Origin: Bdellovibrionia bacterium
Lineage (GTDB): Bacteria > Bdellovibrionota > UBA1018
Length of the DNA stretch: 25,298 nt
Direction: 5' to 3'
Assembly: GCA_045805065.1 (NCBI GenBank)
Contig: JBJMMA010000101.1
Coordinates: 1-25,298, forward strand
In this document: in pieces, positions 1-25,298 of the stretch
Numbering within the stretch: the stretch's first letter is position 1
Layout: each line of letters starts with the position of its first letter
The notes under the pieces: generated by a model
The model's database searches: none
What the model saw: only the letters and a program-made list of their open reading frames with translations
What the model was told of the DNA's origin: nothing
Program-made: the position numbers and the translations under genes

Positions 1-525
1 CGCTCACGCCCGAAAGATATCGAGATGCTCTCCACCCAGTTTGCAGAGGATCTTGGCAAAACCATCTCGCCTCGCGCGATGCTCAGGCTTCAGGCCCATA
101 GCTGGCCTGGAAACGTGCGCGAGCTCAGGCATGCGATTGAAAGAGCAAGCGGACTGACTGGCGCTTTTGACACGCTCCTCACCGAAGAGTCCTTTGAGTT
201 TCTTTTGAACGAGGATTCCGTTCAGCAATCCCCTGAGCTTGAGATCGGCTGCGGAATTCTCACTCTGGATGAGATGGAAAGACATATGATTTTGAAGGCG
301 CTGAAACTTGCCAACGGACATCGGGGTACTGCGGCAAAGATCCTGGGAATTGCTCGCAGCACTCTGTTCGAAAAGCTCAAGCGCCACCATATCCACGGGC
401 CGCGAAGTGGGCAGGTAGTTTTATTTCATCAACCCCAAAGCCATTCGTCAAACTATTCAACGACAAGATCGCCGAACCACGCGTCTTCAATGCGTGCTCC
501 GGAGTATTCGCGCGCAAGCCATTGA
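1..525 (+). CDS. Sigma54-dependent (NtrC/Fis-family) transcriptional activator, 3' part (5' end outside window)
   Basis: The frame is open from base 1: RSRPKDIEML (LRERxEDI-like), HSWPGNVRELRH (WPGNVREL motif) and a Fis-type HTH (TLDEMERHMILKALKLANGHRGTAAKILGIARSTLFEKLKRH). Stop TGA at 523-525. Confidence 0.93.
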   Translation, partial: RSRPKDIEMLSTQFAEDLGKTISPRAMLRLQAHSWPGNVRELRHAIERASGLTGAFDTLLTEESFEFLLNEDSVQQSPELEIGCGILTLDEMERHMILKALKLANGHRGTAAKILGIARSTLFEKLKRHHIHGPRSGQVVLFHQPQSHSSNYSTTRSPNHASSMRAPEYSRASH

Positions 526-1115
526 TTGAGGATAAGGAGGATTTTCTTGTGAGTGCGGCGTTTGCCATCGATCGCAAGAAAATCCTCGCGAGCCATTCCA
601 ACCAGGGATGACGTCAGCTCGCTTCGTACTTGTACGGAGCGAGCTTCGATGTACTCGCGAACCTCTTTTTCGTTACAGCGAACAAAGAGCTCAAAATCCG
701 CTTTAGGCGCAGGACCACGTCCGACGGGCTTGAGTGCCACGACATATCGTCCCAGGCTCACCACATATTCTGCGGATTTAAGATCGGCCAGGCGCGAGTT
801 TTCAGTCTCCTGACGTTTCTTCTCTTCAAGCTCTCGCTCTTTCAGCTCAAGCGCCTGTCTGGCGCGAACATGACGGATTCGCTTCACGGCCGCAACGGAC
901 ACAAACCCGATTCCCACGATCCCCAGAAAGAAAAGCAGCGCCGTTCTGCGCGTCGGGGCATCCGATGAAAAAAGAGACCCGAAAAGATCTTTGAAGAAAG
1001 CTTTGAGACGAGTCAGCGCGCCCGGCTTCGCGGCCGTGTCCTCAGGTTTCTGTTCCTGAGCGTTTTGATCTGCTTTAGCTTCCTGAGAGGAAACCTCTAG
1101 ATTGGGTTGATCCAC
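453..1115 (-). CDS. fliL: FliL-like flagellar basal-body-associated protein
   Basis: GTG start and one TM helix (ALLFFLGIVGIGFVSVAAV). The C-terminal domain has the FliL pattern LGRYVVAL...QVRSELTSSL...DFLAIDGKRRTHKKILLILN...IEDAWFGDLVVE. Confidence 0.72.
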   Translation of the reverse strand: MDQPNLEVSSQEAKADQNAQEQKPEDTAAKPGALTRLKAFFKDLFGSLFSSDAPTRRTALLFFLGIVGIGFVSVAAVKRIRHVRARQALELKERELEEKKRQETENSRLADLKSAEYVVSLGRYVVALKPVGRGPAPKADFELFVRCNEKEVREYIEARSVQVRSELTSSLVGMAREDFLAIDGKRRTHKKILLILNQWLAREYSGARIEDAWFGDLVVE

Positions 1116-1191
1116 CCTTTTAGTCTAAATGCGTCAGAGAATTTTACCATGGGATATTTTAGTTATGGCGCAGCGCGACCGAGAAGTAGCC

Positions 1192-1608
1192 ATGAACTCT
1201 CATTCAAGGAAATGGATTGTCCTGAATTTGATGATCGGAGCATGCCTCCTCACCTGCTTCCTCAATGGCTGCGCTCTCCTCTCCCCCAATATGACGGAAG
1301 AAGAGATGTACGAAAACGATCCAGTAGGTCGCGCCGCTCTGGCATTGAGACAGGATCGCTCCCCTGCGGGCGAAACGCCTTCTGCCAGCGGTGAAATAAG
1401 CCAAAGCCAACTGACCTTGGGAATGAGCTCTTATCGGGTTCGCTCCCTTTGGGGCCAGCCTCAGGAAATTGAAAATGCCGGTGACCCGGCCTCAGGAAAT
1501 CAGCGCTGGATCTATCTCAACGGCCTCAAGCGTGGCTGGGGAACCAGTGATTATCGCGTGGTTTATTTTGAGCGGAATCAAGTCGTGGGTTGGGAAAACC
1601 ACCGCTAA
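1192..1608 (+). CDS. Lipoprotein with BamE/SmpA-like small beta domain
   Basis: ATG 1192 gives a signal peptide with lipobox LNG-C. The C-terminus LTLGMSSYRVRSLWGQP...RWIY...VVYFERNQVVGW fits the SmpA/OmlA-like pattern. The ORF track starts at 1129; 1192 was chosen for signal length. Confidence 0.65.
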   Translation: MNSHSRKWIVLNLMIGACLLTCFLNGCALLSPNMTEEEMYENDPVGRAALALRQDRSPAGETPSASGEISQSQLTLGMSSYRVRSLWGQPQEIENAGDPASGNQRWIYLNGLKRGWGTSDYRVVYFERNQVVGWENHR

Positions 1609-1657
1609 AAACGCCTTTTGAATCAGCGGAGTGCCGTGGTAGCTTCACCGGTACTCT

Positions 1658-2704
1658 ATGGAAGCTCATTTCGATTTTGAAAAACCAATCGTTAACCTCG
1701 AGAAAAAATTGGTCGACCTCCGCGAGCTCGCAAAGCAGGAAGGCGTCGACTTTGGAAAAGAAATCACTGTTCTTGAGAAGAAGGTCGCCAAGCTCATTGA
1801 TGACACCTACTCAAAACTGACCCCTTGGCAGCGTGTTCAACTCTCGCGCCATCCGAATCGCCCCTACACCCGCGATTACGTCGACATGCTTTTCCCGGAC
1901 TTCATGGAGCTTCATGGCGATCGTGCTTTCGGCGACGACCAGGCTCTTTTGGCGGGCGTTGCCACCTGGCCTCCTACGATCCCTGGTTCAAACGATGCCG
2001 TCTCGACGACTGAAGAGCGCTTCCCTGTCATGATCCTGGGCCAGCAAAAGGGCCGCAACACCAAGCAGAAGATGGAACGCAACTTCGCGATGGTTCGCCC
2101 CGAAGGCTATCGCAAGGCCATGCGCATGATGGAGCTCGCTGAGCGCTCCAAGATGCCAATCATCACCTTTATCGATACGCCCGGTGCTTATCCTGGAATC
2201 GATGCCGAAGAGCGCGGACAATCCGCCGCCATCGCTGAGAGCATTGAAACCATGTTCCGCATGTCCGTCCCGACGATTGCAGTCGTCATTGGCGAAGGCG
2301 GCTCCGGTGGAGCGCTTGCCATTGGCATCGGCAACGTCGTTCTGATGCAGGAATACAGCTACTACTCTGTCATCGCGCCTGAGAGCTGCGCAGCCATTCT
2401 CTGGAGCGACTCCAGCCTGGCCGAGCGCGCGAGCGAAAAGCTCAAGCCAACCCCGGATAACCTTCTCCGCCTGGGAGTCATCGACGCTATCGTCAAGGAA
2501 CCTAAGGGCGGCGCTCATCGCGATTGGAATCAAGCTGGCGTCCTGATGCGCGAGGCTTTGATGAAGCATCTCGAGCCAATGATTGAAGGCATGAACAAGC
2601 GCGGTAAGGGTAAAGCCCCGAACCTTGCTCAAGAACGAATGGATAAGTTCCGCGAAATGGGCAAGATTGCACTTGATCACGCACCGGTTTCTTCTGGAAA
2701 CTAA
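1658..2704 (+). CDS. accA: Acetyl-CoA carboxylase carboxyltransferase alpha subunit
   Basis: FDFEKP, LTPWQRVQLSRHPNRP, ELHGDR, PEGYRKA, FIDTPGAYPGIDAEERGQ, GEGGSGGALA, EPKGGAHRD. Confidence 0.98.
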   Translation: MEAHFDFEKPIVNLEKKLVDLRELAKQEGVDFGKEITVLEKKVAKLIDDTYSKLTPWQRVQLSRHPNRPYTRDYVDMLFPDFMELHGDRAFGDDQALLAGVATWPPTIPGSNDAVSTTEERFPVMILGQQKGRNTKQKMERNFAMVRPEGYRKAMRMMELAERSKMPIITFIDTPGAYPGIDAEERGQSAAIAESIETMFRMSVPTIAVVIGEGGSGGALAIGIGNVVLMQEYSYYSVIAPESCAAILWSDSSLAERASEKLKPTPDNLLRLGVIDAIVKEPKGGAHRDWNQAGVLMREALMKHLEPMIEGMNKRGKGKAPNLAQERMDKFREMGKIALDHAPVSSGN

Positions 2705-2708
2705 GATC

Positions 2709-3272
2709 ATGTCAGGACATCTGATCGTGATCTCAGCGCCCTCGGGTGCAGGCAAAACCACACTCTGTGCTCGCCTTCTTCAGGACTTTCCTGAACTGGT
2801 GCTCTCCATCTCGTCCACAACGCGTGCGCCGCGTGGAAAAGAGCAGCATGGCGTGGAGTACTTCTTTCTGAGCCGCCCTGAGTTTGAAGCCCAGATCCAA
2901 TCAGGCCGCTTTGCCGAATGGGCAAACGTCCATGGAAACTACTACGGCACCTCCAAAGACGTCATTGAGAAGGCCTTTGCGAGCGGCAAATCCGTTTTGC
3001 TCGATATTGACGTTCAGGGAGCGGCAAGTCTTGCCAAGTCCTATCCACATGAGACTTACCGGGTGTTTATCTCTCCCCCAAGCCTTGCTGAGCTCGAAGC
3101 CCGTCTGCGGGGGCGTGGAACGGACAGCGAAGAAACGATTCAAAAACGGGTCAGAAATGCCGAAGAGGAAATGAAGCGCTTGCCCGAGTTTGACAAAGTC
3201 GTCATTAATGATCAACTTGATCGAGCATACACTGAGCTCCGTGAGCTGATTCGCGGACGACTAAAGAAATAA
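2709..3272 (+). CDS. gmk: Guanylate kinase
   Basis: ATG 2709, 4 nt after the accA stop. SAPSGAGKTT P-loop, SISSTTRAPRGKEQHGVEYFF, GNYYGT, LDIDVQGA, RLRGRGTDSEE. Confidence 0.98.
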   Translation: MSGHLIVISAPSGAGKTTLCARLLQDFPELVLSISSTTRAPRGKEQHGVEYFFLSRPEFEAQIQSGRFAEWANVHGNYYGTSKDVIEKAFASGKSVLLDIDVQGAASLAKSYPHETYRVFISPPSLAELEARLRGRGTDSEETIQKRVRNAEEEMKRLPEFDKVVINDQLDRAYTELRELIRGRLKK

Positions 3273-3278
3273 CTTAAA

Positions 3279-5465
3279 ATGGCAAAAGCCGAAGTCGCAA
3301 CACTCGATACCCTCTGTAACACGATCAAGAGCTACTTTCCTGACGCAAAGCTTGAGCTCGTGCACAAGGCGTATCAGTTTGCCGAGGCCTCCCATAAGGG
3401 TCAGCTTCGCTCAAGCGGTGAGCCTTACATCATTCATCCCGTGGGCGTTGCCCAATCGCTGGCGGAGCTTCGCCTGGACCTCTCCAGCATTGTCACAGGC
3501 CTTCTCCACGATACGGTCGAAGACACGCACGCGACCCTTGAGCAAATCGAGACTGAGTTTGGAAAAGACATCGCAGAGCTTGTCGATGGCGTGACCAAGC
3601 TTTCTCAAATCACTTTCAAGACGTCCGAAGAAAAGCAGGCTGAGAACTTCCGCAAAATGATCCTGGCCATGGCCAAGGATATTCGCGTGATCCTGGTCAA
3701 GCTTGCCGATCGTCTCAACAATATGCGCACGCTCGAGCATCTCAACCCGCTCAAGCAAAAGACGATTGCGCAAGAGACTCTCGATATTTACGCACCGATC
3801 GCCAATCGCCTGGGTATTGGCTGGATCAAGATCGAGCTCGAAGATCTCTGTCTTCGCTACTTGCATCCGGAAGTCTACTACAAGCTCCGCCAGCAAATTG
3901 CCAAGACCAAGAAAGAGCGCGAAAAGTACATCGACGATGTCAGCGACATCTTGAAAGAGAAGCTCGACGAGTACGATATGAAGGCCGAAGTCATCGGCCG
4001 CGCCAAGCACTTCTACTCCATCTATAAAAAGATGGAGCGTCGCAAGGCCGACTTTGATCAGGTTTTTGACCTGATTGCTTTCCGCATCGTCGTCGACAAC
4101 ATCACCGAGTGTTACAAAGCGCTGGGCGTGATTCACGCGACTTACAAGCCAGTGCCAGGACGCTTTAAAGATTACATCGCTATTCCTAAGGCCAACCAAT
4201 ACCAATCGCTTCATACAACCGTGATCGGTCCATCCGGTGAGCGCGTTGAGATTCAAATCCGCACTCAGGAAATGGATGAAATGGCTGAAGGCGGGATCGC
4301 GGCCCACTGGAAATACAAAGAAGGCCGCTTTGATACTCGCTCACGTGAGAACGTCGAATGGGTCAATCGCCTGCTCGAGTGGCATAAGGATCTTTCCGAT
4401 CCGAACGAGTTTCTTGAAACGGTTAAGATCGATCTTTTTGCCGAAGACGTTTTCGTCTTCACGCCCAAGGGCGAGATCAAGCAGCTCTCGCATGGCGCAA
4501 CTCCGCTCGACTTTGCTTACGCCGTTCATACGGATGTCGGCAATAAGTGCGTAGGCGCCAAGGTCAACGGCAAGATCGTCCCGCTCAAGCACCGTCTCAA
4601 ATCCGGTGACACGATCGAGGTCATCACCTCTCCTTCTCAGACTCCATCCAAAGACTGGCTCAAGATCGTCAAGAGCTCACGCGCCAAGGCCAAGATCCGC
4701 GCTTACATCAAGCTTCAAGAGCGCGAACGCGGCGGAAAGCTCGGCCAGGAAATCCTGGATCGCGCGCTTCGCCCTTATGGACATACACTGGCCAAGCTCG
4801 AACGAGCTGGCGAGATCATGAAGCTTGCGCAGAACTTCCACGCTAAAACTCTCGAAGAGTTTTACATCCTCGTCGGCTACGGCCGTATCACGATGGATGA
4901 GGTCATCCCTCTGATCGTTCCTCAAGAAGCACTCAATATGAAGATTGAGGCCGCCAAGGAACAAGACGAGAGCTTCCTCAAGAAGGTCTTCAAGGCCGCC
5001 ACCAAGCGCAGCGAAACTCGCAACGCAATCACGGTTGCAAACCTGGATGACGTTCTCATCCGCTTTGGCCGCTGCTGCAATCCTCTTCCAGGCGATAGCA
5101 TCATCGGATTTATCACCCGCGGCCGCGGTGTCACGGTCCATACCGCGACCTGCACCAAGGCTCTCGACAACGATCCAGAGCGCAGAGTCGATGTGCGCTG
5201 GAACGTATCCGACAAAAAGTCCGTCAAACGTCACGTCAAGATCCGCGTTCTCTCGCAAGATGAGCCAGGTCTTCTGGCTCTCATGTCTCAGACCATCACC
5301 TCTTGCGGCGTGAACATCGCCTCAGCCAACATCCGCACGACCAAAGACAAAAAGGCCATCGCGCTTTTTGACGTCGAGGTCAGCGATATCGCTCAGCTCC
5401 AAAAAGTGACTAGCGCTCTTGAAGGCAAAAAAGGCGTGATTACGGTCGAGCGAATGCGTTCTTAA
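3279..5465 (+). CDS. spoT: Bifunctional (p)ppGpp synthetase/hydrolase, long RSH (Rel/SpoT)
   Basis: HD domain (SGEPYIIHP, LLHDTVED, VKLADR), synthetase (RFKDYIA, YQSLHT, EIQIRT), TGS (FTPKG, DFAYAVHT), ZFD (GRCCNPLPGD...HTATC) and C-terminal ACT. Confidence 0.97.
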   Translation: MAKAEVATLDTLCNTIKSYFPDAKLELVHKAYQFAEASHKGQLRSSGEPYIIHPVGVAQSLAELRLDLSSIVTGLLHDTVEDTHATLEQIETEFGKDIAELVDGVTKLSQITFKTSEEKQAENFRKMILAMAKDIRVILVKLADRLNNMRTLEHLNPLKQKTIAQETLDIYAPIANRLGIGWIKIELEDLCLRYLHPEVYYKLRQQIAKTKKEREKYIDDVSDILKEKLDEYDMKAEVIGRAKHFYSIYKKMERRKADFDQVFDLIAFRIVVDNITECYKALGVIHATYKPVPGRFKDYIAIPKANQYQSLHTTVIGPSGERVEIQIRTQEMDEMAEGGIAAHWKYKEGRFDTRSRENVEWVNRLLEWHKDLSDPNEFLETVKIDLFAEDVFVFTPKGEIKQLSHGATPLDFAYAVHTDVGNKCVGAKVNGKIVPLKHRLKSGDTIEVITSPSQTPSKDWLKIVKSSRAKAKIRAYIKLQERERGGKLGQEILDRALRPYGHTLAKLERAGEIMKLAQNFHAKTLEEFYILVGYGRITMDEVIPLIVPQEALNMKIEAAKEQDESFLKKVFKAATKRSETRNAITVANLDDVLIRFGRCCNPLPGDSIIGFITRGRGVTVHTATCTKALDNDPERRVDVRWNVSDKKSVKRHVKIRVLSQDEPGLLALMSQTITSCGVNIASANIRTTKDKKAIALFDVEVSDIAQLQKVTSALEGKKGVITVERMRS

Positions 5466-5517
5466 GATTAAGAATAAATTGAGAGTAGTCCACTTAGACT
5501 TAGACTAAGCTTAAATC

Positions 5518-6084
5518 TTAATGATCAAAGTACTCTCGTATTTCCGTTTTACCCTTTTCTAAATACCTCAAGCAAAGCTTAGCTTTATTTGTGCTACCCA
5601 ATTTCGACTTCTCGATCTTCTTCTTTAATTTTTCGACCTCTTCAATGGCACTCGCAAACTCATGCTTCCAGGGGCCGTCTTGATACATTCCACTGCAAAT
5701 ACTCGACAATATGTTTTTTGGAGCTAGACTCAGGGTTATTACAGGATCCTTTTGCAATGCACCTACAATGGCATTTGTTAGTTCACCATAAGCACCCGCA
5801 TCTGCAACATTTACAAAATCAATTGCAAGCTTAATCCGGTTCGCATCTGCAGCTTGAATTTGATTAAGCACACTTTCCCACTCTGTACGATTGCCGTAGA
5901 CTTGTTCCAATACTCTCCTTGGTCCATCCTTCTTGATCCTCGCTTGCAACACAAAGCTAGAGGTAACAAATTTCTCATCTGCATCGGACGATGCATGGCA
6001 ACACACATTCCATAAAAGACCTAATGTAATGCAGAGAAGCACACAAAATGCTCTTAATTTTTTACGCAAAATTGCAAAAACCAT
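5518..6084 (-). CDS. Exported helical protein, probable orphan Rhs immunity protein
   Basis: AT-rich 188-aa ORF with a signal-like N-terminus (ending CCHA-S) and helical core WESVLNQI...DAGAYGEL..AIVGALQKDP. Last gene of the array downstream of the Rhs fragment; function inferred from context. Confidence 0.6.
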   Translation of the reverse strand: MVFAILRKKLRAFCVLLCITLGLLWNVCCHASSDADEKFVTSSFVLQARIKKDGPRRVLEQVYGNRTEWESVLNQIQAADANRIKLAIDFVNVADAGAYGELTNAIVGALQKDPVITLSLAPKNILSSICSGMYQDGPWKHEFASAIEEVEKLKKKIEKSKLGSTNKAKLCLRYLEKGKTEIREYFDH

Positions 6085-6189
6085 TACTTATTCCCTAGAA
6101 GCATACAAGTTATCATGAACCCAGTCGAACTTGACTTCGATAAGTCATGAAAGTATGCAGTAATTAACTTGGCGATCACTCTCTCGAAA

Positions 6190-6456
6190 TTAAGCGTTAA
6201 ACCGTGGACCATATCTTAGGATAAATGCGACATAGAAGAGAGCTATGGCCAGCAATATGCTCGAACCAAGCACAAAGAAGCGGTTTTCGGTCCTAAAGCT
6301 TATCCATATTCCAATTGCCATTGCCAGAAGTGTCAGAAGAACCGAAGGCCACCACTGATCTGAGAGACCATGAAGTTGAGTAGATAAAATACTGTAGGCA
6401 AAATATCCTGACATTCCGCTTGTCAATGATGTCAGAAGTGGAAATCGTCGTTTCAT
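6190..6456 (-). CDS. Small three-TM membrane protein, probable orphan immunity protein
   Basis: ATG at 6456 gives 88 aa with three hydrophobic segments. It directly follows a degenerate Rhs-core scrap. Confidence 0.55.
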   Translation of the reverse strand: MKRRFPLLTSLTSGMSGYFAYSILSTQLHGLSDQWWPSVLLTLLAMAIGIWISFRTENRFFVLGSSILLAIALFYVAFILRYGPRFNA

Positions 6457-6490
6457 GATTAGTTGCCTACCTGTGGTGATCACATCATCA

Positions 6491-6554
6491 CCCTGCAAAC
6501 CCAAATGGCTGAAACCCAGGATTGAGTCAGGAATGTTCTTCCTCAGAAGTCGTA
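6491..6554 (-). pseudogene. Degenerate second copy of Rhs core segment ([11 protein letters not shown])
   Basis: 6495-6523 matches 7391-7419 at 27/29 nt. The - strand reads [11 protein letters not shown] then TGA (6488-6490). Upstream traces of YD.F.G.NI..D are broken by indels and a stop. Confidence 0.85.
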
Positions 6555-6562
6555 GACGTATT

Positions 6563-6922
6563 TTAGTCTACAAACGCAACCCAGCTCTTGGTAACTTTTC
6601 CATTAGCGTAATTGATCGTGCAATAATATCGACCGAAGACAAATCCTTCCCAGGCCATAATTGTCATTTCTCCTGGTAGCTTTTTTTCTTCAGTGGAGGC
6701 TCCCACACTAGTCCTTAATCCGAGCTCTCTTGCTTTTTCTTCAATGCCATCGGAAGAGCCACCAACCGGCGCCGCTGCGCAAAGTTGCTCAGTGAGTTTC
6801 TTTGCCTTCGATATTTTCCATTCCGGGTACGCTATCAACAGCAAGCCAATTACTAATAAGATTCCGAGAGACTTGTACAAACCACGATAACCTAAACTCT
6901 TAGCATTCAATTTGAAGTACAT
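6563..6922 (-). CDS. Probable cognate immunity protein of the Rhs toxin tip (TM anchor + small extracytoplasmic domain)
   Basis: ATG 6922 overlaps the last 16 nt of the Rhs ORF. TM helix [16 protein letters not shown], then a small alpha/beta domain with two Cys (QLCAA, YYCTI). Confidence 0.7.
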
Positions 6923-7700
6923 GAGTTTGCCCCTCCGAGCCCCCAAATCAATTGAGACTCTGTCGGTTGAGTCTCACCAGGGCGCACATATATTAACTTT
7001 TTAAAATGATAACCAAAAGTTAGGGTATTTACCCAGGCATTTGAATGGCCATCTTTAACTAGTTGCTGAGCAAGCAGATAGTGCTCGGCGTCAGCTGCGT
7101 CCTGAGACGTATCTCCTGTTAATCTTGCACGCAATGCAAGGTTGAGAGGAGTTTCGTTTCCAAGTTTTTTCGCTCGGTTTTGATAATTGACAATCATTAA
7201 AGCTACATTAACGTCATCAAGGCCCATCGGATCGACGAAATTGATCGGATCACTCATTGTATAGCCGTAAAGATTCGTATCTCTGCCAGCAAACAAGACC
7301 GGGTCCTTCGCGAGCCATCTCCCTGCAGAGGCATCATAATCACGCGCTCCAAAGTGAGTCAAACCGGTCTCAGCATCATACATCCCACCCGCAAATCCAA
7401 ATGGCTGAAACCCTGGATTCGAATCAGTAAGGATGTTACCAAATTCATCGTAGTCCATTTGCTGAGCAACCGATCCATCAGCCGCATTGATGATGAGTCG
7501 TGGACTACCTAAGTGATTGCTGATGATCTGATAAGTCACGCCAGCCTTGATCATGTACGCAGGCACGTTGATCTTATCACCGTAGACAAACTGACTTACC
7601 ACATTGCCTGATCCATCAAGTTCAGCAGCAATCCTAAGATCATCCAAATAGAGGAAACCCTGAACCAGAGTTCCGTTGACTTGTTTTCCAATCCTGCGAT
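6907..7700 (-). pseudogene. 5'-truncated (orphan) Rhs-repeat-associated core with variable C-terminal toxin domain
   Basis: The frame is open up to the IS end: [80 protein letters not shown], then a 103-aa tip (6907-7218). Confidence 0.92.
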
Positions 7701-7729
7701 TGACCGGCTCCCAATCATTGTACCACTTT
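7701..7729. repeat. IS terminal inverted repeat (IRR)
   Basis: tgaccggctcccaatcattgtaccacttt; the first 12 nt match the reverse complement of the other end at 11/12. Confidence 0.88.
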
Positions 7730-8608
7730 CAATGTTACTTTCGGCAACTCACTCGAACTGTATAACGGCGATTTAAACTGAATCGTTTCAGGCGCAGGTG
7801 GAAGATACCCAAGAGCGCTGTGTGGTCTTTTTGTATTGTAATGCTTCCTCCACTGTTCGGTAATTACTTTTGCTTCAGTGAGCGTAAAAAAGATTTCTCC
7901 GTTTAAAAGCTCGTCTCTGAGCTTCCCGTTGAAGGACTCTACGAATCCGTTTTCCCACGGAGATCCTGGGTGAATAAATAGTGGCGCAATATCGAGCTTT
8001 GAGAACCAGATTCTTAAAATGGAGGCGATAAACTCAGGCCCATTATCTGATCGGATGTGCTCGGGACATCCTCGAGCTAAAAACAAATCGGATAGTATTT
8101 CGATCATTTCTCGAGACGTAATTCTTCTACGGACCTCAAGGCAGATGCACTCTCTTGTAAACTCATCTACAACCGAGAGAATCTTTAAAGGCCTGCCGTC
8201 GTGCGTCTTATCCATCACAAAATCATAGGACCAGACGTGATTAGGTCTCTCTGGGCGCTTTCTAACAGTGGATCCATCGGCAAGCCAGAGACGCGCTCGT
8301 TTAGGCTGTTTTTTAGGAACTTTTAGTCCCTCTTCACGCCAAATTCGGTAGACTCTCTTCACGTTAATCTCCCATCCTTCTTGCCTTAAAAGGGCAGTCA
8401 CTCGGCGATAGCCATAACGACCGTACTCGGACGCAAGCTTGACGATCCGCTCGTTCAATCTCTTTTCATCATCAGGTCTTCTCGCGACGTAACGCTGAGA
8501 GGATCTGTACTGATTTAAAGTTCGACACGCCCGGCGCTCAGACACCTTTAACTTCTTGACGACATGCTGAACCGCATCTCTTCGTCTGGCCGGGCTTAAA
8601 ACTTTCCC
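7715..8608 (-). CDS. IS3 transposase OrfB (DDE integrase core), expressed as OrfAB by -1 frameshift
   Basis: [68 protein letters not shown]. The frame is open back to the slippery site ([13 protein letters not shown]...). Confidence 0.93.
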
Positions 8609-8874
8609 TGAGCGACTTCCTTTAAGATCTGATTATCGAGCGCAAGGTTTGCTACAAGCTTTTTGAGCCTCTGATTTTCTTGCTCAAGATCCTTGAGACG
8701 CTTTGCTTGATCGATCCTGAGTCCACCGTACTCTTCGCGCCAACGATAAAAGGTTTGCGCTGTGATACCGGTCTTCTTGCAGCAGTCCTCAATGGATAGC
8801 CCTTTTCCGTTCTCAATTTCGATCGTCCGGAGATGACTGATGATCTCCTCCGGAGAGTATCGTTTCTTAGGCAT
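8596..8874 (-). CDS. IS3 transposase OrfA (HTH + leucine zipper)
   Basis: MPKKRYSPEEII, TFYRWREEYGG, RLKDLEQENQRLKKLVANLALDNQILKE; SD AAGGGAG upstream. Confidence 0.93.
   Translation of the reverse strand: MPKKRYSPEEIISHLRTIEIENGKGLSIEDCCKKTGITAQTFYRWREEYGGLRIDQAKRLKDLEQENQRLKKLVANLALDNQILKEVAQGKF
8602..8608 (-). other. -1 programmed frameshift heptamer G-GGA-AAG
   Basis: X-XXY-YYZ motif one codon before the OrfA stop (cag gga aag ttt taa); the -1 frame continues into OrfB. Confidence 0.75.
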
Positions 8875-8912
8875 TGGATTTTACTCCCTTTCTGGCCCAG
8901 TCTATCACTTCC

Positions 8913-8942
8913 AAACTGGACCGGTTTTTGGGGAGCAGGTCA
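8913..8942. repeat. IS terminal inverted repeat (IRL)
   Basis: Reverse complement tgacctgctccccaaaaaccggtccagttt aligns with 7701-7729. Confidence 0.88.
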
Positions 8943-9134
8943 ACTAATATTCCTGACAGACTTGGTCAACTACTAAAACATCGAAATGGATTTTTGCGTT
9001 TTGGCCTCACGCGCTTCAATTCTTGTGATGTGTTTTTACTGACACGACGACATATTGTAGCGTCTTCCCTACAGCCAATTCCCCACACCCAGTCCGAAAA
9101 TCGGTCTCATCTCAAATTTATCCTGTCCTGAGGG

Positions 9135-9151
9135 CTGGCCAGCCTCTTGCT
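9135..9151 (+). promoter_or_regulatory. Sigma54 (-24/-12) promoter
   Basis: CTGGCCAGCCTCTTGCT versus consensus YTGGCACGNNNNTTGCW, with exact GG-N10-GC spacing. It lies 38 nt before an ATG with a strong SD (AGGAGG, 9178-9183). Confidence 0.7.
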
Positions 9152-9189
9152 CATGGGCCTCCCGCGATTCTAATCGCAGGAGGAAATTT

Positions 9190-10197
9190 ATGAGAGAACT
9201 AATGAAAAACAGCCTGGCCCTAACACTGGGGCTTGGCATCTTGTTGGCGGGAACCCCGTCTTACGCAATCTTTTACACCCCCGAGCGCTGCGCGTTCGAC
9301 AGCCTCAATCAATGGTCACATGATTTGGATCCCGCCCATAACGGCACAAACGCGGACGCTAAGGGTACAGCGCGCGGGAGAAATGAGTGGTTCAGAGTCT
9401 GCCAACCGGGAATCTACGATACCGTCTATCCAACTCCGAGCGGCAATCCGACTCCCGAATTCAACAATGAGTATGATCCACTCATCAGCAAAAATGGATC
9501 CCATCGTCGCGTTTACGCAACTTTCGGCATTGTCACCGGCTTTGATTCAAACGGACAAACCCTCTTTCACAACAATGCTTCTAGCGGAGCATGGGTTGCG
9601 CCTACAGTGGCAGCCGCAAGTTCCGGCGCATCCGAGTGCGCAATGCCAAGTGGCTTTAAGTTCGTTGGTCTTTGCACTTCTGGGTGCGTAACGCCTGAGC
9701 AAGAAATTGCATCTCCTCAAGGCGATCTCGCGATAGAAGCACTGGAAAAACTCGAAACTCCGGCTGTCTACGTTCCAGAAGCAGGTCTGAATGGTGGAGC
9801 TTTTCGCCTGAGCGAAATTCCAGCCAAACGGTTCGTCAAAGACGTCACGCCAGCTCAGCAAAAAGTACTGGAAGTGTCCACTCTCTCTGGCGCCAAACTT
9901 CGCGTCTCTCCCGAACACCCTTTGCTGACTGGAAATATGACTTTCTCCATCGCTCAGGATCTAAAAGTCGGCCAAACACTGATTAAGGCCGATGGCAGAC
10001 AAGATCCTATCGTTTCGATCCAGGAAACGAGCTACTTCGGAAAGCTTCACAACCTCTATGTAGACACTGCTCGCATGGATCAAAGTCTCTACATCGTTCA
10101 AGGCTTTGTGAGCGGCGACAAACACTATCAAGACGTCAGCGTTTCGGACCTGAATCGCATGGCATTGCGCAGGCTCGTTCAGGTTTCCAATAAGTAA
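9190..10197 (+). CDS. Secreted protein with C-terminal Hint (Hedgehog/intein-like) autoprocessing domain
   Basis: Signal peptide (..PSYA-IF) and a ~140-aa unknown domain with 4 Cys. Hint block A G|C166VTPEQEI, block B LRVS240PEH243PLL, AQDLKVGQTL, IVSI, KLHNLYV, YIVQGFVSG. No terminal His-Asn. Confidence 0.85.
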   Translation: MRELMKNSLALTLGLGILLAGTPSYAIFYTPERCAFDSLNQWSHDLDPAHNGTNADAKGTARGRNEWFRVCQPGIYDTVYPTPSGNPTPEFNNEYDPLISKNGSHRRVYATFGIVTGFDSNGQTLFHNNASSGAWVAPTVAAASSGASECAMPSGFKFVGLCTSGCVTPEQEIASPQGDLAIEALEKLETPAVYVPEAGLNGGAFRLSEIPAKRFVKDVTPAQQKVLEVSTLSGAKLRVSPEHPLLTGNMTFSIAQDLKVGQTLIKADGRQDPIVSIQETSYFGKLHNLYVDTARMDQSLYIVQGFVSGDKHYQDVSVSDLNRMALRRLVQVSNK

Positions 10198-10200
10198 GAC

Positions 10201-10264
10201 GCAGATACTCATCGGTGAGAAGGGCCGCGGCCCTAACTGCTTAGACAATCTGCCTGGCCCTTCT
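10201..10264 (+). promoter_or_regulatory. Intergenic inverted repeats (alternative stem-loops)
   Basis: agaagggcc (10218-10226) / ggcccttct (10256-10264); 14-bp palindrome agggccgcggccct (10221-10234); gcagat (10201-10206) / atctgc (10248-10253). Confidence 0.45.
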
Positions 10265-10314
10265 TACAGAACCCGTTTTCCAAGCCTTTCCACTTTTTTG
10301 AAAAGATGTGATTT

Positions 10315-12396
10315 ATGAATTTTCTTTCGTTGCTAATATTTCTGGTATTCGCGGCCTCTTGTAATTCGGCAACTTCCGCCACCCAAAACCACTCCCCTGC
10401 GCCAACGTCAGACAGCGGTGCCTCGGTCACTCATCACGCTCGAGTCACCTGCAAGCCGTCATCCGATCCATTGAGCTGCCTACGAACTAATTGCAAAGAA
10501 ATCGGCGCTCAATTTAACGAATCCCAAAAGCGCTGCGAATGCCCAAAAGGAAAGAGCCTGAACACAGATCAAGGCTTTGAGTGCGTTTCGTCGGGAGATA
10601 TCTCTCCAATTGCTGACTATCTTAAAATGAACATGGGAGGAGCCACCCTTTACGCTAACTCCACTTCTACTTTACAAACTTTTTTTGAACGAGATGGAGC
10701 GGCGGTTGGGCACACTTCGACTCGTGGCAGCCTCATTGTCGCTAAGGATCCGAAGGATTTAATGTCAAATGGACAGGCCAAAACTATTTTGACAGGATCC
10801 AAATGGGATCTTTTCACAGTCAATTGGTTAAACGCACCCCAACTCAATATTTCCAGCTCGGGCAATGACGGTATTGCTGACCGCATGGCCGACCTAAATC
10901 TGGATTCAAAAATTGCATTCCTGGAGCCCAATTTCCCGCTTCGAACAGGTGCAGCAGATCTGGATTCTACGATCGAACAAAGTCTGGCCCTTTCGAAAAA
11001 CGTTCCTGCCGAAGAAAATTACATCTCATATACCGAAGCGGGCTGCATCGATCAGTGTCTGGCCGACTCTCAGGTCCTTGAGAGTCATCAATTCCGTGTC
11101 ACTCGTCAGCGCTATTACTATGGTGGCACTGTAGTTCAGGATCTCATCACAGTCTTCGACCGATACAAACAAGAAGACGCAGCGGCACTCTTCCTGATTA
11201 ACGGACATCTTGCCTACTCCGTTATCCAAGAAGGCAGTGAAACCTGGTTGCATGGAAATGAAGGATCCATTGCAGAGAGTCGCATCAAGCTTCTTCAGAC
11301 CTTTCCTGATCGTACATCCATCCCAACTGAAACAGCTTTCAAAGACGAAACGCCTATCGTTATTTTTGAGAACGCAGAGAATGCGAATTTGGCGCCGATC
11401 GTGCCTCGAGGGCCTTGGAAGCAAAGCCATGTCTTTGGCTGGTTCAAACCTCAAGATGAACAACCTTTCTTCAAAAACTATCCGGGCTACAATGCTGATT
11501 TTGGCAAAGAGCATCTCGCGGGCGGTCTTGAATCCTCTCATCCGATCGCTGTCGCAAATCTCGCATCCAACAATTATCAGCACCCTTTAATCCCGCTCCA
11601 AGAAGCAGACCTTCTGAACGGAAGCTTTACGACTTTTGCAAATAACTATTCCGAAGCTCTGTCGGCATCCGCGACAAAACGTGCCACTCAACTTGTCGCA
11701 TCCGTATCTGAAGCCACGCCGATGTCCCCATCCGCTTGTCAAAACGGTCCGATTGGAAATGCAATCTCAGCTGCAAACTCTACGCTCTGGGTAATGGGAG
11801 CATCCAACTCAGGAGCAGACCTTGCCGTCGGAAAGAACATCTGTCCTCAATTATTGAACGGGAGTCGAATCATCAAGGTTGCATCATCGAGTGATGGAGA
11901 GCGACTCGTGTCAAGCTCCGCATACGGGCGTAAATCTGTCGACATTGCTGAAATCGGCTGCAGAGGCGTCCATGAAGCTAGCTGTAAATCCGAAAATGCA
12001 GCTACTTCGTTTGCCGCTCCCCGCCTGGCTCGAAAAATCGCGGACCTTGCCAATGAGTTTCCGATGGCAACGCCAGAGCAGATTCGCTTTGCAATGCTGA
12101 TCACAGCGAGAATCCCTGGAGCTGTATGCACCGGTTGGAACCATAGACACTGCGAGTATACCCAAGCACTTCCCGTCAGAAGTGGTGGCTTTGCTGATCC
12201 TCATGCAGCCAGAGTACTTCTCAGCGAACTTGCGACTCATGGCTGGCCAGATAGCTCAAAGCTTCAAACCGCTGAGTGGGTCGATCTCATCGTGCGAGCA
12301 ACCGCCGATCAACTTGACGACAAAAATGACGACCAGCGCGGACTGCTTGCTCTAGACCGCATCATCTTTCTTCGGGCTAATCAAGGAGCTCTCTAA
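10315..12396 (+). CDS. Lipoprotein with Cys-rich N-domain and divergent subtilase (S8-like) domain
   Basis: Lipobox AAS-C16 and a six-Cys module (aa 46-90). Propeptide-end-like SKIAFLEPNF. S8-like motifs IVIFE352N, SH409PIAVANLA, WVMGASN498SG, IIKVAS, SSAYGRKSVDIAEIG, ATS565FAAP, SGG. Confidence 0.78.
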   Translation: MNFLSLLIFLVFAASCNSATSATQNHSPAPTSDSGASVTHHARVTCKPSSDPLSCLRTNCKEIGAQFNESQKRCECPKGKSLNTDQGFECVSSGDISPIADYLKMNMGGATLYANSTSTLQTFFERDGAAVGHTSTRGSLIVAKDPKDLMSNGQAKTILTGSKWDLFTVNWLNAPQLNISSSGNDGIADRMADLNLDSKIAFLEPNFPLRTGAADLDSTIEQSLALSKNVPAEENYISYTEAGCIDQCLADSQVLESHQFRVTRQRYYYGGTVVQDLITVFDRYKQEDAAALFLINGHLAYSVIQEGSETWLHGNEGSIAESRIKLLQTFPDRTSIPTETAFKDETPIVIFENAENANLAPIVPRGPWKQSHVFGWFKPQDEQPFFKNYPGYNADFGKEHLAGGLESSHPIAVANLASNNYQHPLIPLQEADLLNGSFTTFANNYSEALSASATKRATQLVASVSEATPMSPSACQNGPIGNAISAANSTLWVMGASNSGADLAVGKNICPQLLNGSRIIKVASSSDGERLVSSSAYGRKSVDIAEIGCRGVHEASCKSENAATSFAAPRLARKIADLANEFPMATPEQIRFAMLITARIPGAVCTGWNHRHCEYTQALPVRSGGFADPHAARVLLSELATHGWPDSSKLQTAEWVDLIVRATADQLDDKNDDQRGLLALDRIIFLRANQGAL

Positions 12397-13055
12397 TGAA
12401 AACTAAAATCGTGCTCATGATCTTTGTGTTGATTACTATGGCTGGTCTTGCAGCTAAAAAATACGGAACCTCTTCGCCCTCAGAGACGGTCGCTGCTTCC
12501 AAAATGCGACTCATGGGTCAGAGTCAGGAAGAGCAAAAAGATGAAACCGCACAGGCCCATCCAAGCTCGGACAAAAATGAGCGCCAGCTGACACAAAGCC
12601 TGGTCAAACTTCAGGCCCTGTCCAAAATCGTGATTTCAACTCCTGAGAAGACGGCAGCTCTTCGAGATCTTCTCTCCGATCAGCGTCTGCAGGCTGAAAT
12701 CTCTCGCGTGATGGTCGACCCGGGCACTTATCAAGGCGAAGGGTTTCATCGAAAGCTTCGGCTGATAGATGCTCTTTACGAAGGATTGAAGATTCAAGAC
12801 TCAAGTCTTCAAGAACGGTATTTTACGATCGCTTCGGATGTCATGACGGTTTCTCCACCAGAGGTCATCCAGAAAGATCCAGAGCTCTTGCGGCAGTTTG
12901 TGGCAGATCGTGCTGAAATTGCGCTTTCGCTGCTCAAGGCGTTTCCAGAGCGAGCTCAGGCCATGGAACGTAAAACCACATCCGAGAGCAAAGAAGCCGC
13001 TCTGGCGTTTCAGAACGCACATCGCCTCTTATCGACCTATAACGTGTCCATTTGA
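12396..13055 (+). CDS. Membrane-anchored or secreted all-helical hypothetical protein
   Basis: Translationally coupled (TAATG, 12394-12398). Hydrophobic N-terminus, polar linker and amphipathic helices; no family recognised. Confidence 0.75.
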   Translation: MKTKIVLMIFVLITMAGLAAKKYGTSSPSETVAASKMRLMGQSQEEQKDETAQAHPSSDKNERQLTQSLVKLQALSKIVISTPEKTAALRDLLSDQRLQAEISRVMVDPGTYQGEGFHRKLRLIDALYEGLKIQDSSLQERYFTIASDVMTVSPPEVIQKDPELLRQFVADRAEIALSLLKAFPERAQAMERKTTSESKEAALAFQNAHRLLSTYNVSI

Positions 13056-13083
13056 TTTAACCCGTTTTTAAAGGAATGTTTTT

Positions 13084-16000
13084 ATGAAAAAGCTCCCCCT
13101 GGTTCTTTTGACTTTCGCCCTACTCCAGCAAGCGGCAATAGCCGCCGATCCTCCGCCCCCCGTGGATATCCCCATCGATATCAGTATGCTCAACCCTCCG
13201 CAGCTGGGTGGTGCCTATCACTCCGCATCCCAACGTTTTTCTAGTGCCTGCGTTCGAAACCCAGGGGGTACGATCGAGGTGAACCAGCAAGGCTCTCTTG
13301 CTGCTGAGATCGAGTCCAGTACTGAAGATGCTCTCTCCTCACTGGGCCTGCAGACCAGTGGCCGCTACAGCACCGGGCTCACGAAAACCTCTGCCTCTGC
13401 GGAGTTTGCAAAATCGACGATTCAGTCCGCATTTACGGTCAATCTGATTTACAAGTTCGTAAGCTCCTACTCCGAGCAGTTCAATGAGTCAGGAGACAAT
13501 AGCGTTACGATTAAAGACGCTTTCAAGTCTCTTCTCAATAACCAACGTGGCTTCTACCAGACTTGTGGTGATGAGTATGTCAGCGCTATCACGCGTACGG
13601 CTCAGATCCTGGTCAATCTGAGCATTCAGTTTGCTTCCAAAGAAGAAGCTCAGTCATTCGGTGCGCAATTTAAGTATGATTCACCCCACGTAGGAATCCA
13701 TGCAGCATTGGAAAGCGCGACCAAGAACGTCAGCAAGAAAACCAAAATGACGTTCAACTCGATTCAAATCGGGGGAACCGCCGGAAAATCGGGCAAAGCC
13801 ATCTGCCCAAGCGATATCTTGGGAAATGCCGGTCGCGATTCATCCTGCTCTGATTCCATGGTGCAATGCGGGTTCGGAAGCTTCAGTCAGTGCATCAACC
13901 TTTTTGAAAAGATCATCAGCTATAGCGCAGGCGATTTCTCGGATCAAATCGTCGATAAAACGAACGGTCATCCTCAGAACTACGCTGTGGCTGCGGTCCA
14001 TACCGAGCCTTATGTCTATGCGGGTGCGGACTTTCCCCAAGTTCCCGATGCCTCGCAGGAAAGATCCTTTCAAAATGAGCTCGCTATTTTAAATGGCCAT
14101 TTTGAACGCTATTTCAAGCAATGGGTGCTCGCAAGCAGGATTCTGTCCAACGAAGTGCCAAGACTCTCAGATCGACAACGCGGCAAAATGAATGCCGTCC
14201 AGCTGCAGCTTCATGATCTGGTCATGGGGCTCGTCAATCGAATCGACGATTGCTATAAGTCCGGCTACGCTGCTTGCGAGAAAAACTCAGGTGCAGAGCT
14301 CAACACTTTCCTGGACCAACAGCTTGCAAGCTTGAAAACAACTTTTGGCAGCGATCTGGATGATTCTGTCGTTGGAAAACTCGATGCAGATGGCGTTGAG
14401 GCTTCGATTATGAAGCTCAGTGCGCCTGAGACCTTTGCTCAGTTCTGTGACATCGCGGATGATCTGCATCCCTCATACAAAAGAACGGTCGACACCCTGA
14501 AAGCCGTGATCGACGCACAAGTCAAGAAAGCCAATGGCGAATTGCCTGAAGATCTGACTCACGGTGATCTTTGCGTGAATTATGGCCTGCGCCTCAATCG
14601 ATTGACCGAGCTTGATCTTTCGGCTCCAGTGGATGGAAAGCAGCTTTCCATCGGAAGCCTGGCTCCGCTGACAGCTCTTCCATCACTCACCCGCTTGAAT
14701 CTTGCCGATAGAGGCATCACGGACATCTCGCTTCTTCAAAATATGAGGAATCTCGAGTCGCTTAATCTGGATGGAAACGCCATTGATGATGTTTGCGCTT
14801 TGTCATCTCTGCCGAGGTTGCGCACGCTGAGCATTCAAAACCAGCAAGGTCAACTCGAGTCCATCGCATGTCTAAAATCCTCTCCTAAGCTCACCTCGCT
14901 GGATGTGCGTGGCAATCCTGGCAGCTTTACATGCCCCTTAAGCGATCCCCGCGGATGCAAGCTTCTCGATTTTACAAAATCGCTGACGATCTCCAAGCGT
15001 GCCTCACAGTGCGAGTTCAGGGTCGGAGCCCAAGCAACCACGATGTATGGCGCCCAGGTTCTGGTCTCGGGAGGAGTTGTTCCTGCAGATGGATATCATT
15101 CCATCAACTCTCTCTCGATCTACGACCAGAATGGCTGTCAGGCTGCTCCATCGACGCTTCAAGTGGCTCGGGCCAACCATACGGCAACGGCGCTTTTAGA
15201 CAGTCGCATTCTGATCGCCGGAGGCGACACGGATACTCTTGAAATCGTGACGCCTGTTTTGGGATTCAAGTCACAGCTTCTGCCCGTTCGCATGGATTCG
15301 GCGAGAAGCTTTCACACGGCGACACTCCTTCGCGATGGTCGCGTTCTGATCGTGGGAGGTTATCGTTCCATGATCGGGTTTTCGAGAGCTGGAGCCGTAC
15401 CATCACGTACCTATCAGATTGTGAATCCGCTCACGGGCAAGATCGATCTGACGGGAACACTTGTCTTTCCGCGGGCTGAGCACACGGCCACTTTGCTGGC
15501 CAATGGTTCTGTTTTGATCTTAGGAGGAAATCTCGGTGATCGAAGCCTGGCATCCGCTGAAGTCATTGATCCTGCGCAAACGTCCTCTCACTTGCTGGGT
15601 GACATGCTCGAGCCACGCTTTGGACAGTCGGCTTCCACGCTGCCGGATGGAAGAATTCTGATCGCTGGGGGTTTCAGCTACAAGGCCTACAAAGATAAGG
15701 ACGGCAATACGGTCATGACCCCAGCTGGCTTATCTTCGGTTGAGATCTATGATCCTTCAACTCAAAGATCCGAGCCGGTTCAAGATCATCTTGCCGTCGG
15801 TCGCGGAATGATGGCCACTCAGGCGCTTCCGGATGGCAGGATTCTTTTAGTGGGCGGAAGCATCGCTGGAAAGCTCTATGATTTCCACGCAGGTCGCATG
15901 CCTTCAAGCGCGCCAAACTATGAGGACTTCTTAGGCGCATCGTCTGTGATTGAAATCTACGATCCACAGACCGAAGGACTCTATCGCACGAACGATCTTT

Positions 16001-16122
16001 CGCTCGGACGAGTGCAGGCAGGCTTTGCGATGCTGAAGCCATCGGTCTACCTGATCATCGGTGGAACTGGCTCAAACGCTTCGCCCCTGAGCTCAGAGCT
16101 GGTGATTTACCGCGGACTTTAA
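13084..16122 (+). CDS. Secreted multidomain protein: MACPF/CDC-like N-domain + helical linker + LRRs + 7 Kelch repeats
   Basis: Signal peptide (AIA-A). MACPF-like elements LGGAY...C56, FYQTC161GDEYVSAI, QIGG and two alternating amphipathic segments. Five internalin-type LRRs (~14590-14920). Seven Kelch repeats of the R.xHTATLL.DGRVLI.GG type (~15015-16100). LRR and Kelch calls are strong; the MACPF call is moderate. Confidence 0.8.
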   Translation: MKKLPLVLLTFALLQQAAIAADPPPPVDIPIDISMLNPPQLGGAYHSASQRFSSACVRNPGGTIEVNQQGSLAAEIESSTEDALSSLGLQTSGRYSTGLTKTSASAEFAKSTIQSAFTVNLIYKFVSSYSEQFNESGDNSVTIKDAFKSLLNNQRGFYQTCGDEYVSAITRTAQILVNLSIQFASKEEAQSFGAQFKYDSPHVGIHAALESATKNVSKKTKMTFNSIQIGGTAGKSGKAICPSDILGNAGRDSSCSDSMVQCGFGSFSQCINLFEKIISYSAGDFSDQIVDKTNGHPQNYAVAAVHTEPYVYAGADFPQVPDASQERSFQNELAILNGHFERYFKQWVLASRILSNEVPRLSDRQRGKMNAVQLQLHDLVMGLVNRIDDCYKSGYAACEKNSGAELNTFLDQQLASLKTTFGSDLDDSVVGKLDADGVEASIMKLSAPETFAQFCDIADDLHPSYKRTVDTLKAVIDAQVKKANGELPEDLTHGDLCVNYGLRLNRLTELDLSAPVDGKQLSIGSLAPLTALPSLTRLNLADRGITDISLLQNMRNLESLNLDGNAIDDVCALSSLPRLRTLSIQNQQGQLESIACLKSSPKLTSLDVRGNPGSFTCPLSDPRGCKLLDFTKSLTISKRASQCEFRVGAQATTMYGAQVLVSGGVVPADGYHSINSLSIYDQNGCQAAPSTLQVARANHTATALLDSRILIAGGDTDTLEIVTPVLGFKSQLLPVRMDSARSFHTATLLRDGRVLIVGGYRSMIGFSRAGAVPSRTYQIVNPLTGKIDLTGTLVFPRAEHTATLLANGSVLILGGNLGDRSLASAEVIDPAQTSSHLLGDMLEPRFGQSASTLPDGRILIAGGFSYKAYKDKDGNTVMTPAGLSSVEIYDPSTQRSEPVQDHLAVGRGMMATQALPDGRILLVGGSIAGKLYDFHAGRMPSSAPNYEDFLGASSVIEIYDPQTEGLYRTNDLSLGRVQAGFAMLKPSVYLIIGGTGSNASPLSSELVIYRGL

Positions 16123-16159
16123 TCGTTACGACGAGACTCTGGCTCGGCTTAGGCCCGAC

Positions 16160-16783
16160 TTAGGCTCCACTGGGCCAAAGCTGAGCCGGAGGTCTTTCTC
16201 CGCGATTCAAAAAGTCCTGAAATTCTTTCAAGCGTTGAGCCTGATCGTTTTTCAACGAATCCAGACGAACCGACTGCTCTTGAGTGCGTCGATCCTCATC
16301 ATCGCTTTGAATCTTTAAAAGCACTTCACGGCGACGAAGATAGTCCTGAACGTAGCCTCTACGATCGGGTCCACTCTTGTGCTCAGCAAAGAACTTGTGA
16401 CGAGCCTGGCGTTCTTTTCCTTCCCACTCGTTGAGCTGCGCTTTATGTGCGGCTCGAAGCTCTTTCATCTCGGACTTATGCCGATGCTTGAGAGCAGCCA
16501 TCTCGTTGTCCTGAGCTTTGCTGTACTGCCGCAAAAGCGTTTTGGCTTCGGAAGGCGTAACGGTTGGAGAGACCGTAGGAGTATGGGTTGGAATCGCAGG
16601 GCTTCTCGGCGGGAACAAAACCGGAGACGCGCTTGCAGTAGGTTCACCGCTTGGACTTGCCGATGGAGCTGGCGATGGCGATGCGCCGTGGACACTCGTG
16701 AGCCCATAGGACAGCCCAAATGCTCCAAGAATTCCAATAAAAGTGGTAACTCCTAACGCGGTCTTCCTTCCCAATCGAGTCAT
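16160..16783 (-). CDS. Exported Pro/Ser/Thr-linker coiled-coil hypothetical protein
   Basis: Signal/TM N-terminus, SPSPAPSASPS linker and charged helical C-half. ATGA overlap with the protease stop. Confidence 0.78.
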   Translation of the reverse strand: MTRLGRKTALGVTTFIGILGAFGLSYGLTSVHGASPSPAPSASPSGEPTASASPVLFPPRSPAIPTHTPTVSPTVTPSEAKTLLRQYSKAQDNEMAALKHRHKSEMKELRAAHKAQLNEWEGKERQARHKFFAEHKSGPDRRGYVQDYLRRREVLLKIQSDDEDRRTQEQSVRLDSLKNDQAQRLKEFQDFLNRGERPPAQLWPSGA

Positions 16784-18510
16784 CTTGATGCGGGAGTTTC
16801 CATGATGAACTCAACTTTGTCCATCTTAAAACCCCACTTGTTGATGCTCGAGTCGGCCTTGAGCCGGATGATCATCGTGTCGCCTTGAATATATTCGGAG
16901 ACATAATCATCGGCCCCGCCCGAGACCAGATCAATGACCTGGCCATTCGGCGATTCCATACTCACCGCGTCGTAATGCTGCTCAACATCAATCTTCTCAA
17001 AATGAACGCGAATATACTTTGCGCCAGGAACATGAACGGTCCAGGTCTGGTTAGTGCTCTCCACGTAAGGATGAGCTGATTCAATCACTTGATCCTGAGA
17101 CTTCCAAAGCGACTCAGGTGGATCAAGGCTTGGAGGAACGATGTTATAGAGCGCGTTGTAGGCACTCACACGGCCCTTGGACATGACTTTTCTTCCCAGC
17201 GTGCGAACCGGCGTGCTGGTCTTGATCAAACGATCCTTGATGACATCAAAGGTCCACTCGGGATGCTCGGAGGCCAGAAGTGTTGCGATGCCTGCCACGT
17301 GCGGCGTTGCCATGGAGGTTCCGCTCAGGCTCTTATAATCGCTGCCCATATACGTGCTGTAGACGTTCACGCCAGGTGCCGCGACGTGGACACGTTTTGA
17401 TCCGTAATTAGAGAAAGTGGCGAGCGTATCGCGGTTATCAATTGCAGCAACCGATACGATATTTGGAAGCTCATAGCTCGAAGGATAGGTAGGATTTTCA
17501 CCATCGTTGCTCACGCCGTCGTTTCCGGCTGCAGCGACAAAGAGAATGCCTTGAGCCTGAGCTTTCTGGATGGCTTGATACATGACATCCGAGAAGCCTC
17601 CCCCGCCCCAGCTATTGCTCATGACTTTGACTTTCATCTGGGTGGCATAGTTGATCGCGTTGACTGCAGCCTCAAGCGTGCCGCCGCCGTTGGCGTCGAG
17701 AAACTTCAGAGGCATGATGGACGTGTTCCAGTTGATGCCCGCGACTCCGACTCCGTTGTTTCCACCTGCGCCGATTACGCCTGCGCAGTGAGTGCCATGG
17801 CCATTGTCGTCGTTTGAGGTGTTCTTGTTGTCGGCAAAGTTCCAGCCATGCACGTCGTCGATGAAACCATTTCCGTCATCATCCATTCCGTTGCCGGCGA
17901 TCTCGCCTGGATTAGTGTAAAGATTTGCAGCCAGATCCGGATGATCCCATTGAACGCCGGTATCAATTACGGCTACAATGGTGTTCTTGTTTCCAACGAT
18001 TCCTTTTTCCCAAAGCGCAGCGATAGCGATGTCGCTTCCCACGTTACCTGTCTGGCCTTCGGGATCGGCCTGACCGAGATTGCTCATGCCCCATTGCTTT
18101 TGAAACTCAGGATCGTTTGGAAGGCCCTGAGCGCCAGTGCGCATGTCGAGTGCGTGATAAATGTAATTAGGTTCTGTCAAAAGCACGGAAGGTTCGCCTT
18201 CGAGGACCTTCATCGCTGAGCGAGCCAGGGGCTCGTTCTTCATCTTCACAACAGCAAGACTTGCGTCGGTTACGAACGGATGAATCTCATCGACCGATGC
18301 TTTCCCGAGTCTCATCTGCAGAGTTTGAAGAACCGCGCCTCGTCCTGCGCGTGAGCTTGCGGCATCCCGAAACTTGACCACAAACTCACCTGGGACATGC
18401 TCAGCGATGGCAGCGGGCCGAAGAGGCGCCGCATGCGCCATGGAAAATGCCAAACCACCCAACAAACTTCCAATCGTGCCGGCCGCGATGAGTTTCGGAA
18501 AAGATGACAT
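16780..18510 (-). CDS. Secreted subtilisin-like S8 serine protease with propeptide and C-terminal CUB-like domain
   Basis: Signal peptide (AHA-A), HVPGEFVVKF..TEPNY propeptide, VAVIDTG, GHGTHCAG, AAAGND, SGTSMATPHVAG. C-terminal ESAHPY..WTVHVPGAKYIRVHF..YD..DSSINKWGF. Confidence 0.95.
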   Translation of the reverse strand: MSSFPKLIAAGTIGSLLGGLAFSMAHAAPLRPAAIAEHVPGEFVVKFRDAASSRAGRGAVLQTLQMRLGKASVDEIHPFVTDASLAVVKMKNEPLARSAMKVLEGEPSVLLTEPNYIYHALDMRTGAQGLPNDPEFQKQWGMSNLGQADPEGQTGNVGSDIAIAALWEKGIVGNKNTIVAVIDTGVQWDHPDLAANLYTNPGEIAGNGMDDDGNGFIDDVHGWNFADNKNTSNDDNGHGTHCAGVIGAGGNNGVGVAGINWNTSIMPLKFLDANGGGTLEAAVNAINYATQMKVKVMSNSWGGGGFSDVMYQAIQKAQAQGILFVAAAGNDGVSNDGENPTYPSSYELPNIVSVAAIDNRDTLATFSNYGSKRVHVAAPGVNVYSTYMGSDYKSLSGTSMATPHVAGIATLLASEHPEWTFDVIKDRLIKTSTPVRTLGRKVMSKGRVSAYNALYNIVPPSLDPPESLWKSQDQVIESAHPYVESTNQTWTVHVPGAKYIRVHFEKIDVEQHYDAVSMESPNGQVIDLVSGGADDYVSEYIQGDTMIIRLKADSSINKWGFKMDKVEFIMETPASR

Positions 18511-18545
18511 GAGCAGAGGCCCTCCTAGGCCAACATTCGGCGCTC

Positions 18546-18596
18546 AATAAGATCAAGCGACCGGCTCGATCTTATTCTCATCCTCATGAATGTCAA
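18546..18596 (-). promoter_or_regulatory. Sigma70-type promoter of the S8 protease with overlapping inverted repeat
   Basis: On the - strand, TTGACA (18596-18591)-N16-TAAGAT (18574-18569). A perfect 9-bp IR aataagatc/gatcttatt (18546-18554, 18568-18576) covers the -10 and +1 region. Confidence 0.6.
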
Positions 18597-18627
18597 GAAT
18601 GGGTCAGGAAAGGATTATTCAACAGAC

Positions 18628-20454
18628 TTAAGATACAGGGCGTCGATCACGAACGCGGAATGTCGGAGTGACCTGGCCACGGAAACGATTCAGCTCGGGA
18701 ACGCCCGCCCACTCTGCTTCTTCCTGAAGCGCGTTGCCAGACATCACATCTCCGCGCTCTGCAGCGTGAAACCAGATGGCTTCCATGCTGAGGGGCGCAA
18801 ATCCTGCTCCTGGCTTTGAGCCCAGGCCAGTACCAGGAACAAGATCGAGCTTTAAATGACGGCCCTTCAAAACACGATGCCCTCTCACAGAGGCACGCAC
18901 GGAAAACACGGGCTCAGGATTTCCCGGACCAAATGGGCCGAGATGCTCGAGTTCACGAAGCGTTTGAAGATCGAGGTCTTCGATCGCGCAGCTTCCTTCA
19001 ATCAAAAGAGGCTTGGCTTCGGCATCTTCAGCAATCGTTGCGAGCGCCTGATCAAAGGCTTCTGCAAGCTCATCGACTTTATCAAGTGCAACGGAAAGCC
19101 CTGCTGCATGCTTATGTCCGCCAAAACCTAAAAGCGTATGCGAACTCGCGCGAAGCGCCGCAAGCACGTCTTTGCCCGCGTACGATCTCACACTGCCTTT
19201 TCCGAAATCTTCGCGAAGCGCGATGACCGCTGCAGGCTTTCTGAAAGTTTCAGTCACGCGAGAGGCAACGATTCCAACCACGCCTTCGTGCCAGCTTGAA
19301 TCAGCAACCACGATGCCATGCTTGTACTTGCCTTGAGCGATCCCCTCTTCGACGCGGGCTCGCACCTGATCCCAGATTTGGTTTTGAATGGCAGCGCGCT
19401 CCTGATTGAGGCGCTCAAGCTCATGAGCCAGCTCATTGGCTCTGAGGTCATCCAGGGTCGTGAGAAGCTCCAGAGCGAGGCTTGCCGATTGAATTCGCCC
19501 CGATGCATTGATCCGAGGACCAATGACAAAGCCCAGATGACCTGGGCTCACGTCTTTGGCGCCAAGTCCTGCGGCCTCAAGAAGGGCGCGAACTCCTGGC
19601 TTTTTAGAGCGCTTGAGAACTTCCAGACCCTGACGAACCAGGACATGGTTATCGCCAATGAGTGGCACCATGTCGGCGGCTGTTGCCATCACGACCAAAT
19701 CCAGATGTTGCTTGAGATTAGGCTCTGCGCCTGCAGCAAACCAGCCTTCTTGGCGTCCGCGCATTCGGAGCGCCATCGCAAGATAGAAAGCCAGTCCGCA
19801 GCCGCAAAGCTGTCTCAGCATGCTTGGGCAATCCGTGCGCTGCGGATTGATGACCGCTACTGCTGGCGGCAACCCGCGCTTGGCATCCAGCTGATGGTGA
19901 TCAACGACAATGAGATCAATTCCAAGCTCACGCGCTTTTTCAGCCGCATCAAAGCTTGAGATTCCGCAATCCACAGTCAGAAGAATCTTGGCGCCCGACT
20001 CGACCGCTTCCTCGACCGCCTTGACGTTCAAGCCATAGCCATCTTTGAAACGATCCGGCTGACGGACATCATGCTCAAAGCCAAACTCGCGCAAAATCCA
20101 GGACAAAAGAGCTGCGCCCGTGGTGCCATCGACATCGTAGTCACCAAAGACGCGGATCTTTTCTTTTGCGGCTCGCGCCTGGCTTAAGCGATCGACTGCC
20201 TTCCCCATGTCTTGGATCTGCATGGGGTTGGTCAGCGACTCAAAGCGCGGGTAGAGAAACTCCTGGATGTCTTTCGCGGTTTTCAGACCACGAAGAAGAC
20301 ATACCCGGAGCGTGATTGGAGAAAGACCGGTTTCCTGCCGAAGCAGAGCCAGGTCCTGGTCGGAAACTGAGTGCTCAGTCCTCAGTTTCCATTCGCGAGG
20401 TTCAGCCTTACTGCTACTTGGGCCAACTGTTTCGCTCGCGCTCTCCGAATTCAT
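18628..20454 (-). CDS. recJ: Single-stranded-DNA-specific exonuclease RecJ
   Basis: GDYDVDG, TVDCG, VDHH, ADMVPL, GPRINASGR, WHEGVVGIVASR, GKGSVRS, FGGHKHAAG, PFGPGNPEP. Confidence 0.97.
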   Translation of the reverse strand: MNSESASETVGPSSSKAEPREWKLRTEHSVSDQDLALLRQETGLSPITLRVCLLRGLKTAKDIQEFLYPRFESLTNPMQIQDMGKAVDRLSQARAAKEKIRVFGDYDVDGTTGAALLSWILREFGFEHDVRQPDRFKDGYGLNVKAVEEAVESGAKILLTVDCGISSFDAAEKARELGIDLIVVDHHQLDAKRGLPPAVAVINPQRTDCPSMLRQLCGCGLAFYLAMALRMRGRQEGWFAAGAEPNLKQHLDLVVMATAADMVPLIGDNHVLVRQGLEVLKRSKKPGVRALLEAAGLGAKDVSPGHLGFVIGPRINASGRIQSASLALELLTTLDDLRANELAHELERLNQERAAIQNQIWDQVRARVEEGIAQGKYKHGIVVADSSWHEGVVGIVASRVTETFRKPAAVIALREDFGKGSVRSYAGKDVLAALRASSHTLLGFGGHKHAAGLSVALDKVDELAEAFDQALATIAEDAEAKPLLIEGSCAIEDLDLQTLRELEHLGPFGPGNPEPVFSVRASVRGHRVLKGRHLKLDLVPGTGLGSKPGAGFAPLSMEAIWFHAAERGDVMSGNALQEEAEWAGVPELNRFRGQVTPTFRVRDRRPVS

Positions 20455-20543
20455 CTCTCACTACTTTCTAACTTAATTACGCTCACTACGGTGCTGACAG
20501 ATTGACTGCCGACGGCCGACTTCAACTACTTTCGCGGGTACTC

Positions 20544-21524
20544 TTACTGAAGCTTAGGTTCAGGCTTCACCATCACACGCTTGCGAGTGACTGTCTTTCC
20601 AGAAGCCTTGAGAGCTGCCTGGCGACGAGCCTGATATTCCGTGATGTAAATCACGATCGAGCTTGCGATGAAGATCGAGGAATAGGTTCCGACCACGATA
20701 CCCACCATCAAGGTGAATGCGAAGTCTTCGATGACCTTTCCACCAAAGAGCCAGAGCGAGAAAACAGTGATGAAAGTACAGATCGAAGTCAGAAGCGTAC
20801 GACCCAGAGTATCATTGATGGAGCGATTGACCGCTTGCTCAATGGACATCTCAGGATGCGCATGAAGGGTTTCACGAACGCGGTCATACACAATGATCGT
20901 GTCGTTGTTCGAGTAACCGATCAAGGCCAGCAAGGCTGCCAGAATCTGCAGGTCGAATTGCTTTTGCGTCAGAATGAAGATCCCGATCGTGAGGACGGAA
21001 TCGTGGAAAAGAGCGAGCACTGCGCCTGGAGCGTAGCGGTAGTCAAAGCGAATACCGACGTAAACCAGAATACAAAGAAGCGCATAGAACATGGACAGGT
21101 AACCGCTCATGCGGAGCGATTGACCTGCTGCCGGACCGACAACGTCCACGCGCTCGATTTTGAAATCCGTTGGGCTCAGGCTCTTTCCAAGAATCGATTC
21201 TACCTGGCCTGCAACCTGGTTGAGGGAGCTTTCATCGCCTTGAGCCTTAACGAGGAAGTCATGGCTGGTTGGATCACCGATCTGCTGAACCTTGGCGTTC
21301 TTCAGTCCGCCACTTTCCATGGCGTCGCGAACCTTGCCGATGTCCCAGGTCTGCGGGACCTTGACTTGCACTTCGGCGCCGCCGGTGAAGTCAATGCCGT
21401 AGTTCAGGCCCTTTCCTAAGAACAATGCTGCCGTCAGAACGACGCAGAGAAGAGAAAGAGCAAGCCAGAGGCGGCGCTTGCCGACGAAATCGATATTAAT
21501 GGACGGTTTAACGAGTTCAAACAT
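20544..21524 (-). CDS. secF: Protein translocase subunit SecF
   Basis: GLNYGIDFTGG, VGP, IRF, HD, IGYSNNDTIIVYDRVRE, TLGRT, GTYSSIFIAS. Confidence 0.97.
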   Translation of the reverse strand: MFELVKPSINIDFVGKRRLWLALSLLCVVLTAALFLGKGLNYGIDFTGGAEVQVKVPQTWDIGKVRDAMESGGLKNAKVQQIGDPTSHDFLVKAQGDESSLNQVAGQVESILGKSLSPTDFKIERVDVVGPAAGQSLRMSGYLSMFYALLCILVYVGIRFDYRYAPGAVLALFHDSVLTIGIFILTQKQFDLQILAALLALIGYSNNDTIIVYDRVRETLHAHPEMSIEQAVNRSINDTLGRTLLTSICTFITVFSLWLFGGKVIEDFAFTLMVGIVVGTYSSIFIASSIVIYITEYQARRQAALKASGKTVTRKRVMVKPEPKLQ

Positions 21525-21533
21525 GGGGACCCC

Positions 21534-23264
21534 TTAAATGCTGAGTTCTTTGCTTCCGCGGCTATCGAGACGATACAGGTAAGCGTCGAAAACAAGCTTA
21601 CACACGAACACAGCGGTGAAGAGAGTGGTGATGATACCAATGAGCAAGGTCACGGCAAATCCCTTGATCGGGCCCGTGCCGTACATCAGAAGAACGATCG
21701 CAGCGAGCGCGTTCGTGACGTTGGCATCCATGATGGTACGGAAGGCTTTCTGGAAACCGGATTCCACAGCACCGTGTGGGTTCTTTCCATGGCGAAGCTC
21801 TTCACGGATACGCTCGTAGATAACAACGTTGGAATCGACCGCGATACCGACCGTCAAGGCGATACCCGCAATACCCGGCAAGGTCAGAGTGGCCTCAAGC
21901 CCGACCAGACATGCGAGAACGAAAATGACGTTCAGGACCAGTGAGAAGACCGCAATCAGACCGCTCACGCGATAGTAGAATGCCACGAACAAGAAGACCA
22001 GAATGCTTCCGATCACGCTCGCCAGAGCTCCCTTATGAATGGAGTCCTGTCCGAGAGATGGTCCGATGATTCTTTGTTCGAGGAACTCAAGCTTCGCAGG
22101 CAGAGCGCCGGCGCGAAGAACGATCGACAAATCCTGCGCTTCTCTCATCATCGCATCGTAATCGCCCGAGCCCAGAGTGATCTGGCCACGATCCGAAATC
22201 TTGCTTTGAATCATAGGAGCGGATTGAACGACGTTATCGAGAACGATCGCCATGCGCTTGTGGATATTCTCGCCCGTCACGCGCTCAGACGTTGCGGCGC
22301 CACGTGGGTTGAATTGGAATGCAACCACTGGACGATTCTGACCTGAATCGCTGTGATCCAAAGAGACGGAAGCGTCTTGAAGGTCTTCACCCGTCATGTC
22401 GGCTTTCACGCCGACGAGCATTGGAATACGGATCGCGCTCTCCTCGCCCTTGCCATTGGCTTTTGGGCGTTCGAAGGCGATCATCTTTCCTGCCGGGATC
22501 TTGCCCTGAGCAAGCTCATTGATCTTGGTCATGTAATCGTTGAACGATTGACCTGGCTTGTAGGTCACGCCCGATTGCTTCTCGATATCTCCCACAAGTT
22601 TAGCAAGCTGATCGGGAGCCATCGTCGTATCGTCAACAATCTTGAACTCAAGCTTTGCCGTACGGCCGATGAGGTCCTTTGCGCGATCAATTTCTTTCAC
22701 GCCAGGAAGCTCGACTACGACACGGTCATTGCCTTGGCTGCTGATGGAAGGTTCAGCCACGCCGAACTCGTCAATACGGTTACGGATGACTTCGATACTT
22801 TGATTGATCGTACGATCGCGAACTTCGTTGCGGTATTCGCGAGTCAGACCCAGGCTCAGCTGATTAGGAGTGTCTCCCACCACGCGAAGCGAGGTGAATT
22901 CCTTCTTCAAAAGGCCGTAAACCGCATCGTGAGCGGATGGCTCGAAGTTCACTTCAAAACGTGGATCATCGGCAGCACCTGGAGCGGATGGCTTCAGCTC
23001 GGTTACCTGCACGCCCTTTTCCTTCAGGCGGGAGCCGAGGGAGGTCTCCTGGCGATCCAGGATGTCCTTGTAGACTTTATTGAAGTCCACTCCGAGCACC
23101 ATATAAAGACCGCCCTGAAGGTCGAGACCCAGGTTGATCTTCTGTTTGAATGGGAATTTCGAAGTCTCAGGATTGAGATTGGCGACAGTCGGGATGATGT
23201 AAATGACAGAAAGAACGACGACGAACGCGAGAAGCAATAGCTTCCCCCACCAAGCTCTTGACAT
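21534..23264 (-). CDS. secD: Protein translocase subunit SecD
   Basis: LGLDLQGG, RIDEFGVAEP, VELPG, AIVLD, LRAGALP, IGPSLG, TLPGIAG, VDSNVVIYERIREE, DANVT, GPIKGFA. Confidence 0.97.
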   Translation of the reverse strand: MSRAWWGKLLLLAFVVVLSVIYIIPTVANLNPETSKFPFKQKINLGLDLQGGLYMVLGVDFNKVYKDILDRQETSLGSRLKEKGVQVTELKPSAPGAADDPRFEVNFEPSAHDAVYGLLKKEFTSLRVVGDTPNQLSLGLTREYRNEVRDRTINQSIEVIRNRIDEFGVAEPSISSQGNDRVVVELPGVKEIDRAKDLIGRTAKLEFKIVDDTTMAPDQLAKLVGDIEKQSGVTYKPGQSFNDYMTKINELAQGKIPAGKMIAFERPKANGKGEESAIRIPMLVGVKADMTGEDLQDASVSLDHSDSGQNRPVVAFQFNPRGAATSERVTGENIHKRMAIVLDNVVQSAPMIQSKISDRGQITLGSGDYDAMMREAQDLSIVLRAGALPAKLEFLEQRIIGPSLGQDSIHKGALASVIGSILVFLFVAFYYRVSGLIAVFSLVLNVIFVLACLVGLEATLTLPGIAGIALTVGIAVDSNVVIYERIREELRHGKNPHGAVESGFQKAFRTIMDANVTNALAAIVLLMYGTGPIKGFAVTLLIGIITTLFTAVFVCKLVFDAYLYRLDSRGSKELSI

Positions 23265-23276
23265 TAAATGTCTCCT

Positions 23277-23302
23277 AAAAAACGTGGCAGCAGGCCGCCA
23301 CG
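23277..23302 (-). terminator. Intrinsic-terminator-like hairpin between yajC and secD
   Basis: On the - strand, CGUGGCGG-CCUG-CUGCCACG (8 bp including one G-U) followed by U6, immediately before the secD SD (AGGAGA). Confidence 0.6.
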
Positions 23303-23338
23303 ATACAAGTTTTTTTCTTAAAACTTAAAGCTAGAAGC

Positions 23339-23740
23339 TCAGACTTGGCCGGCCTTCATGACCTGCGTGATCTGGCTCTTCAGCATCTTCACGCGGACGC
23401 GGTCAGCCACTTCGACTGAAACCACTTTGTCCGTGATTTCTGAGATCTTGCCCAAGATTCCGGACGCTGTCAAAACTTCGTCTCCAACCTTGAGGTTCTT
23501 GAGCATATCTTGCTGCTCTCTCATCTTCTTCTGCTGTGGGCGAATCATCAGAAAATAGATGACCGCGAACATGAGAGCGAAAGGAACGACTTGCGCAAGC
23601 ATTGCGTTCGGGCCGCCGGCTGCAGGCGCGCCAGGAGCAGCAGCACTGCCAGCTGGAACAGCTGGGCCTTCTGCCCAAGCCGAAGCGTTAACCAGAACCA
23701 AACTGCTTACTGCAAGAACAGAATTCAAAACTTTTTTCAT
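23339..23740 (-). CDS. yajC: Preprotein translocase subunit YajC
   Basis: YFLMIRPQQKK, LKVGDEVLTASGILG; lies between tgt and secD. Has an N-terminal signal-like extension. Confidence 0.96.
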   Translation of the reverse strand: MKKVLNSVLAVSSLVLVNASAWAEGPAVPAGSAAAPGAPAAGGPNAMLAQVVPFALMFAVIYFLMIRPQQKKMREQQDMLKNLKVGDEVLTASGILGKISEITDKVVSVEVADRVRVKMLKSQITQVMKAGQV

Positions 23741-23770
23741 AGTATAAGTGGCCTTTAAAATTTTGTGCGG

Positions 23771-24943
<1,173 letters not shown>

Positions 24944-24962
24944 CTAAAATAAGTTCGAAGAC

Positions 24963-25298
24963 TTAGGTCAAAAATGGATTTTCGCGCTTCTCAATTCCAA
25001 TACGGGTCTCAGGGCCATGGCCTGGGCAAACTCGCGTATCATCATCGAGGGTCAGAAAGCGGCTTCGGATGCTTTTGAACATCTGATCCTGGTTGGCTCC
25101 CCAGAGGTCCGTACGGCCCACGCTTCCCTGAAAGAGCGTATCTCCCGAGAAGAGGGTTTCAGGAATCTTAAGCCCGCTATCCTCATGAAGACGGAGCCCA
25201 ACGCTTCCTGGGCTATGGCCCGGCGTATGGATCACGGAAAGCTTCAACTCCCCTACTCGGAGCTCCTCTCCATCTTCCAGATAATGGTCGACGGGCAG
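24963..25298 (-). CDS. MBL-fold metallo-hydrolase (glyoxalase II-like), 3' part
   Basis: The frame is open to the window end. HTPGHSPG, FSGDTLFQGSVGRTD, PGHGPETRIGIEKRENPF. Confidence 0.93.
   Translation of the reverse strand: MPVDHYLEDGEELRVGELKLSVIHTPGHSPGSVGLRLHEDSGLKIPETLFSGDTLFQGSVGRTDLWGANQDQMFKSIRSRFLTLDDDTRVCPGHGPETRIGIEKRENPFLT

Follow-up and report, generated by a model that had tools for sequence, protein, structure and literature searches.

A conserved accessory cassette of Bdellovibrionota with a candidate sigma54-type promoter encodes a MACPF-like LRR/Kelch protein together with a Hedgehog-like Hint protein, a subtilase-like lipoprotein and a helical protein

Four open reading frames on the plus strand were confirmed at positions 9190-16122 of the window, i.e., the whole analyzed stretch of 25,298 nucleotides from a Bdellovibrionia bacterium. 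They are separated by intergenic gaps of 117, -1 and 28 nt, and export signals can be read from the translations of all four. An earlier note on this DNA had described these co-oriented genes for exported proteins behind a -24/-12 motif, in an accessory slot beside an Rhs remnant. As products it listed a Hint protein (Cys166), a lipoprotein of the S8 type (Ser565), a helical partner and a MACPF-like protein with LRR and Kelch repeats. All of these elements were found again, the N-domain of the last protein with a predicted MACPF/CDC fold. The features are as follows.

5466-9135, no strand assigned: upstream part of the island, with a 188-aa ORF, two small ORFs, the Rhs/YD-shell remnant and the IS3-family element
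6907-7647, minus strand: Rhs/YD-shell remnant (Pfam)
7715-8874, minus strand: IS3-family element, orfB 7715-8545 and orfA 8596-8874 (Pfam)
9136-9151, plus strand: sigma54-type -24/-12 element, TGGCCAGCCTCTTGCT (GG-N10-GC), read from the sequence, 39 nt upstream of the ATG
9190-10197, plus strand: P0001, Hint protein, 335 aa, signal peptide to SYA26
10221-10234, plus strand: GC-rich palindrome of 14 nt, AGGGCCGCGGCCCT, found by inspection of the sequence; located between the Hint and S8-like genes, within their 117-nt gap
10315-12396, plus strand: P0002, S8-like lipoprotein (S8L), 693 aa, lipobox Cys16
12396-13055, plus strand: P0003, helical protein "Hel", 219 aa, hydrophobic anchor or signal at the N-terminus; the beginning of the gene overlaps the end of the S8-like gene by 1 nt
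13084-16122, plus strand: P0004, MACPF-like/LRR/Kelch protein, 1012 aa, signal peptide to AIA20

In G001, a genome of the same genus, relA is directly followed by a 207-aa gene, an S8+CUB protease gene and recJ. Since this syntenic site lacks the cassette region, positions ~5466-16172 of the window are an accessory insertion, a 10.7-kb island. By composition, the GC content falls to 0.41-0.47 in its upstream part (5466-9135).

The element TGGCCAGCCTCTTGCT agrees at 9 of 11 positions with the sigma54 consensus. Of 16 cassettes, 13 have a comparable element 39-85 nt upstream of their first gene. The motif was found in one of two Hint-S8L-Hel triads and in none of 12 long Hint lipoprotein genes, which are related genes outside the cassettes; the background rate of the motif is 20 matches per 210,728 nt. 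The motif noted earlier is therefore not only present but conserved. The palindrome at 10221-10234 may form an RNA hairpin; it is not followed by a T-run and the terminator scan made no call there.

The Hint protein consists of a signal peptide (residues 1-26), a Cys-rich N-domain termed HintN (27-165), the Hint domain (166-310) and a C-terminal helix (311-334). In an alignment of 23 sequences, C34, C71, C150 and C162 of HintN are invariant, and HintN has no match in Pfam or among PDB sequences. The catalytic residues of the Hint domain are Cys166 and Ser240-x-x-His243, of which Cys166 and His243 are invariant in 23/23 sequences. Pfam and NCBIfam matches to this domain exist below their cut-offs. 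The AF2 model (pLDDT 81) aligns in VIA-align with the BIL domain 2lwy (Z 19.2) and with Hedgehog 1at0 (Z 18.2), and its Foldseek TM-scores by target are 0.56-0.86. Judged from this model and the conserved residues, the domain is a true Hint domain. The C-terminal Asn of inteins is absent from the protein, which, together with the Hint fold and Cys166/His243, points to a Hedgehog-like build.

As in Hedgehog/Hog and BIL proteins, a cargo domain precedes the Hint domain, which is C-terminal and has a Cys at position 1 and a TxxH block; the terminal Asn of inteins is missing here as there. By analogy, an N-S acyl shift would be expected to come first and the N-terminal cargo to be released afterwards. 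In Hedgehog a sterol-recognition region is located after the Hint domain, whereas the protein described here has only a 25-residue helix. It further differs from Hedgehog and BIL proteins by its new cargo domain, by being bacterial and Sec-exported, and by a dedicated helical partner gene at every examined Hint locus with enough downstream sequence.

The S8-like lipoprotein contains, after its lipobox Cys16, a small Cys-rich module, a ~330-aa region without an assigned fold and, finally, a divergent S8 catalytic domain. The Pfam model Peptidase_S8 matches with 25.6 bits (cut-off 21.8) in the C-terminal half of the window protein only, and the nearest Atlas clusters are all S8. The catalytic residues are Glu352, His409, Asn498 and Ser565, the latter aligning as catalytic serine. 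Eleven of 16 family members have Glu as the acid and five have Asp; His is kept in 15, and Asn and Ser in all 16. From its sequence the protein is a subtilase with a Glu/Asp-His-Ser triad. Its activity is uncertain, since the acid is Glu instead of Asp in 11 of 16 members and the Pfam match covers only the C-terminal half.

In Hel, a low-complexity linker joins the N-terminal anchor or signal to a helical-repeat domain of ~130 aa. The Atlas model of the protein is helical and HEAT-like, and its relatives belong to clusters of Bdellovibrionota and Myxococcota. In all 12 long-type loci the Hint gene is followed by a Hel homologue, and Hel also occurs within the cassettes.

The fourth protein, the putative effector, comprises a signal peptide (1-20), a predicted MACPF/CDC fold (~25-320), a helical bundle (~322-505), LRRs (~507-620) and a Kelch beta-propeller (~650-1012). 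LRR and Kelch repeats give strong matches in Pfam and among PDB sequences. The N-domain matches nothing in Pfam or among the PDB sequences. No member of the N-domain family matches the Pfam models MACPF and Thiol_cytolysin, and the N-domain profile found no solved MACPF structure by sequence; the classical MACPF signature is recognisable only loosely in the effector (CGDEY-x6-TA). Residues 1-510 were modelled by AF2 with a pLDDT of 86.3 and a pTM of 0.81. In Foldseek, every N-domain match with E <= 1e-3 was a MACPF protein, at low TM-scores of 0.2-0.32, and residues 25-320 of the model match MACPF/CDC pore-formers only. VIA-align gave stonustoxin (4wvm; Z 9.9, 279 residues, rmsd 3.8 A), a PlyB-like pore (Z 9.1), MPEG-1 (Z 8.0-8.2) and EaCDCL 9ccq (Z 7.9), a Z of 8-10 being counted as middling. 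The fold suspected in the earlier note is thus present in the AF2 model and recovered by both structure searches, and the assignment is supported at the level of predicted structure. Two helical clusters (residues 73-117 and 183-220) have Ser/Thr/Ala/Gly fractions of 0.58 and 0.39 compared to 0.32 overall, and the family-mean hydropathy alternates in both.

For effector residues 25-450, the structures that match best are those of stonustoxin, MPEG-1/perforin-2 and Photorhabdus Plu-MACPF (2qp2), and in stonustoxin a helical bundle directly follows the MACPF domain, as it does here. However, the identity to this group is only 9-13%, with no detectable relation at the sequence level. The ancillary domains of the group are thioredoxin/PRYSPRY, MABP or beta-prism, while those of the effector are LRR and Kelch.

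The complete four-gene cassette was found in 15 distinct genomes or contigs, all Bdellovibrionota, which bears out the co-occurrence expected from the earlier note. Including three-gene and contig-cut copies, it is present in seven families. The four gene families are adjacent in the window, in the genomes G002, G052, G126 (=L023), G384, G169, G263, G207, G322, G396, G296 and G268, in L028, and in the metagenome contigs L082, L083 and L084, the last nearly identical to G002. Among 20 loci picked by an N-domain match alone, 14 have the long protein type; nine of these carry four genes, three carry three, one is cut by the contig end and one stands alone. In a phylum sample of 401 genomes, the N-domain occurs in 40, HintN in 57 and both in 22, compared to 5.7 expected by chance, and in 17 of these 22 the distance between them is 0.2-3.8 kb. 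Many cassettes have overlapping or almost abutting starts and stops. The gene order sometimes varies, namely S8L-Hint-Hel-Ndom (L083), S8L-Hel-Hint with a divergent Ndom (L028) and Hint-Hel-Ndom (G219). With its recurrence throughout the phylum, the arrangement goes far beyond what chance would produce. A random juxtaposition or mis-called ORFs, to which we give practically no weight, are refuted by the homologues of all four ORFs, their conserved residues and their recurrence in the 15 distinct genomes or contigs.

Parts of the cassette also occur separately. Hint-S8L-Hel triads (G143, G308) and Hint-Hel units (12 loci) were found without a MACPF gene, and the Hint-Hel pair is mostly attached to PKD/TSP1 lipoproteins with no MACPF gene nearby. 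The four proteins are therefore not one indivisible pathway. The short Hint protein (~290-335 aa) is the cassette form and was seen elsewhere only in a few MACPF-less or variant loci (G143, G308, G294, G058). Stand-alone HintN genes, lacking the Hint domain and Hel, directly adjoin MACPF-like paralogues in other genomes; L077, for instance, has HintN-only genes and three MACPF-like paralogues, Hel being absent. The long MACPF-LRR-Kelch gene of G397 occurs without the other three genes, as do the short N-domain+LRR genes at 4/4 examined loci and the genes on contigs L086, with only ~760 nt of upstream sequence, and L087.

Several known systems resemble the cassette. According to Abrahamsen et al. 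(2024, PMC11169675), the CDCL toxins of Bacteroidota form a two-component, "complement-like" MACPF/CDC system which needs proteolytic activation, has a dedicated protective/partner protein and is used against other bacteria. Like the effector, they belong to the MACPF/CDC superfamily and are exported by bacteria, and their genes share small accessory or mobile loci with helper genes. CDCLs are, by the same source, two or three adjacent paralogues matching Pfam PF01289 with SPII signals; they are activated by a C11 protease that belongs to the target cell itself, and the surface lipoprotein BcdI confers immunity. In contrast, the cassette has one MACPF-fold gene without a Pfam match, and here the fold is joined to LRRs and a Kelch propeller as well as to a helical bundle. 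It also brings its own subtilase lipoprotein, Hint autoprocessing protein, helical protein and sigma54 promoter, and its host belongs to Bdellovibrionota. The aegerolysin/MACPF binary toxins (pleurotolysin PlyA/PlyB, OlyA6/PlyB) combine a partner of ~15 kDa with a MACPF protein (PMC9174665). HintN is of similar size (~14 kDa) and accompanies MACPF-like genes, and the PlyB-type structures 9uj0 and 9do6 are among the best structural matches of the effector. However, HintN has no aegerolysin Pfam match or PDB sequence match, is Cys-rich and is fused to a putative self-cleaving Hint domain.

The earlier note had compared the cassette to complement. The likeness to C3/TEP and the membrane attack complex is one of abstract logic only (reactive thioester, protease, recognition modules, MACPF pore), with no homology except the MACPF fold. 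In C3-type proteins, which have an alpha2-macroglobulin fold, the internal thioester links the side chains of a Cys and a Gln, whereas that of the cassette would be the transient backbone thioester of a Hint domain, an N-S acyl-shift intermediate and thus a different chemistry. It is unlikely that this thioester deposits HintN covalently on a target surface (an amine or hydroxyl of the prey envelope or a lipid), where a surface subtilase would activate the system and the LRR/Kelch-MACPF protein would recognise the tag and perforate the marked membrane. The invariant Cys166 and TxxH block and the absent Asn suggest that the Hint chemistry stops at the thioester, to be resolved by an external nucleophile or water; a conserved helix takes the place of the sterol-recognition region, HintN genes accompany MACPF-like genes even without a Hint domain, and a complement-like assembly is known for CDCL toxins (PMC11169675). 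Yet the stand-alone HintN genes beside MACPF paralogues have no Hint domain at all, so covalent deposition could not be required for HintN-MACPF cooperation at these loci, and the usual place of the Hint-Hel pair on MACPF-less PKD/TSP1 lipoproteins points to processing or anchoring on the producer side.

These lipoproteins look like adhesins, and the LRR and Kelch repeats are binding modules. Astrotactin-2 and the Bacteroides protein 3kk7, two non-lytic MACPF-fold proteins, are among the structural matches of the effector. The effector might accordingly be a surface protein or adhesin that does not lyse cells but serves to recognise prey, to attach or to remodel the envelope, with Hint, subtilase and Hel only maturing and anchoring it. 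We consider this rather unlikely, since the length, composition and alternating hydropathy of the helical clusters are as expected of membrane-inserting hairpins. Moreover, sigma54 control and an accessory island with Rhs/IS remnants are more in keeping with a gene for antagonism than with a core gene for adhesion, and among the sampled genomes the gene is confined to about 10%. It seems very unlikely that the three small genes are an independent processing or anchoring system and the MACPF-LRR-Kelch gene is mere island cargo without a mechanistic link. The Hint-Hel and Hint-S8L-Hel loci without a MACPF gene would fit this, as would MACPF-like genes standing alone in G397, G385, G162, G311 and G213. 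However, the adjacency is kept through three gene-order rearrangements, 25-45% sequence divergence and seven families, in many cases with overlapping or near-abutting starts and stops, a single sigma54 motif precedes the first gene of MACPF-containing cassettes, and the short Hint form is typical of them.

The explanation which we favour, at somewhat better than even confidence, is that of an accessory, pore-forming effector under sigma54 control, served by an autoprocessing/maturation module of its own; the 117-nt gap with its GC-rich palindrome between the first two genes weighs against it. The four genes would probably form a sigma54-dependent, horizontally mobile accessory module spread over Bdellovibrionota. 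The LRR and Kelch modules of the exported effector most likely choose the target surface. The Hint, S8-like and Hel genes would represent a processing module which also exists independently. By its C-terminal Hint domain, the Hint protein would form a backbone thioester at Gly165-Cys166 and release the ~14-kDa, disulfide-bonded HintN by hydrolysis or by transfer to a nucleophile. Membrane-anchored Hel probably controls or receives this reaction, and the lipoprotein subtilase probably matures one of its partners. Since stand-alone HintN genes lie directly beside MACPF-like paralogues, HintN is probably a co-factor of the MACPF protein or a second component that works with it.

The earlier note knew of no described operon of this kind, which holds for the gene combination; the general complement-like logic is not new, since such a MACPF/CDC system has been published for the CDCL toxins of Bacteroidota (PMC11169675). 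A perforin-like-fold protein and a putatively self-cutting, Hedgehog-like protein in one four-gene cassette are a combination not described before, and its likely role in these predatory Bdellovibrio-type bacteria would be the killing or permeabilisation of other cells, be they prey, competitors or grazers, under tight transcriptional control.

The four genes of the cassette encode a Hint protein (P0001), a subtilase-like lipoprotein (P0002), a helical protein (P0003, Hel) and a MACPF-like effector (P0004). The features of the cassette and its upstream region are the following:

6907-7647, minus strand: C-terminal remnant of an Rhs/YD-shell protein, upstream of the cassette
7715-8874, minus strand: IS3-family element, upstream of the cassette
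9136-9151, plus strand: sigma54-type -24/-12 element TGGCCAGCCTCTTGCT with GG-N10-GC spacing, ending 39 nt before the ATG
9190-10197, plus strand: ORF of P0001, 335 aa
10221-10234: palindrome AGGGCCGCGGCCCT, GC-rich and perfect over 14 nt, in the gap of 117 nt between the Hint and subtilase genes
10315-12396, plus strand: ORF of P0002, 693 aa
12396-13055, plus strand: ORF of P0003, 219 aa
13084-16122, plus strand: ORF of P0004, 1012 aa

The gaps between the four genes are 117, -1 and 28 nt. From the translations, P0001 (to SYA26) and P0004 (to AIA20) carry classical signal peptides, P0002 has a lipobox with Cys16 and P0003 a hydrophobic N-terminal anchor. The earlier note had described four co-oriented genes for exported proteins with these gaps, a -24/-12 motif and an Rhs remnant, and every one of these points was confirmed. 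A scan of the three intergenic gaps detected no sigma70-like promoter and no terminator-like site; the four genes are likely co-transcribed. The palindrome may act as an mRNA hairpin which sets different levels of the first and the later genes.

The genomic context was analyzed by DNA comparison with a genome of the same genus (G001). There, relA is followed within about 35 nt by a gene for a 207-aa protein, the gene of an S8 protease with CUB domain and recJ. Since this genome joins relA directly to the 207-aa gene, the region ~5466-16172 of the window is a 10.7-kb insertion, and the cassette does lie in an accessory slot, as had been supposed. The GC content drops to 0.41-0.47 in the stretch with the IS3 element and the Rhs remnant. 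The upstream part of the island (5466-9135) also contains an ORF of 188 aa (5518-6084, minus strand), and two small ORFs on the minus strand (6190-6504 and 6563-6946) adjoin the Rhs/YD-shell remnant; these two possibly represent an Rhs toxin tip, now orphaned, with its immunity gene. Rhs-like pieces of this part are found again on several contigs of the same-genus genome. On the other flank of the cassette (16160-18510, minus strand) lie the genes of the 207-aa protein, which belongs to no known family, and of the S8 protease; the latter is canonical and secreted and combines a fervidolysin-type prodomain with a CUB domain. Both are kept at the empty site and therefore belong to the core genome, outside the island. 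Positions 1-525 of the window encode the C-terminal part (AAA lid and Fis-type HTH) of an enhancer-binding protein for sigma54, which also lies outside the island, 8.6 kb from the sigma54 motif of the cassette and with no link between them. A PADLOC run gave no meaningful anti-phage match, only weak generic subtilase matches (E 3e-4 and 6e-3) and one stray match. A look-up of sequencing runs listed no RNA run; the runs listed are four soil-metagenome DNA runs, all from one study, with 0.21-0.35 of the sequence words.

For analysis of the conservation of the cassette, five cassettes served to build an HMM for each of the four families, and with these we scanned loci which had been picked by a match to the N-domain, the MACPF-like part of P0004, only. 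All four genes were co-linear in the genomes G126, G384, G169, G263, G207, G322, G396, G296 and G268, and three of the four were present in G098, G141 and G219. Further full sets are those of the window, of G002, G052 and L028 and of the metagenome contigs L082 and L083. In G002, which belongs to a different genus, the same four genes stand in the same order with pairwise identities of 25-32%. Thus, the four families recur together in 15 distinct genomes or contigs by HMMs and neighbourhoods, as expected of the joint system put forward in the earlier note; the contig L084 is a sixteenth case, a near-duplicate of G002. The related contigs include Bdellovibrionales, Bdellovibrionaceae and Oligoflexia MAGs, and with three-gene and cut copies included the cassette spans seven GTDB families (f1, f18, f21, f22, f25, f27 and f31). 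In G270 the copy is cut by the contig end, in G397 the long protein occurs alone, and the short proteins of N-domain and LRR in G385, G162, G311 and G213 stand alone as well. The gene order is permuted in several loci: in L083 it is subtilase, Hint, Hel and N-domain gene, in L028 subtilase, Hel and Hint with a divergent N-domain gene, and in G219 the subtilase is missing. Because the linkage survives such rearrangement, it is good evidence for a functional tie between the genes.

In a sample of 401 genomes of the phylum, the N-domain was present in 40, HintN (the N-domain of P0001, residues 27-165) in 57 and both in 22, where about 5.7 are expected by chance, in a count which takes in related, non-independent genomes. 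In 17 of these 22 genomes the two domains are encoded 0.2-3.8 kb apart on one strand. Judged by gene content and order, the cassette is a real, conserved gene module. In the closest cassette (L023, 45% identity), an additional candidate ORF of 167 aa with a GTG start (8487-8990) is located between the Hel and MACPF genes, at a place where the window has 28 nt.

The sigma54 consensus is TGGCAC-N5-TTGCW, with the GG of the -24 and the GC of the -12 part 10 nt apart. The element of the window matches it at 9 of 11 positions. At this threshold (at least 9/11), 13 of 16 cassettes have a sigma54-type element at a distance of 39-85 nt before the probable start of their first gene; in the same scan, the cassettes of L069, L071 and L072 have none. 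As controls, none of 12 long Hint lipoprotein genes and one of two triads without MACPF gene showed such an element, and the background amounted to 20 matches in 210,728 nt, or about 1 per 10.5 kb. From these counts and the low background it follows that the motif, noticed earlier in the window only, is a conserved trait specific to the MACPF-containing cassette.

The effector P0004 matched leucine-rich repeats (~507-620, internalin-like) and a Kelch propeller (~650-1012) in Pfam and PDB sequence searches, both of which had been named before, and nothing else; residues 1-510 have no match in either. Pfam scans of the window protein and of 57 family members detected no family on the N-domain, and a word-indexed protein search with this domain returned the query itself only. 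A profile built from four relatives and searched against 1.84 billion representatives detected 1831 representative clusters (50% identity) at E ≤ 1e-3, 972 at ≤ 1e-10 and 216 at ≤ 1e-30. Most of them are ~600-650 aa (N-domain and LRR) or ~950-1010 aa (plus Kelch) in length, and all copies with named genomes come from Bdellovibrionota. Short effectors also occur in full cassettes: that of G052 (L021:89-1717) has 542 aa with the N-domain and an LRR stub, that of L028 (5647-7566) has 639 aa with N-domain and LRR and is devoid of Kelch. Membership in the cassette therefore does not depend on the Kelch propeller.

The AlphaFold2 model of the N-domain (85 sequences; pLDDT 86.3, pTM 0.81) shows long strands at 118-133, 164-182, 221-229 and 301-309 and helical clusters at 80-112 and 186-213. 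Foldseek against the PDB gave six matches at E ≤ 1e-3 (1.6e-5 to 1e-3), and all of them are MACPF proteins: stonustoxin (two chains), a PlyB-type pore, MPEG-1 (two entries) and Plu-MACPF. The weaker matches are nearly all MACPF/CDC as well (C8, TgPLP1, pneumolysin, perforin, listeriolysin, perfringolysin and EaCDCL), with TM-scores that are low throughout (0.2-0.32). With VIA-align, the MACPF/CDC matches reach moderate Z values of 7-9.9 over 170-279 residues, namely stonustoxin 9.9 (279 residues, 3.8 A), 9uj0 9.1, MPEG-1 8.0-8.2, EaCDCL 7.9 and perfringolysin 7.5. A Foldseek-independent search of 48,161 chains again placed stonustoxin on top, and all its matches over residues 25-320 are MACPF/CDC; the others are generic helical bundles (residues 322-447). 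Ser, Thr, Ala and Gly are abundant in the two helical clusters that separate the long strands (73-117 and 183-220), and the family-mean hydropathy of these clusters alternates, as expected of segments that would refold into membrane hairpins.

The MACPF signature is Y/W-G-T/S-H-F/Y-x6-G-G, and the Pfam families of the superfamily are MACPF (PF01823) and Thiol_cytolysin (PF01289). This signature is absent from P0004, which has only a loose look-alike (C161-G-D-E-Y-x6-T-A; family consensus CGDEYV...GA, with C161 and G162 invariant), and the profile search by sequence found no solved MACPF or CDC structure. As modelled, membership of the N-domain in MACPF/CDC is at the level of the fold only, with the bent four-stranded sheet and the two helical clusters present. 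The MACPF-like assignment made earlier is thus supported by the model, Foldseek and VIA-align as a fold without Pfam or sequence match, and it is from this fold that we infer pore formation. On the same model, the relatives of the N-domain are a large MACPF/CDC-fold family without Pfam annotation.

In bacteria, most of the known Hint domains belong to inteins and polymorphic toxins. All sequence matches of P0001 to intein and Hint models stayed below the cut-offs, and word-indexed protein searches detected six relatives with the Hint family and four with alignment A3. The AF2 model of P0001 (23 sequences, pLDDT 81) matches the BIL domain 2lwy with Z 19.2 (134 residues, 2.0 A), the NpuDnaB intein with Z 18.5, Hedgehog 1at0 with Z 18.2 and many mini-inteins with Z 16-19; Foldseek TM-scores by target were 0.56-0.86 to Hint structures. 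Cys166 is aligned to residue 1 of inteins and BIL domains and to Cys258 of 1at0. It is invariant in the family, as are His243 (both in 23/23 sequences) and Pro244, so that the Hint domain with a catalytic Cys proposed in the earlier note stands. Position 240 is Thr or Ser and completes the TxxH of block B, and Gly165 precedes Cys166 in nearly all members. The position of the C-terminal Asn of inteins is occupied by Asp310, in homologues by Asp, Ser or Ala, and a conserved 25-residue helix (311-334) is all that comes after the Hint fold. P0001 as an intein is therefore ruled out, and N-terminal cleavage without splicing is expected. With Cys166 and TxxH kept and the Asn lost, P0001 is Hedgehog-like, a cargo followed by a non-splicing, thioester-capable Hint domain. 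The cargo HintN carries four invariant cysteines, has no Pfam family at E ≤ 1 in 15 sequences apart from stray matches and no match in a PDB sequence search; by its sequence it is a new domain. The structural matches listed for P0001, which are filled by the Hint domain, include none to HintN.

For P0002, the earlier reading as a lipoprotein protease is supported. Pfam Peptidase_S8 matches with 25.6 bits (cut-off 21.8) and covers profile positions 109-273, the C-terminal half, only; homologues reach 39.7 and 59 bits, and the match of the G052 protein spans positions 5-272. The nearest Atlas clusters are all S8, and a lipobox is present in all five members with N-termini inspected. The canonical S8 protease encoded in the window was aligned with 16 members of the family. 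His409, Asn498 and Ser565 fall on the corresponding residues of this protease; all members share the Ser and Asn (16/16) and 15/16 the His, and the acid position is Glu in 11/16 (including Glu352 of the window) and Asp in 5/16. A Glu/Asp-His-Ser triad is chemically plausible. With His, Asn and Ser conserved and Glu or Asp always at the acid position, a dead protease is improbable, and P0002 is probably an active, divergent lipoprotein subtilase.

P0003 has no match to Pfam or other family models. In the Atlas it is modelled as a helical, HEAT-like protein, with hypothetical proteins as closest clusters, those of Myxococcota and Bdellovibrionota; among the cassette proteins, the lead to Myxococcota is seen for Hel only. 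A complex prediction of the MACPF N-domain (25-510) with Hel (60-219) scored 0.00, which is evidence neither way. This was probably the wrong pair, as the comparative data place Hel with the Hint domain.

These comparative data come from loci in which the parts occur separately. HintN-Hint also forms the C-terminus of lipoproteins of 830-1050 aa, which is a second and commoner home of the unit; the one scanned with Pfam (L092, 2317-5768) contains PKD and TSP1-like modules. A Hel homologue directly follows the long lipoprotein gene in 12 of 12 loci (L092, L093, L096-L105), with no subtilase or MACPF gene nearby. Stop and start of the two genes often overlap. This gene pair is common within one family of the phylum, where 23 of the 53 genomes sampled have HintN, and appears to be an autonomous system, so far undescribed, for the processing of surface proteins. 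As a gene association, the Hint-Hel pairing is new. In G143 and G308 (L106-L109), triads of Hint, subtilase and Hel have a MACPF-like gene on neither side; downstream genes are unrelated (AAA/DUF4143 and EamA; FAD-binding protein, LysE and GNAT). Conversely, in three genomes of another genus, a MACPF-like gene cluster is immediately preceded by two or three HintN genes that stand alone. In L077 (9300-14935; mirrored in L078), two tandem HintN genes, which keep all four cysteines and have a Pro-rich tail in place of the Hint domain, precede a tandem of three MACPF-like paralogues (638 aa with LRRs, 406 aa, and a lipoprotein of 515 aa), none with a Pfam match on the MACPF-like part. No Hel gene is found at this locus, apparently a multi-component version of the system that does without Hint, subtilase and Hel.

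Across these loci, Hel occurs together with the Hint domain, and HintN together with the MACPF protein. Such a distribution suggests that the Hint reaction is controlled or received by Hel and that HintN is the part which cooperates with the pore-former. Hel as a plain immunity protein for the MACPF effector is ruled out: it follows Hint genes without a MACPF gene and is absent where MACPF paralogues occur with HintN only.

The reading we prefer, and hold with some confidence, is a sigma54-gated, Hint-processed and HintN-assisted MACPF pore-former; we infer its biochemical steps, and the other steps come from sequence and structure prediction. Sigma54 with an activator would gate expression and Sec would export all cassette proteins. 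The Hint domain would perform an N-S acyl shift at Gly165-Cys166, with HintN released by hydrolysis or transfer, and membrane-anchored Hel would act on this release step. The lipoprotein subtilase would mature one of its partners, and the MACPF-LRR-Kelch protein would bind its target via the repeat domains and form pores with HintN. A non-lytic role of the MACPF-fold protein is rather unlikely; the candidate hairpin clusters speak for a pore. That the MACPF gene is merely carried along with the other three is quite unlikely. The triads without this gene would fit co-carriage, and the linkage through rearranged gene orders argues for a functional tie.

The complement-like version of the earlier note, in which the thioester serves as a covalent tag, is in our view quite unlikely. 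The thioester-capable Hint domain is compatible with it, as it is with release by hydrolysis. An equally small chance is given to a 'mark-and-perforate' weapon, in which a Hedgehog-like thioester covalently plants HintN on a foreign membrane and the MACPF pore assembles there. The backbone thioester of the exported Hint protein would persist up to contact with a nucleophile of a foreign membrane or envelope, e.g., a sterol, or another lipid hydroxyl or amine, in prey or in a eukaryotic grazer, and the LRR/Kelch-MACPF protein would build its pore on the planted HintN. Hel would restrain the Hint reaction in the producer, and the subtilase would arm the system. If true, Hedgehog-type lipid ligation would be the targeting step of a perforin-like toxin, an independently reached prokaryotic counterpart of complement opsonisation and the membrane attack complex.

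Among described systems, the Bacteroidota CDCL toxins with their two components are nearest, and binary toxins of the aegerolysin/MACPF type come close as well. CDCL toxins are protease-activated, assemble in a complement-like manner and are blocked by an immunity lipoprotein (PMC11169675). The cassette shares the superfamily fold and the multi-component idea with both toxin types but differs in domain architecture, its own subtilase, the Hedgehog-like partner, sigma54 control and host phylum. CDCL toxins are encoded by two or three adjacent paralogues with PF01289 and SPII signals, whereas the only MACPF-fold gene of the window codes for an SPI-type signal and gives no PF01289 match. Tandem MACPF-like paralogues are present in another genus (L077), again without a Pfam match. 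An aegerolysin domain was not found in HintN (Pfam on 15 sequences and PDB sequence search). A literature search, with subscription journals and supplements outside its range, found no published link of MACPF with Bdellovibrio or with Hint domains, nothing relevant on Bdellovibrio perforin-like pore-formers, Bdellovibrio Kelch or leucine-rich repeats or bacterial MACPF-subtilisin operons, and no described operon with this combination, in agreement with the earlier note. The module is apparently undescribed, with parts from known superfamilies in a new combination.

These results place a MACPF/CDC-fold family in Bdellovibrionota, a predator phylum for which the literature search found no perforin-like protein. 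They also reveal a new gene association, which links the effector to a Hedgehog-like, presumably self-cleaving protein that brings its own cargo domain, likewise new, and a partner dedicated to it. What bacteria use Hint thioesters for would become testable through a Hog-type protein that is secreted, has a conserved helper and is sometimes found beside a pore-former. The module is small, conserved and equipped with a recognisable sigma54 promoter, which provides direct experimental handles. If the cassette kills cells, it would be the second bacterial example of multi-component MACPF/CDC systems after the CDCL toxins, and a new accessory weapon in predator-prey and predator-grazer ecology.

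Follow-up and report, generated by a model that had tools for sequence, protein, structure and literature searches.

A predicted secreted Hint protein and its gene neighborhood

The window, meaning the whole stretch of DNA that was analyzed, comprises 25,298 nt of a Bdellovibrionia bacterium (Bdellovibrionota; UBA1018; assembly GCA_045805065.1, contig JBJMMA010000101.1, forward strand). The host is a soil Bdellovibrio-like predator, and the sequencing runs found for the window were four soil-metagenome DNA runs from a single study, with no RNA run among them. One gene in the window encodes P0001, in which a predicted signal peptide is followed by an N-domain, a Hint domain, and a short tail, and three further genes follow on the same strand (Table 1). 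The original prediction had described an open reading frame with a signal peptide, a Hint domain, and a tail of about 25 amino acids in a Hedgehog-like arrangement. That layout was confirmed, every residue it named lies where it had been placed, and the order of signal peptide, cargo domain, Hint domain, and short conserved tail upholds the comparison with Hedgehog. The N terminus of P0001 has a basic n-region, a hydrophobic core at residues 8 to 20 (mean Kyte-Doolittle hydropathy up to 2.45), and then S-Y-A. A signal-like N terminus was also called in 137 of 158 family proteins, and all of these calls rest on a crude hydrophobicity rule rather than a dedicated predictor.

Table 1. Features of the Hint-protein locus, with positions counted from the first nucleotide of the window
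Feature	Position	Strand	Description
Shine-Dalgarno-like AGGAGG	9178..9183	+	6 nt 5′ of the ATG at 9190, read from sequence
Hint-protein gene (P0001, 335 aa)	9190..10197	+	Open reading frame, stop codon included
Signal peptide, residues 1-26	9190..9267	+	Hydrophobicity scan; predicted signal-peptidase-I type site after S-Y-A
N-domain, residues 27-165	9268..9684	+	Four invariant Cys: C34, C71, C150, C162
Junction C162-T-S-G165 / C166	9673..9687	+	Predicted scissile bond between G165 (9682-9684) and Cys1, C166 (9685-9687)
Hint domain, residues 166-310	9685..10119	+	Block B S240-P-E-H243 (9907-9918); block-F-like G284-K-L-H-N288; end G305-F-V-S-G309-D310
C-terminal tail, residues 311-335	10120..10194	+	Single predicted helix; Q314, N322, R323, R327; predicted docking element for partner
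Putative lipoprotein, 693 aa	10315..12396	+	Weak subtilase (S8)-like region; lies between Hint gene and partner gene
Partner protein (P0159, 219 aa)	12396..13055	+	N-terminal membrane anchor/signal, low-complexity linker, ~130-aa helical domain
LRR + Kelch-repeat protein, 1012 aa	13084..16122	+	Last conserved cluster gene in this subfamily; Pfam LRR_4 and Kelch families

Nine homologues of P0001 were found at 33 to 51% identity, and a family profile recovered 1,225 representative clusters at an E value of ≤1e-3 and 176 at ≤1e-30. Members were found in Bdellovibrionota, Myxococcota, and a few Gammaproteobacteria, a distribution centered on predatory Bdellovibrionota and Myxococcota, and long forms were present in strains of B. 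bacteriovorus. No characterization of the family was found in the literature on bacterial Hint domains, Hedgehog- or BIL-type cleavage, Bdellovibrio, or Myxococcus. We conclude that the P0001 family is large, unnamed, and essentially unannotated.

The C-terminal half is a Hint fold without the residues for splicing

Intein models matched P0001 weakly. TIGR01445 (intein_Nterm) matched residues 166 to 247 over the full profile (1 to 83 of 83) with an E value of 1.7e-4 and a score of 22.5 bits, just short of the 24.5 cutoff, and Pfam Intein_splicing (PF14890) likewise fell below its cutoff (E value of 8.5e-4; 19.6 bits versus 35.8). Intein_splicing also matched 10 of 10 close family members. An AlphaFold2 model of P0001 had a pLDDT of 75.5, with the N-domain moderately confident in the full-length model. 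Foldseek with this model returned 68 PDB matches at an E value of ≤0.001, including inteins, BIL domains, and Hedgehog HhC (best E value of 4.3e-10), and VIA-align found 30 chains at a Z of ≥8, with a top Z of 18.3, covering residues 163 to 315. In VIA-align, model residues 166 to 310 aligned from the first to the last intein residue of 2imz (1 to 440), 6riz (1 to 125), and 1dq3 (1 to 454), and D310 would therefore occupy the position of the terminal Asn of inteins. We conclude that residues 166 to 310, as modeled, are a Hint fold and that the resemblance is far beyond chance.

Residue conservation was counted over 158 family proteins. Cys1 (C166) was present in 156, the other two being fragments that lack both C162 and C166; T/S240 and H243 were each present in all 158, and P244 was present in 152. 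The residue before Cys1 was G in 86 and S in 70, and no Cys occurred downstream of Cys1 in 154. Where class 1 inteins have the block-F Asp, 157 of the 158 have N288. The near-invariant residues of the family are Cys1, T/SxxH, C162, Asn288, Gly309, Gln314, Asn322, Arg323, and Arg327.

The same residues bear on whether the domain reacts at all. If the Hint domain were catalytically dead, it would be a structural or binding module in a protein that is never cleaved, and its conserved residues would serve folding and partner binding. The replacement of the block-F Asp by Asn288, the scores of curated intein models below their cutoffs, and the Hint residues in the predicted partner interface (see below) would fit such a module. 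Against it, Cys1 and T/S-x-x-H, kept across proteins this divergent and together with G/S at position -1, are the signature of an active acyl shift. Moreover, as the sole Cys of the Hint-tail unit in all but four of the family proteins, Cys1 has nothing within the domain to form a disulfide with. We regard a dead Hint domain as extremely improbable.

The end of the domain bears on which reaction would follow. G309, in 155 of the 158 proteins, replaces the penultimate His of inteins; position 310 was S in 93, T in 36, D in 24, and A in 4, and was never Asn; and position 311 was mostly A, S, V, or K. The tail is also of fixed length; counted from the G309 equivalent, its median is 27 residues (quartiles, 27 to 28). 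C-terminal cleavage by cyclization of Asp310 was set aside, with D at that position in only the minority noted above and the penultimate His absent. With no Asn at position 310, G309 before it, and only the short tail after it, splicing is ruled out, as the original prediction held. We conclude that splicing is excluded for P0001 and that N-terminal self-cleavage is the best reading of the sequence: as judged from these residues, the one chemistry left is an acyl shift at the N-terminal junction that would end in cleavage or transfer.

The N-domain is conserved and carries its own cysteines

Invariant alignment columns of the N-domain form the motifs R-C-x-x-D-S-L, G-R-x-x-W-x-x-x-C, Y-P-T-F, W-x-A-P, and C-x-x-P. 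Modeled alone, the domain had a pLDDT of 80.3 and a pTM of 0.78. VIA-align matched it to none of 48,161 PDB representatives at a Z of ≥2 and Foldseek gave nothing at an E value of ≤0.001, a comparison that covered solved structures and is not proof of a new fold; moreover, no Pfam or NCBIfam family matched. A Hedge-like or LAS-peptidase identity was set aside, as there was no conserved metal-binding His/Asp pattern and no fold match. Variability of the N-domain among homologues, a point that the original prediction had raised for checking, was not seen: mean pairwise identity was 0.461 for the N-domain, 0.444 for the Hint domain, and 0.536 for the tail, and the N-domain is thus not a variable cargo. 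It is also conserved in the long forms, which carry PKD and TSP1 domains, and mostly occurs once per genome (near-full-length matches numbered 21, spread over 20 of 151 genomes). At two loci, L083 and L084, the N-domain occurs without a Hint domain.

The cysteine three residues before the scissile Gly had been proposed to form a reactive thiolactone, with a disulfide as the simpler alternative. C162 was present in 156 of 158 family proteins, equal to Cys1, and the column of C150 held Cys in only 110. Of the 158 proteins, 109 have an even number of Cys upstream of the junction, four being the commonest count; among those with an odd number are fragments and proteins with a possible lipobox Cys. 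Proteins without Cys in the C150 column mostly still have two or four upstream Cys, which argues for a shifted Cys partner rather than a free thiol. Moreover, the Hint-less paralogues, which match the N-domain in hhalign (95%; E value of 3.8e-8), keep all four Cys and lack Cys1, and C162 therefore belongs to the N-domain's own set of Cys.

Special chemistry at C162 could take either of two forms, a C162-C166 disulfide that acts as a redox trap until it is reduced or a four-residue thiolactone at the C terminus of the N-domain. The equal conservation of C162 and Cys1, set beside the lower figure for C150, would suit either form, an engineered CxxC intein redox trap exists, and 3nzm, "DnaE intein with N-extein in redox trap," is among the structural matches. 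The retention of the C162 equivalent and the other three Cys in paralogues that have neither a Hint domain nor Cys1 argues against both, as do the two or four upstream Cys of most C150-less members and the prevailing even parity, and we give this chemistry very little credence. The thiolactone thus loses ground and the simpler disulfide is the better reading. We conclude that C162 is most likely a structural disulfide Cys and not a thiolactone former, a pairing that rests on parity and paralogues rather than on model geometry.

A membrane-anchored partner is encoded downstream of the Hint gene

The partner belongs to a group of membrane-anchored helical proteins of about 220 to 260 amino acids that are mutually homologous across p219, nb238, c13, and c47, the nb238 HMM matching p219 at an E value of 9.2e-12, c13 at 1.6e-11, and c47 at 1e-8. 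Among the 55 unique loci that have 3 kb or more of flanking sequence, the partner gene lay on the same strand and no more than 4 kb downstream of the Hint gene in 52 and was directly adjacent to it in 43; in 3 of the 55, with at least 3 kb downstream, no partner was detected. In the window, the two genes are separated by the S8-like gene. The pairing spans Bdellovibrionota, Myxococcota (Archangium and Hyalangium), and Gammaproteobacteria (Algicola and Shewanellaceae). Strains of Bdellovibrio carry the long form with the partner gene next to it. Hint and partner divergence were correlated over 58 loci (Spearman coefficient of 0.83), a result that was set aside because shared ancestry alone predicts it.

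In the partner alignment, E174 was the sole invariant residue (34 of 34) and was preceded by a basic residue, K or R, and D125 was present in 31 of 34. These two are the invariant or near-invariant polar residues of the partner, which has no conserved nucleophile. No Pfam family was common to more than 2 of the 34 members, no solved relative was found (best PDB E value of 0.037), and Pfam and NCBIfam gave nothing for the partner or for the 207-amino-acid and 160-amino-acid open reading frames of L001.

The other two downstream genes recur at some loci. Orthologues of the S8-like protein follow the Hint gene at L001 to L006, L052, L058, L066, and L081. The protein in the window matched Pfam Peptidase_S8 at residues 429 to 598 (E value of 9.5e-6) and gave no PDB sequence match at an E value of ≤0.01; among 10 orthologues, C16 was invariant and Ser564 of the T-S-F-A-A-P motif was not. 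Orthologues of the LRR-Kelch protein were found by tblastn at L001 and L003 to L006 with 33 to 45% identity, and an LRR-Kelch gene adjoins the Hint genes at L058, L066, L079, and L081.

The tail is predicted to dock onto the partner

In the AlphaFold2 model, the tail is a helix at residues 311 to 333. It is polar and slightly basic across the family (median mean hydropathy of -0.56; median net charge of +1). Conservation of both the CxxxC element and the tail, a point to which the original prediction had drawn attention, was borne out by C162 (see above) and by Q314 (157 of 158), N322 (146), R323 (131), and R327 (147).

Structure prediction for P0001 together with the partner, run on unpaired, custom-built alignments, gave a complex score of 0.75, and the best of three controls gave 0.00. 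Of 157 solved complexes, 116 reach the mark applied, as do 2 of 215 mismatched pairs, rates that are rough, own alignments having been used. The score would not be recall of a known complex, because no solved relative of the partner exists. Three runs shared at least 62% of contacts, with a partner pLDDT of at least 85. The pairs of lowest error were R323-E174, L326-E174, and R327-E174, and more broadly the lowest errors linked tail residues R323, L326, R327, and V330 to partner residues 121, 170 to 174, and 207. Further tail pairs reached partner residues 121, 166 to 173, 177, 207, and 211, and D125 was also in the interface. The predicted interface included Hint residues 196 to 198, 246, 250 to 252, and 290 to 300 and touched N-domain residues 27 to 35, 113, 115, and 159. 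Partner residues in the interface had a mean conservation of 0.591, versus 0.538 for the rest, a difference that was not significant (one-sided Mann-Whitney P of 0.083). We conclude that the tail is predicted, with controls, to dock onto the partner.

By analogy with the trailing region of Hedgehog, which recruits cholesterol, the original prediction had the N-domain released attached to a lipid, a small molecule, or a target surface. That analogy was weakened, since the tail is short and polar, unlike the Hedgehog SRR, and is predicted to dock on a protein. Given the conserved downstream partner and the predicted docking of R323 and R327 on E174, what the tail recruits is probably a protein and not a lipid.

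A conserved, codirectional gene pair with a small membrane-anchored second member could also be an effector and its immunity protein. The N-domain would then be a toxin, acting in the periplasm or directed at prey, the partner would confer immunity, and the Hint domain would only mature or release the effector. The predator-centered distribution of the family and the N-domain residues in the predicted interface are in keeping with such a pair, but the contacts of lowest error fall on the tail and not on the N-domain. Moreover, the Hint-less paralogues of L083 and L084, from two related genomes, carry no partner gene in the roughly 2 kb of flanking sequence covered, and the N-domain, which matched no toxin family, is conserved and mostly single-copy rather than polymorphic. 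PT-HINT domains sit upstream of a variable C-terminal toxin and release that toxin. P0001 resembles them in having a Hint domain in a secreted bacterial protein, and the Pretoxin-HINT model (PF07591) weakly matched 7 of 10 close homologues (best E value of 4.4e-7) but not P0001 at an E value of ≤1. In P0001, however, the Hint domain is terminal, only the 25-residue helix and nothing variable comes after it, and the conserved domain lies on its N-terminal side. We consider an effector-immunity pair very unlikely.

Relation to known Hint systems

Hint domains have three known outcomes, splicing in inteins, cholesterol transfer in Hedgehog, and toxin release in PT-HINT proteins. Inteins end in Asn (rarely Gln or Asp) after His, followed by a +1 Cys, Ser, or Thr and a C-extein, whereas P0001 has G309-D310-K311. 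With the Hog part of Hedgehog, P0001 shares the order of parts, the Gly/Cys junction, the trailing region, the missing terminal Asn, and the absence of splicing, and its model superimposed on Hedgehog HhC (1at0) with a Z of 18.1 and an rmsd of 2.0 over 134 residues. In sequence the two are further apart: the 16 PDB matches of the family profile at an E value of ≤1 included inteins and a BIL domain, and none was a Hedgehog chain, and Pfam Hint (PF01079) did not match P0001 at an E value of ≤1 and matched 2 of 10 relatives (best E value of 0.0017). The cargo also differs, the N-domain of P0001 being unrelated to any solved fold. In Hedgehog, another catalytic Cys, C143, lies toward the end of the Hint domain, and the P0001 family has no equivalent (for the role of C143, see PMC12054796). 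The Hedgehog SRR is a hydrophobic helix-loop-helix of 50 to 100 residues according to the accessible text of PMC7242414, whereas the tail of P0001 is one polar helix of 25 residues that is predicted to bind a protein. The Hint-less N-domain copies have a parallel in nematodes, for which PMC2362128 lists Hog-less "ground-like" and "wart-only" genes.

BIL domains are bacterial Hint domains of secreted or variable proteins. They have no +1 nucleophile, and cleavage is their main reaction. One from Clostridium thermocellum (2lwy, type A) tied for the top structural match (Z of 18.3; rmsd of 2.1; TM of 0.84 by target). Type A BILs end in His-Asn with no +1 nucleophile (PMC4031507, in part), whereas the P0001 family has Gly309 and then Asp, Ser, or Thr. 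Type B BILs, which cleave without splicing, bear no resemblance to block G of inteins and the end of P0001 likewise differs, a likeness drawn from description only; Pfam Hint_2 did not match P0001 or 10 close members at an E value of ≤1. The fixed N-domain, invariant tail, and partner gene of the P0001 family are not described for BILs in the available part of PMC4031507.

Also similar in outline is an unnamed group of bacterial proteins with a C-terminal Hint-like domain (MXAN_6253, STIAU_1829, plu1731, and others) in the accessible part of Buerglin 2008 (PMC2362128), which cites Dassa and Pietrokovski as having first noted it. Judged by eye from the printed alignment, those proteins, too, are secreted, have conserved upstream Cys, carry the Hint-like domain at the C-terminal end with motifs A and B, and occur in part in Myxococcota. 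In the same comparison by eye, their block-F motif V-[YF]-N-L and their end G-G-F-L-V-G-D-x-x-M-Q correspond to L-H-N-L and G-F-V-S-G-D-K-H-Y-Q in P0001. According to the same part of that paper, they differ in being 530 to 650 amino acids long with another N-region, in having N-S-C, Y-G-C, or Y-S-C junctions without Cys at position -4, and in their tail motif (L-P-x-x-W-x-x-D-[YF]-x-N); it gives no function, cleavage test, or partner gene for the group. We conclude that the P0001 family is unlike the known Hint outcomes in combining a Hedgehog order of parts, a fixed cargo, a short tail that is invariant, and a membrane-anchored partner of its own.

A model for N-domain release

We think it probable that P0001 is a Sec-exported precursor, built like Hedgehog on a separate bacterial Hint clade, that releases its own N-domain and whose tail docks on the membrane-anchored partner. 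After export via Sec, the four Cys of the N-domain would form two structural disulfides, one of them with C162 at position -4. C166, the sole remaining Cys, would attack the carbonyl of G165 with the aid of S240 and H243 in an N-S acyl shift, and water or an outside nucleophile would resolve the thioester. Resolution would occur only at the N-terminal junction because the terminal Asn, penultimate His, +1 nucleophile, and C-extein are all missing. The released N-domain of about 15 kDa would be the functional product. The 25-residue tail helix, unlike a sterol or lipid recognition region, would dock through R323 and R327 onto partner E174, and with this docking on a membrane-anchored protein, the precursor or spent Hint-tail fragment would stay tethered to the inner membrane on its periplasmic side. 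Asn288 in place of the block-F Asp, the conservation test of the partner interface, the unpaired alignments behind the complex prediction, the three partner-less loci, and the gap between the Hint and partner genes in the window count against this model, in which all structures are predicted ones. Domain order, conserved residues, exclusion of splicing, and the gene pair come from sequence, structure prediction, and comparative genomics; the docking of the tail is a prediction with controls; and cleavage itself, the resolving step, and the function of the N-domain are inferred.

The same reaction could end as in Hedgehog, with a specific nucleophile in place of water resolving the G165 thioester and the N-domain leaving with a covalent adduct at its C terminus. 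The acceptor could be the head group of a membrane lipid, an amine in peptidoglycan, or a residue belonging to a different protein, and the partner or tail would position it, all else being as in the release model. The matching architecture points in this direction, and the identity of the tail and its near-invariant polar residues exceed what a passive linker would need. As the partner is membrane-anchored and predicted to hold the Hint-tail unit, the thioester would sit near the membrane. Of the 158 family proteins, 111 have an acidic residue (D or E) at position 218, which we take to lie roughly at the site of the Hedgehog general-base Asp, but 45 have Ser there. Type A BIL domains can ligate their flanks via the thioester (PMC4031507, available part). 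Against transfer, the tail of 25 to 27 residues is polar and far from the hydrophobic SRR (PMC7242414, accessible text), the partner has no conserved nucleophile, and the family has no equivalent of the Hedgehog Cys C143 (PMC12054796, available part). We consider transfer unlikely, and release of the N-domain as set out above remains our preferred reading.

Transfer could be taken further, to a bacterial counterpart of Hedgehog made of two genes. The partner would capture the tail, the membrane-held thioester would meet a nucleophile other than water, and the N-domain would become covalently anchored to the envelope. This we judge distinctly unlikely. If true, it would be a sortase-independent, enzyme-free route of covalent anchoring in Gram-negative predators. 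In this two-gene arrangement, the nucleophile could be the head group of a phospholipid, an amine in peptidoglycan, or a further protein of the envelope, the target could be the envelope of predator or prey, and in the long forms the PKD-TSP1 arrays would be anchored as well.

Hedgehog processing is often regarded as a eukaryotic invention, and cholesterol is often treated as its sole natural small-molecule acceptor. A bacterial system with Hedgehog logic would show whether hydrolysis or transfer was the ancestral way of resolving the thioester, and it would supply a self-cleaving tag of a new kind together with the protein on which it docks. For the biology of Bdellovibrio, the family marks a conserved secreted module.

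Hint domain of P0001

P0001, the Hint protein of the window, opens with basic residues, followed by a hydrophobic stretch (residues 8 to 20) and S-Y-A, features recognized by our own crude rule rather than by a trained predictor. The NCBIfam model TIGR01445 (intein_Nterm) matched residues 166 to 247 over profile positions 1 to 83 of 83 (E = 1.7e-4), its score of 22.5 bits falling just below the cutoff of 24.5, and the Pfam Intein_splicing match (E = 8.5e-4) was likewise below its curated threshold. When an AlphaFold2 model of P0001 (10 sequences; pLDDT 75.5) was used as the query, Foldseek returned inteins, a bacterial intein-like domain and Hedgehog HhC with E values down to 4.3e-10, and VIA-align gave tied rows at a Z of about 18 (2lwy, 18.3; 8ubs, 18.2; 4o1r, 18.2; 1at0, 18.1). 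It is the predicted structure that settles the Hint identity of the domain. The original prediction had read the protein as a Hint domain in which another ending replaces the intein terminal pair, and the residues that it named (C150, C162, the G165-C166 junction, S240-P-E-H243, and G305-F-V-S-G-D310 with 25 residues after it) are all correctly placed. Moreover, the VIA-align register ran from residue 1 to the last residue of several inteins over model residues 166 to 310, and D310 therefore stands at the terminal-Asn position and G309 at that of the penultimate His. The tail beyond is modeled as a helix spanning residues 311 to 333.

In the Hint domain, Cys1 and the T/S-x-x-H pair are kept, the residue at −1 is small, and Asn288 stands where class 1 inteins have the block F Asp. 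P0001 has neither a terminal Asn nor a penultimate His, and neither a +1 nucleophile nor a C-extein, which excludes splicing. The only reaction that the conserved residues support would be an N-S acyl shift at G165-C166 followed by resolution of the thioester, and the central proposal of N-terminal cleavage or transfer rather than splicing holds to that extent. In 154 of 158 proteins, the Hint-tail unit has no cysteine other than Cys1, and thus there is no counterpart of Hedgehog C143, which is described as forming a branched intermediate (PMC12054796).

Features of the window and related loci
Feature	Location	Strand	Remarks
Orphan RHS C-terminal fragment and small ORFs	6190-7647	-	RHS fragment, 246 aa
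IS3-family transposase, two ORFs	7715-8874	-	HTH_Tnp_1 orfA, 8596-8874; rve/rve_3 orfB, 7715-8545
AGGAGG	6 nt 5′ of Hint gene ATG	+	read from sequence
Hint gene	9190-10197	+	ORF, 335 residues
S8-like protein	10315-12396	+	693-aa putative lipoprotein, weak subtilase-like region; first gene 3′ of Hint gene
Partner protein	12396-13055	+	219 aa; second gene 3′ of Hint gene
LRR plus Kelch protein	third gene 3′ of Hint gene		1012 aa
Second subtilase, clearly canonical	16780-18510	-	Peptidase_S8, E = 5.6e-63; fervidolysin-like prodomain, C-terminal CUB domain
Hint-less N-domain paralogues	L083:1500-2412, L084:1417-2799		tandem genes; Bdellovibrio-type genomes G126, G099

Family size and distribution

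A word-indexed search found nine relatives of P0001 at 33 to 51% identity, and a profile of the 10 sequences searched against 1.84 billion representatives matched 1225 proteins at E ≤ 1e-3; the stricter limits of 1e-10 and 1e-30 left 436 and 176, respectively. Conservation was counted over 158 proteins aligned to the profile (150 of the matches plus the first set). T/S240 and H243 were found in all 158, N288 and Q314 in 157, C162 and Cys1 (C166) in 156, the two exceptions for Cys1 being fragments, G309 in 155, K/R285 in 154, P244 in 152, G284 in 150, R327 in 147, G305 and N322 in 146, and R323 in 131; conservation of C162 and the tail in homologues, proposed as a check, is thus borne out. Position 165 was G in 86 and S in 70, and position 310 was S in 93, T in 36, D in 24 and A in 4. 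From the G309 equivalent to the protein end the median was 27 residues (quartiles, 27 to 28; range, 22 to 161; n = 157). Many members are about 300 aa long and others, of 800 to 1100 aa, carry the same module at the extreme C terminus; among 24 members scanned, PKD matched in 9 and TSP1_ADAMTS in 9. Long forms, found at loci L008 to L050 in B. bacteriovorus and relatives (e.g., L026:5017-7758), have PKD and thrombospondin type 1 repeats upstream of the N-domain, Hint domain and tail. We conclude that the P0001 family is large.

The close subfamily has six genome loci, each from Bdellovibrio or Bdellovibrionales, and 43 long-form loci are Bdellovibrionota by their titles, including several B. 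bacteriovorus strains, with one titled just "Proteobacteria bacterium". A third subgroup occurs in Bacteriovoracaceae, Oligoflexia, Silvanigrellaceae, Myxococcota (Archangium gephyra, Hyalangium) and Gammaproteobacteria (Algicola sagamiensis and a Shewanellaceae MAG), and the nearest ESM Atlas clusters, mostly from Myxococcota, are unnamed or called "Hint domain-containing protein". In a sample of the phylum, 40 of 151 genomes had some match at E ≤ 1e-5. Near-full-length matches (E ≤ 8.4e-58) numbered 21 in 20 of the 151 genomes, which makes the family patchy in occurrence and, as a rule, single copy; it is present once in the genome of the window. Two members lie on opposite strands within 4 kb in A. 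sagamiensis (L054:3776-4666 and 6529-7419) and two in tandem in a Silvanigrellaceae MAG (L061:2913-4582); the family is therefore not always single copy.

N-domain and C162

The domain preceding the Hint domain was considered as variable cargo. Within the close subfamily, however, the N-domain is as conserved as the Hint domain (mean pairwise identity, 0.461 and 0.444; tail, 0.536), which indicates that it is not variable cargo. Long forms also carry the N-domain, placed after the TSP1 region and ahead of the Hint domain. A model of residues 29 to 165 from 37 sequences was confident (pLDDT 80.3, pTM 0.78); with this model, VIA-align against 48,161 PDB representatives gave nothing at Z ≥ 2, and Foldseek nothing at E ≤ 0.001. 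As far as these fold searches show, a Hedge or LAS-type identity is rejected.

For C162, the original prediction had offered either a reactive thiolactone or a disulfide with C150. The commonest number of cysteines upstream of Cys1 was four, and the number was even in 109 of 158 proteins; among the proteins with odd numbers are fragments and some with a possible lipobox cysteine, and two or four upstream cysteines remained usual in members that lack one in the C150 column. Moreover, the N-domain also occurs in paralogues that have no Cys1 and no Hint domain: those of L083 have a signal peptide, four cysteines in register and a Pro-rich tail. The N-domain alignment matched one of these by hhalign (95% probability, E = 3.8e-8), and an N-domain HMM matched four such ORFs in two genomes (E = 3.9e-11 to 9.7e-10). 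Because C162 is kept where the Hint domain is absent, it would belong to the N-domain fold. The even counts and the Hint-less paralogues speak for a disulfide and against a thiolactone, and we favor a structural disulfide, of which we infer the exact pairing. The Hint-less genes parallel the Hog-less "ground-like" genes of nematodes.

Partner gene and predicted complex

The gene order 3′ of the Hint gene was the same by tblastn in close-subfamily loci L001 and L003 to L006, and L002 stops within the second gene. ORF clustering of 80 loci found a protein of about 220 to 260 aa just 3′ of the Hint gene in every subgroup, i.e., long forms, Myxococcota and gammaproteobacteria. An HMM of one such group, nb238, matched the groups p219 (9.2e-12), c13 (1.6e-11) and c47 (1e-8), and the c13 HMM matched c47 at 5.4e-16. 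Based on these profile matches, we conclude that the downstream proteins and the 219-aa protein of the window are one family. Counted on unique loci, after removal of 13 that repeat the same contig region, the partner gene was on the same strand within 4 kb in 52 of 55 loci with at least 3 kb of downstream flank and directly adjacent (≤150 nt) in 43; with at least 900 nt of flank, the counts were 58 and 48 of 64. In long-form loci it was directly adjacent in 41 of 42. Hint-less paralogues, examined in two related genomes only, had no partner gene in the flanks covered.

In the partner, a hydrophobic anchor at the N terminus is joined through a low-complexity linker to a helical domain of some 130 residues, with E174 invariant (34 of 34 sequences) and D125 in 31 of 34. 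It has no consistent Pfam family and no solved relative (best PDB E, 0.037), and its Atlas neighbors are all unnamed proteins of Myxococcota and Bdellovibrionota. Prediction of a complex between P0001 residues 27 to 335 and partner residues 60 to 219, with alignments of 44 family sequences (A2) and of partners (A7), scored 0.75 (runs, 0.74, 0.75 and 0.86), and the best of three controls scored 0.00. Among solved complexes, 116 of 157 attain this mark, as do 2 of 215 mismatched pairs, counts that are approximate here since our own alignments were used. Contact agreement between runs was at least 62% and partner pLDDT at least 85. The lowest-error contacts joined tail residues R323, L326, R327 and V330 to partner residues 121, 170 to 174 and 207, including R323-E174, L326-E174 and R327-E174. 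The near-invariant tail arginines are thus predicted to meet the sole invariant residue of the partner, an agreement not built into the prediction; taken together, however, the partner residues at the interface showed no significant excess of conservation over the others (p = 0.083). The model supports, rather than shows, binding of the partner to P0001.

Within the cluster, an ORF of about 160 aa with no NCBIfam match lies between the partner and LRR/Kelch genes elsewhere (L001:11585-12073, L005:11707-12267, L006:11634-12128); the window has 28 nt there and no counterpart. Invariant cysteines of the S8-like protein are Cys16, whose surroundings resemble a lipobox, and six others, and the 10 orthologues compared do not all keep the Ser of the T-S-F-A-A-P motif. 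Judging from that motif, some genomes may carry a pseudo-protease form of the protein.

Comparison with known systems

By sequence, the Hint domain of P0001 is closer to inteins and BILs than to Hedgehog: a profile search of the PDB gave 16 matches at E ≤ 1, among them the CDC21, NrdJ-1, KlbA, RadA and DnaE inteins and the C. thermocellum BIL, but no Hedgehog chain. Among the 10 close members, Intein_splicing matched all 10, PT-HINT 7 and Pfam Hint (PF01079) 2. The architecture works like that of Hedgehog, yet P0001 does not qualify as a Hog domain protein, an intein, a type A BIL or a PT-HINT protein. The nearest published parallel is an unnamed group of bacterial, partly myxobacterial, secreted proteins with a C-terminal Hint-like domain and conserved upstream cysteines, which Buerglin 2008, crediting Dassa and Pietrokovski, describes in a passage that gives no function (PMC2362128). 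Compared by eye, the alignment printed there shares V-Y-N-L and the end G-D-x-x-x-Q with the P0001 family, whereas junction, tail and N-region are different. Literature searches found no characterization of either group. We conclude that the finding on P0001 is real. Several points are new: how large and widely distributed the family is, its fixed N-domain without a solved-fold match and the Hint-less paralogues, the probable structural role of C162, and the conserved partner gene with its predicted docking on the tail.

Other features of the window

The second subtilase converges on the Hint cluster from the opposite strand and was not found in related loci. Directly upstream of the Hint gene lies the IS3 element, and the window does not share its upstream genes with the related loci L001 to L006. 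The RHS fragment matches Teneurin YD-shell profile positions 764 to 870 of 909 and the Rhs_assc_core domain; its N-terminal bulk is missing, and the IS3 element occupies the place where that bulk would be. Two small unannotated ORFs (6563-6946 and 6190-6504) follow the fragment and are possibly a toxin tip and its immunity gene.
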